A stretch of 64,000 nt of DNA from the NCBI GenBank assembly GCA_030390025.1, contig CM059431.1, forward strand, positions 104,658,001 to 104,722,000, read 5' to 3'. The notes under the pieces are model-generated. The model was given only the letters and a program-made list of their open reading frames with translations. It was not told the origin of the DNA and searched no databases. Positions 1 through 64,000 of the stretch are shown piece by piece. A program made the position numbers and the translations under genes. Position 1 is the first letter of the stretch, and every line of letters begins with the position of its first letter. The stretch comes from Squalus acanthias. Taxonomy: Eukaryota.

Positions 1-133
1 GCATGCCGACATTTCCCATGAACCAACTTATGCATGGAATACATGGGATAGCATGCCACAGAGTGAACAACCTATCCTGATGTAAGCAAGAGAAATAGTT
101 TGAATTGCGACCCATTCCCTCCAGACAGACCGG

Positions 134-946
134 GGGGGGGGGGAAATTCGGTTGGTTAGCGCCTCCCGTTCGCACCTCCAGTTAGCGTCTCCGGGGGGCG
201 CTAATGGGGCGGTGGGAACTTAGCGCCCAAGCGCGGCGATTTTAGCGGCACTTGCGAAATTGACCAGTCGTTTTGCGGCGGCGCTAAACACTACCGCCAC
301 GATCTCCTGCGCCCGCAGATTGTGACGTCAGTCAAGCGTGCAACACTCCAGACCGGATATTGAGTCTCGCCCCCTGCCTTAGCGCCTGCCGCTAGGAATG
401 TCAGGTAGAGGGGGAACGTTTTCAAGTCGGGAAGGGGCTGGGGGTGCACTATTTAAAGGCGGGCGCTTCCTGCCTTTTCTTGTCGGCAACATTTTTGGTA
501 CACGCAGGTTGAGAGGGAGAGAGACGTCTGGAGAGATTTAACACCCTCACTTTTGATGTTCCTAAGCGCTGAGCTCTTTCCCTGGGCCTATCCATTAGTG
601 CTTTAGATGTCTCTCCAGGCCGAGGTTCAAGGCTGCAATGAGCAGGGTGTGGCTAGCCAGCAAGATGGCCCCTCCCCTTCAAGAACTGGATAGTGCCAGT
701 CTGTCTGGCTTCCATGGTAACTGTCATCGCCTGAGCTTCGGTAGCGTTCTGAGGTAGCGCCTCGCTCCCCGACGTTAGCGCCTTAAGAGAAGTGTGTAGC
801 GCCTGATTTAGCGCTCAAATCACCTCCAGGGGCGATAGAGGCGAATTTTGCAGTCGGAGGCGATAATTAGCGCCGGGTGCTAAACTTTGCTCCCAGCTGA
901 TATTAGCGCCCCAAAATGGGTGATACCCAATTTCCCCCCCCCCCCC
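134..946. mobile_element. Harbinger-type MITE, family A (TAGCGCC-rich)
   Basis: Termini GGGGGAAATTCGGTT / rc GGGGGAAATTGGGTA; many TAGCGCC/GGCGCTA subterminal motifs; homologous to 50346-51238 (inverted) and 45663-46435. Confidence 0.75.
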
Positions 947-1006
947 CGGTATCTTACCACATAGCTCACCAAGCTGAGCGTGTTGTTCACTATTCTGACA
1001 CATTGC

Positions 1007-1284
1007 GGGTAATTTTAACCCCCAAACACAGGTGGGTTTGGGTCGGGTGGGAGGTTAAAATATTAATCTGAAACAGGAACCCAACCCGGCTCGAGCCTGC
1101 CCACCTCCGGTTTTAACGAGGGGCGGGATGAAGGGCGGGCATCCGATCCTCTCTCAGGAGGCGGGTCGGTTGCTGCCTGCTTTCACTTTAACAGGGTTTC
1201 TATTTTTAACCCATGTTGGCCGGGTTTGCTGACCATGTCGCCTGCCCCGCGCTCCGAAACTCCACCCCAGTAAATATCGAGGCC
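1007..1284. mobile_element. Short Harbinger-type MITE derivative
   Basis: Left end GGGTAATTTTAACCCCCAAACAC matches the start of 10640-11258; right end AAATATCGAGGCC. Confidence 0.5.
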
Positions 1285-1409
1285 ACTGTGCCGTTCACTG
1301 TGCTGACACAAGGTGTAGTTTAATTGTTTACCATGAGAAAGAAATATAGGCAGAAGCAAGTGACATCAAAAGATTAAAAATAGCAATACAACATCGAACC
1401 TTGAAACAA

Positions 1410-1592
1410 ATACAAAATACTGCGGATGCTGGAAATCTGAAATAACAACAGAAAGTGCTGGAAAATGGGCAGCATCCATGGAGAGAGAGACAGAGTTAAC
1501 ATTTTAGGTCGATGGTCTTTCAAAGGCCTTTTCGCTGGCCTATTAACTCTGTTTCTCTCTCTCCACAGATGCTGCCTGACCTGCTGAGTCAT
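1410..1592. repeat. Penelope-like palindromic repeat
   Basis: Inverted arms GCAGCATC..GAGAGAGACAGAGTTAAC / TTAACTCTGTTTCTCTCTCTCCACAGATGCTGC; same family as 2625-2824. Confidence 0.6.
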
Positions 1593-1844
1593 TTCATTTC
1601 AATATCTAACATTCTCTGGCTTAAGAACATAAGAATTAGGAGCAGGAGTAGGCCATACGACCCCTCGAGTCTGCTACACCATTCAATTTTATTCATATTC
1701 AATTATTTTCAGAGTCCAACAAAAGCAAGTGTTTTGGAATCCTAGAAACTTCTTACAGACAGAGACAACATGGGTTCCAGGCACCCGAACACTAATGCAG
1801 TCTCCTCTTGCTGCATTGACTTGGGCACACAATATCCACGTCAA

Positions 1845-2150
1845 CTTTTTTGAAATTTGTTTATGGGATGTGGGCATCGCCGGCAAGGCCAGCATTTGTT
1901 ACCCATCCCTAATTGCCCTCGAGGAGGTGGTGATGAGCCGCATTCTTGAACCGCTGCAGTCCCGTGTGGTGAAGGTACTCCCACAGTGCCGTTAGGGAGG
2001 GAGTTCCAGGATTTTGACCCAGCGACGATGAAGGAACGGCCGATGTACTTCTAAGTCAGGATGGTGTGTGACTTGGAGGGGAACTTGGAGGTGGTGGTGT
2101 TCCCATGCGCCTGCTGCCCTTGTCCTTCTAGGTGGAAGAGGTCGCGGATG
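1845..2150 (-). mobile_element. 3' fragment of LINE family B (CR1-like clade)
   Basis: Reverse complement of the 3' end seen at 54100-54355 and 63600-63850 (..TTGCCAGCGATGCCCACATCCCAT + A-rich tail). Confidence 0.75.
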
Positions 2151-2498
2151 TTCCCAGCGTGCCGTCAATACTGAAGACAAGTAACAAAATGTTGGTGCCT
2201 TTCTCTCAAAATGCACCTTTTGTGCCATAGGTGAAGCCATTGGGGCAATACCAGCTTCTTTGGCTAGATAGTCCCACAGGTGAGTCACCATTACAGAATG
2301 TGGCTAGTCTAGAAATTTGTTTGGGCCCGTTTTTCAGGCTCAGAATTGACGGCGGGCTGGGAGCACCCGGCAGAAGGCAGATGCCCAGAATTGGGCCTCA
2401 GTCCTCATCAGAATCTGTCTGGTGAGCTGTGTCCGTCAAGAACGGGCGTCCAGAGACAACTCGCCCATTTGAACAAGGCCAGTCTGGGGCTAGCTGTC

Positions 2499-3295
2499 AC
2501 AACAACAACAACAACAACAACTTGTATTTATACAGCGCCTTTAACGTAGTAAAACGTTCAAGGCGCTGCACAGGAGTATTATAAGACAAAAAATTTGACG
2601 CCGAGCCACATAAGGATAAATTAGAAAATGCTGGAGATACTCAGCAGGTCAGGCAGCATCTGTGAAGAGAGAAACAGAGTTAACGTTTCAGGTCGATGAC
2701 CTTTTGTCCTGAAACGTTGACTCTGTTTCTCTTTTCACAGATGCTCCCTGACCTGCTGAGTATCTCCAGCATTTTCTGTTTTTATTTCAGATTTCCAGCA
2801 TCCGCAGTATTTTCTTTTTGTGTGAGGATAAATTAGGGCAGGTGACCAAAAGCTTGGTCAAAGAGGTAGGTTTTAAGGAGCGTCTTAAAGGAGGAAAGAG
2901 AGGTAGCGAGGTGGAGAGGTTTAGGCAGGCAATCCCAGAGCTTAGGGCCTAGGCAACCAGAAGGCACGGCCACCAATGGAGGAGCGATTATAATCAGGGA
3001 TCCTCAAGAGGGCAGAATTGGAGGAGCGCAGATATCTCGGGGGGTTGTGGGGCTGGAGGAGATTACAGAGATAGAGAGGGGCGAGGCCATGGAGGGATTG
3101 GAAAACAAGGATGAGAATTTTGAAATCGAGGCACTGCTTCACCGGGAGCCAATGTAGGTCAGCGAGCACAGGGGCGATGGGCGAACGGGACTTGGTGCGA
3201 GTTAGGACACGGGCAGCAGAGTTTTGGATGAGCTCAAGTTTACGTAGGGCGGAATGTGGGAGGTCAGCCAGGAGTGCGTTGGAATAGTCAAGTCT
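2499..3295 (-). mobile_element. L2 LINE 3' fragment, interrupted by a Penelope-like repeat
   Basis: (CAA)n tail; ORF 2942-3304 has RLDYSNALL..IQNSAARVLT..LHWLPV, typical of the L2 ORF2 C-terminus. Confidence 0.85.
2625..2824. mobile_element. Penelope-like palindromic insertion with 12-bp TSD
   Basis: AGGATAAATTAG duplicated at 2613-2624 and 2825-2836; long inverted arms around a GGTC..GACC/GAAACGTT centre. Confidence 0.7.
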
Positions 3296-3683
3296 CGCCA
3301 GCAATGGCCCTCAGAAAGTTCCTGGAGGTGGAGGAGAGCAGGAGTGGATTGGTGGCAGGCCAGTGGTGGCTTTCAGGAGTGCCGCGGAGCTGGGAGGAGC
3401 ACTGCTGCTCCTTCTGGCTCCACAGGAAGGTAAAATAAAAATAAAAACTTGCCCAGTGCATGTTCTGCTCAGCACTGAATGATGTCGCACAAGGGGTCCT
3501 TAAACAGGCGTCAGGCTCCTCATGAGCACATGCAAAGGGTCCTAACACCTGTTTAAGGCGACCGCACGAGACGCCTGAATATTGTGCAAGACCAACTTGC
3601 TTTTGACATATTTCAGATGTCCTTTTGGTGGGGTAATAGCGTCATTTTTGACCCCGTGTGGCAGCTCAGAAATGTGCGAAACG

Positions 3684-4655
3684 TGGGGTTGCCATCCATC
3701 CACGATTGCCCTGGAGTCTCCAGGAGTGAAAGATTAATCTCCATAAGAACATAAGGATTAGGAGCAGGAGTCGGCCATATGGCCCCTCGAGCCTGCTCCG
3801 CCATTCAATAAGATCATGCTGATCATCGACCTCAACTCCACTTTCCCGCCCGAGTCCAAAAATCTATCGATCTCAGCCTTGAAGATACTCAATGACCCAG
3901 CTTTCACAGCCCTCTGGGGCAGAGAATTCCAAAGATTCACAACCCTCTGAGTGAAGAAATTCCTCCTCATCTCAGTCTTAAATGGCTGACCCCTTATCCT
4001 GAGACTATGCCCCCTGATTCTAGCCTCTCCAGCCGGGGGAAACAACCTCTCAGCATCTACCCTGCCAATCTCCCTCAGAATCTTCTATGTTTCAATGAGA
4101 TCACCTCTCATTCTCCTAAACTCCAGAGAGTATAGGTCCATTTTACACAATCTCTCATCATAGGACAGCCCTCTCATCCCAGGAATGAATCTAGTGAACC
4201 TTCGTTGCACCGCCTCCAAGGCAAGTATACCCTTCCTTAGATCAGGAGATCAAAACTGTGCACAGTACTCCAGGTGTGGTCTCACCAAGGCCCTGTACAA
4301 TTGTAGCAAAACTTCCTCACCCTTATACTTCAACCCCCTTGCAATAAAGGCCAACATGCCATTTGCCTTCCTTATTGCATGCTAGCCAGGACCCTGCTCG
4401 AAAAAACTCAGGAGAAAAAAGCACAGGGGCATTAAAAAAAATGTGTCCTTTTTAAAAAAATTCTTTGAACACTTTTATCCAATCGTGTCATGAAGAGTCT
4501 ATTCACGTTCTGTTTGGCGTGGGGAAGGCGGAGCACCATAAGGATGGACATGTCGGGTGACCAATGGTGGAAGCGTCGGCGGCGGGGTGGTTGGAGGCCG
4601 GAGGTCATGTGATGGAATCCTCCAGGAATACGCCCAGCCAGAATTGGCCACCCTA
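3684..4655. mobile_element. Non-autonomous hAT-type element interrupted by a CR1 fragment
   Basis: TIR TGGGGTTGCCA / rc TAGGGTGGCCA; 8-bp flanks GCGAAACG / GCGAAACT (7/8), the TSD length typical of hAT. Confidence 0.7.
3745..4383 (-). mobile_element. CR1 LINE 3' fragment
   Basis: ORF 3758-4045 RGHSLRI..RRNFFTQRVVNLWNSLP; (TTCTTATG)-type tail. Confidence 0.9.
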
Positions 4656-5164
4656 GCGAAACTGGGTCCAGTTTCTAGGCCGCTTGTCTCTTCCTCTCAG
4701 CGTCAAAGATGCAAGCATTGTCTGAGGAATTAAACAAACTCTGATGTGGCTTGTCAATTCAAGGAATTAATATGAACAGAGATTGGCTGTCCCTTGAAAC
4801 TGGCACATGCGTTCCAGGCAGATCCTGTGGTAGGTGCCTGAATTACACACAGCTCAGGACAAAGGGGGAGAGGAAAAAGCTTAACAGTGACAGCAGCTGT
4901 CAGAGACTTTTAATTAAAATGCAATGCTTCCAGGCAGAGTGTTGACTAGTGATTCAAAACAGACACACACACTCCCACACAAAAGCAGAATGAATAACCC
5001 TCCCCCAGCCAGGATGTATTAGAAATTAGCTTAAAGTTAAAATGCCAAATAAAAAGTTACAAGAAGGAAACTCCCGAGCAGTGGGATTGTTCAAGCTGGG
5101 TGCAATTTCAGGCGGATGAGAACTGGGAGATTTGGTTTTGTGCAATTCCATCCACTTTTTTCCC

Positions 5165-5300
5165 CCCCAGTTCTGACAGGAGGCCATTGACCTGAAACGT
5201 TAAATTCTGTTTCTCTCTCTCTCTGCACAGATGCTGCCTGACCCGCTGAGTGTTTTCCCGGTATTTTTCTCTTTTTATTTCCGATTTGCGGCATCCGCGG
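5165..5300 (+). repeat. Penelope-like repeat with a decayed hammerhead core
   Basis: CAGTT-CTGACAG-G-AGGCC-ATT-GACCT-GAAACGTT followed by the family 3' arm. Confidence 0.55.
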
Positions 5301-5306
5301 TATCAC

Positions 5307-7086
5307 GTCCGGAATTCTGCAGTGTCCAGTACTCCAGCCTGGCTTAACACCTGCTTCGGTCATTCTTGGACATTTATTGCGAGAGCTTCAAATTAATACT
5401 TCAGCATTTACAATGGGGTCGTGATGTACGTTCAGTCCTCCATCACCGAGTGGGTCGGGACCCCGCTGTCAACCCACCGCCACGCGCCTTTACCAAATGT
5501 CGGGTCTGCCAGCGCTGAGCGGACCCAACACACAGCGGCGGGGGAGGCAATTAAAATCATTAGTGGCTTGTTTACAGCCACTTATTAATGGGTTTTTCCC
5601 AGCTTCTTGGATTTGACAGGTCACCCACCGGTTTCCTGCTGTGCCTGGACCTCGTCTGTGAAGCTGAGGTGGGAGGTCACTTACCATTGAATCAGCTGAT
5701 GAGTTGACAGCTTCAAATGTCAAGTCAAAGCTCCCAGCTGATTGAGATATGTTCCCTTAACCACTAGTTTCTCTAAACTGCATTTCCACAACAGATTCAG
5801 GATGCTGCAAGTCTTTACACAAGTCTCCATCCAGTCTGACCTCATTATCTTTCCCACCATTGACAGATCGCTTCTGTCATCTCTACTTCACCTGCTATCT
5901 ATTCCATCAACATGGGTGCCCTTTATACGCTCTCACCTTGGTCCTCAGAATCCTACTACAATCAACCCCAACAGCAGCATCACCGGGCACACCATCAGCA
6001 CCAACACCACCAACCTTCTCCGCAATCACTTGATGCTGCACAGGACACAGGGCATCAGCACCCGACCACATTGCTGCCCAGGAGGCCAGGGATGGCCTCA
6101 CCATGGCCAGATTTACTTCACTTGACGCTGTACACCCTGGCTGTCACATGATGCGCCAGGTTGGCACCACCCCACACCAGCTCCATAAAGCATCCCTACA
6201 ATGCTCAAGCCATTCCTTTCACACTCACCACCATTGTGGAGGTACCATTATGTCTCACCATTCACTGCAACTCACTAAGCCACTTCCAAAGGTGCACACA
6301 AATCTGTCCAAGAACGTAAAGTGTTGAAAATAAAGGTTTCAATGTTTGACAGCACATTAACAGAAACTTTACATGAGCATTGGATAAAACACCCTAGTGT
6401 GTTGTTAGTTGGTATGATTGCACTAGGATGAGGGTGAGTGTGAGGGGTGGCTAGTGAGATGGGGATGTGATAATGTAGATAGAGAGGGATGGGTGGAGGT
6501 GCAAGGTAAGTTGGTGTGAGTGAGGATGTGCAGGAGTAGGGTAGGAAAATCAGAGTGATGGGGATGTGATGAGAGGCACAGCAGGATGAAGTTGAGTGTA
6601 GCTTTGTACTAACGTTTTGTGATCTACTGAGATCATTGAAATGCCTGTGGCACTGCACCCAGGTCCTCCTGACCACATCCCTGCTTCTGCCCTCCTGTGT
6701 AATGTGCAACCAGGCTGTGTTGATGTCCTGGGGAGGTCTTCTCTGCCCATGGGAATGGAAGAGGACCTCCCTGTGCGCTGTGACTCCCTCCATATCATCG
6801 GTACCTCTGTGCAGTGCTTGTCAGTGTTTGCAGCAGCTCAATGCTGTAGAACACTGACAGCACAAATGTCAAATTAAATTTGGCCACGGTCCCTTTAAGG
6901 AAACCGGCTGATGACACATCATCAAATTATGTCACCAGACCCGCTTCCTCTAATTGGCTGGGAAATGCGCTGGACGGGCTTACCAAGCCCAAGCAAGGTA
7001 AATTCATTCTACACAGTGGCCTGGGGTCGGGACCCACCACCGACGTCGCCCGCCACGGACCTGCCGTGATTCGCAAAATCCAGTCC
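5307..7086. mobile_element. Non-autonomous Harbinger deletion derivative (family D)
   Basis: Transposase 5' (MGALYTLSPWSSES..polyQ, from 5912) fused to the transposase 3' end; decayed Myb/SANT exon 1 on the minus strand (about 6610-6800); collinear with 27982-29780. Confidence 0.8.
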
Positions 7087-7089
7087 AAA

Positions 7090-7312
7090 ATCTTAATTAT
7101 GTGGGGTTATGGGGATAGGATGGGATATGTTAGGGGGAATTAAATACGTGGGGTTACGGGGGTAGGGTGGGATATGTGTACTGTGGGAATTAAAAGCAGG
7201 GACAGGGTACTGGATTTGGATGATCAGCCATGATCGTATTGAATGGTGGAGCAGGCTCGATGGGCCGAATGGCCTACTCCTGCTCCTAGATTCTATGTTT
7301 CTATGTTTCTAT
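7090..7312 (+). mobile_element. CR1 3' terminus with a local duplication
   Basis: GGAGCAGGCTCGATGGGCCGAATGGCCTACTCCTGCTCC + (TTCTATGT)n tail. Confidence 0.75.
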
Positions 7313-7672
7313 GTTAATAGTATTTTTCTGCTTATTCCTTTTTCTTGTTTTGTGCTCTGGTTTTTTTTTGGCATCTGAATTTTTTTTGCTCCAATTTCAT
7401 TCTTTCACAGTCAAAGTGTGTAAAATGAAAGTAGTTATAGAAAGTATAGGAACAGGAAGAGACCATTCAGCCCCTCGAGCCTGTTCGCCCATTCAGTGAG
7501 ATCACGGCTGATCTGCATCTTAACTCCATCTACCTGCCTTGGTTCCGTAACAAGCGGATCTGTTGGCCCTGCCACACCTACTGAGGAACAACTGGCTCCA
7601 GAATCTTTGGGTCTGCATGAAGCCAATTGCACAGCTATGCCATCAGATGCAAGCACTCTGTAGCCAACAGCC

Positions 7673-8130
7673 CAGCTGTGTGGCTTAGTGGGTGGCACGC
7701 TCGCCTATGAGTCAGAAGGTTGTTGGTTCCAGTCTCACTTCATGAGACTTGAGCACAAAAATCTCAGCTGACACTCCAGTGGCGTGCCGAGGGAGCGCTG
7801 CACCGTCGGAGGTGCGTCTTTCAGATGAGACGTTAAACCGAGGCCCCGTCTGCCCTCTCAGGTGGACGTGAAAGATCCCACGGGCATTATTTTGACAAAG
7901 TGCAGAAGTTATCCCTGGTGTCCTGTCCAATATTTATCCCTCAACCAACATCACGAAAACACATTACCTGGCCATTATCTGATTGCTGTTTGTGGGAGCT
8001 TGCTGTGCACAAATAAGCTGGTGCGTGTCCTACATTACAACAGTGACTGCACTTCAAAAGGACTTCATTGCCTGTGAAGTTCCTTGGGACGTCCTGCGGT
8101 CCTTTGGCTCTTTAAATCCAAGTTCTTTCT
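7673..8130 (+). mobile_element. tRNA-derived DeuSINE (SacSINE1-like)
   Basis: A/B-box-like head (TGGCTTAGTGG..GGTTCCAGTC); Deu-like core (GATGAGACGTTAAACCGAGGCCCCGTCTGC); second copy at 29893. Confidence 0.75.
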
Positions 8131-8652
8131 TTCAATTGCAGGCAAGGTCACTATCTCCCTGCCCAAGTCTCCTTCCAGGCCAACAACCACAACTTGCATT
8201 TATCTAGCACCTTTCACGTCGTAAAATGTCCCAAGGTGCTTCTCAGCAGCATTTCAATCCGTGAGAGGAAGATTTCACAAAGCATTTCTAACGTTAGTCA
8301 GAATGTCATCTGTTCAAACTGTTGCCGAATGAATTGCCCTTTAGAAGGCAAAATGATTCCTGGACCAATAATTAAGCGAATAATTAGGGCTTTAATAGAT
8401 CAAGTAGCAAATCCAAAACAATTATGGTCTAATCAGATTAGTGACAATCACATAATTACCACCATATGACTTAAAACTAAACATTCAAGATCAAATGAAT
8501 CTATAGCGAATGCAATTTCTCATTTTAATTGTTCGCCAACTGTTAAATACGCAGCCAAATACAATCCCTTGGGAGCTATGAGACGTTAAGTAGCTACGGT
8601 TAAATAGTTGCTGGCACTGCACAGTACACTCAGCGCGGTTATAGAAAACTTT

Positions 8653-9499
8653 GGGGGGCGGTTTTGCCAGCCCTGGGGAGGCGGGTAAGGAGGCGGGACT
8701 GCCGGGAAAATGGCAGAATCTGTGGGCGGGTACCCATCCCGCCCCCAACCCGCCTCTGTGCCATCTTCCCAGCAGGCGGATACCCAACCCGCGCTGGGAG
8801 CCACCTCCCCGAGGCGGGAAGGGGATTAGTGCCAATTAACTGCCTGTTAACAGTTAGTTAACAGGCAGTATTTTTGAGAATCCCTACTTTCAACCCTGAA
8901 GTGTGGGCTTCCCGACGGCTCCGAACCACACCAGGGTCAGCGAGGCGTGCCGTCGGTCTGCGGGGGTCGGAGGGGCCGAGATGTCCGGAGTGCAGGTGAG
9001 TGACGGGTGCAAGTGTGGAGTGGTGAGTGTGTGAGGTGAGTGTAAAGTGTTTTAATAAGTTTTACTTACCTTTACTTCTTCCTGCAGGCTTCATCCCTTC
9101 AGGTCTCGGGAGTCAGAAATCTCACCGGCACAGAAAGCAGAATGGCCGCTGAACTGTCAAAAGCTGCAGCCTTCTGCTTTCTGCTCAGGAGAGATCTCTA
9201 ACTGAGCCTGAGTGGAAGGGCTCAACTTAGAGGACAGATTGTCAGTGTTTGACAGCTTCACAGAGCCGTCAAACGATGACAATTCATCTGTCAAAATCTC
9301 TTGACAGATGAAACGTCACTCGCTGACGTCACCTGTAACCGGCTTTCCCTTAATTGGCCTGCTAAGTCTGCTGGGCGGGCTTAACAAGGTTAATCAAGGG
9401 AAAATAGCGTGGGTTGGCCACAAGTCGATGGAGGCGGGACTAAAACCTGACAAGTGGGAGTCCCGCCTCCTAAAGCTCCCCATTGAGAAAATCCAGCCC
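8653..9499. mobile_element. Harbinger-type MITE, family B
   Basis: TIR GGGGCGGTTTTGCC / rc GGGCTGGATTTTCT; collinear with 12138-13004 and 38684-39530. Confidence 0.8.
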
Positions 9500-9569
9500 A
9501 AACATGCAGACTGGTAGAGGTCTCCCTAAATCATGAACACACTAAAGGGTGAGTCAACTATTTCACAGC

Positions 9570-10040
9570 ATCATAGAAACTTACAGCACAGAAGGAGGCC
9601 ATTTGGCCCATTGTGCCTGTGCCTGTGCTGGCTCGCAGGTACTCCTCCAGAACCTGTCCAACTCCCTTTTAAAATTATTGATGGAATCAGCTTCCACCAC
9701 CTTTTCAGGTCGAGTGTTCCCGATCCCGACAACTCTCCGAGTGAAAAGATTTCTCCTCATCTCCCCTCTAGATCTTTTGCCAGTCAATTTAAATCTCTGA
9801 CCTCTGGTGATTGACCCACTCGCCAGCGGTAATAGTCTTTCTCTCTCTACTCTATCAAAACCTCTCATCGTCTTGAAAACCTCTACAAGGTTACCTCTTA
9901 GCCTTCTCTGTTCCAAGGAGAACAGTCCCAACTTTTCCAACCTCTCCTCATAACTGAAGTCCCTCATCCCCTGGTGACATCCCTAGTACATCTCCTCTGC
10001 ACCCGTTCGAAGGCCGTTACATCGTTCCTGAAGTGAGGTG
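9570..10040 (-). mobile_element. Older CR1 LINE 3' fragment
   Basis: ORF 9581-9967 SYEERLEKLGLFSLEQRRLRG. Confidence 0.85.
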
Positions 10041-10119
10041 GCTATTTTTATTCCATTTTAATTTTACTTCTGCCTTTGCAAATTGTTTCACCAAGCTCAC
10101 TGAAACACTTGAAAGACAT

Positions 10120-10515
10120 TTAGAAGTAACATCTGGAAAGATTAAAATAAATCCTTGTGCTACACATATTATTTACTTCAATCAATCACAGAGGTAAGAT
10201 CGACAACTCCTGGTGTAACCTCAGATGCTTCTCCTTAACCCAATAGAATTCTTTGAGACAGGTGTGCATTAAATCAAAGCTATCAAGTCACTTTGAATGC
10301 ATTATGGATGGTTTCTCTATGACCAGATCCCAGTTTATGTCAATCCTGAGAAAGGCATTGAATTTATTCGAGACAACAGCTGCCACTTTTAATCCCCACT
10401 CCTTTCACAGAGAACAAGTTAGGTGTACAGTGAAGGGAGGTATCGATTTATTATGCTATCCAAGAAATACAGAGGTGAAGTTGCAGTGCCTCAGATGCTT
10501 CAAGAGAATATCTGG
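10120..10515 (+). pseudogene. Fossil tyrosine recombinase C-terminus, DIRS/Ngaro-type retrotransposon
   Basis: DGFSMTRSQFMSILRKALNLF..FNPHSFHR resembles the DIRS YR pattern DGxPLTRxQFxxxLRxxL..xxHSFRIG; degenerate, with frameshifts. Confidence 0.55.
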
Positions 10516-10639
10516 CCTGGTGGGGCTGAAATTCCATGGGGATTGCACCAATTTCCAATCTTAACTCAGATGGGAAGACCATTGAAATCCCCAGTGAAAC
10601 GCCCGAAAATTTCAGCACTATAATTATTAAGAAATATAG

Positions 10640-11258
10640 GGGTGAATTTTAACCCCCAAACACGGGTGTGTTGAGGTTGGGTGAGATGTTAAAACTTTTA
10701 AAATCTCAAAACTGCCTCCAGCCCGCCCACTTTTGGGTTTAACGGAGGCGGGACAAGGGGCGAACAACTAACCCGCTCCCTGGAGGCGGGATGGCAATTT
10801 AAATATTTTAATGAGGCTGGCGGCCTAAGATTTAACTTCCCTTACAGGTTTAACCCTGGCCGGCCGGGTTTCCCAGGCCTCGGGAAATCCGGCAACTGAA
10901 GGGAGGCGAGAACGGCTTTGAGGAGAAGGTAAATGCCTTCACAGCAATGCTTGTGGGCCAGGAGGAGTAGGCCCTCCAAGCTTGCCCTCTTGCCTTGGAT
11001 CGGACTCCCCCCCCCCCCCCACCCATCAGACGCCCACCCCCTCCACCACAACAAAAAAGACTCCTCAGGATCAGGCGTCCCCCCCTCCTCCAGGGTCAGG
11101 GATGGGAATCCCCCACTCCACACTCCCACAAGCAGCTGCAGACTCCCGACCTGTAGCTGCGGCCTGCTCCGGAGTGCTCCCCGCCTGACTGGAAGCCAAG
11201 TCTGTCAATCAGGCTGACCTCCGGGCGGGGATCCTGGCTATAATGAATTTCTCCCCCC
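10640..11258. mobile_element. Harbinger-type MITE
   Basis: Termini GGGTGAATTTT / rc GGGGGGAGAAATTC; TAG on both flanks; GGCGGG motifs. Confidence 0.6.
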
Positions 11259-12137
11259 TAGTATCTCCCAATCTGTATTTGCCAACCAAGACTCGAAATT
11301 TGCACAGTCCATGAAAGTTCCCCGTGACCCAGTGTACCTTATTGGTACTGTGCTGTCACTTTAAATATCTCCTGTGGTCAGCGGGACAGATTGATCCAAT
11401 AGAAGCATATCTAAATCTCACTGGTGCCTGTAATAATGTCTGGCACTGCAGCTATTTATCTTTCTATGTTAAAAATTCAATCAAAGCTTTACTGGGGAAT
11501 AGTTGATGAACTATCCAGCAAAAAATGTTATTCCATCGTACTTATCGACTTGTACATTCTCACAAACTGAATTGGAATTACTTCACGGCTGAAATTTATT
11601 GCGTATGTGTTAATTCCCTTTAAAGTGTTTAATTGATACGTTTCTGGAGAGTGAGAAATTGAGGGTTGTAATGGAAATGCAGGCAAGTTGAGTTGATCAA
11701 CGACAAAGATATGTTGAGCCCAATGGCTTTTTCTTGCATGTTCTCAAGGAATAAGGCAAAACTCAAATCAGTCCGTTCATCTCCCATTAAAGAACAAGCA
11801 CTGTCCTCTGACCATCAAGTGTCATTGTACGCACTTACAAAGAACATAAGAACATAAGAAATAGGAGCAGGAGTCGGCCACTCAGCCCTTCGAGCCTGCT
11901 CTGCCATTCAATAAGATCATGGCTGATCTTCCACCTCAACTCCCCCTTCCCGCACTATCTCCATATCCCTTAATTCCCTTAGTTCCCAAAAATTTATCGA
12001 CCTCTGTCTTGAATGTCGTCAACGAAGGAGAATCCACAGCCCTCTGGGGTAGAGAATTCCAAAGATTCATCACCCTCTGAGTGAAGACATTTCTCCTCAT
12101 TTCAGTCCTAAATGGCCGCCCCTTATTCTGAGACTGT

Positions 12138-13004
12138 GGCTTGGATTTTACCAGCCCTGAGGAGGCGGGTTTGGAGGTGGGACTGCTGGCAAAATCACAA
12201 AGAATGGGAGCGGGTCCCGAACTCGCTCCCAACCCGCCTCCAAACAATCTTCCCGGGAGTCAGGGTCCCCGATTTGCGCAGGGACCCGACTCCTAGCGGC
12301 GGGAAGAGGATTATAGCCACTTAACAGCCTGTTAACAGGTAGTTAACAGGCAGTTAAGAGGCTTTTTCCCATTTTGAGACTTCTGCTGTGGGCTTCCCGA
12401 CATTGGGGAACCCCGTCAAGGTATGTGAGGCGTGTTGTGGGTCTGTTGTAATGTTTGTGTATAGATGACAGCTGCAGAAGTGGTGTGAAGGATCCAATGG
12501 GACACTGGTGAGTATCAGAGGTAAGGAGATGTTGGGAAAGTCATTTTTAATGTGTTTAGATTTTTCTGTAGGTGACAAGCTTTGAAGTGTTTGTGTGGCC
12601 TCACCTCATTGGGAGAAGTGACAGATCACTTCTGTAACCTCACCTACAGCTGCCATCTGTTTTATCTAAGGAGAGAGTCAATGGAGAGCCTGGGTGTAAG
12701 GGCTCACCTTTGTACAGTAATTGTCAGTGTTTGACAGCACCTCAATGCTGTCAAACACTGACAAATCATCTGTCAAAAATAAATGGTACATGTCCCTTTA
12801 AGAAAGCTGGCAGATGAATTGTCATCAACTAACGTTATCTGACACCGGCTTTCCCTTAATTGGCCGGCAAGCCCGCAGGGTGGGCTTAACAAGGCCAATC
12901 AGGGGAAAATAGCGTCTGTGCGTCGGACGTCGCTGGGGGTGGGACTGGAACCCGGAAGGCAGTAGTCCCGCCCCCAACTCGTCTCGGTGAGTAAAATCCA
13001 GCCC
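12138..13004. mobile_element. Harbinger-type MITE, family B, inserted in CR1
   Basis: TIR GGCTTGGATTTTAC / rc GGGCTGGATTTTAC; TSD TGT; removal restores the CR1 sequence CTGAGACTGTGAC. Confidence 0.85.
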
Positions 13005-13984
13005 TGTGACTCCGTGTTCTAGATTTCCCAGCCAGGGGAAACATTTTCTCAGCATTAACCCTGTCCAGCCCCTTAAGAATTTTATATGTTTCAATAAGAT
13101 CACCTCTCATTCTTCTAAACTATAGGGAATATAGGCCTAGTCTACTCAATCCCTCCTCATAGGGCAATCCCCCCATCCCAGGAATCAGTCTGGTGGACCT
13201 TCATTGCACTCCATCTAAGGCAAGTATATCTTTCCTTAGGTAAGGAGACCAGAACTGTACGCAGTACTCCAGGTGTCACCTCACCAATGCCCTGTATAAT
13301 TGCAGTAAGACTTCTTTACTCTTATACTCTAATCCCATTGTAACAAAAGCTAACATACCATTTGCTTTCATAATTGCTTGCTGTACCTGTATGTTAACTT
13401 TCTGTGATTCATGTACAAGGACACCCAGGTCCCTCTGAATACAAAAATTTCCCAGTCTTTCACCATTCAAAAAATATACTGCTTTTTTGTTTTTCCTACC
13501 AATGTGGATAACTTCACACTTCCCCACATTGTAATCCATTTGCCATGTTCTTGCCCAGTCAATCAACCTGTCCATATCTCTCTGCAGCCTCTTTGCATCC
13601 TCCTCACAGCTTACTTTCCCACCTAACTTTGTATCATCAGTAAACTTGGATACGCTACACTCAGTCCCTTCATCTAAGTCATTAATATACATTGTAAAAA
13701 GCTGAGGCCCAAGCACTGATCCTTGCGGTACCCCGCTAGTTACAGCCTGCCAACCCGAAAAAGTCCCGTTTATTCCTACTCTCTGTTTTCTGTCCATTAA
13801 CCAATCCTCAATCCATGCTAATATATTACCCCCCATCCCATGAGTCCTAATTTTGTGTAATAACCTCTTGTGTGGCTCCTTATTGAATGCTGTTTGAATA
13901 TCCAAATACACTACATCCACTGGTTCCCCCTTATCCATCCTACTAGCTACATCTTCAAAACACTCTAACAGATTTGTCAAACAT

Positions 13985-14206
13985 AAATACAATAGCAAAA
14001 TACTGTGGAAGCTGGAAATCAGAAATAACAACAGAAAGTGCTGGAAACACTCAGCAGGTCAGGCAGCATCGAGGAGAGAGAAACAGAGTCAACGTTTCGG
14101 GTCGGGGACTCTTGATGTCAAGGGTCCTTGACCCGAAACATTGACTCTGTTTCTCTCTCTTCGATGCTGCCTGACCTGCTGAGTGGTTCCAGCATTTTCT
14201 GTTGTT
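13985..14206. repeat. Penelope-like palindromic repeat inserted in CR1
   Basis: Inverted arms CTCAGCAGGTCAGGCAGCATCG / CGATGCTGCCTGACCTGCTGAG. Confidence 0.65.
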
Positions 14207-14824
14207 ATTCCCTTACATAAAACCATGTTGACTCTGCCTAATCATATTACGATTTTCTAAGTGCCCTGTTACCACGACTCTAATAATAAATAATAAGAAG
14301 GTGCAATTCAGCTTGCCCTGGTAGAAAGGAGGAATGGTGCTTGTGTGGGGGACCAGCAATGTGTTGTGGGACTTAAAGTTGAATAAATATAAATAACTCC
14401 TCAAACCCCTCAAAGTTAAATATCTCTGCAATGTAAATACAAGAGCCAGAGCACAGAGCTAGGTATATTTATTTCTTAACTTTAGAAATTAAACTGCAAC
14501 AAAACCCAAACATCGGATGTTAGGAGTTCCGGTGCAGTAAGTATCAAGGTTTATTTTAATCACAGAAGCTTGGCAGTTGTGTTTTTGTATTTATTTTAAA
14601 GCAAGCATGAAACAAACATTGTACCCTTCCCTTTCATACCACTATCCACTTCAGCAGGGAATCTCTGTTTCAACTTTATGTGATCTGCTAACAGCTCTTA
14701 AACGATAATCCTGTGCTCCTATTGATAACTGAGCTCTGCCTTTTTCCTGTCAAAACACAGAGTGACAAGAAGCCGAGGATCCATTTGTACCAAGCATCTA
14801 CCGTATATAAATGAGGTGTGTTTC

Positions 14825-15273
14825 TGCTGCCCGTATCCTCGCACCAAATCCTATTCACTCATCACCCCTGTGTTCGCTAACCTACATTGGCTCCCGGTCC
14901 AGCAACGCCTCGATTATAAAATTCTCATCCTTGCTTTCCAACCCCTCCATGGCCTCGCCCCCCTCCCTATCTCTGTAACCTCCTCCAGTTCTCCGAGATC
15001 TCTGCGCTCCTCCAATTTTGGCCTCTTATGCATCCCCGATTTTCATCGCTCCACCATTGGTGGCCGTGCCTTCAGCTGCCTGGGCCCTAAGCTCTGGAAT
15101 TCCCTCCCTAAACCTCTACGACTGTCCACCTCTCTCTCCTCCTTCAAGATGCTCCTTGAAACCTACCGCTTGGTCACCTGTCCTAATATGTGGCTCGGTG
15201 TCAAATTTTGTTTGATAACGCTCCTGTGAAGCGCCTTGGGACATTAAAGGTGCTATATAAATGCAAGTTGTTG
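14825..15273 (+). mobile_element. L2 LINE 3' fragment
   Basis: LHWLPV..GGRAFS..LWNSLP; tail AAGGTGCTATATAAATGCAAGTTGTTG. Confidence 0.85.
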
Positions 15274-15519
15274 TAGTCAAGAGGGTAAGATGTTCCAAGC
15301 TCACAGCCAGCTCTGGAAATGCAGTCAGTGGAGCCTTCTGATCCACAAGGAAAGGCATTTGAGTGGCACCGGAATATCCTTCCAACAGGAATTCTGCCTC
15401 CCTCGCCAGGTGGTTCAAACCCTGTGAAACTGACGTGCTGGATGAAATGTAGGTGGGAATGTTAGTCAAGAATGTGGTCCAAACTTAGCTTGTGGAGGGT
15501 TCTGCCCTGTTTGAAGTAC

Positions 15520-15997
15520 TCCCACATTCCACCCTACGTAAACTTGAGGTCATCCAAAACTCGGCTGCCCGTGTCCTAACTCACACCAAGTCCCGTTCGC
15601 CCATCTCCCCTGTGCTTGCTGACCTACATTGGCTCCCGGTTAAGCAGCGCCTCGATTTCAATATTCTCATCCTTGCTTTCCAACCCCTCCATGGCCGCGC
15701 CCCCTCCCTATCTCTGAAACCTCCTCCAGCCCCACAACCCTCCGAGATCTCTGCACTCCTCCATTTCTGGGCGGCCGTGCCTTCAGCTGCCTGGGCCCTA
15801 AGCTCTGGAATTCCCTTCCTCAACCTCTCCACGTCTCTCTCCTCTTTTAAAACACTCCCTAAAACCTGCCTCTTTCCTCTCCTAATATCTCCTTATGTGG
15901 CTCGGTGTCGCATTTTGTTTGGTTACGCTCTTGTGAAGCACCTTGGGATGTTTTACTGCGTTAAAGACGCTGTATAAATGCCAGATGTTGTTGTTGT
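15520..15997 (+). mobile_element. L2 LINE 3' fragment
   Basis: IQNSAARVLT..LHWLPV; (TTG)n tail. Confidence 0.85.
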
Positions 15998-17946
15998 GCC
16001 TTTCTGTCGTTGTCCCTTCTCATGCTCAGAGCGCAACTTTCTACACACAATCAACATCATCTCCTGCTGTTCTCAAGTGCTATCTAATCAATTCTGACGT
16101 CTAACCTCTCGCACTTCTGAGATGCCACTTTACATTTAACCACACTGACATTTAATATTTGCAAAAAGAAAAGAAAAGTGCCTAATATAGAGGATAATGA
16201 TGCTATTTTGCATACCATATGCAGCATAACGATGCCTGTTTCAAGCCAAGATAAACTACTTGCCAATGCAACATGCTGTTCTCAAGATGAAAGAAACACC
16301 ATCCACGGCTTTTTGCAGAGCCCAGTCTAGAGACAAATGAGGCTTTATCTTCAAAACTGCTGCCAGGCTAAACATCTATCACTGACTTACAATGGCTGCG
16401 GTGTGTGTACTGTTCATAGGATGAACGTCTTAGGACCCCAGATTTGCATTCTGGATGCTCGGTAGGGCATCAGGATGGCATCGCCCGGATCAGAACTGGC
16501 CGCTAACCTTGTCCCTGCTGCTTCCCGCCCAGTGGAGCCACTGAAAGTCTCTCCCTAGAAGGATTACTTGGGCAGTGATCGCCCCCCCCACTATTACAGT
16601 GGGAGAACACTATAAGCAAAGAAGTTTGCATTTCCCCTACTTTATTCTACATCGTCCTATGAAGCTCACCTACATAACCATTAAGGTCACCCTGGTCAAA
16701 TGAAAATGTGTCCCCGTGTTATCAAGATTAAAATATTGGGCCAAACCTTGCTGGAAGAATAACGGTTTGTTAACGACGCACGCCGCTATTAATGTGCAAA
16801 ATCGGCCCCCAATTTCAGGGGATGAGGAAATACGCTGTGAGTTGCGAATCTCCAGAACTTGCTGGTAGATTTACGCCGCCCCACTGTTTGCTTTTCACAA
16901 ACGGCATCTCGCCCTCAACCTCTTTGTTATTCTTAAGAACTTGCTGGGTTTGCACATTAATTGCCCATTAAACTCGTCGCAGAAAGTTCGGGGCTGTAAG
17001 GAAGAGAAGTCCTTTTGGACACAATTTTCAAGCTGGACATTCAACCAGCATGCTTTGGGAAGCTGGGAACAGCGCTGATCGGAGAAAAGTTTGTTTTAAA
17101 ATTAAAACCTGCTGAACTGTGGCAAAGCAGCGAAACCAGAAGGAACAAAGACTTTGGGCTCGATTTTGCCAGGCCTGAGGAGGCGGGAATGGAGGCGTGT
17201 GAGTTGTAAAAAGCGCTAAAAATGGCGGGCGGGTCCGATCCAACCTCCATCCCGCCTCCGAGCAATTTTACCACGTTCGTGGTTTCAGACCCTGTTTCCA
17301 TCCCGCCTCCAAGAGGCAGGATAGGCCCTTAAGGTCCTTAACTACCAGTTAATTGCCTCTACAATCCCATTTTGAGAGGCCTTTCTGAATTTAAGACTTT
17401 TCCCCCGTGCTGCACGTCTCCTCTGGAACACGTCAGTTAATTCTGGTGGCCTCACAAGTGGATGGCTTACTAACAGCTGCAGCTCCACTATTAAAAAGGA
17501 CTTTTCACCAATGATCATTTGCAGGTGGCAGAACTTTGTTGTCTCAGGTCTGGGGGAACTTTTAGCAGGCATACTCATTGTTGTGGAAGTTTGGAGCCTG
17601 ACACCCATCTCCAGTGTGACCTCCTGGGAAACCCCTCTCCCCACATTGACTGAGCACTTCCTCAACTGAGGTATATACCAGAAGCATGGGAACCATCTAT
17701 TTCCTTTCCTCCTGGACATCAGATTCGGACAAAGACCAGCCGCGGCAGCAGCAGAACCCTGGACAACAGCATCACCAACAGCAGCAGTAACAACAGGAGC
17801 AACAACAGGATCTCCAAGCTGCTGCTCACTCACCTGAAGCTGCACAGGCCAGAAGGAGCCAGCACATGGAAGCACGTCGGCGCAGGAGATACCCCCAAAA
17901 CAGGGTCTACAGACAGAGGATCAGCTACCTCAACATGACAGGGTGT

Positions 17947-18409
17947 CAGAGGCGCCGGACCTGGGTGGAGCGGCTGCGGCGAGGCGGAGGACTCAAGAGG
18001 CGGCGACGACCAGGTAGGCCCACAGAGGCGGCGGACCTGGGTGGAGCGGCTGCAGCGAGGCGGAGGACTCAAGAGGCGGCGGCGACCAGGTAGGCCCACA
18101 GAGGCGGCGGACCTGGGTGGAGCGGCTGCGGCGAGGCGGAGGACTCAAGAGGCGGCGGCGACCAGGTAGGCCCACAGAGGCGGCGGACCTGGGTGGAGCG
18201 GCTGCAGCGAGGCGGAGAACTCAAGAGGCGGCGGCGACCAGGTAGGCCCACAGAGGCGCCGGACCTGGGTGGAGCGGCTGCGGCGAGGCGGAGGACTCAA
18301 GAGGCGGCGGCGACCAGGTAGGCCCACAGAGGCGGCGGACCTGGGTGGAGTGGCTGCGGCGAGGCGGAGGACTCAAGAGGCGGCGGCGACCAGGTGGGCC
18401 CACAGAGGC
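17947..18409 (+). repeat. Six tandem 76-bp GC/CpG-rich monomers in the CR1 5' UTR (candidate internal promoter)
   Basis: Units start at 17947, 18023, 18099, 18175, 18251 and 18327, with few substitutions. Confidence 0.9.
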
Positions 18410-18605
18410 TTTTAAAGTGCGGGACGCAGTGGTTGCTGGGTAGGTGATTAATTTTTACCTGTATATAAGTTGGGCGGTTCCTAAACCCGAGACACTACAC
18501 TTGTAGTGTCCCCCACCCTTCCTCCTCCTCTAACCTAAAGGAGGTGAGTGACTATCAGGTAAGCTCTTTTTTGTTCTAGTTTAATCTGCAAGTTAGCTGG
18601 AGGGG

Positions 18606-19532
18606 ATGGCAGGGGAGGCAGTGAAATGTTCCTCCTGCAGAATGTTTGAGGTGAGGGACGCCGTAGGTGTCCCTGCTGATTACACCTGTGGGAAGTGCAC
18701 CCATCTCCAGCTCCTCGAAAACCGTGTTAGAGAACTGGAGTTGGAGCTGGATGAACTTCGGATCATTCGGGAGGCAGAGGAGGTCATAGATAGAAGTTTC
18801 AGGGATGTAATTACTCCAAAGCATGAAGATAGATGGGTGACGGTGAGAGGGGCTAGGAGGAAGCAGTCAGTGCAGGGATCCTCTGTGGTCGTTCCCCTCA
18901 GTAACAGGTATACCGCTTTGAATACTGTTGAGGGGGACGACTTACCAGTGGTAAGCCACGGTGACCGGATCTCCGGCGCTGGGTCCGTCCCTGTGGCTCA
19001 GAAGGGAAGGGGGGAGAGCAGGAGAGCAATAGTTATTGGGGACTCAATAGTCAGAGGGACAGATAGGAGGTTCTGTGGCAGCAAAAGAGACTCACGGATG
19101 GTATGTTGCCTCCCGGGTGCCAGGGTCCGTGACGTCTCGGACCGTGTTTTCAGAATCCTCAAAGGGGAAGGGGAACAATCACAAGTCGTGGTACACATCG
19201 GTACCAACGACATAGGTAGGAGAAGGGACGGGGATTTAAAACAGGAATTTAGGGAGCTAGGTTGGAAGCTGAGAGCCAGTACAAACCATGTTGTAATTTC
19301 TGGTTTGTTGCCGGTGCCACGTGCTAGCGAGTTGAGGAACAGGGAGAGAGTGCAGATAAACACGTGGCTGCAGGGATGGTGTAGGGGGGAGGGTTTCAGT
19401 TATGTGGATAATTGGAGCACATTCTGGGGAAGGTGGGACCTGTACAAACAGGACGGTTTGCACCTGAACCAGAGGGGCACCAATATCCTGGGAGGGAAAT
19501 TTGCTACGGCTCTTCGGGGGGGTTTAAACTAA
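18606..19532 (+). CDS. CR1 ORF1p: C4 zinc finger, leucine zipper, SGNH/GDSL esterase domain
   Basis: CSSC..CGKC; LLENRVRELELELDEL; IGDSIVRG, HIGTND, DGLHLN; 308 aa, uninterrupted. Confidence 0.93.
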   Translation: MAGEAVKCSSCRMFEVRDAVGVPADYTCGKCTHLQLLENRVRELELELDELRIIREAEEVIDRSFRDVITPKHEDRWVTVRGARRKQSVQGSSVVVPLSNRYTALNTVEGDDLPVVSHGDRISGAGSVPVAQKGRGESRRAIVIGDSIVRGTDRRFCGSKRDSRMVCCLPGARVRDVSDRVFRILKGEGEQSQVVVHIGTNDIGRRRDGDLKQEFRELGWKLRASTNHVVISGLLPVPRASELRNRERVQINTWLQGWCRGEGFSYVDNWSTFWGRWDLYKQDGLHLNQRGTNILGGKFATALRGGLN

Positions 19533-22429
19533 TTTGTCAGGGGGATGGGAAAAAGGGCTGTAGTCCACGAGCCAGTGGTGAGTGTAGGGAGGTACTGAGG
19601 AGGGTATCAAGGTCGCAGGAATGTACCGGCAGACAGGAAGATGGCTTGAAGTGTGTCTACTTCAATGCAAGGAGCATCCGGAATAAGGTAGGAGAACTTG
19701 GAGCGTGGATTGGTACTTGGGACTACGATGTGGTGGCCATTACGGAGACATGGTTAGAACAGGGACAGGAATGGTTGTTGGAAGTTCCGGGGTATAGATG
19801 TTTCAGTAAGAGTAGGGAAGTTGGTAAGAAAGGTGGAGGAGTAGCATTGTTAATCAAGGATAGTTTAACAGCGGCAGAGAGGCAGTTCGAGGGGGATCTG
19901 CCGTCTGAGGTAATATGGGCTGAAGTTAGAAATAGGAAAGGAGCGGTCACGTTGTTAGGAGTTTTCTACAGGCCCCCAAATAGTAATAAAGATGTGGAGG
20001 AAGAAATTGCAAAGCAGATTATGAATAGGTGTGGAGGTCACAGAGTAGTTGTCATGGGTGACTTCAACTTTCCAAATATTGATTGGAACCTTTATAGGTC
20101 AAACAGTTCGGATGGGATAGTTTTTGCACAGTGTGTGCAGGAGGGTTTCCTGACACAATATGTGGATAGGCCGACAAGAGGTGGGGCCACGTTGGATTTG
20201 GTACTGGGTAATGAACCGGGCCAAGTGTTTGATTTGTATGTGGGAGAGCACTTTGGAGATAGTGACCACAATTCGGTAACTTTCACTATTGCAATGGAGA
20301 GGGATAGGGCCATACGGCAGGGCAGGGTTTATAATTGGGGGAGGGGTAATTATGATGCGATTAGGCAAGAATTAGGGAGTATAAGATGGGAACAGAAACT
20401 ATCAGGGAAAGGCACAAACGAAAAGTGGAGCTTTTTCATGGAGCAATTACTGCGTGTCCTTGATAGGTATGTCCCTGTCAGGCAGGGAGGAAATGGGCGA
20501 GTGAGAGAACCATGGTTCACAAAAGAGGTTGAATGTCTAGTCAAGAGGAAAAAGGAAGCGTATGTAAGGATGAGAAAACAAGGTTCAGTTGGGTCGATTG
20601 AGGGGTACAAGGTAGCAAGGAATGAGCTAAAAAAAGAGCTTAGGAGAGCTAGGAGGGGGCATGAGAAGTCCTTGGCGGGTCGGATCAAGAAAAACCCCAA
20701 GGCTTTTTACTCTTATGTGAGAAATAAAAGAATGACCAGGGTGAGGGTAGGGCCGGTCAAGGACAGTAGTGGGAACTTGTGCATGGAGTCAGAAGAGATA
20801 GGAGAGGTGATGAATGAATACTTTTCGTCAGTGTTCACCGAGGAGCGGGGCCATGTTCCTGAGGATGAGAGTGTGATAAAGGTGGATAGGCTGGAGGTGG
20901 TAGATGTTCTGAGGGAAGATGTTTTAGCAATTTTGAAGAACCTGAGGGTCGATAAGTCCCCTGGGCCAGATGGGATATATCCTAGGATTCTTTGGGAGGC
21001 AAGGGAGGAGATTGCAGAGCCTCTGGCTTTGATCTTTGGGTCCTCACTGTCCACGGGGATGGTGCCAGAGGACTGGAGAGTGGCGAATGTTGTTCCTCTC
21101 TTCAAGAAAGGAAATAGGAATGACCCTGGTAATTATAGGCCGGTAAGTCTTACTTCGGTGGTTGGTAAGATAATGGAAAAGGTCCTGAGGGATAGGATTT
21201 ATGACCATTTGGAAAGGGGCAACTTAATCAGGGATAGTCAACACGGATTCGTGAAGGGTAAGTCTTGCCTAACAAATTTGATTGAATTCTTTGAGGAGGT
21301 AACTAAGTGTGTAGATGAAGGTAGAGCAGTTGATGTCGTATACATGGATTTTAGTAAGGCGTTTGATAAGGTTCCCCATGGTCGGCTCATGAAGAAAGTA
21401 AGGAGTTGTGGGATAGAGGGAAATTTGGCCGATTGGATAAGTAACTGGCTATCTCATAGAAGGCAGAGGGTGGTGGTGGATGGAACATTTTCGGACTGGA
21501 GACCAGTTACCAGCGGTGTGCCACAGGGGTCGGTGCTGGGTCCTCTGCTGTTTGTGATTTTTATCAATGACTTGGAGGAGGGGACTGAAGGGTGGATCAG
21601 TAAATTTGCTGATGACACCAAGATTGGTGGAGTAGTGGATGAGGTGGAGGGCAGTTGTAGGCTGCAAAGAGACATTGATAGGATGCAGAGCTGGGCCGAA
21701 AAATGGCAGATGGAATTTAACCCTGATAAGTGCGAGGTGATTCATTTTGGTAGGGCAAATTTGAATAAGGATTACAGGGTCAACGGCAGGGTTCTGAGGA
21801 ATGTGGAGGAGCAGAGGGATCTGGGGGTTCATATCCACAGATCTCTGAAGGTTGCCACTCAAGTGGATAGAGCAGTAAAGAAGGCCTATGGTGTGTTGGC
21901 GTTTATTAACAGAGGGTTTGAGTTTAAGAACCGTGAGGTTATGCTGCAACTGTACAGGACCTTGGTGAGACCACATTTGGAATATTGTGTGCAGTTCTGG
22001 TCACCTCACTATAGGAAGGACGTGGAAGCATTGGAAAGAGTGCAAAGGAGATTTACCAGGATGCTGCCTGGTTTGGGGGGGAGGTCTTATGAGGAAAGAT
22101 TGAGGGAGTTGGGGCTTTTCTCTTTAGAGCGGAGGAGGATGAGAGGCGACTTAATAGAGGTTTATAAGATGATGAGGGGGATAGATAGAGTGGATGTTCA
22201 GAGACTATTTCCTCGGGTAGAGGCAGCTGTTACAAGGGGGCATAACTATAAGGTGCATGGGGGGAGATATAGAAGGGATGTCCGAGGTAGATTCTTTACT
22301 CAGAGAGTGGTTGGGGTGTGGAATGGACTGCCTGCTGTGATAGTGGAGTCGGACACTTTAGGAACTTTCAAGCGGTTATTGGATAAGCACATGGAGCACA
22401 CCAGAGTGATAGGGAGTGTGATAGCTTGA
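19412..22429 (+). CDS. CR1 ORF2p: APE endonuclease + reverse transcriptase (true start uncertain)
   Basis: [26 protein letters not shown] (EN); [17 protein letters not shown] (RT); annotated start is TTG and the first in-frame ATG lies inside the EN domain. Confidence 0.95.
19520..19532 (+). other. Candidate -1 ribosomal frameshift site (G_GGU_UUA overlapping U_UUA_AAC, then UAA)
   Basis: ORF1 ends GGT TTA AAC TAA; ORF2 is in the -1 frame and open across this point. Confidence 0.55.
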
Positions 22430-23781
22430 TCTTGGTCTCGGACAATGCTCGGCACAACATCGAGGGCCGAAGGGCCTGTACTGTGCTGTACTGTTCTATG
22501 TTCTATGTTCTATGTTCTATGACTGAGCAGCTGTGCCAAAGGAGGCTCAGACTTTCGCGAGAGGTAGTCGCTGACATCTGTGCAATGCTGCAGCAAGACC
22601 TGGAGCCCAGAGAATCCGGTGGACACCCCTTACCAGTGGCCGTTAAAGTCACCACCGCACTCAACTTTTTTGCTTCAGGCTCATTCCAGGGATCAGCAGC
22701 AGACATCAGCAGCGTCTCCCAGGTGGCCGCGCACACTTGCATCACGCAGGTAGCCGATGCCCTCTTTGCCATCGCGCACAATTACATCAACTTCTCCAAG
22801 GATCAAGCAAGTGTAACTGCGCGTGCGGTAGGGTTTGACAATCTGGCAGGCTTTCCAAAGGTGCAGGGCGTCGTTAACTGTACATATGTGGCCCTTAAGG
22901 CACTCCATCACAATCCAGGTATTTTTGTCAACCGCAAGGGCTTCCAGTCCCTCAACGTACAGCTGGTATGTGACCACAATAAGGAAATTTTGCATGTTTT
23001 TGCCAAGTACCCTGGCAGTTGCCATCACTCCTTCATCCTGCACCAGTCTAGTGTGCCTCCGCTCTTCAGTCCGCCAGGCCAACTTTTCGGATGGCTACTT
23101 GGAGACAAGAGCTATCCCCTGAAGACGTGACTAATGATGCCGTTGAGGAGCCCTTCCAACGACGCTGAGGAATGCTACAACTCCAGCCACATTGCCACCA
23201 GATCCATAATCGAGCAAACCATCAGCTTGCTGAAGATGCGATTCAGATGCCTTGATAGATCAGGTGGAGCCCTGCAGTACTCAGCAGCCAGGGTCTCCAG
23301 AATCGTCTTGGTCTGCTGTGCACTTCACAACATGGCACAGCATCGTGGCTTGCAGCTGTCTGAGGTACAAGTGGCTCATCACATAGCCTCCTCAGATGAG
23401 GAGGAGGAGGAGGAGAGCGACAACGAACAGCTTGCAGAGGCGCATCAACCAGCGGCAGCAGCACGCGAGCACATTGCTGCCCAGGATGCAAGGGACGCAC
23501 TCACCTTGGCCAGATTTGCTTAGCCTGCACAAGCAAACACGCTTGCATCGTACCTTCTTACCAGAGCATCGAGAATGGACAAGAACGTGTGGATTCCTAT
23601 CACTCTGACCACCATACTGACAATTGCAAGTTGCCCTAAGGCCTCAAAGTGGAAGTCCCATTTGCGAAATGACACAGGCCACAACTCCAACAGTTTGCCA
23701 TCAAATTTGTTTATCATCACAATTCACGGATGGCTTTGCAAAAATAAACACAACACAACACCCAAGTGACTACCCTTATGA

Positions 23782-25756
23782 CTACTTGTGCTTTATCTTC
23801 CTCTTACGCATGCCCCTACATGGTGCTTCCCCTGTGGCTTCAGCAGATATGGAGGCCCCTTGCTCACTTTCTTGCTGCTCCTGTCTCAACACCTTTGGCA
23901 GGCGTCCTCTGGGGTTGCAAGCCTGTGAGGGCTCGGCAACAGTCTGCTGCTCCTGCGGCTGTGCAGGGGCTGAGACGACCATCTCAGTTGGGTGAGGACT
24001 CTGACCGAGGGCTTTGCAGTGGCATGGTCGTGTGAGTGCTTGGAGAGGAGCCCCCACTTCCTTGTTCTCTGCCACCAACATCCCTCTCATGGGTCAGCCC
24101 CACTTTAGAGCTAGCAAGTGGCTTGACAGTACCTTGCTGCACTTCAGGGGGGCCATGAGGACCCGTTTCTGCACTGGAAGTCCTACTCCAGAGGACTTCC
24201 ATGAAGGTCTGGTTTCTATGCTCAATAGCTGACCATCGCTCCTCAAGAGTGTCAGTCTATTCTGAACAATCACCATGTTTTCAATACCCTGGCGACTAAG
24301 CCCCTCCATGGCCGTAGCCATCCTCTCCTCTACCGTAGCCAGCCTTACCACGGAAGTAGCCATTCTTTCCACGGAGGTTGCCATCCTTTCCGTTTTGATG
24401 CGTTCATGCGCCAATGCCTCCACAAAGGCTCTGCTCATGTTTGCGATGGACTCCTCCATTCGCTCGACACTCGCAGCGACCCTGGAGACAAAACCTGCCA
24501 GAGACTCCTGCACCTGTTCCTGGAGTTCCAGCACCGCTCTCCTTCTGGATGGACCTGGAGGCAGAGGGTCGACATGCAGCGGAGCCGAGCTGGGAGAGTC
24601 CTGCGCCCTCCGATGAGGACTCTGCTGTCCCTGTCTCCACCATCTGCTGATGCACACTTGTGATCTGTGATACACCAGGTGACAACACTACTCTATCTCT
24701 ATCTCACGAAGGTCCCACCGAGGTGCGAGTGTCTGCGCTGGTGCTGGGTGCGCTGAATTCTGCTGACGCTGCACCCTCAGAGGTTGCAGCTTCCTCTGAG
24801 GAGTCTTCAGGCTCAAGCTGCTCCTCCTGGACAGTGGGGACGGGGGCTCTCGATGGTCCTATGGGTGAGTAAAGGAAAGAGTTAGAGATGTGAGATAAAG
24901 GTTGTATGCACATTGAATTGTGCAGATGATCATAACTCAATCTGTTAGAGCATCAGAATCATTATCAGTCACTCATGCAATGTCAATGAGAGAGATGAAA
25001 AACTATTCTGTCACCAGCTTGCTGTGATGCGCCCGTCTGTCCGTCCCCCACTTGCGCATCGTCCTCCACTCCCACGATCTCCAGGGCCGCCTCCTCTGCA
25101 TTGGTGAGCTGGGTTATTGAGGGTGGCCCTCCTCCTGTCCTCGCCCTTTCCCTCTTATTGTGGGCTCTCTTTTCCTGCAATGAGGGACACAAGTGGAGTT
25201 TGAGTGAGAATGAAGGAGTGAGTGTAGAGAATCCATAGCATAGATGCTTAGAAGAAGATAAAGATGGAGTGAGGTGCCAAGACCAAGGGCCCTCCCTGTG
25301 TGTTTAAGTTGTTGGCATTGCATCACAGTGATAGGGAGTGTGAGGGCTGCGTGGTCAAATAGTTCAGTGAATGTGACCATAGAGAGAGAGGGAATGGGTA
25401 AGGGTGCAGGGGTGTAAGGGTGAAGTTGGATATGCAGGAGGAGCTTGACAAAGCAGAGTGCTGGTGATGAGAGGCAATGGGGATCAGATTGAGGGTGATG
25501 AGAATATAATACTCACTTTTCCTGTGCAGAGAAGGTCATGAAACCTCTTTCTGCACTGCAGCCAGGTTCTGCTGCACATAGAAATAGCATTGACCTCCTG
25601 TGCCACTTGCAGCCACACAGCTTTAGTCTGTTGTGGAGGCTTTTTCCTGCCTGAGGAAGGAAAGAGCACCTCCTTGTTTGCTCTTGCTCCCTCCACCAGA
25701 GCTTGGAGGGAGGCCTCATCGAATCTAGGTGCACACTCTGGTCTAGAGCTGGACAT
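23782..25756 (-). pseudogene. Harbinger Myb/SANT-like DNA-binding protein gene, 3 exons (25756-25517, 25174-25015, 24858-about 23782)
   Basis: APRFDEASLQALVEG..WLQVAQEVN..RTWLQCRKRFHDL | EKRAHNKRERARTGGG; GT-AG sites with compatible phases (0, 1); exon 3 has a stop and frameshifts. Confidence 0.85.
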
Positions 25757-26579
25757 ACTTGCAGAAGGAATCACTCAGAACAATGGTCACAAAGTTGAAA
25801 GGCTGAAAAAGAAGCAAGGCTGCTTGTAGGCCTTAAATCTAGCAGCATTGATGACATCATCAGAGGCGAGTTTCTGTATGAAAAGGCTCATTGGGCCAGG
25901 GGTTCCCACACGCTGGAAATCAAGTGCCCAATTCGGGCAAAATCGCACTTTTGTCCCACTTTACATCAGAGTCGGGATCCTGACACGACGACCACCTGAC
26001 ATGCCCCCAGCCCGCCCCCAATGACAAAATCCAGCCCATTGTGTAGCTAAAGGAGACGTCTGTGTAAACAATGAGGGATTAGGCCTTGACGAGATAACAC
26101 AGACCTCAATGGGCCTCTTCAATAAACAATCCTTATCAGAAAGTTTGCCAGCTAGACGGTTGAGATTTGCGTGATCTATCCAGCCAATCAACTGTTACTG
26201 TGGTCTTCACATGATGCAAATTTACTGAAAAGGAGGTTTAAGATCATACGGGCTTTAACTTTAAATTTTAAACAAAAACCGCAATATATTATTGGTTATC
26301 ATGATCTAAGGCCATCATCGATAGGTCTATGAGGCCTTGGCGATGTAACATCCTGTCCAACATTGAAAGGGAAAGATATAAAGGAAGCTTTTAAGGTAAC
26401 TTCGTTACTGCAGTTAAGGGGTCGGAAGGAGAGCTACAGTCAACAAGAAACGAACCCGACCGATCATCAGAAGGAGAGAGCTGCAATCAACAGGAGCTGG
26501 CCACTTCAGGGTGATTGTATGAACATTTACTTGGAACATATTTGGACATTGTATTGCTAGAGCATCTTTACTGCTTAGA

Positions 26580-26926
26580 GTAGAGTAAGAAGGGCATTGT
26601 ACTGCCAGGTAGGCTGAGAAGGGCATTGTATTGCCAGGTAGAATAAGAAGGGCATTGTATTGCCAGGTAGAGTAAGAAGGACATTGTATTGCCAGGTAGA
26701 GTAAGAAGGGCATTGTATTGCCAGGTAGAGTAAGAAGGGCATTGTATTGCCAGGTAGAGTAAGAAGGGCAATGTATTGCCAGGTAGAGTAAGAAGGACAT
26801 TGTATTGCCAAGTAGAATAAGAAGGGCATTGTATTGCCAAGTAGAATAAGAAGGGCATTGTATTGCCAGGTAGAATAAGAAGGGCATTGTATTGCCAGGT
26901 AGAGTAAGAAGGGCATTGTATTGCCA
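26580..26926. repeat. 29-bp minisatellite, about 12 copies
   Basis: Unit AGTAAGAAGGGCATTGTATTGCCAGGTAG. Confidence 0.95.
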
Positions 26927-27981
26927 TTTAAATCTATAAGTGTTGTAGTTTTCTTTTCCCTCTTAATTCCTTTAATAAATTACCTTATTTAACTTAAGAG
27001 TTTTTGGGTGATTCATTAATTAATACCCTTGTAATTCGCGGGTCAAAACGAACTACAAGCCTGAGAATAGGACAGCGAGGCTTACAGGCTCATAATAAAC
27101 AACAGAAGTGTCTTTTTAACGACATGTTAATTGTTAATGCAATGCCAATCAATCTCTCTGCCCCAGAAATTGAACAATTTAAACTGTTCAATCTCATTCC
27201 TGCATGTCGTAAATTGTTGTTAGAGACTTTTTTAAATTTAAATTTTAAAATGTTTCTTACTTTTCCTTTCTGCCTCCTTTTTCTCTCTCTCTTAATCCAA
27301 TTTTTCTTTCCCTCTCTTTATTTCTCTTACTGTAGCTGATTTGACTCTAATTGACGCTCCTTCCTTCTCCGTTGTTCGCCCTGTTTCTTTCTCAATCCTT
27401 AAGTCTCACGGGTTAAGGAGATAGAGTGTTGGTCCCGTCCTTCACCGAGGTCCCCAGAAGCCCTGTTGCTCTCACCGCACCATTATCAGCTCGCACTTCC
27501 AGCAAGCTACAACGCAAAAAATCAAGCTGAAGGGTGCAGGGAAAGTGTAACTAATGGCACAGACTGTGAGATGCTCCACTCCAGCAAGATTTGAGCCATT
27601 AATAAGCAACTCAAGATATATGTGAGGTAACTGCCCTGTTTAATGGTTTATCTGTGAATGTTTTGTTTATACCATAATTCCAGCATAAAATGTGATGCTA
27701 AAATAAATGTATTGTAATTTGATTTTAATTAGTGTGGACAGAAATTTGAACATTAATATTTCATGTCTGCCCTCCTGTTGAAAATCTGTTTGAAAATGAA
27801 GAACAAGTGAACTGCTACTGGAACTGATCCACACTTAGTGATGCTTGAAGTTATCCATATTTTTATACAGTACCAGGGAAATGTACAGCTAGCAATTTAA
27901 ATTAGCTCTCTGGCAATTTATTAAAAGATATAGTTGGCTAAAGTTGGTTTAGGGATATAGCGGAATATAAATGGAGTCCCA

Positions 27982-29780
27982 GACCAGAATTTTCCGGGGT
28001 GGTAGCGGGCACGATCGGTGGCGGGTCGGGTGGCAAAGTTGTTATTTTTGATAGCGGGTCGGGAACCTGCTGTCATCTTGCCCCTACGCGCCTTTCCCCC
28101 AGGCGCGTCTGTCATCATGGAGCCAACCCGACCGGCAGTGGCGGGCGAGCCAATTGAGATGATTAGCAGCTAGTTGTCAGACCCTTAACAGAGTTTTTAA
28201 ACTCACTGTAAAATTTAACTGCATGGCCACGGCAACCACGCTGCTCGGGAACCACGTCTGTCAACCTGAGACAGGAGTTCAGTGGCCATTGCTCCAGCTG
28301 ATTTCTTGACAGCATGAAGTGTACAGTAAAAGCTCCCACCTGACAGATGATCACTTTCCTCAGGCAGAAGCTATTGTTCAGTCCATTTCCAGCACAGATT
28401 CTGCAGGCTGCAAGTCTTTCCAGCAAAGTCTCCATCCAGTCTCACCTCATTGGAAGAACTCTCTCACCATTGACAGATCGCTTCTGTCATTTGTACTTCA
28501 CCTGCCTTCTATTCCATCAACATGTGTGCTGTTTACACTGTCTCACCTTGGTCCTCAGAATCTGACCACGATCAGCCCCAACACCAGCAGCACCAGGCAC
28601 ACCAGCAACACCAACAACAACACCAACCAACATTCTCCGCAATCACCTGATGCTGCACAGGACACAGGGCATCAGCACCTGAGCACATTGCTGGCCGGGA
28701 GGCCTGGGATGGCCTCACCATGGCCAGGTTTAGTTAACTTTATGCTGTAGACCCATATGGCTGCCACATGATGTGCCAGGTTGGCACCACCCCACACCAA
28801 GACCATAAAGCATCCCTACAATGCCCAAGCCATTCCTTTCACACTCATCACCATTGTGGAGGTACCGTTATGTCTCACCATTCACTGCAACTCACTAAGC
28901 CACTTCCAAAGAGGCACACAAATCTGTCCAAGACCAAAAAGTGTTGAAAATAAAGATTTTTATGTTTGACACCACATTAACAGAAACTTTACACAAATAT
29001 TGGATAAAACATCCAAGTGGCTACCCTTGTGTGCTGTTAGTTGGTATGATTGCACTGGGATGAGGGTGAGTGTGAGGGGTGGCTAGTGAAATGGGGATGT
29101 GATAATGTAGATAGAGAGAGAGGGATGGATGGAGGTGCAAGGTAAGTTGGTGTGAGTAAGGATGTGCAGGAGTAGGGTAGGGAAGACAGAGTGATGGGGA
29201 TGTGATGAGAGGCACAGCAGGATAAAGTTGAGTGTGGCTTTGTACTAACGTTTCGTGTTCTACTGAGATCATTGAAATGTTTGCGGCACTGCACCCAGGT
29301 CCTCCTGACCACATCCCTGCTTGTGACCTCCTCTGCAAGTGCAACCAGGCTGTGTTGGTCTCCTGGGGAGGTCTCTTCCGCCCATCGGAAGGGAAGAGGA
29401 CCTCCCTGCGTGCTCGAACTCCCTCCATAAGCATATGGAGGGAGTCATCGGAGAACCTGGGTGCAGCCCTCTGCCTCTGTGCAGTCACTGTCAGTGTTTG
29501 CAGCACCTCAATGCTGTAGAACACTGACAACACTATGTTAGATTAAACGTCAAATGTAATGTGGCCAGGGTCCCTTTAAAGATCCCAGCTGAAAACGTGT
29601 CATGAATGAAGTCACCAGACCCGCTCCATTTAATTGGGCCGGGTAACGCGCTGGGTGGGCTTGATAAGCCCCGTTAACCTAAGTTTGTTTTCGGCAAGCG
29701 GGATGGAGTCAGCAGCGGGGTCGTGACCCGCCATGGCCAGTGCCCGCACCGGACACGCCGAGCAAGGCAAACTTCCGGCC
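27982..29780. mobile_element. Non-autonomous Harbinger deletion derivative (family D)
   Basis: TIR GACCAGAATTTTCC / rc GGCCGGAAGTTTGC; TSD CCA; Myb exon 1 RAAPRFSDDSLHMLMEGVRARREVLFP on the minus strand. Confidence 0.85.
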
Positions 29781-29892
29781 CCAGTTTACATAAGTAAATA
29801 AATGATGTAGCGGAGAGACACTTCAATAATAATAAAAAAGCATTTAACATCTCGTACTTCAACCTTATTGCGTAAAATTGCACAATATACAG

Positions 29893-30357
29893 TCAGCTGT
29901 GGCTCAGTGGGTAGCAGTCTCGCCTCTGAGTCAGAAGGTTGTGGGTTAAAGTCCAACTCCAGAGAGACTGAGCAAAAAAATCCAAGCTGACACTCTGGTG
30001 CAGTGCTGAGGGAGTGCTGCACTGTCGGAGGTGCCGTCTTTCGGATGAGACGTTAAACCGAGGCCCTGTCTGCTCTCTCATTTGGGCGTAAAAGATCCCA
30101 TGGCGCTATTTCGAAGAAGAGCAGGGGACTTATCCCCGGTGTCCTGGGCCAATATTTATCCCTCAGTCAACATCTCTAAAACAGATTATCTGGTCATGAT
30201 CACATTGCTGTTTGTGGGAGCTTGCTGTGCGCAAATTGGCTGCCGCGTTTCCCACATTACAACAGTGACTACACTTCAAAAAAGTACTTAATTGGCTGTA
30301 AGGCACTTTGGGACATCCTGAGGTTATGAAAGACGCTATAGAAATGCAAGTTTTTCT
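29893..30357 (+). mobile_element. tRNA-derived DeuSINE (SacSINE1-like), near full length
   Basis: TGGCTCAGTGG A box; Deu-like core; L2-like tail GACGCTATAGAAATGCAAG. Confidence 0.8.
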
Positions 30358-30747
30358 CTTATACTCAGTGCTGAGGCCCCGAGAGAGGGAGAAAGCAGAT
30401 GTAGGTTTATAAGATGTAATTTAGAATTCATTTTTTCCGTAATTATTGAATTTGTGTGTTTATATTTTTATCTTTCGGGTGTTTAGTGGGCTGGCTGCAG
30501 CATCAACGTGGCTACTTTGGTGGGGAAAAAAAATCAAGGATATGATTCAGTCCTTTTTTTATGAATGGAAGTTTTTATGTGATCTAAAATTAACGTTTGT
30601 CTTTTTAGATTGGTTGTTCTCGTGAATATGAAATATGAGCAATTCAGCAGACGTGTTTGACATGCCAGATGGAATTGTTTAATGACATAGATACTTAGTG
30701 TGGTATCTTTTGGTTAATCAACATTCTAAATTTATAATGATACGACA

Positions 30748-31250
30748 AAAACAACAACCACTTGTATTTATCTAGCACCTTTAATGTCGTAAAACGTCCC
30801 AAGGCGCTTCACAGGAATATTATAAGACAAAAAAATTGACATCGCGCTATATAAGGAGATATTAGGACAGGTGACCAAAAGCTTGGTCAAAGAGGTAGGT
30901 TTTAAGGAGCGTCTTAAAGGAGGAAAGAGAGGTAGAGAGGCGGAGAGGATTAGGGAGGGAATCCCAGAGCTTAGGGCCTAGGCAGCTGAAGGCACGGCCA
31001 CCAATGGTTGAGCGATTATAATCAGGGATGCTCAAGAGGGCAGAATTAGAGGAGCGCAGCTATCTCGGGGGGGTTGTGGGGCTGAAGGAGATTAGAGAGA
31101 TAGGGAGGGGCGAGGCCATGGAGGGTTTTATAACAAGGATGTGAATTTTGAAGTCGAGGCGCTGCTTAACCAAGAGCCAATGTAGGTCAGCGAGCACAAG
31201 GAGTGATGGACGAACGGGACTTGGTGCGAGTTAGGACACGGGCAGCCGAC
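30748..31250 (-). mobile_element. L2 LINE 3' fragment
   Basis: Same sequence family as 2499-3295 and 41719-42332. Confidence 0.85.
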
Positions 31251-31480
31251 ATCACAATCATTGTCCCATCAACACAGATGATTTAATGCCGCCAATAACA
31301 ATAACCTGCATTTATGTGGCGTCTTTAACATAGATAAAACCTGATAGGAGTGTAACTCAGACAAAAATTGACAAAGAGCCAAAGGTAGGTATTAGAAGTC
31401 AAAACTTGATCAAAGAGGTAGGTTTTAAGCAGGGTTTTAACAGAGCAGAGACAGGTGGAGAGACGGAGAGGTTTAAGAAA

Positions 31481-32025
31481 TTAAGAACATAGGAAATAGG
31501 AGCAGGAGTCGGCCATTCGGCCCCTCGAGCCTGCTCCGCCATTCAATAAGATCATGGCTGATCTTCTACCTCAACTCCACCTTCCTGCACTAACCCCATA
31601 TCCCTTGAATCCCTTAGTATCCAAAAATCTATCGATCTCAGTCTTGAATATACTCAACGACTGAGCATCCACAGCCCTCTGGGGTAGAGACTTCCAAGGA
31701 TTCACAACCCTTTGAGTCAAGAAATGTCTCCACATCTCAGTCCTAAATGGCCGACCCCTTATTCTGAGTCTGTGACCCCTGGTTCTAGACTCCCCAGCCA
31801 GGGGAAACAGCATCTACCTTGTCAAGTCCCTTAAGAATGTTATATGTTTCAATGAGATCATCTCTCATTCTTCAAAACTCTAGGGAATAGAGGCCTAGTC
31901 TACTCAATCTCTCCTCATAGGACAATCCCCCCATCCCAGGAATCAGTCTGGTGAACCTTTGTTGCACCCCCTCCAAGGCAAGTATATCCTTCCTTAGGTA
32001 AGGAGGCCAAAACTGTACACAGTAC
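31481..32025 (-). mobile_element. CR1 3' fragment inserted in an older L2 remnant (about 31300-32240)
   Basis: ESRTRGHRLRIRG..TQRVVN; CR1 tail at 31481. Confidence 0.85.
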
Positions 32026-32539
32026 TTTGGAGCTTAGGGCCTTGACGGCTGAAGCCACAGACTCCAACGGTGGGATGAAAGGAATAGGAGATGCACAAGA
32101 GGACATGGCTGGAGCAACGCAGAAATCTCGGAGGGTTTTAGAGCTGGAGGAGTTCACAGCGATCGAGATCGGCCAGATGTGAACATGAGGATGAGAATCT
32201 TAAATTGGAGTTCTGACAGCCAGTTCCCAGTGAGGAGCGCACACCAGAGGTTGGTTACAGAGTCTGTATCATGTTGCGGCACTCCTGTTCTTAATAGAGA
32301 GAGTAATGATCCAAGGAAATACGCAGCTTTAACTCGTGCATTACTGCTGGTTACTGGGTATGCCAAACACACTGCCGGTTCTATCAATTTCCAGGAAGTG
32401 CAATCTTACCTTCAGCTGATCTGATTAGATATCGACGTCCTGCCCTGATTAGATAAACCTTGGTCTGATCAGTCCATCCTTCCCTACGCTGATCAGTTCC
32501 TCGTTCCCCTGCTAGCATTAATAAATTAATAAAAAAATG

Positions 32540-32738
32540 AACGCAGCGAGTCGTTATGATCTGGAATTCACTGCCTGAAAGGGCGGTGGAAGCCAATTCA
32601 ATATTAACTTTCAGAAGGGAATTGGATATATACTTGTAAAGGAATAAAAATTGCAGTGCTATGGCGAGAAAGCAGAGGAGTGGGACTAATTGGATTGATC
32701 TTTCAAAAATTCCTTCTGTGCTGTATGACTCTATGATT
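32540..32738 (+). mobile_element. CR1 3' end fragment
   Basis: TGGAATTCACTGCCTGAAAGGG..TTCTGTGCTGTATGACTCTATGA. Confidence 0.65.
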
Positions 32739-33535
32739 AGATGTCGATACCTTGACCTTGTTGCCTGGGCAGTTCTCGACCGCTGTGTGAAGCTGTATCC
32801 CCGGCAGACCCTGATTAGATTTAGTCGCCCTCCACTGACCCTACTCTGCCGACTAACTGGCCCATTTCTCGTAACTTCATCACCACCAAGCGTCAGGACC
32901 ATGGACCAACATTCAATCATTTTTATTAAGAGCATGTCTCCCCCACCCACCCCCCTGGCCCCTCCTTTTCCCTCCCCCTCCCCCGCTCTGATTACGGCCG
33001 CAAATTTGCCGGCGCTCAGAGGGCGGGTTTGGAGGCAGGTCGGGAGTAAAAATCTAAATGATTGACGACGGGTTGTGAACCCACTGCCATCCCGCCTCCA
33101 CGCAACTTTGCCAAGTTTCGGGTCTGCGAGTCCCGAACAGACCCAACACCAAATGGGGGGAGAGGCTTTTAAGGCAGTTAACAGCTTGTTGATTGCCTTG
33201 ATAATCTTATTTTAACTGCCTTTTCCGATTTTAGAGCATTTTCTGCGTGTTGCCCGTCGTCCGACAAACATGCCAGCTGCATTGTGCCGGGTTTAGCGAG
33301 GAGCTGAATTGCTGGCAGCTGCTCCAGCAGCTTAAAAGTGGTCCTACAACATGGCTGAGTTTCAGATGCCACAACTTAGTGCTTTGAGGTTTTGGCAAAC
33401 ATTTTGCAACTCTACTGATCCTGTGAGTGTTCAAGCTGAGATCCACCTGCAGTGTGACTTCCTTGGAATATCCTCTGGCCACTTTGACTGAGCGCTTACA
33501 AACTCTATTCCTCAACTGAGATATATACCAGTGGA

Positions 33536-34760
33536 ATGGGAACCATTTATATCCTCTCATCCTGGTCGTCAGATTCGGAGGAAGAACAGCCGTGGCAGCA
33601 GCAGAACCGTCCACCACAGCTGCAGCAACAACAGGAGCGCCAACCTTCTCCTCAGCCACCTGATGCTGCACAGGGCAGAGGGCGCCAGTGCAGGGCTGCA
33701 CCTCGCTGCAGGAGATACCCCCAACACCGCTTTACAGGCAGAGGATGAGCTTCTGCAGCATGAGTGAGCAGCAGTGCCAAAGGAGGCTAAGACTTTCGCG
33801 AGACGTTGTCGCTGACATCGGCGCAATGCGGCACCAACACCTGGAGCCCAGAGGAGCGGGTGGACACTCCTTACCAGTGGCTGTCAAAGTCACCACCCCA
33901 CTCAACTTCTTTGCTTCGGGCTCATTACAGGGATCAGCTGCAGACATCAGCGGCATCTCCCAGTCGGCCGCACACGCCTGCATCACGCAGGTTTCCGACC
34001 GATGCCCTCTTTGCAAAGTCGCACAATTACATCCACTTCTCCATGGATGAAGCAAGTGTAACCTCGCGTGCAGTTGGCTTTGCAAATATGGCAGGCTTCC
34101 CAAGCGTGCAGGGCGTCGTAGACTGCACACATGTGGCCATTAGGGCACCCCATCACAACCCAGCTGTATTTGTCAACCGCAAGGGATTCCACTCCCTCAA
34201 CGTCCAGCTAGTGTGTAACCACAGGAAGGGCATTTTGCATGTTTGCGCCAAGTACCCTGGCAGTTGCCATGACTCCTTCATCCTGCGACAGTCTACTGTG
34301 CCTCAGCTCTTCAAGCCACCAACCCAACTTTCCGGATGGCTACTTGGCGACAAGGGCTTTCTCCCGAAAAAGTGGCTCATGACACCAATGAGGAGGCCAT
34401 CAAACGAGGCTGAGGAGCGGTACAATGTGAGCCACATTTCCACCAGAAGCATCATAGAGCAAACCATTGGCTTGCTCAAAATGCGATTCTGATGCCTCGA
34501 CAGATCTGGTGGCGCCCTGCAATATGCACCAGCCAGGGTCTCCAGAATCATCGTCATCTGCTGTGCCCAGCACAACATCGCTCAGTAGTGTGGCTTAGCG
34601 CTGCCTGAGGAACAAGTGGCTCAGCGCACAGCCTCCTCGGAAGAAGAGGAGGAGGAGGAGGAGGAGGAGGAGGAGGAGGATGAGGAGGAGGACGAGGAGG
34701 AGGCGGCAGATGAGGGATACCTTGCGGGGCCGGATGTGCCAATTCCACCAACACATCCGT
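33536..34760 (+). pseudogene. HARBI1-like Harbinger transposase (frameshifted)
   Basis: MGTIYILSSW..; [39 protein letters not shown]; poly-Glu tract at about 34640-34700. Confidence 0.9.
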
Positions 34761-35076
34761 CAGGCACTCGTCCATGCCAGATTCGTGTAAACTTACGTTT
34801 CAACCGCAGGTGGCTGGCAGATGGAGATGAATGTCTGGACGACCTTCTTAACACACCATTCATCATCTGTACAATACAATGTGGTTTCCTATCACTCTCG
34901 CCACCATCACTACAAATGCAAGTCGTCCTGACCCCTCACTGTCCAACTTCCATTTCTGAGCACACATAGGTCAAATCTTCGATTCTTTGCCATCACTTTT
35001 GTTTAATAAAGTTGCAATCAAGATGATAAACTTTACTTTGTAAGATAAGAAAAAACCCAAGTGACTACCCTTGTGA

Positions 35077-36948
35077 CTATTTGTGTGTTGACTTTCTCTC
35101 ACGCGTGCTTCTACGTGGTGCTTCCCCTGTGGCTTCAGCAGGTGTAGAGGCACCTTGCTCACTTCTATGCTGCGCCTGCTTAGATGCCTTTGGTGGGCGT
35201 CCTCTGAGTTTGGGAGCCTGGGAGGGCTCCACAACTGTCTGCTCTTCCTGCAGCTGTGCAGGGGCTGAGACGGCCATCTCAGTTGGGTGAGGAATCTGGG
35301 GCTCTGACTGAGGGCTCCACAGTGGCATAGGAGTGTGAGCACTTGGAGAGGAGCCCACACTTCCTTGTTGTCGGCCACCAACATCCCTCTCATGGGTCAC
35401 CCACACTTCAGTGCTAGCAAATGGCTGGAGAGCACCTTGCTGCACATCAGTGGGGCCATGAGGACCCGTCTCTGTACTGTACTCATAACGGGGATGTCCA
35501 TGAACCTCTGGTGTCTCTCCTCAATAGCTGCCCATCTATCCACCATAGCAGATCATCTATTTGGAAGAGTCACCATGCTCTGTTGAGTTTGGCGAGTTAT
35601 GTCCTCCAAGGAGGTTGACACCCTCTCCATGGCGGCACGTTAATGCGCCATTGCCTCCACCAAGGCAGTGCTCATGTTTGAGATGGACTCCTTCAATCTC
35701 TGCACACTCCTGAACTTGTTCCTGAAATTCCAGCACCACTCTCTTTCAGGATGGCCTCAGAGGCACAGGGTCGACATGCAGCTGAGCAGAGCTAGGAGCA
35801 TCCTGCGACCTCCGACGAGGACTCTCCTCTGCTGTCCCTGTCTCCACCATCTGCTGATGCTCACTTGTGAGCTGTGATACACCAGGTGACAACACTACTC
35901 TATGTCGCGAAGGACCCACCGAGGTGTGCATTTCTGCGCTGGTGCTGGGTGCACTGAGTTCTGGTAACGCTGCTCCCTCAGAGGCTGCAGTCTGAGGAGT
36001 CGTCCGGCTCTTCCTCATGTACAGTGGGGTGGGGGGCTCTCGATGGTCCTGTGGGAGAGTAAAGGCATGATTTAGACATCTGATATTGATGTAGCATGAC
36101 ACATCCTTTTGAGCAGATGATACAATGCGATTCTCTATGAACATCATATGCCATTGCAGTCAATTACTAAATGTCAATGAGAGGGATGAAACTCTATTAT
36201 GTCACCAGCTTCCTCTAGTGTGCCCGTCTCTCCATCACCCACTTCCAGGTCCTCGCCATCTCCAACAATTTTGTGTGCAGCCTCCTCAGCACTGGTCAAT
36301 GTTACTAGGTTAGGTGTACCTCCTCCAGTCATTGCTCTCTCCCTCTTATTGTGGGCTATCGTTTCCTGCAAGGAGGGACACAAGCGGCGTTTCAACCACA
36401 GTGATAGCGTGAGTGTGAAGAATCCCTACCATGGAAGCTTTGAGGGAGATGAAGATGGGGTAAGGCGCCAAGAGGAAGCTAGCTCCCTGTGCCTTGTTAG
36501 TTGTTTTCACTGCATGACAGTGAGAGCAAGTCTAAGGGGTGCATAGGCAGGATGCTGAAGTGATTCCGTGCAGAGACAGAGATGGATAGGTAAGGGTGCA
36601 AGGGAAGTAAGAGTAAGGTGGGATGTGGAGGACCAGGCTTACAACGCAGAGTGCTGGTGATGAGAAGAGAAGGGAAGCAGATTCAAGGTAAGTGTGATGG
36701 GATACTCACTTTTGATGTTCTCACAAGATCATTGAACTTTTTCGGCACTGGATCCATGAGCGTGAACATATGGACCTTGCGTTCACCTCCTGAGTAATGT
36801 GCAGCCAGGCTGCCTTGGTCTGCTGAGGAGGCTTCCTCCGGCCATCAGGAGGGAAGAGAATCTCCCTGTGCCCTCTGACAGCATCCACAAGAGCATGGAG
36901 GGGCTCATCATTAAATCAAGGAGTTGCCTTGCCTCTGGAAGAAGTCAT
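35077..36948 (-). pseudogene. Harbinger Myb/SANT-like gene, 3 exons, decayed
   Basis: Same exon layout and splice sites as 23782-25756; IAHNKRERAMTGGG; stop and frameshift in exon 1. Confidence 0.8.
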
Positions 36949-37334
36949 TCTTTATAGATCACTCTCACTGAGTATCAGAATGCCGAAGAGAAAGGCTTAG
37001 GCTGAATGGCAGCTTTAAAACCAGCTGCTAAGATGACGTCATCAGAGGCGGCCAGCCGACCCGATCGCACTCATTGGACCGGCCAGCGCGCCTCATTGAA
37101 ATCAATAAGCTCATTGAATCAAAATCGGACATCAGCAGCTGATCCCGCTGGAAGTGGCTCCGGAACCCGCCCACCACGCAACCCGACTCCAACCCACCTC
37201 GGCAATAAAAATCCAGCCCCTGATATTTAGGTAGCAGACACATCCTATTGTGCAGATGATCAAAAGTCAATCTCTATTAACATCAGTCAATCATTAAATC
37301 TAACTGAGAGGTTTGCAAATCTATTCTGTCACCA

Positions 37335-38090
37335 GCTTCCTCTACTGCGCCCGTCTCTCCGTCCCCCACTTCCAGCACTTCGCCACCTCCCATGATGTCC
37401 TGAGCAGCCTCCTCAGCGCTTATCAAAGTTGCCAGGGATGGCGGCCCTCCTCCTGTCCTCCCTCTCTCCCTCTTATTATGGGCCATCTTTTCCTGCAAGG
37501 AGGAAAACAAGTGGAGTTTCAGCGAGAGTGATGGAGTGAGTGTGAAGAATCCATAACATGGAAGCTTAGAGGGAGACCAGGGTGGAGTGAGGTGCCAAGA
37601 GGAAGGAGCCTCCCTGTGCCTTGTTAGTTATTGTCATTGCATAACAGTGAGAGCGAGTGTGATGGCTGCATAGTAGGATGGTGAAGTGATTCAGTACAGA
37701 GAGAGAGAGCGATAGGTAAGGTACAAGGGAAGTAAGGGTAAGGTGGGATGTGGAGGAGCAGGCTGACAAAGCAGAGTGCTGGTGATGAGAAGAGAAGGGA
37801 AGCAGAGTGAAGGTAAGTGTGATGTGATACTCACTTTTGCTGAGCGCACCAGATCATTGAGGCGGTTTCGGCACTGGACCCAGGTGCGTGAGCATCAGGA
37901 CCTTGCGCTGACCTCCGCAGCAACTTGCAGCCAGGCTGGCTTTGTCTGCTGAGGAGGTTTCCTCCAGCCATCGGTGGGGGGAGGGGGAACAGAATCTCCC
38001 TGTGCCCTCTTACTCCCTCCACAAGAGCTTGGAGGGAGTCTTCATCAAAGCGTGGAGCAGCCTTTGCTCTTGCAGCAGTCACGGTGACCT
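37335..38090 (-). pseudogene. Second Myb/SANT-like gene, exons 1-2 only
   Basis: KAAPRFDEDSLQALVEGVRGHREILFP; EKMAHNKRERGRTGGG; conserved donor and acceptor sites. Confidence 0.8.
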
Positions 38091-38683
38091 GGGCCGATTT
38101 CCCCGAGCAGCACAAACGAAATGAGAAGCTGAGGCTACATGGGCCCCTTAAAAACGACTGAAGGAATGACGTCAGCAGGGGCGAGCATCAGACCCGCTCC
38201 CACTCATTGGGCCGGGTAGCGCGCACGGCGGGACTTAATGAGCCCACTTAATGCAAAATCGTGAATTGGGAGCGGCTGAAACCGGTAGCGGGACTGGAAC
38301 CCGCCCACCAGGCAACCCGACTCCAACCCGCCTCCTCCAATAAAATGGCGGCCTACGCTTCTGCGGAGCGCCTTGGGGCGTTTTATGACATTAAAGGCGC
38401 TGTGTCAGTGTAAGTTGCTGCTGTTTTAGGGTAAGTCCAGTAAGGCCTCACTCCTGGTGCGTGGCCTCCACTCCTGGCATCTGGACTCATTCGACAGGGG
38501 CACGCACGGGTTGGAGAGTTGGGCATGGAGGTCAGCATGCCTGATGCACGGTGCTCTTGAATTTTCAGCGATTAATTTTAATTACTGGGAAATCGGAAGT
38601 GCCACAAATTAGGAATGCTCAACTCCATGTCCAATTCCCCAATTGTCCCATCGGTGGTTCCATCAAATGAAGTTGCACATCAG

Positions 38684-39530
38684 GGGCGTGATCTTGCCAG
38701 CCCTGGGGAGGCGGGTATGGAGGCGGGACTGCCAGGAAAATGGCAGAATTTGGGGGTGGGTACCCATCCCGCCCCCGACCCGCCTCCGTGCCATCTTCCC
38801 GGGAGGCGGGTACCCGACCCGCGCCAGGTCCCGTCTCCTTGGAGGCAGGAAGGGGATTAGTGCCACTTATCTGCCTGTTAACAGGTAGTTAACAGGCAGA
38901 TAAGAGGATTATCCCTATTTTACCCACAAAAGTGCGGGCTTCCCGAAGGCTCCGAAACCTGCCAGGGTCATCGAGGCGAGCAGTGGGTCTGCGGGGGTCG
39001 GAGGGGTGCAAAAGTGTGCTGTGAAGGTAAGTGATGGGTGCAAGTGTGGAGAGGTGAGTATGTGAGGTAAGTGGAAAGTGTTAGAAAAAGTGTGCTTACC
39101 TTTGTTTCTTCCTGAAGGCTTCATTCGCTGGGTATGCGGAGAGTCTCGCACCTCCGCGGCAGAGATGACAGATGGCCATTGCATTCTCCAATGCAACAAC
39201 CATCTCATTTCTGCAAATGAAAGAGGTTTGATGAGGTCTTGAATTCAAGAACTCATCAAACTACAGAGAATGTCAGTGTTTGACAGCTTCACAGAGCTGT
39301 CAAACGATGACAATTCATCTGCCAAAAATTTTTGACAGATGAAACGTCATATGTTGACTTTTTCTGTAACCGGCTTTCTCTTAATTGGCCTGCTAAGCCT
39401 GCTGGGCGGGCTTAACAAGGTCAATCAAGGGAAAATAGCATGGGTTGGCCACAAATCGATGGAGGCGGGACATCGACCCGCCAAGCAGCTATCCCGCCTC
39501 CAACGCGCCCCCATTGGCAAAATCACCCCC
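38684..39530. mobile_element. Harbinger-type MITE, family B
   Basis: TIR GGGCGTGATCTTGCC / rc GGGGGTGATTTTGCC; TSD CAG. Confidence 0.85.
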
Positions 39531-40199
39531 CAGGTGTCCAGTCTCCCAATATTTACCCCACCATGCCAAACACAGGCAGCATATCCAGATAGCCAAGCAT
39601 TGGAATATCTCCAGGTAATAAAGAGAGAGCAAAGCAAGCCATATTATGGTTCACAAGCCATATTATAAATGGATTGACTTGACGACATGAGTTTAATTCT
39701 ACTTTAAAGAAATGTGACTGCTTCAGAAAAGTGGAGCAGGCATTGTGTGTGTGTGTTTGTGTTTATGCTTGTCTTACAAATCTATAACCACAAAGTTAAA
39801 TCTTTAGAGAATTTGCTGTACCAGTCCTCTATCATGTACATGGTTTACGTTTCATCAGCTCTAAGCTAAGTCCCGACTGTGGCATTCACTGTAGAGAAGA
39901 GCATCCAACCTTGAAGATTTCACTTGATCATAAAATCCATTGAGGACAAATATCACTAAAAAGCTAGTAGCAGTTGTTGGTCTACCCACTCACTTTCCAC
40001 ATTCACTAGTGATTGTCTAAACAGCCAAGGACAAAAAGAGAAACTCGGTGGGGGAGGGGAGATACTTTTGACTGTAACTCAAATGCAGCAAAATACAATT
40101 GCAGATACAAAAAAAAACAATTTTTGCTGTTGATTTAAACTGTAATTTTTTCCTTTAAGGAGGTACTTGAGCAGGCTTCATTCTTGGACTCCCGATGAC

Positions 40200-40412
40200 C
40201 ACGTGCCTTCAGCTGCCTAGGCCCTAAGCTTTGGAATCCCTCCCTAAACCTCTCCGCCTCTCCACCACTCTCTCCTCCTTAAAACCTGCCTCTTTGACCA
40301 AGCTTTTGGTCACCTTGCCTAATATCTCCTTATGTGGCTCGGTGTCAAACTTTGTCTGATAACACCCCTGTGAAGCGCCGCGGGACGTTTTACTACATTA
40401 AAGGCGCTGTGT
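40200..40412 (+). mobile_element. L2 3' end fragment
   Basis: GTGCCTTCAGCTGCCTAGGCCCTAAGC..TTAAAGGCGCTG. Confidence 0.8.
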
Positions 40413-40424
40413 ACATTAAAAAAA

Positions 40425-40836
40425 TTATTATTCATTCACGGGGTGTGGACATCGCCGGCAAAGCCAACATTTATTGCCCTCGAGATGGCGGTGGTGAGCC
40501 GCCTGCTTGAATATAACCGAATGGCTCGCTGGGCCATTTCAGAGGGGCAGTTAAGAGTCAACCACATTGGTGTGGGTCTGGAGTCACGTACAGGCCAGAC
40601 CGGGTAAGGACGGCAGATTTCCTTCCCTACAGGACATTCGTGAACCAGATGGGTTTTTACGACAATCCGGTAGTTTCATGGTTACCATTACTGACACTAG
40701 CTTTTTTATTCCAGATTTATTTAATTAACTGAATTTAAATTCCCCAGCTGCCGTGGTGGGATTTGAACTCACAGTCTCCAGATCATTAGTCCAGGTCGAC
40801 TGGATTACTAGTCCAGTAGCATATCCACTATGCTAC
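40425..40836 (-). mobile_element. tRNA-derived SINE with a LINE-B-type tail
   Basis: rc head GTAGCATAGTGG..GAGTTCAAATCC (A/B boxes); tail matches the LINE B 3' end; second copy at 47298-47690. Confidence 0.75.
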
Positions 40837-41718
40837 TGTACTCCAGAATGTAAGTTGCTGTTGTTGATATAGGCCAGGTGTATGCTGTGGGCAGAGCTTT
40901 GGCTTAAAGTCTGGACATTTGGCATAAGATCTAATTTTAATAAATAAATGATTTAAATGAGGGCCTCTGCTTGCCTGTAGCCCAGCCTCAACCAACCTCC
41001 TGAAATCAATCCCCTGTTGCAAAAAGAGCAGCACGCATCAAATCTGTTGGCGGATTTTTGTTTTTCATCCAGTACCACAGCATTGCACTGCTGATGGAGC
41101 CTTGCAAAATTTACCCCTGCGATTGTATTCTAAACTTTTTTGTGCCGTGCACTTGGTTGCCAGGTGTTCCTTCTGGGAACAAACTCACTGACAATGAAAA
41201 ATCTGAGTCTTTCGGCAAGATGGCTGAGAGCTCCGCTCATCCCTACGCATCTTCTCTCACTCTGCCGGGTGAGCAGTGCATGATTGAGAACACTGACACA
41301 CTACTCATAAATCAGCCGCAGCCATTACTGAGAGGGATTGACAGTGCTATAAATGTTACATTCCACTCTCTTTGCATAGCCATAAAGACAGGCTTTATCC
41401 AGTGGAAGTACAAATAGATTATTATAATTTATATTTTCACTTTTCTTGCTATGGGTGGACAACTGGTCGACCCGTATATCATGTCTCACTAAAATCGTTT
41501 TATTTCTTGCATAATTTAATGCTGGATGGTGCAAGTCATTATTTGATGGCAGAAATTATTGCAAGGAACTGATGAATAAGGTGCTGCGTCACAAGCAGGC
41601 ATTAAATAAGGAAAGATAAAGGGCATGTCACTATCACTGATTTGCTTTTAACAAAATGCCAGCTTATAAAATAATCTTACCGTCATTTTAGCAGTGATTT
41701 ACCTACGTTTTGCAGATT

Positions 41719-42332
41719 GCAACAACAACAACAACAACAACTTGTATTTATATAGCATCTGTAACGTAGTAAAATGTCCCAAGGCGCTTCACAAGAGTGT
41801 TATAAGACAAAAATTTTGACACCGAGCTACATAAGGAGAAATTAGGGCAGGTGACTAAAAGCTTGGTCAAAGAGGTAGGATTTAAGGAGCGTCTTAAAGG
41901 AGGAAAGAGAGGTGGAGAGGCGGAGAGGTTTAGGCAGGGAATTCCAGAGCTTAGGGCCTAGGCAACAGAAGGCACAGCCGCCAATGGTTGAGCGATTATA
42001 ATCAGGGATGCGCAAGAGGGCAGAATTGGAGGAGCGCAGATATCTCGGAGGGTTGTGGGACTGAAGGAGATTACAGAGACAGGGAGCGGGCGAGGCCATG
42101 GAGGGATTTAAAACAAGGATGAGAATTTTGAAATCGAAGCGTTGCTTAACCGGGAGCTAGTGTAGGTCAGCAAGCACAGGGGTGATGGGTGAACGGGACT
42201 TGGTGCGAGTTAGGACACGGGCAGCCGAGTTTTGGATGACCTCAGGTTTACGTAGGGTAGAACGTGGGAGGCCAGCCAGGAGTGCATTGGAATAGTCAAG
42301 TCTAGAGGTAACAAAGGCATGGATGAGGGTTT
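41719..42332 (-). mobile_element. L2 LINE 3' fragment
   Basis: (CAA)n tail; LIHAFVTSRLDYSNALLAGLP. Confidence 0.9.
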
Positions 42333-42489
42333 GCAGTGGTACTTCAACGTGAGTACACGCCCATAAGGTTATGAAAAATGCGACAATTACATTGTAACCG
42401 TAGCGTGAGACTCTGCGACTGTCATAAACCATCAGGCATTAACGAGCATTCGGAGGGTTCCAAATTTGAATCTGAATCATCCCCATATT

Positions 42490-42724
42490 CAAGAGAAACT
42501 TCTTCACCCAGAGAGTGGTGAGAATGTGGAACTCGCTACCACAGCGAGTGGTTGAGGTGAATAGCAGAGATGCATTTAAGGGGAAACGAGATAAGTATGT
42601 GAAGCAGAAAGGAATTGTTGATAGGGTGAGATGAAGAGGGGTGGGAGGAGACTCGTGTGGAGCATAAACACCGGCACGGACCAGTTGGGCCGAATGGCCT
42701 GTTTCTGTTCTGTACGTTCTATGC
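42490..42724 (+). mobile_element. CR1 3' end fragment
   Basis: TTCTTCACCCAGAGAGTGGTGAGAATGTGGAAC..GGGCCGAATGGCCTG..TTCTATG. Confidence 0.8.
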
Positions 42725-43689
42725 TACGTAAAATTCAGACTCTGAGCCCAGTCTGCATAAAAAATAAATCAAATAATAATGTGCAAAAGAACAGGGATAT
42801 CGGCATAGATAAGCAAGGAAACAAAACAAGAATAAATAATGCTGGAAATACATAGCAGGTCAGTGAGCGTCTGTAATTATTTTTCAGTTTTGGCAAAGGG
42901 TTATACCCAGAAGGTTAACCTGTCTTTTCTCTTTGCAGATGTGGGTTGACCTGCTGTGTATTCCCAGCATTGTCTGTTCTTGTTTCAGTTTTTTCAGCAT
43001 TTGCAGGTTTTGTTTTGTTAAATCTCATCAAAGAACAGATGCTGTCGACTTGCAACCCTCCAAATTCGCGAGAAAGGTGAACTATTTGAAGTACATAATC
43101 GGTTCGTTGCAACAGAGGCTGACAAAATTGGACACCTCGCCAGAGCATCATAAAGATCAGAGACCTCAGACAATGAATACACAGGCTACAGATATCAGAG
43201 GGATTGGATGTCTCGCACTGTCAGAGAATGCTCGCAAAACTCTTAGCACAATACCGATATATCTGAGTGATCTGTTCCTTTAGCATTCTCAATTAGTCAG
43301 TGGAACACTAGGGAAACAGCTTCAAGTGGGTGCACAACTGCAGGATAAACATAAAAAAAATAATTACAAATAATGAAAACAGAACGTGCTCAGCAGGTCA
43401 GCCAGCATCCGTGCAGTGAGAAACAGAGTTAACGTTTCAGGTCGCTGACCCTTCCATAAAAAAAATTAATTAACTGAACGCACACAGCACTGCACAAAAA
43501 CAGCTAATGGAAAAAAAATAACAACTTCTAACAACAGAAGCTAGCAGTTATACTATTGTAGTACGGGTAGCATTCAGTGCCCTTTTCTGATGGGGATTCC
43601 ATTCACTGAAGAGACCTCCCCTTTTATAATGGAACCTGCAGCTGTACGTTTGGTGCTTATTTTGGTGCAAGGGTGAAAACAGGCTCGAA

Positions 43690-45330
43690 GTGGGTGCTGT
43701 GCTAATACGACATGCCTGTTTGAAAGTCTGGCTTTAGCAGGCAATTGTGGGGCTAATTGATGATTACCATGATTTAAACTTCCCCTGAGGAGCTAAAACA
43801 AGACACCGGCAGGTTTAGCACTCAAGTGCTGATAAGAAGCAATCTTCGTGGCGCGGGATCTGTGGCCTCCACGCACCCACGTCCACTGAAGGTGCGGAGT
43901 GCGTTGGCTGACACACGACGGAATGTTACAGGATGGCTCGGGGACGGAGGGAAAGGGCGCACAGTTTCTCGGACATGGCACTGGAGGCACTGGTGGAGGA
44001 GATCCAGATGAGGAGGGATGTCCTGTATTCGCAGGAGGTAAGGAGTCCACCTCGCCCTCCTGTCCCCCTCTCCTGCAGCAGCTGCTCTACCTTGGCCTCA
44101 TGCCCTCCTCCCATTCCTCGTCCAGACCATGGGGGATCCCCAGCAAGATGCCGGTGACCAAGCACTCCCTTTCTCCTGGTGACTCCAATAAGGTAGAGCA
44201 GCACATAGAAACATAGAAGATAGGAGCAGGAGTAGGCCATTCGGCCCCTCGAGCCTGCTCCGCCATTCAATGCGATTATGGCTGATCATCCAAATTCAGT
44301 ACCCTGTCCCTGCCTTCTCCCCATATCCCTTGATCCCTTTAGCCTTAAGAAATATATCTAACTCCTTCTTGAATATATTTAATGAATTGGCCTCAACTGC
44401 CTTCTGTGGTAGAGAATTCCACAGGTTCACCACTCTCTGGGTGAAGAAATTCCTCCTCATCTCAGTCCTAAATGGCTTACCCCTTATCCTTAGACTGTGA
44501 CCCCTGGTTCTGGACTCCCCCACCATCGGGAACATCCTTCCTGTATCTAGTCTGTCTAGTCCTGTTAGAATTTTATTAGTTTCAATGAGATCCCCTCTCA
44601 TTCTTCTAAACTCTAGCGAATACAAGCCCAATCGACCCAATCTCTCTTCATACGTCATTCCTGCCATCCCAGGTATCAGTCTGGTGAATCTTCGGTGCAC
44701 TCCCTCCATGGCAAGAACATCCTTCCTCAGATAAGGTGAACAAAACGGCACACAATACTCAAGGTGTGGTCTCACCAAGGCCCTGTACAACTGCTGCAAG
44801 ACATCCTTGCTCCTGCACTCGGATCCTCTCGCTATGAAGGCCAACATACCAGCACTCACTCTCTTTAGGTGAAGTCCTCAGAGACTTTCCGGAGTAAATG
44901 TTGATAGAGTGTCGGTGAAGTCTTGACAAAGTGTCCCAGAAAGTCTCCTGATGTGTTTCAAACAACCTCTTCAAACCTCCAGCCGCAAGTGAACAGTGAA
45001 AGCTGAGAATAGCTTCATCTTGCGCTCGAAATCCTCAACAATGACTTGTTTACTCCCGTTCAGCTGGCCGCTGTTAGAAGAGGTTGTTAATTGAAGTGCT
45101 AGCCACCAAAATGCCGTGCTGCCTCTTTAATAAGCGTTAGCAGGCAATTTAATTGTAAATCAGCCCCTTAACGATCCTCGGGGTGGCCGTTCCTAATGCG
45201 TTCTTCAAATCCTTTACCAAGATGTCATCTTGCGCTAAACGTGGGCTAAACCGGGGTTGCAGCTCAAGACCCCATCTTGGCCACCTCGGAGGCTCTTTAG
45301 CCCCTAAAGTATCCAGGGCAAATCACCCCC
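43690..45330. mobile_element. Old Harbinger derivative with a Myb/SANT remnant on the + strand (left end not resolved)
   Basis: ORF 43933 MARGRRERAHSFSDMALEALVEEIQMRRDVLY; right end GGCAAATCACCCCC. Confidence 0.55.
44205..44850 (-). mobile_element. CR1 3' fragment
   Basis: ORF 44296-44859 [19 protein letters not shown] on both flanks. Confidence 0.9.
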
Positions 45331-45389
45331 GCCAAGTGAAACAAAGATTAAGTTCAAGAAATTTTGGAAAACGTGAAAAAAAAGATAAT

Positions 45390-46916
45390 GGGCCTGATTT
45401 TGCAACCCCCATGGGTGCGTACGAGGTGCGTACCCGCCCGCAGGGGCCGCGCAAGTGCCGGTTTCAGGCATGTGAAGCGCATGCGCTGAAACCGGGCACT
45501 TGCGATTTGTCAAGAATTTTCTTGACAGATCATCCGCCTGCCCGGGAGATGGGCCTCAGCGGGTGGAGAGCTGCGCTTTCTGCTCAACTTCTGCCCGCTG
45601 ATAACCTGTCAAATTCTTATGCCCGGCAAAAGCAGACGCAAGGCCTGCTTTTACCAGCTTAAGGGGGAAAAATTCAGCTGCTTGCGCCTCCCGTTAGCGC
45701 CTTAAGAGGGCGCTAATGGGGCGTAAAGCAGCTAACGCCCGGGCGCAGCGCCACCCACGCCTCCCGTAAAATTCAGCGGGAGGTTAGCGGCGGCGCCAGC
45801 CGGTAGCGCCCTGTGGCGCTGCGCCGCCGGCGATGACGTCATCGCCGTGCGCAGCACCCCGCTCGCGCTCCAGCCGCGATCTTCAGTCGCGCCCCCTGAT
45901 TTACCGCCAGACGCTATGTCCGACGGGTTCAGGGAGGCGTACGTGCGGCCGGGGCGGCGATATTTAAAGGGGAGGTGGCAGGCGGCCATTTTTGTTGCTG
46001 GCCGCCTGCCAGCACCTGCCCCCGTTGCTGTCCCTGGCCCCCGTGAAGCCCCCCCACCGTGAAGTGCCGGCTGCGCTCCAAGAGCCCGGCACTTCTCTTG
46101 AGTGCCGGGCTCTTTTGCCGGCACTCCCGATCCCTGGGGGCCCAGCTGGGCCCCGGTTCGCGCTGCGCAGGGTCCCTCCCCTTTAAGAAGGGGAGGAAGG
46201 CCTGCAATACCGCGGCGCGACGTGCCGCAGTGCCTGGTGCTGCGGCACGTAGGGCCAGGATATTCCCTCGCAGCGCCCCAAGAGGGATGCGGGGTGCTTC
46301 CAGTGGCGCCCCGCTTCCCTCTTGGGGCGCAACCACTGAAGTTCCGGCGCGGGGCCGCTAATTTTTTCGGGGCGCTAAAAGTAGCGCCCCGGCGAGGTTA
46401 GCGCTCCAAATGGGGCGCGAATCAATTTTTACCCCTAAGAGTTTAAAAAAATAGAAAAATGAAATTTGGTAACTCATTTAAAAATTAAAAATACTCTTCA
46501 AAAAGGTAAGTTTATTTTTAGCCCCGTGAAAACATTACATTTTTTTTTCAAAATATCACATTTTTGTTTAAAATATTTAATTAAATGGTATTTTAATTAA
46601 TTTTAAATATGTATTTTAAAAAAAAAATATTTAATGTGATGTATTTTTTAGGTGATCCCCATTCATACTTTTGACAGTTCTGTACATACATTGAATGGGG
46701 ATTCCCTTCTTCCATTGGTTGGGCCGGCCCACGTGATCCCAGGAGCGCCTATGAACCGCTTGCGCCCCTGGGATACGTAGGGCTCTGCCCGCGCAGACCC
46801 GGAGAGGCCCAGGATCGCCAGCCACCATTCTACCCGGGACACCAGGTAAATTCATAGACATTTTGCAGGTCGGAGGCGTCCGCCCGCGGGAAGCCTCCGA
46901 TCGCAAATGTTGACCC
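45390..46916. mobile_element. Harbinger-type MITE, family C, containing a family A MITE
   Basis: Starts GGGCCTGATTTTGC; collinear with 54682-55409 and 61410 onward; AT-rich core. Confidence 0.8.
45663..46435. mobile_element. Young CpG-rich Harbinger MITE, family A
   Basis: TIR GGGGGAAAATT / rc GGGGTAAAAATT; TSD TAA; empty site CCAGCTTAAGAG visible in the paralogue near 61720. Confidence 0.9.
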
Positions 46917-47224
46917 GTTAATTGTTTTTAAAGTCACTGTCTTGAGGAATGGGTTAAAGTTAGATGAGGATCTCTCAGAAAGTAAGAATGACAGAGATTG
47001 TAATGCAGTCTGAACATCCTTACGTTATTGTATTGTCCCCTTCATAAAATACTCCCCAGTGTGGAGTCTAGCATCCAGAACCCTCCTGACACGCAGCGGG
47101 CAACGTTGAATGGGACCATAACCAAGTCCCACATCGACATGATTGACTCTTATCGTCCCTCTGAAGTGGCCCAGCAGGTCACTCAGTTGTACAAAACATT
47201 TCAGGTGCTAAAGATGCCAATAAT

Positions 47225-48530
47225 GTGAGGACAGGTTGCATAGACTAGGCTTGTATTTCCTTGAGTGTAGAAGATTAAGGGGTGATCTAATTACTATATT
47301 CATTCTTGGGATGTGGGTGTCGCTGGCAAGGCCAGTATTTATTGCCCATCCCTAGTTGCCCTGTTTTGTACAGCTGAGTGACTTGCTGGGCTATGACCGA
47401 GGGACGATGAGAGTCAATCACGTCGGTGTGGGACTGGAGTCACATATAGACCAGACCAGGTAAGGAAGGCAGGTTTCCTTCCCTAAACGACATTAGTGAA
47501 CCAATTGGGTTTTTACGACAATCCGACAGCTTTGTGATTTCATGGTACCAGCTTTTTATTTCCAGATTTTTTAAACTGAATTCAAATAGTCAAACTGCCA
47601 TGGTGGGATGTGAACTCACGTTCTCTGGATTATTAGTCCAGCCTCTGAATTATCAGTCCAGTAACATCACCACAATACCATTGTACCCGCTATTTGAAGT
47701 ATTTAAGATGATTAAAGGAGTTGATAGGATAGATAGGGTAGATTGGCACCCCATCTACCACCTTAAACATTCACTCCCTCCACCACCGGCGTACCCTGGC
47801 TGCAGTGTGTACCATCTACAAGATGCACTGCAGCAACTCGCCAAGGCTTCTTCGGCAGCACCTCCCAAACCCGTGACCTCTTCCACCTAGAAGGACAAGG
47901 GCAGCAGGCGCATGGGAACACCACCACCTCCAAGTTCCCCTCCAAGTCACACATCATCCTGACTTGGATATATATCACCGTTCCTTCATCGTCACTGGGT
48001 CAAAATCCTGGAACTCCCTCCCTAACAGCACTGTGGGAGTACCTTCACCACACGCACTGCAGCGGTTCAAGAAGGCGGCTCACCACCATCTTCTCGAGGG
48101 CAACTAGGGATGGGCAATAAATGCTGGCCTTGCCAGCGATGCCCACATCCCATCAACTAATTTTAAAAAAATAGAGAGAAACGATTTCCTCTGGTGGGGG
48201 AGTCCAGAACCAGGGGGCATAACCTTAAAATTAGAGCCAGGCCGTTCAGGAGTGATAGCAGGACGCACCTCTTCACACAAAGGGGAGTGGAAATCTGGAA
48301 CTCTCTCCCCCCAAAAAAGCTGTTGAGGCTACAGGGGGGGAGGGCGGGGGGGGGTCAGTTGAAAATTTCCAAATTGAGATTGATAGATTTTTGTGGTGCA
48401 AAGGTATTAAGGGTTACGGAACCAAGGCGGGTAGATGGAGTTAAGATACAGAGCAGCCATGATCTCATTGAATGGCGGAACAGGCGCGAGGGGCTGAATG
48501 GCCTCCTCCTGTTGCTAAGTTGCTATGCTC
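47225..48530 (+). mobile_element. CR1 3' fragment interrupted by a SINE (47298-47690, -) and a LINE B fragment (47745-48170, +)
   Basis: AGAAGATTAAGGGGTGATCTAAT..FKMIKGVDRIDR..GESRTRGHNLKI pieces are collinear. Confidence 0.75.
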
Positions 48531-49374
48531 CTACGGTTGTTGCTCAGAGGCACAGCATTTTTCACGAGAGCAGTGCTTTTTTTTTTACACAAAACAATAG
48601 CTTAGGTAACACAGCAGGGGAACAGTTGATTTTCGCCTCTGGAACCCACATTGGAAAACAATCAGGCTGAAAGCCATAAAAGCCCGAAGCGAAATCAGCT
48701 TGAGCAGTGTTAACTCAGGTCCCAGCTGGCGTGAGGCTGCAGCACCAAACAAAATTGCTCCTAGTTTGGGACGTATTGGCAATAAATTGGGAATCCCACT
48801 CAGATCATAAGGATAGCTGCCGTGAGAGATGAAATATCGCCGTGGTGCAGTTGAAAGTCCTTTTCTACGGCTGTGGTTAAAGGACAGTGTTAAGGTAGCA
48901 TCGCCGTGCAATTCGCCCATTCTATACCTAACCGTGGAATGATTGATGACACTGCGCTCAAAAAGTAGGAAAATAATCTAATCCCCAGCACTGATGAACA
49001 AAAGCCCACGCTGATGAACAAACTATTCTGCCAAAAGTCACAGCCAGTGAAAGTCATCAAATACCCGTAATATAAAAATAGTGATGCCAGATCCCAAGTT
49101 GATGTTTCAAACTCAGTTTCAAATAAAATACAGAGATGTATTGTTCTGATGATTGCGTTCTGCATAATTGTATATTCAATATAATGATATTTTGTAAAGG
49201 TTTCCATGGAAATCTTCTCAATTTTTGATATTTTATTACATATCAAGAATTTGCAAGACATGTTGTAAGATTTCTCTGTATGCTTAATTCATTGGATGCA
49301 TTGAGCTACAGATGTTCCAAAACCAGTATCAAGTTAGAATAACCAATATTTAAGCAAAACACACCATAAACTCC

Positions 49375-49875
49375 CTTCCTATATCTCTCTATCTCCCTCT
49401 CCTCTTTAGGACACTCTATAAAACCCACAAGCGTTTGGTCACTCTAATATCTCCTGGTTTGTTTTCAAGTCCCTCCATGGCCTCGCCCTCTCCCTCTTTC
49501 TGTAACCACCTCCAGCCCCACAACCCTCCGAGATCTCTGCGCCCCTCCAATTCTGGCCTCTTGAGCATCCCCGATTTTCATCGCTCCACCATTGACGGCC
49601 GTGCCTTCTGTTGCCTGGGCCCCAAGCTCTGGAACTCCCTCCCTAAACCTCTCCTCTCTCTCCTCCTTTAAGACGCTGCTTAAAACCTACCTCTTTGACC
49701 AAGCTTTTGGTCACCTGCCCTAATTTCTCCTTGTGTGGCTCGGTGTCACAACATGAAAGGCGCTCTATAAATGCAAGTTGTGGTTGATGTCCATTTTTAT
49801 CTGATTGCACTTCTGTGAAACGCTTTGGGATGCATTTCTATCTTTAAGGTGCTAAATAAATGCAAGTTATTGTTG
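49375..49875 (+). mobile_element. Cluster of nested L2 3' ends
   Basis: GRAFCCLGPKLWNSLP; two AAATGCAAGTT tails. Confidence 0.7.
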
Positions 49876-50345
49876 GGAAATCAAATTACAGAAGGTCTGA
49901 GAATGAATGAATGGAGACTGCGTTAGAAGTAACAATGCACCTTGAAAGAATGAGATAAAGAATTTAGGTTCCATTTTGCCAATGCAGTCCCAAATGTCTC
50001 ATCTGAGAAAATAAATCAGTTTAGAATTGGTAACACAAAACAGGACACTGATTAATAATATAAGATTTTAAATGTAATAACATTAAAAAGGGAGGAAATG
50101 CAAACTTTTGAGGTTATTTTCAACTTCAGAGGAAGGGGCGGAACACTCCAAGTATCAGAGTGACCTCCTAATATATACACCCCACCTAATTTTCCTTTCT
50201 GTTTGTGGGAGTTTACTGTGTGCAAATTGGCTGCCGCGTTTCCCACATTACAACAGTGACTCCACTTCAAAAAGTATTTCATTGGCTGTAAAGTGCTTTG
50301 AGATGTCCGGTGGTCGTGAAAGGCGCTATATAAATGCAAGTCTTT

Positions 50346-51238
50346 GGGGGAGAAATTCAGTATCGCCCCATTTGGGGCGCAATTATCGGCCGGGCGCAAA
50401 GATTAGCGCCTGGCGCTAATTATCGCCACCGACTGCAAACTTGACTTTTATCACCCCTGGAGGTGATTGCAGCGCTATATCAGGCGCTTCACACCTGTCT
50501 TAAGGCGCAAATGCCGAGGAGCGAGGCGCTACCTCAGAGCGCTGGCGAAGCTCATGTAATGTTAGTCAGCAATGGAACACACACACAATGGCATGGGCCA
50601 GTTCTTAAAGGAGATGGTTAATCTTGCTTTCCATCCACATCCTGCTCATTGCAGCCTTGAATCTCGGCCTGGAGAGACCTGCACATCAAATGTGCTGGAA
50701 AGAACAATGGAGAGTACGAGGCAAAGAGCTCAGAGTGCAGCCCCCACAGTCTCTGCTAAATCGATACAAGGAATGGCAAATCAAAATGAACCTGCAAAGT
50801 GCTGCTCAGTACCCAAAACTCCTTCACACAACATTGAATCTCTCCAGAAGTCTCTCCCTCTCTCTCTCAGAATGCGTAGTTCAAAAATGGCACCAACAAT
50901 AAAAGGCAGGAAGCGGACACCTTTAAATAGCGCTCCCCCTTTCCCTTCATGACTGCAGAACGCTCCCTTCAACCTGTCGTTGCTAGCGTCAGGCGGTAAG
51001 GCAGGGGGCGCCACTCAATATCCGCTCCGGGGCGATACCGGGGCGTTGTGCACTCGAGTGACGTCATGATCTGCCGGCGCAGGAGATCGTGGCGGTAGTG
51101 TTTAGTGCCGCCGCAAAATGTCTAGTTAATTTCGCGAGCGGCGCAAACTTCGCCGCGCCTGGGCGCTAGATGCTTTGCGCCCCATTAGCGCCCTCTTAAG
51201 GCACTAACGGGAGGCGCAACCAACTGAATTTTTCCCCC
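50346..51238. mobile_element. Harbinger-type MITE, family A, inserted in the tail of a DeuSINE fragment (50195-50345)
   Basis: TIR GGGGGAGAAATTCAGT / rc GGGGGAAAAATTCAGT; TSD TTT. Confidence 0.85.
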
Positions 51239-51544
51239 TTTCTTTCTAATGAAGTCAAAGTAAGTATAGACTACTAAGCAAGATAGTTGACTGCAGACAC
51301 CTAGCTGGTCTTGGTATTCAACATACACTGTATGCCTAAACCCTTTATTGGAATGACTGATGTCAGTATTTATTAATTCACAGCAGCACTATACCAGGCT
51401 GTACCAATGCAAGTTTTCAGCAAATCTCCTTTGTAAACCATTTGCGTCATGTTTGTGGAGGAACAAAATGCAAGTCTAGAGATCTGCAAAAGCTAAGCCT
51501 TGATATTTTTCTCTCTGCATTAGTATTAATGAATTTGAGAAAAA

Positions 51545-52766
51545 AAAACAACAATAACAACAACATGCACCTTTAACGTAGTAAACTGTCCCAAGGCGCT
51601 TCACAGGAGCGATTATCAAACTAAATTTGACACCGAGCCACATAAGGCGATATTAGGACAGGTGGTCACAGAGGTAGTTTTTAAGGAGCGTCGTAAACGA
51701 GGAGCGAGAGGTAGAGAGGCGGAGAGGTTTATGGAGGGAATTCCAGCGCTTAGGCCCGAGGCAGCTGAAGGCATGGCCGCCAATGGTGGGGCGATGGAAA
51801 TCGGGGACGCGCAAGAGGCCAGAATTGGAGGAGCGCAGGGATCTCGGAGGTTTATAGGGCTGGAGGAGGTTACAGAGACAGGGAGGGGCGAGGCCACGGA
51901 GGGATTTGAAAACAACAACAACAACAACTTGTATTTATAGAGCGCCTTTAAAGTAGTGAACGTGCCAAGGCGCTGCACAGGAGTATTTTCAGACAAAAAA
52001 TTTGACACCGATCCACAGAAGGAGAAATGAGGGCAGGCGACCAAAAGCTTGGTCAAAGAGGTAGGTTTTAAGCAGCGTCTTAAAGGAGGAGAGAGAGGTA
52101 GAGAGGTGGAGAGGTTTAGACAGGGAACTCCAGAGCTTAGGGCCTGGGCAGCTGAAGGCAACAAGGATGAGAATTTTAAACGGGAGGCGTTGCCAGACTG
52201 GGAGCCAATGTAGGTCAGCAAGCACAGGGGGTGATGGGTGAATGGGACTTGGTGCGAGTTAGGACACGGGCAATGGAGTTTTAGATGACCTCAGGTTTAC
52301 GGAGGGTTTACCGTGGGAGGCCGGCCAGGAGCGCATTGGAATAGTCAAGTCTAGAGGTAACAAAAGCATGAGTGAGGGTTTCAGCAGCAGATGAGCTGAG
52401 GCAGGGGCGGAGTCAAGTGATGTTACCGAGGTGGAAGTAGGCGGTCTTGGTGATGGCGCGGATATGTGGTCGGAAGCTCATCTCGGGGTCAAATACACCA
52501 CCAAGGTTGCGAACGGTGTGGTTCAGCCTCGCACAGTTGCCAGGGAGAGGGACGGAGTTGGTGGCTCGGGAACGGAGTTTGTGGCGGGAGACCGAAAAAA
52601 ATGGCTTCGGTCTTCGCAATATTTAGCTGGAGGAAACTGGATGTCGGACAAGCAGTGTGACAGATTAGAGACCGTGGAGGGGTCGAGAGAGCTGATGGTG
52701 AGGTCGAGCTGGGTGTCGTCAGCGTACACGTGGAACCTAAGGTTGTGTTTTCAGGTGATGTCACCG
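51545..52766 (-). mobile_element. L2 fragment with a second L2 3' end nested inside (about 51916-52159)
   Basis: YADDTQL at about 52720; AACAA duplicated at 51911-51915 and 52160-52164. Confidence 0.85.
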
Positions 52767-53551
52767 AACAACGTCATAAGTTTGTCAAACGGACACACAG
52801 AGTAAGGCATCATTTGATTTCAAATGCGTCAACACCTCCGTTAAAATAGCAGAGGTAGGAATTTTGTATGAATGGACAGAGCAGTAAAGGGAAGGTTTTC
52901 TGCCATACACCGCAAGCTCATATTAGGAAATTCTACATCCCCAGCCCGTGATTTTCTTTCTGTGAAGTTTAATGAATGGAAACTGACAGGCTGGTAATGT
53001 TTAATTTCCCAATATGTTCTCCAAGATAAGCCAGGAATGCAGAATTGGAAGATTTCCCCCTTAATGTTTTCTATGTGGAATTTGAAGGCCGAAGTGAACA
53101 GAAAGTTTAGGCTTTGATGAAATAAATTCTCTGCTTGAAGTCCAACAATAAAAAAACCCAAAAAGTTATTGCAGCCCCTGAGACCTGTTTCCATGACAGC
53201 CAGCTCCTGCCTGATGATTAGATTGCAGGATCAATGAAGTAGCTATGTGCGTAATGTAAATGACAGCAGCTGCACGGTTTGAGGAGCAGTTTAGGTATTT
53301 GTTCCAAGGTTGAGATGAGTTTTGTTGCATTTCTTTCCAGGTCAATATATCAGACCATTCACAAATCCTATTTTATTTCATTATGCATCTAACACAAAGT
53401 AACTGTTCAGCATTTGTAACCAAAATTAACGTATACATGGGAAATTATGTGCATTTAATATTTAACTTTTTCGTTCATGTTAAACCTTGGGTGCCAAGTT
53501 TTGTTTGAGAACGCTCCTGTGAAGCGCCTTGGAACGTTTTACTACGTTAAA

Positions 53552-54355
53552 ACTTTCCGGTGCCATTCGCAACTGCTCAGATAATGAAGCAGTCCATGCC
53601 CGCATGCAACAAGACCTGGACGACATTCAGGCTTGGGTTGATAAGTGGCAAGTAACATTCACTCCACACGAATGCCAGGCGATGACTATCTCCAACAAGC
53701 GAGTGTCTAACCACCGCCCCTTGACATTCAACGGCATTGCCATCACCAAATCCCCCACCATCAACATCCTGGGGGTCACCATTGACCAGAAACTTAACTG
53801 GACCTTTTCACCATCTATAAGGCACAAGTCAGGAGTATGATGGAATACTCTCCACTTGCCTGGGTGAGTGCAGCTCCAACAACACTCAAGAAGCTCGACA
53901 TTATCCAGGACAAAGCAGCCCGCTTGATAGGCATCCCATCCACCACCTTAAACATTCACTCCCTCCACCACCGGCGTACCGTGGCTGCAGTGTGTACCAT
54001 CTACAAGATGCACTGCAGCAACTCGCCAAGGCTTCTTCGGCAGCACCTCCCAAACCCACGACCTCTTCCACCTAGAAGGACAAGGGCAGCAGGCGCATGG
54101 GAACACCACCACCTCCAAGTTCCCCTCCAAGTCACACACCATCCTGACTAAGAAGTATATCACCGAGCCTTCATTGTCGCTGGGTCAAAATCCTGGAACT
54201 CCCTCCCTAACAACACTGTGGGAGCACCTTCACCACACGGACTGCAGTGGTTCAAGGAGGCGGCTCACCACCACCTTCTCAAGGGCAATTAGGAATGGGC
54301 AATAAATGCTGGCCTTGCCAGCGACGCCCACATCCCATAAACGAATTTAAAAAAA
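53552..54355 (+). mobile_element. LINE B 3' fragment inserted in an L2 tail
   Basis: MQQDLDDIQAWVDKWQVTF, MEYSPLAW; the L2 tail resumes at about 54360 (GCGCTATATAAAT..(TTG)n). Confidence 0.8.
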
Positions 54356-54681
54356 TTAAATGCGCTATATAAATGAAAGTTGTTGTTGTTGTTGATATCC
54401 AATAATTACTGTTTTAATTATTTACTGTTATTATAGACACTCTACACCTAGGAAATATGAACCCGAATCCCTCACAATACCCACAAAATGTAAGAAAATG
54501 TATCAGAATCTCTAATATGTAAACTGTATTAATTGAAGGTTATCCAACAAATCTTCCCATCCCTTATCAATATATACAGAACAGCGATTCAAATTAGTAT
54601 TTCCTATTTGTGTCTATACTTTCGTATGATGCCTAAATTAGCTCACTTTGAACTACCCCCCACCCAAACGCAAAAGATAAT

Positions 54682-55409
54682 GGCCCGTATTTTCCGATGC
54701 CTACGGGTGTGTACGGGCTGTGTACACACCCGTACGGACATCGGAAATGCCGGTTTCAGGCATGCGAAGCGCATGCGCTGAAAACCGGCATTTCCGATCT
54801 GTGAAGAATCCTCTTGACAGATCATCCGCCTGCCCTGGAGAAGGGCCTCCGCGGGTGGAGAGTTCCGCTTTCTGCACAACCTCCGCCCGCTGAAAACCTT
54901 TAGAAATCTTACATCTGGTAAAATCCTGTGTAAGGCCTACTTTTACCAGCATAAGAGTTGAAAAAGTGTTTTAAATTTTTTTTTCACTCATTTATAATTT
55001 TAAAATACTTTTAAAAAAGGTAAGTTTATTTTTAGCCCCGTAAAAAACTTTAATTATTTTTTTCAAAAAATTAAATTTGTATATGTAATTTTAACTCATT
55101 TTAAAAACGTGATAAAAAAAAATGTATTTAATGTTTTTGGTGTGATCTCCATTCATATATTTGACGGGTCTATCTGTCAAAAGTATGAAGGGAGATTCCC
55201 TTCTCATATTGGCTCCCCATGGCCCATGTGATCCCAGGGACGCTGCGAACCGCCTGCGCCCCTGGGATACGTGGGCCCTGCGCATTCGACTGTGGAGAGG
55301 CCCAGGAGCGGAAGTGTCCGGACCTCGGGAGCCCTCAGGTAAGTCCGTAGATTTTTTTCCGATAGGAGGCATCCGCACGCAGGAAGCCTCCTATCGGAAA
55401 ATATGGGCC
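54682..55409. mobile_element. Harbinger-type MITE, family C
   Basis: 17-bp TIR GGCCC(G/A)TATTTTCCGAT; TSD AAT. Confidence 0.9.
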
Positions 55410-56261
55410 AATGATTGTTAACCAAGTCAAATCTGTACAGAGCAGGATCACAGTATAGCACTTAGTGAAGAGTAACTTAACTCCTCCTTGCTAGAGGCAT
55501 CAAAGACTGAGCTTAATGCAGAGATGCATTAACTAGCACTTTAATAATATGATTAATACCATCACAAGGTTCAGTAAGTAAACTGATGCTTAATATCAAC
55601 CAATAGAATCTAAATTACCACAATAATTTACATGTATTGCAACATCTCAGCTGGAACTGAATATCGCTTCATAAAAGTACAAGAATGTCCAAGGTTACAG
55701 TACAAACTATGCAAGTTAAGTTTATAGTCCATACTCAGCATTTCAATGTAGGTTTCCAATGTGAAGACATTCCCCTTTGCAATGTGAGCATAAAGTCGTA
55801 CAACTTGCCTGGAGTAGCAGAATACATTACTGTTGGGCTGTTCTCTCTTCCCCTGAGAAGCTCTGGCCTCACCACCGGGGATGCCTGTGGTGTGTCAAAT
55901 GGCCAGGAACCTCCTCCGAGCTGTTCTCACACTGCAACTATAACTTCTCCAGAAGAGCAACGGAAACTCCGTTTTGGTTTCTGCTGCACTTCCGGTGAAG
56001 TCGCGCCAGTGGATTGGGAGCAGTTTTTGAGGAGATTCCTGACCACTGTTCGCGATTGTGGTCTTTCTTCAGTCATTGTCTTCTCTTCCTTGCCTTTAGT
56101 TAATTGCGCAAATAGTATCATTCTCGGTTGATCCTGTTGTGATACTATTTATAGTTTCTGCTCTACTTTGATCTAAATGCTTAACATTTCTTAAATCCTC
56201 TAACTTTACACTCTTAACTTTCAAAGACTGGCTTGAGCCTTCTAACCTCCATCAACTCTCC

Positions 56262-56660
56262 TGAGAGCAGAGAAGGCTCAGAGGAGATTCAATAGAGGTG
56301 TTTAAAATCATGACGGGTTTAGATAGAGTAAATAAAGAGAAACTGTTTCAATGGCTGAAGGGTCGATAACGAGAGGGCACAGATTGAAGGTGATTGGCTT
56401 AAGAACCAGAGGTGACATGAGGAAAAACATTTTTATGCAACGAGTGATTAGGATTTGGAATGCGCTGCCTGATAGGGTGGTGGATACAGATTCAATAGTG
56501 GCCTTCAAAAGGGAATTAGATAAATACTTGAAGGAGAAAAAATTGCAGCGATATGGGGAAAGAGCGGAGGAGTGGGACTAACTGGATTGCTCTTCGAAAG
56601 AGCCGGCGCAGACTCGATGGCACGAATGACCTCCTTCTGTGCTGTACCAACTGATTCTAA
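56262..56660 (+). mobile_element. CR1 3' fragment
   Basis: SITRGHRLK..FMQRVIRIWNALP. Confidence 0.8.
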
Positions 56661-57172
56661 ATGCTTTTGAAAACTTTCTGCTTCAGGTCAAGAGATTCTG
56701 ATCTAAATACCTTGAAGTATTACAAAGGACATCCCTCTTCAAAGGACATGACCAACAATGACCAATCAAAGTGACCAATTCAACCTTACGGTTCGCGATG
56801 TAGAATTTTTGATCTCTCACTCATTCTCGCTCATTATTTGCAGAAGTTACAAGTTATTCTTCTGCCATTTTTGTCATTTTCTATTCGGTATACTTTGTCA
56901 ATTTAATTAGAACAAATATATCAGTAAAATACATTACACAACCAAGTGTAAGTCCACAACTAAAGGTTTGTGTTTGGCTTGGAATAATATTCCTCAATGA
57001 GAAGGAAAACCTAATTTTTGCTCAACTGATGATAGCTGGCTGAATTTACCTTATGTTCAAATATGGTATGGGAATATTGTGCCCTGGAAGTCAGAAAAAT
57101 GGGATGCAGATTTTGGTGTTTTTGAGCCAGTATTGCCTAACATATGTGCGGAACTGACAGAACTAGCATAAT

Positions 57173-57915
57173 GGCCCAAAAATTAGTGTCTCTACGCGAG
57201 AGTACGCACTGTGTACTCTCGCGTATTCTGTCTCCAATTGCCGGTTTTTTGCATGCACTGCGCATGCGCTGAAAACCGGCACTTGGTGATTTCAAAAGGG
57301 GGCGGTTCCTAGGTGAACCGCGTGCGCGCTACAGGCTGCGTGCACGCAGTGCACTTAGTGCTTTGAACGCGCAGGTAAGCATGGAAGATTTTTCACATAA
57401 AGAAAGGAGGCGTAAGACCCTCTTTTAACAAGGTAAGTAGCTAATTAAGTATTATTTTGAATTTTTTTCAACAGGTATATCTTTTTTAGAGACTTTAAAG
57501 AAAGGTAAGTTTATTTTTATAACTTTTTAAAAGATTTTAAATTTTTTCAAAAATTTAATTTTTTGTTTAAAGTGGTTAATTTATTTAACTATACTTATTT
57601 TATTAATGTGATGGGTTTTTAAAAAAAATTAATTGAGGTTTAGCTGTTCTTTTGGGGGGGTATAGATTCATAGCTTTCACAGCACTTGATGTGAAAACTA
57701 TGAATGAAAGATGGTGTGCTGCCATTGGCTCTAACTGAATCACGTGATCCCACAGCTCGCACGAATTAACTGCGCCTGTGGGATACGCAAGCACTGCCCA
57801 GCTGCTGTCTAGTAAATCAAGTTCGTGCGAGCTCGGAATAAAAAAGCCGGCGCGCAGTGATTATCGCGGGGAAGCCTTACCCTCGCACGAAGGCTCCCTC
57901 ACTAAATTTTGGGCC
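57173..57915. mobile_element. Harbinger-type MITE, divergent family C member
   Basis: 16-bp TIR GGCCCAAAA(A/T)TTAGTG; TSD AAT; shares GCGCATGCGCTGAAAACCGGCA and the AT-rich core. Confidence 0.85.
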
Positions 57916-58067
57916 AATGTCTTACTTCATGTGTGCAGCAACATTTTTTTTTCTGAATTCAGCGAGACCAGCTCATTAATATCAATATCATACACTCGAT
58001 GCACAGCTTGCATTTTGTGCAGGGAGGGAGATGAAGCGGGGGGGGGGGGCTCCACAGAATATCACAG

Positions 58068-61000
58068 ACAACAACAACAACTTGCATTTATATAGAGCCT
58101 TTAACATAGTAAAACGTCCCAAGGCGCTGCACAGGAGAATTTTAAGACAACAAATTTGACACCGATCCACATAAGGATAAATTAGGGCAGGTGACCAAAA
58201 GCTTGGTCAAAGAGGTCGGTTTTAAAGAGCGTCTTAAAGGAGGAGAGAGAGGTAGAGAGGCAGAGAGGTTTAGGGAAGGAATTCCAGAGCTTAGGGCCTA
58301 GACAACAGAAGGCACGACCACCAAAGGTTGAGCGAGTATAATCAGGGATGCTCAAGAGGGCAGAATTAGAGGAGCGCAGCTATCTCGGGGGGTTGTGGGG
58401 CTGAAGAAGATTACAGAGATAGGAAGGAGCGAGGCCATGGAGGGATTTGAAAACAAGGATGAGAATTTTGAAATTGAAGCATTGCTTAACCGGGAGCCAA
58501 TGTAGGTCAGCGAGCACAGGGGTGATGGGTGAACGGGACTTGATGCGGATTAGGACACAGGCAGCCAAGTTTTGGATGACCTCAAGTTTGCGTAGGGTGG
58601 AATGTGGGAGGTGTAAGGGATTCTGACCCTGCGTGTCTCGCAGCCTGTGAGGTTCACGCGGCTCTGTGCAGCCTGTATGTCAGTGCGGGTCTAGGCCTTG
58701 TTGCCTGTTCTGGTCTCCAGCCAGTCTGGGAACACTAGACACACCTGTGAGTGGTTCGAATCACTCGCCCTTACGGTTCTAGACACTGGACTTAGATGCG
58801 AGAGCAGTAATGGAGATGAAACTCATGTAGACTCGGTTGAATGGTACGAAATGGAAAATCTTTATTGCATGATAATTAAAATTATGAAATACATGTCATA
58901 AGCACAGATTAATGACAGTACAATCTTACAAGCAGTTATATAGCTGATCCTAGGGAAACGAGGAACGAACGACACACCGTAAATAGGGGCACACATTACA
59001 AGTATCCTTAATACTTAAACCCTCCCCTATCAATATCTATCCTAACTAGATTCGTAGGATTTCGAGACTCATGCTCACCACTCGTGATAACTCGGAGAAA
59101 TTCCGAATAGCTGATCGGATGTTTTTCACCGCAGCACCCACGTGTCGGTCAGGAGATCTCCTGGTCCCACTTGTTTACTTGCTTCTGCTGCTCCGGCTAG
59201 CAGGCTGGACCGTCTGCTGTGATGAAGACCTGTGTTGGTTGGTTTAACAGGTACTTTTCCGAGCACAGTTCAGTCAATATCATCGATGTGATATCGTTCT
59301 TTGCAAGTTCGAAGAAGTCTCCCTGGCAAGGAAAACTTGGCTATTCGACCTACAGGCGCGGTCGGGATTTACTGACCGTGGCGATGAATATGGTCTTCCT
59401 CTCTTCTCATCTCATCTCATCTCATCTCATCTCATCTCGTCTCATCTCGGGCCTTTGGTTCCGCTGCCAGTTACCAACATAGGTCTTCGTTACGCGACAC
59501 GAGGTAGATCCGAACGGATCAGAAAGTTCAACAGTCCTTTTCAAAGAGGCACCAGGCAAGCAGGAGCCCGACTACGAGTACACAGGAGCAGCCACGAGGT
59601 TACGAATAAGAGCACAGGAGCAGCCACGAGGATAAGCGAAATAAGAGAAAGATGGACGGTTTGGAGCCTGCAATTATAGTGCAAAATCTTCCGTTTCCCG
59701 CCCAACCTTAATGTCCATTCTTTTGTTAGGGTCTGGCGCTCAAATGTCTTGTATGGGTGATCTCCGTTCTTAATGGGTTTCGGGGCTACTCGTAAATGTC
59801 TGAGTACCTGTTAATATTTCTCCCATTGTTAAATCGGTCGGTGTTCTCCCTGGAGGGGTTGTGGGGCTTCCAAGTGTTTTGTATAACTACCCGCTAACGG
59901 CTCTCTCATCGTAGAGTCGTTGGGATTTTACATATTAATGTCCTTTGGATGGGCCCTTGATTACTCGGTACAATAGCTTTCATTCGTACCTGGGAGACCG
60001 ATTTCAGTATTTATGTGTATACTGCAAACCCATAATGTCTCGTGTATTATCTTCACTGTGCTGAATCTTAATCGATCTTGCACAAATGTTTATTGGAACG
60101 CCATCTTGTCTGCCTGTTGAAAAGTCTAGAATGTTCTGTCACGAGGTGCGGCGGCCATTTTACAGGCTGCTTGTGTCCACTTTGAAAACCTGGCAGCATT
60201 CTGCTGAAATAAAAGCTGTTTGAACGAAACTTTGTGTTTTCTCCTTATTAAAATGAAATCGCGATATATTGCGAATTCTACAGAGGCCAGCCAGGAGTGC
60301 GTTGGAATAGTCAAGTCTAGAGGTAACAAAGGCATGGATGAGGGTTTCAGCAGTGGATGAGCTGAGGCAAGCGCGGAGACGGGCGATGTTACGGAGGTGG
60401 AAATAGGCGGTCTTTGTTATGCTGCGGATATGTGGTCGGAAGTTCATTTCAGGGTCAAATGTGACACCAAGGTTGCGAACAGTGCTGTTCAGCCTCAGAC
60501 AGATGTTAGGGAGAGGGATGGAGTCAGTGGCGAGGGAACGGAGTTTGTGGTGGGGACCGAAAACAATGGCTTCAGTCTTCCCAATATTTAATTGGAGAAA
60601 ATTTTCGCTCATCCAGAACTGTAAGTTGGACAAGCAGTCTGACAATTTAGATACCGTGGAGGGGTCGAGAGAAGCGGTAGTGAGGTAGAGCTGGGTGTCA
60701 TCAGCGTACATGTGGAAACTGATGCTGTGTTTTCGGATGATGTCACCAAGGGGCATCATGTAGATGAGAAATAGGAGGGAGCCAAGGATAGATCATTGGG
60801 GGACATCAGAGGTAACGATGCGGGAGCGGGAAGAGAAGCCATTGCAGGTGATTCTCTGGTTATGATTAGATAGATAAGAATGGAACCAGGCGAGTGCAGT
60901 CTCACCCAGCTGGACGACGGTGGAGAGGCGTTGGAGAAGGATGGAGTGGTCAACCGTGTCAAAGGCTACAGACAAGTCAAGAAGGATGAGGAGGGATAGT

Positions 61001-61182
61001 TTACCTTTGTCACAATCACAAAGGATGTCATTTGTGACTTTGATGAGAGCCGTTTCGGTACTGCGGCAAGGGCGGAAAACTGATTGGAGGGATTCAAACA
61101 TGGAATTGTGGGAAAGATGGGCACGGATTTGGGAGGTGATAACACGTTCAAGGACTTTGGAGAGGAAAGGGAGGTTGGAGAC
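58068..61182 (-). mobile_element. L2 LINE (RT to 3' end) split by a solo LTR
   Basis: LLDLSVAFDTVDH, HMYADDTQLY, SRLDYSNALL; (CAA)n tail. Confidence 0.9.
58612..60282 (-). mobile_element. Solo LTR, 1671 bp
   Basis: TGTA..TACA termini; exact 4-bp TSD GAGG (58608-58611, 60283-60286); removal restores the L2 sequence GGGAGGCCAGCC; AATAAA on the minus strand near 58861; internal (CTCAT)n. Confidence 0.8.
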
Positions 61183-61249
61183 CTCAAAGGCTCCAGTTTT
61201 CCAGAGGGAAGCAATCACTTAAATTGGACATATATTGGGATAAATAAAA

Positions 61250-61390
61250 TCAAAATACTGCGGAAACTTTTTTTTATCCCAAATAAAAACAGAAAATGCT
61301 GGAAATACTCAGCAGGTCTGGCAGCATCTGTGGCGAGAGAAACAGAGTTAACGTTTCAGGTCGATGACCTTTCGTCAGAACTGGTGAAAA
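61250..61390 (-). repeat. Penelope-like repeat
   Basis: Same family as 2625-2824; single arm. Confidence 0.65.
61346..61382 (-). ncRNA. Minimal type I hammerhead ribozyme motif
   Basis: rc reads AGUU-CUGACGA-A-AGGUC-AUC-GACCU-GAA-ACGU-U-AACU. Confidence 0.6.
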
Positions 61391-61409
61391 GTCATCGATC
61401 TGAAATGAT

Positions 61410-64000
61410 GGGCCGGATTTTGAGACCCCCACGGGTGCGAACGAGGTGCGTACCCGCTCGTAGAGGCTGCGCAAGTGCCGGTTTCAGGCATGTGAAGCAC
61501 ACGCGCTGAAAACCGGCACTTGTATCTGTCAAGAATTCTCTTGACAGATCCTCCGCCTGCCCGGGAAAAGTGCCTCCACGGGTGGAGTGTTGCGCTTTTT
61601 GCACAACCTCCGCCCGCTGAATGCCTGTCAAATTCTTACGCCTTGTAAAGAACATAAGAAACAGGAGCAGGAGTAGGCCAATCGGCCCTTCGAGCCTGCT
61701 CCGTAAGGCCTGCTTCTACCAGCTTAAGAGTTTAAAAAAATAGAAAAATGAAATTTGATAACTCATTTATAAATTAAAAATACTCTTCAAAAAGGTAAGT
61801 TTATTTTAAGCCCCGTAAAAACATTTAATTATTTTTTTTCAAAAATTAAATTTTTGTTTAAAATATTTAATTAAATGGCATTTTAATTAATTTTAAATAT
61901 GTAATTTTTTTCTAAATTGATTTAATGTGTTGGTATATTTTTTTAGGTGATCCCCGACAACATCCCGGCTATCGTGCTGAAGACATGTGCTCCAGAACTA
62001 GCCGCGCCTCTAGCCAAGCTGTTCCAGTACAGCTACAACACTGGCATCTATCCGACAATGTGGAAAACTGCCCAGGTACAGTACGTCCTGTCCACCAAAA
62101 GTAGGACAAATCCAATTCGGCCAATTACTGCCCCATCAGTCTACTCTCAATCATCAGCAAAGTGATGGAAGGTGTCATCGACAGAGCTATCAAGCGGCAC
62201 TTACTCACCAATAACTTGCTCACTGATGCCCAATTTGGGTTCCACCAAGACCACTCGGCTCCAGACCTCATTACAGCCCTGGTCCAAACATGGACAAAGG
62301 AGCTGAATTCCAGAGGTGTGGTGAGCGTGACTGCCCTTGACATCAACAACAACAACTTGGATTTATAGAGCGCCTTTAACATAGTAAAACGTCCCAAGGC
62401 GGTGCATTGGAGTATTTTAAGACAAAAAATTTGACACTGATCCACAAAAGGATAAATAGGGCAGGTGACCAAAAGCTTGGTCAAAGAGGTAGGTTTTAAG
62501 AAGCGTCTTAAAGGAGGAAAGAGAGGTAGCAAGGCGGACAGGTTTAGGCAGGGAATTCCAGAGCTCAGGGCCCAGGCAACAGAAGGCACGGCCACCAGAG
62601 GCTGAGCGATTATAATCAGGAATCCTCAAGAGGGCAGAATTAGAGGAGCGCAGCTATCTCGGGGGGTTGTGGGGCTGAAGAGATTACAGAGATAGGAAGG
62701 GGCGAGGCCATGGAGGGATTTGGAAAGGCAGCATTTGACCGAGTATGGCATCAAGGAGCCCTAGTAAAACTGAAGTCAATGGGAATTGGGGGGAAAATTC
62801 TCCACTGGCTGGAGTCATACCTAGCCCAAAGGAAGATGGTTGTGGTGGTTGAAGGTCAATCATCACAGCCCCAGGACATCGCTGCAGGAGTTCCTCAGGG
62901 CAGTGTCCTAGGCCCAACCATCTTCAGCTGCTTCATCAAGGACCTTCCCTCCAACATGTCAGAAATGGGGATGTTGGCTGATGACTGCACAGTGTTCAGC
63001 GCCATTCACATCTCCTCAGATAATGAAGCAGTCCATGCCCGCATGCAACAAGACCTGGACGACGTTCAGGCTTGGGCTGATAAGTGGCAGGTAACATTCG
63101 CGTCACAGAAGTGCCAGGCAAAGACTATCTCCAACAAGCGAGAGTCTTACCACCGCCCCTTGACATACACCGGCATTACCATCGCCAAATCCCCCACCAT
63201 CAACATCCTGGGGGGTCACCATTGACTAAAAATTTTACTGGACCAGCCACATAAATAATGTGGTAACAAGAGCAGGTCAGAGGTTAGGTATTCTGCGGCG
63301 AGTGTCTCACCTCCTGACTCCCAAAGCCTTTCCACCATCTACAAGGTACAAGTAAGGAGTGTTAATGAATACTCTCCACTTGCCTGGATGAGTGCAGCTC
63401 CATCAACACTCAAGAAGCTTGACACTATCCAGGACAAAGCAGCCCACTTGATTGGCACCCCATCCACCACCTTAAACATTCACTCCCTCCACCACCGGTG
63501 TACCGTGGCTGCAGTGTGTACCATCTACAAGATGCACTGCAGCAACTCACCAAGGCTTCTTTGGCGGCACCTCCCAAACCCGCGACCTCTTCCACCTAGA
63601 AGGACAAGGGCAGCAGGCGCATGGGAACACCACCACCTCCAAGTACCCCTTCAAGTCACACACCATCCTGACTGAGAGGTATATCGGCCGATCCTTCATC
63701 ATCGCTGGGTCAAAATCCTGGAACTCCCTCCCTAACAGCACTGTGGGAGTACCTTCACCACACGGACTGCAGCGGTTCAAGAAGGCGGCTCCCCACCACC
63801 TAAATGCTGGCCTTGCCAGTGACGCCCACATCCCATAAACAAATTTTTAAAAATATACTTTTGACAGTTCTGTACGTACGGACCTGTCAAAAGTATGAAT
63901 GGGGATTCCCTTCTTCCATTGGTTGGGCCGGTCCACGAGATCCCAGGGGCGCCTACGAACCGCTTGCGCCCCTGGGATACGTGGGGCTCTGCCCGCGCGG
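61410..64000. mobile_element. Harbinger-type MITE, family C (runs off the window), with nested LINE fragments
   Basis: Collinear with 45390-46916 at 61410-61955 and 63855-64000; a short CR1 tail (about 61649-61702) is flanked by GTAA. Confidence 0.8.
61956..63852 (+). mobile_element. LINE B (CR1-like clade), RT to 3' end, interrupted by L2 (about 62345-62723, -)
   Basis: [58 protein letters not shown]. Confidence 0.85.

Follow-up and report, generated by a model that had tools for sequence, protein, structure and literature searches.

A conserved U_UUA_AAC heptamer at the ORF1 stop of a shark CR1 element suggests that ORF2 is reached by a -1 frameshift

How is the reverse transcriptase of a LINE made when its reading frame has no start codon near the place where it begins? 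The question is raised by an element in Squalus acanthias, in a stretch of 64,000 nucleotides of contig CM059431.1 that is called the window here and to whose + strand all coordinates refer. Judged from its sequence, the element at 17940..22521 is an intact, full-length CR1 LINE. A 5-bp target-site duplication, ATGAC, is present at 17935..17939 and again at 22519..22523, and with the element removed the flanking sequences form a single Harbinger-like transposase frame. The 5' UTR (17940..18605) carries 6.1 copies of a 76-bp monomer at 17947-18409. ORF1 (18606..19532, ATG at 18606) encodes 308 amino acids with a CxxC..CxxC arrangement near the N-terminus and an SGNH esterase at about 19032-19478 (PF13472, E 3.7e-13), and ends in Leu-Asn-stop; its profile matches the ORF1 esterase of PDB 4c1b (E 5.5e-41). 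ORF2 extends from stop to stop over 19412-22429 (stop codon 22427-22429) and holds both an APE-type endonuclease (19646..20269, PF03372, E 6.9e-22, ORF2 residues 83-286) and a reverse transcriptase domain (21110..21829, PF00078, E 6.7e-37). The remainder, 22430..22521, is a 3' UTR with a 7-bp tandem-repeat tail (22492-22521) and no poly(A). An esterase ORF1 with zinc-finger-like cysteines at its N-terminus, the two enzymes joined in ORF2 and the short repeat tail agree with the canonical vertebrate CR1 of the esterase ORF1 type, as defined in PMC4120745 and PMC13343379; the assignment itself is based on the ORF1 homologues and on a junction common to published CR1 consensus sequences. All other CR1 pieces in the window are truncated at the 5' end and do not include the ORF1/ORF2 junction. 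In six sequencing runs, whose type was guessed as RNA, 97% of the words are present, and the raw-read run X21 gave 6 reads.

The 3' end of ORF1 reads CGG GGG GGT TTA AAC TAA. The predicted shift site U_UUA_AAC (19523..19529) is in X_XXY_YYZ phase and lies directly 5' of the ORF1 stop (19530..19532), a position occupied by TAA, TAG or, once, TGA in relatives, and a second in-phase heptamer, G_GGU_UUA (19520..19526), overlaps it. ORF2 is in the -1 frame relative to ORF1 and reads open through the heptamer, while its first in-frame ATG, at 20021 (residue 204), is within the Pfam endonuclease match. Apart from the stop codons of relatives, these points had been made in an earlier sequence-only reading, and the letters bear them out. 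The stop is followed by a variable spacer of 7 nt (19533..19539) and by a G-tract (19540..19549) of five G, two variable letters and three G, which is a candidate stimulator. An in-phase slippery heptamer before the stop, with an open -1 frame downstream, is the canonical arrangement of a -1 frameshift site. In-phase canonical heptamers are found at 2 of 303 codon positions in ORF1 and 4 of 924 in ORF2, about 0.5% per position, so it is unlikely that one occupies the very last position of ORF1 by chance; conservation in relatives settles the matter.

I screened 42 loci, 26 of which gave no junction, as 3 stop short of it and 23 have no usable match to the ORF1 end. The remaining 16 are bird-like loci whose ORF1 is only about 30-38% identical to that of the window, and 8 of them are from one assembly; the relatives are not independent. 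When junctions are anchored by tblastn with the last two residues left out, 11 of 13 carry the exact heptamer, and 13 of 16 do once three loci located by regular expression join. Its first three U's are kept in all 16 sequences, against an average of 9/16 for upstream third positions. The junction Leu codon is TTA, which accounts for 10 of 142 Leu codons (7%) in the background; AAC accounts for 18 of 36 Asn codons. The three loci that depart from the heptamer are the same three that are out of frame with their endonuclease, which makes decay a likely cause.

At the protein level, Leu-Asn forms the C-terminus in 61 of the 68 ORF1 homologues that reach the last helix (P0010 is one further), the named matches including sharks, rays, frogs, an eel and a penguin. 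The residue preceding Leu-Asn is of 14 kinds, and yet M, W, K, Q and E, which have no codon ending in U, are found there in 1 of 116 cases versus a background of 17%. Among 23 matches to the heptamer plus stop in the supplement of PMC13343379, 18 are at an ORF1 end as judged by eye. These 18 consensus sequences carry 12 species codes from shark, ray, chimaera, coelacanth, bowfin, teleost, frog, lizard and crocodilian. In the same supplement, none of 10 first-letter variants and none of 23 synonymous variants (23 inspected out of 45) was located at a junction. The overlapping G_GGU_UUA is frequent at shark and ray ORF1 ends, where Gly precedes Leu-Asn, is absent from the bird-like loci and is not conserved outside the Gly-Leu-Asn class. 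It had been proposed earlier to ask whether TTTAAAC is conserved beyond amino-acid constraint, and the 13 loci, the 18 consensus junctions and the rarity of TTA elsewhere answer in the affirmative: by these comparisons, the heptamer is conserved as nucleotides beyond what the amino acids need.

Many distant esterase homologues end otherwise than Leu-Asn. In one distant class, for which only proteins were available, all 8 Gly-Asn-ending representatives end in Gln-Gly-Asn, which would fit a G_GGA_AAC heptamer, listed among the most shifty ones in PMC5009743. In the PMC13343379 supplement, G_GGA_AAC plus stop gave 3 matches, 0 of them at an ORF1 end. Viral contigs yielded three weak esterase matches, two of which were checked and show no junction, with 0 motif matches and no ORF2 relative, and a GTDB search returned one 506-bp fragment.

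Between the heptamer and the start of the endonuclease, a linker of 41 codons (19523..19645) contains no stop in the -1 frame, and 2 and 4 stops in the other frames. Of 14 testable sequences, 9 keep the -1 frame free of stops and in register with the endonuclease, and among the in-frame sequences this linker has six different lengths, from 33 to 89 codons. Just 5' of the heptamer the -1 frame is closed within 1-2 codons in 11 of 16 loci, and for this reason I reject near-cognate initiation further upstream as a general route to ORF2. Among 34 longer protein matches, which were partly inspected and in only a few of which a motif script located the junction, none was recognised as an intact natural in-frame ORF1-ORF2 fusion of the vertebrate clade; most are bird and frog gene models, P0128 is a chimeric call and P0141 a deletion-type fusion.

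Downstream of the heptamer, the conserved features are the adjacent stop and the G-tract at a fixed distance. The tract starts 11 nt 3' of the heptamer (a 10-nt spacer) in nearly all loci, its first five positions being G in 15, 16, 16, 16 and 14 of 16 sequences, and its first Gly codon is GGG in 15 of 16 sequences, compared with 32 of 83 in the window ORF2. Four listed divergent contigs align through 19550, where the alignment breaks off. In some consensus sequences, for instance AldAff, the tract is missing or unclear. The sequence-only reading had pointed to downstream G-runs and to a small GGCT/AGCC-CCAC/GTGG pseudoknot (19556..19578), and the letters are indeed there, with the 4-mers at 19556, 19565, 19570 and 19575. 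A third loop of 1 nt, as this pseudoknot would have, is implausible in an H-type pseudoknot. It also begins 26 nt after the heptamer, and the 46-150 nt downstream, whose folding had likewise been proposed as a check, show no more folding stability than shuffled sequences (z -0.35 to +1.43), so the pseudoknot is rejected as a stimulator. The canonical stimulatory structure sits 5-9 nt downstream of the shift site (PMC3542737), and no RNA structure was found at that distance. Across the 16 sequences no conserved downstream fold was found (z -1.66 to +1.56), and Rfam has no match at the junction region. Nor was there pairing with the far 3' end of the BYDV type: the best partners of the shift region are not at homologous places, and its duplexes with the 3' UTR do not surpass those of shuffled sequences (fractions 0.09-1.0). 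The hairpin predicted some 25-30 nt past the heptamer in four bird-like loci (L005, L011, L014 and L019) is neither significant nor general, and a G-quadruplex is predicted in 3 of 16 sequences, the window not among them.

From the conserved heptamer and stop, together with an ORF2 that has no start of its own, ORF2 is likely made by ribosomes that slip back one base. I consider it probable that a programmed -1 frameshift gives rise to an esterase-endonuclease-reverse transcriptase fusion of approximately 1,274 amino acids, with the adjacent stop and the G-tract as the likely stimulators. The majority of ribosomes would end translation at the ORF1 stop, yielding the 308-aa esterase protein. 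In a minority, tRNA-Leu and tRNA-Asn would shift back by one base at U_UUA_AAC and pair anew; these ribosomes would read CUA in place of the stop and continue through the linker into the endonuclease and reverse transcriptase. Since the junctions share no RNA structure, the predicted causes of the pause are the stop directly behind the heptamer and the G-tract, which may be a protein-binding site. The frameshift and fusion put forward in the sequence-only reading thus gain strong comparative support, while the pseudoknot that was to stimulate them does not. More tentatively, esterase CR1 elements across jawed vertebrates, and related invertebrate-type elements, might share a Gag-Pol-like fusion made by a structure-free -1 shift that depends on the stop and a factor-binding G-tract behind a 10-nt spacer, and, under that same tentative reading, a U_UUA_AAC (or G_GGA_AAC) signal could have been kept since before the split of sharks and birds.

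The main alternative is reinitiation coupled to the stop, as in SART1, L1 or caliciviruses: after termination at the end of ORF1, translation would resume in the -1 frame there or immediately downstream and yield a separate ORF2 protein, the conserved letters then being a termination-reinitiation signal; such a process could run alongside frameshifting. The open linker and the closed upstream frame are equally compatible with this. SART1 and L1 use coupling, and caliciviral restart tolerates changes of the start codon (PMC5972666). A start-like codon is present at -1-frame codon 4 or 5, 1-2 codons past the stop, in 12 of 17 junctions (ATG 6, GTG 3, TTG 2, ATT 1), and UAAUG in 3 of 18 consensus junctions. 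The other 5 of 17 have none, however, among them L011, a locus with 97% identity between its ORF1 end and a penguin protein, and the start-like codon is codon 4 in shark-type junctions but codon 5 in bird-type ones. In the window the overlapping UAAUG of SART1 is replaced by UAAUU, with a near-cognate ATT at 19532-19534 in the -1 frame that overlaps the ORF1 stop. Moreover, reinitiation predicts neither an invariant U before TTA, nor the rare TTA codon, nor a Gln-Gly-Asn class that follows the heptamer rule as well, and I regard it as unlikely to be the explanation.

Two further explanations leave translation at the heptamer out of account, and both seem very improbable to me. The motif could act in the RNA, as a splice signal, a site of transcriptional slippage or a packaging site, with ORF2 translated from processed RNA. 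G-tracts can act as splicing signals, and AG|GT is found at the stop in some bird-like loci (L007, L008), but it is not conserved and the window has TAA|TT. Because of cis preference, by which a LINE reverse transcriptase copies the RNA it was translated from, processing of the ORF2 RNA should leave many daughters that are joined or carry one inserted base; in four runs, at a threshold of 4%, no junction indel is listed and one joint only, from a single contig and with ends other than GT..AG. The other explanation is that protein constraint alone keeps the letters, a Leu-Asn-COOH for the esterase and a Gly-x-Gly for the N-terminus of ORF2, with ORF2 started by an unrelated route. Alignment A1, the rows of which were picked among Leu-Asn-ending proteins, shows no variation at Leu307 and Asn308. 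However, the many homologous esterases with other endings, and a distance from the DGxH motif that varies from 25 to 39 residues where Leu-Asn is kept, indicate that the esterase fold has no need for Leu-Asn. As the synonymous alternatives are unused and GGG is favoured at the first Gly of the tract, the codon data already largely refute a reading by protein constraint only.

The closest relative of the proposed frameshift by sequence is the coronavirus IBV site, with the identical heptamer in the right phase (PMC3542737, PMC5009743), and sites of this type likewise precede a polymerase ORF in the -1 frame that has no start of its own. The CR1 junction differs in that no pseudoknot or stem-loop lies 5-9 nt downstream, the stop adjoins the heptamer, a G-tract is conserved and the host of the signal is a vertebrate LINE. 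Amoebozoan APE-RT LINEs are a further parallel, in that their ORF2 is stated to be reached via a -1 frameshift; their ORF1 is unrelated to that of CR1. The PRRSV nsp2 frameshift, which is trans-activated by nsp1-beta and PCBP (PMC5009743), also replaces structure by a short motif of primary sequence, located about 11 nt from the shift site on its 3' side. The conserved unstructured motif in CR1 has this spacing, but it is G-rich, whereas the PRRSV motif is C-rich with known binding proteins, so that the likeness is positional only. With the UAAUG coupling of SART1 and the termination-reinitiation of mammalian L1 (PMC5972666), CR1 shares a bicistronic LINE RNA in which ORF2 is tied to the ORF1 stop, and with SART1 the UAAUG in three consensus junctions; those elements have the ORF2 AUG at or near the junction, whereas the -1 frame of the window has no AUG until codon 167. 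Zebrafish ZfL2-1, of the L2 clade, has a homologous SGNH esterase ORF1 (PDB 4c1b, PMC3905857). The two elements would differ in their route to ORF2. Kajikawa (2012) reportedly proposed stop-codon suppression for that of ZfL2-1.

Elements of the CR1 group dominate among the retrotransposons of most vertebrates and make up 22-34% of shark and ray genomes (PMC13343379). In a literature search whose coverage excluded key older CR1 papers, I found no published proposal of a CR1 frameshift and no account of how a CR1 ORF2 without AUG is translated. The conserved signal spans 27 nt and is directly testable. A stimulator without RNA structure would interest the recoding field and, if true, would be a new class. 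If the frameshift reading is right, the real reverse transcriptase protein of CR1 is an ORF1 fusion of about 1,274 amino acids, which would change how CR1 is annotated, how retrotransposition assays are designed and whether vertebrate LINEs are seen as making a separate ORF2 protein, and the reverse transcriptase would be tethered to a membrane-binding ORF1 multimer.

The CR1-type LINE at 17940-22518 is intact and full-length, has a 5-bp duplication on both flanks and is inserted in a Harbinger-like (DDE_Tnp_4) transposase frame (17791-17939 and 22519-23523), which has an additional in-frame stop at 23128-23130. The element consists of a 5' UTR monomer array (17947-18409; a 76-bp unit repeated 6.1 times with 96% matches), an ORF1 encoding an esterase of 308 aa, whose nearest named relative, at 74% identity, belongs to the shark Mustelus asterias, an ORF2 encoding an endonuclease-RT, and a 3' tail of a 7-bp repeat. 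Inspection by eye of 18438-18592, just 5' of the ORF1 ATG, showed splice-donor-like sites at about 18440, 18544 and 18559, as well as a branch-point-like 5-mer (18530) and a pyrimidine tract whose AG is at 18578; from these signals an intron in the 5' UTR is possible. The other CR1-like and more distant RT fragments in the window (3854-4378, 9638-10038, 13006-13965, 31619-32027, 44356-44851, 56256-56545 and 60307-63534) are all 5'-truncated and lack the ORF1/ORF2 junction.

Re-reading the sequence bore out all coordinates that the sequence-only reading had given for a slippery heptamer at the ORF1/ORF2 junction: U_UUA_AAC (19523-19529) is in phase and immediately followed by the ORF1 stop (19530-19532), and ORF2 lies in the -1 frame relative to ORF1. 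The first ORF2 AUG, at 20021, indeed falls inside the endonuclease, 121 codons into the Pfam match, so that translation from it could not give a functional ORF2 protein. Canonical in-phase heptamers occupy 6 of 1,227 codon positions in the element (about 0.5%).

One metagenome scan yielded 39 relative loci, bird-like by best protein match; the junction-containing loci number 16, from 7 assemblies, one of which supplies 8. The sequence-only reading had proposed conservation in related CR1 elements as a check, and in these loci the heptamer is exact in 13 of 16 junctions: in 11 of the 13 anchored by a tblastn query that lacked the two C-terminal residues (the L008 anchor was moved one base by eye), and in 2 of the 3 located by a motif-like pattern, a biased selection. 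Across the window and the 15 loci that are long enough, heptamer positions 1-7 are conserved in 16, 16, 16, 15, 15, 15 and 14 of 16 sequences, upstream third positions in 9 of 16 on average; TTA makes up 10 of 142 upstream Leu codons. In none of the three deviant copies is the junction in frame with that copy's endonuclease.

Among published CR1-group consensus sequences (PMC13343379 supplement, first 400 letters each), heptamer-plus-stop stands at the ORF1 end, judged by eye, in 18 of 23 matches, these 18 covering 12 species codes (TAG 11, TAA 6, TGA 1), which is not a share of all junctions, the motif itself being the query. In the same material, first-letter variants were at the ORF1 end in 0 of 10 cases and synonymous variants in 0 of the 23 examined, of 45. 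SquAca_CR1-3 and SquAca_CR1-18 contain a copy of the heptamer-plus-stop 10-mer within their 5' UTR, where it lies 3' of a donor-like site. AldAff_Crack-2, a consensus under the label Crack, opens with the end of an esterase ORF1 and with the junction motif of CR1; it is possibly chimeric or mislabelled.

Alignment of four sequence runs to the window (4% threshold) listed 31 variable places, 23 of them at 19440-19515 and none at 19516-19567 (differences near contig ends are not displayed). A divergent contig of one run (X16 record 20, 19422-19550) has 21 differences, 19 attributed to places up to 19515. The alignment of four divergent contigs among those listed stops at 19550, at the end of a G-tract (G5, two variable letters, G3; 19540-19549).

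The motif is also visible in protein. A Leu-Asn end was scored in 61 of the 68 ORF1 homologues reaching the last helix (108 in total), and in 116 of 241 pooled proteins. The preceding position takes 14 residue kinds, and a residue without a U-ending codon occurs there once in 116, against a background of 17%; in strict terms the comparison is a test for codons that end in a pyrimidine, and no p-value is given because the sequences are related. Tyr-Leu-Asn, 5-6 residues further out, is the usual end in an invertebrate-type family related to a Lamellibrachia match. An invertebrate-type esterase ORF1 family that includes P0192, P0194, P0199 and others, with mostly the same Tyr-Leu-Asn end, has an SH3 domain (PF00018, PF14604) on the N-terminal side of its esterase. 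Since Leu-Asn lies 13 residues further out in other relatives, and many distant esterases end otherwise, the motif is anchored to the stop and not to the fold. Eight distant esterase ORF1-like representatives (P0308, P0313, P0319, P0323, P0327, P0328, P0329 and P0356) end in Gly-Asn, preceded by Gln in 8/8, as G_GGA_AAC would require; for this class, known from protein alone, a second slippery heptamer is predicted. The gene calls P0141 and P0150 join a truncated esterase to the endonuclease in one frame and are probably deletion copies. The CR1 ORF1 present in entries assigned to Pseudomonas aeruginosa and Providencia alcalifaciens (P0006; L042:167-337) is probably vertebrate contamination.

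A downstream pseudoknot proposed earlier (GGCT/AGCC with CCAC/GTGG) did not hold up: it starts 26 nt downstream of the heptamer, in a region no more stably folded than its shuffled versions. The junctions share neither a fold nor a G-quadruplex, and the searches for a common long-range partner and for pairing with the 3' end were likewise negative. What is conserved is the stop immediately 3' of the heptamer, as any of the three kinds, and the G5 run, whose first G lies 11 nt after the heptamer; in some consensus sequences the G-tract is absent or unclear, and several of these seem to have lost letters. The spacing agrees with that of the protein-bound motif of PRRSV (PMC5009743), as an analogy and not as a sign of a factor.

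In 11 of 16 loci the -1 frame is closed 1-2 codons upstream of the heptamer, and of the 14 sequences that could be tested, 10 have it in frame with the endonuclease and 9 also keep it open all the way from the heptamer, with linkers of 33, 41, 47, 83, 84 or 89 codons and 2-10 stops in the other two frames of the nine open sequences. ORF2 is therefore entered no more than a few codons from the stop, which fits frameshifting and reinitiation equally. Reinitiation after the ORF1 stop, used by SART1 and L1 (PMC5972666), would be served by codon 4 or 5, one of which is ATG or near-cognate in 12 of 17 junctions, and by UAAUG in three consensus junctions (PMC13343379 supplement); however, no start codon is common to all junctions, 5 of 17 having none at these positions, and only tandem slippage accounts for the fixation of the exact seven letters. 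I therefore regard reinitiation as rather unlikely, and judge from the sequences that ORF2 is probably reached by -1 frameshifting; U_UUA_AAC and G_GGA_AAC are among the most shifty heptamers on mammalian ribosomes (PMC5009743). Both mechanisms may operate.

Frameshifting by -1 is a known mechanism, stated for Dictyostelium TRE5-A and TRE3-A (PMC5911963). A proposal for CR1 was not found in the literature searched, outside which lies the primary CR1/L2 literature of 1997-2012, which may contain one; CR1 is not mentioned in 300,000 of the 449,034 characters of a 2016 review, and 'translat' is absent from the main text of a 2026 CR1 survey (PMC13343379). The junction is a real, deeply conserved signal and most likely serves as a -1 frameshift site in an unusual structure-free context, at which slippage would yield an ORF1-ORF2 fusion of a predicted 1,274 aa.
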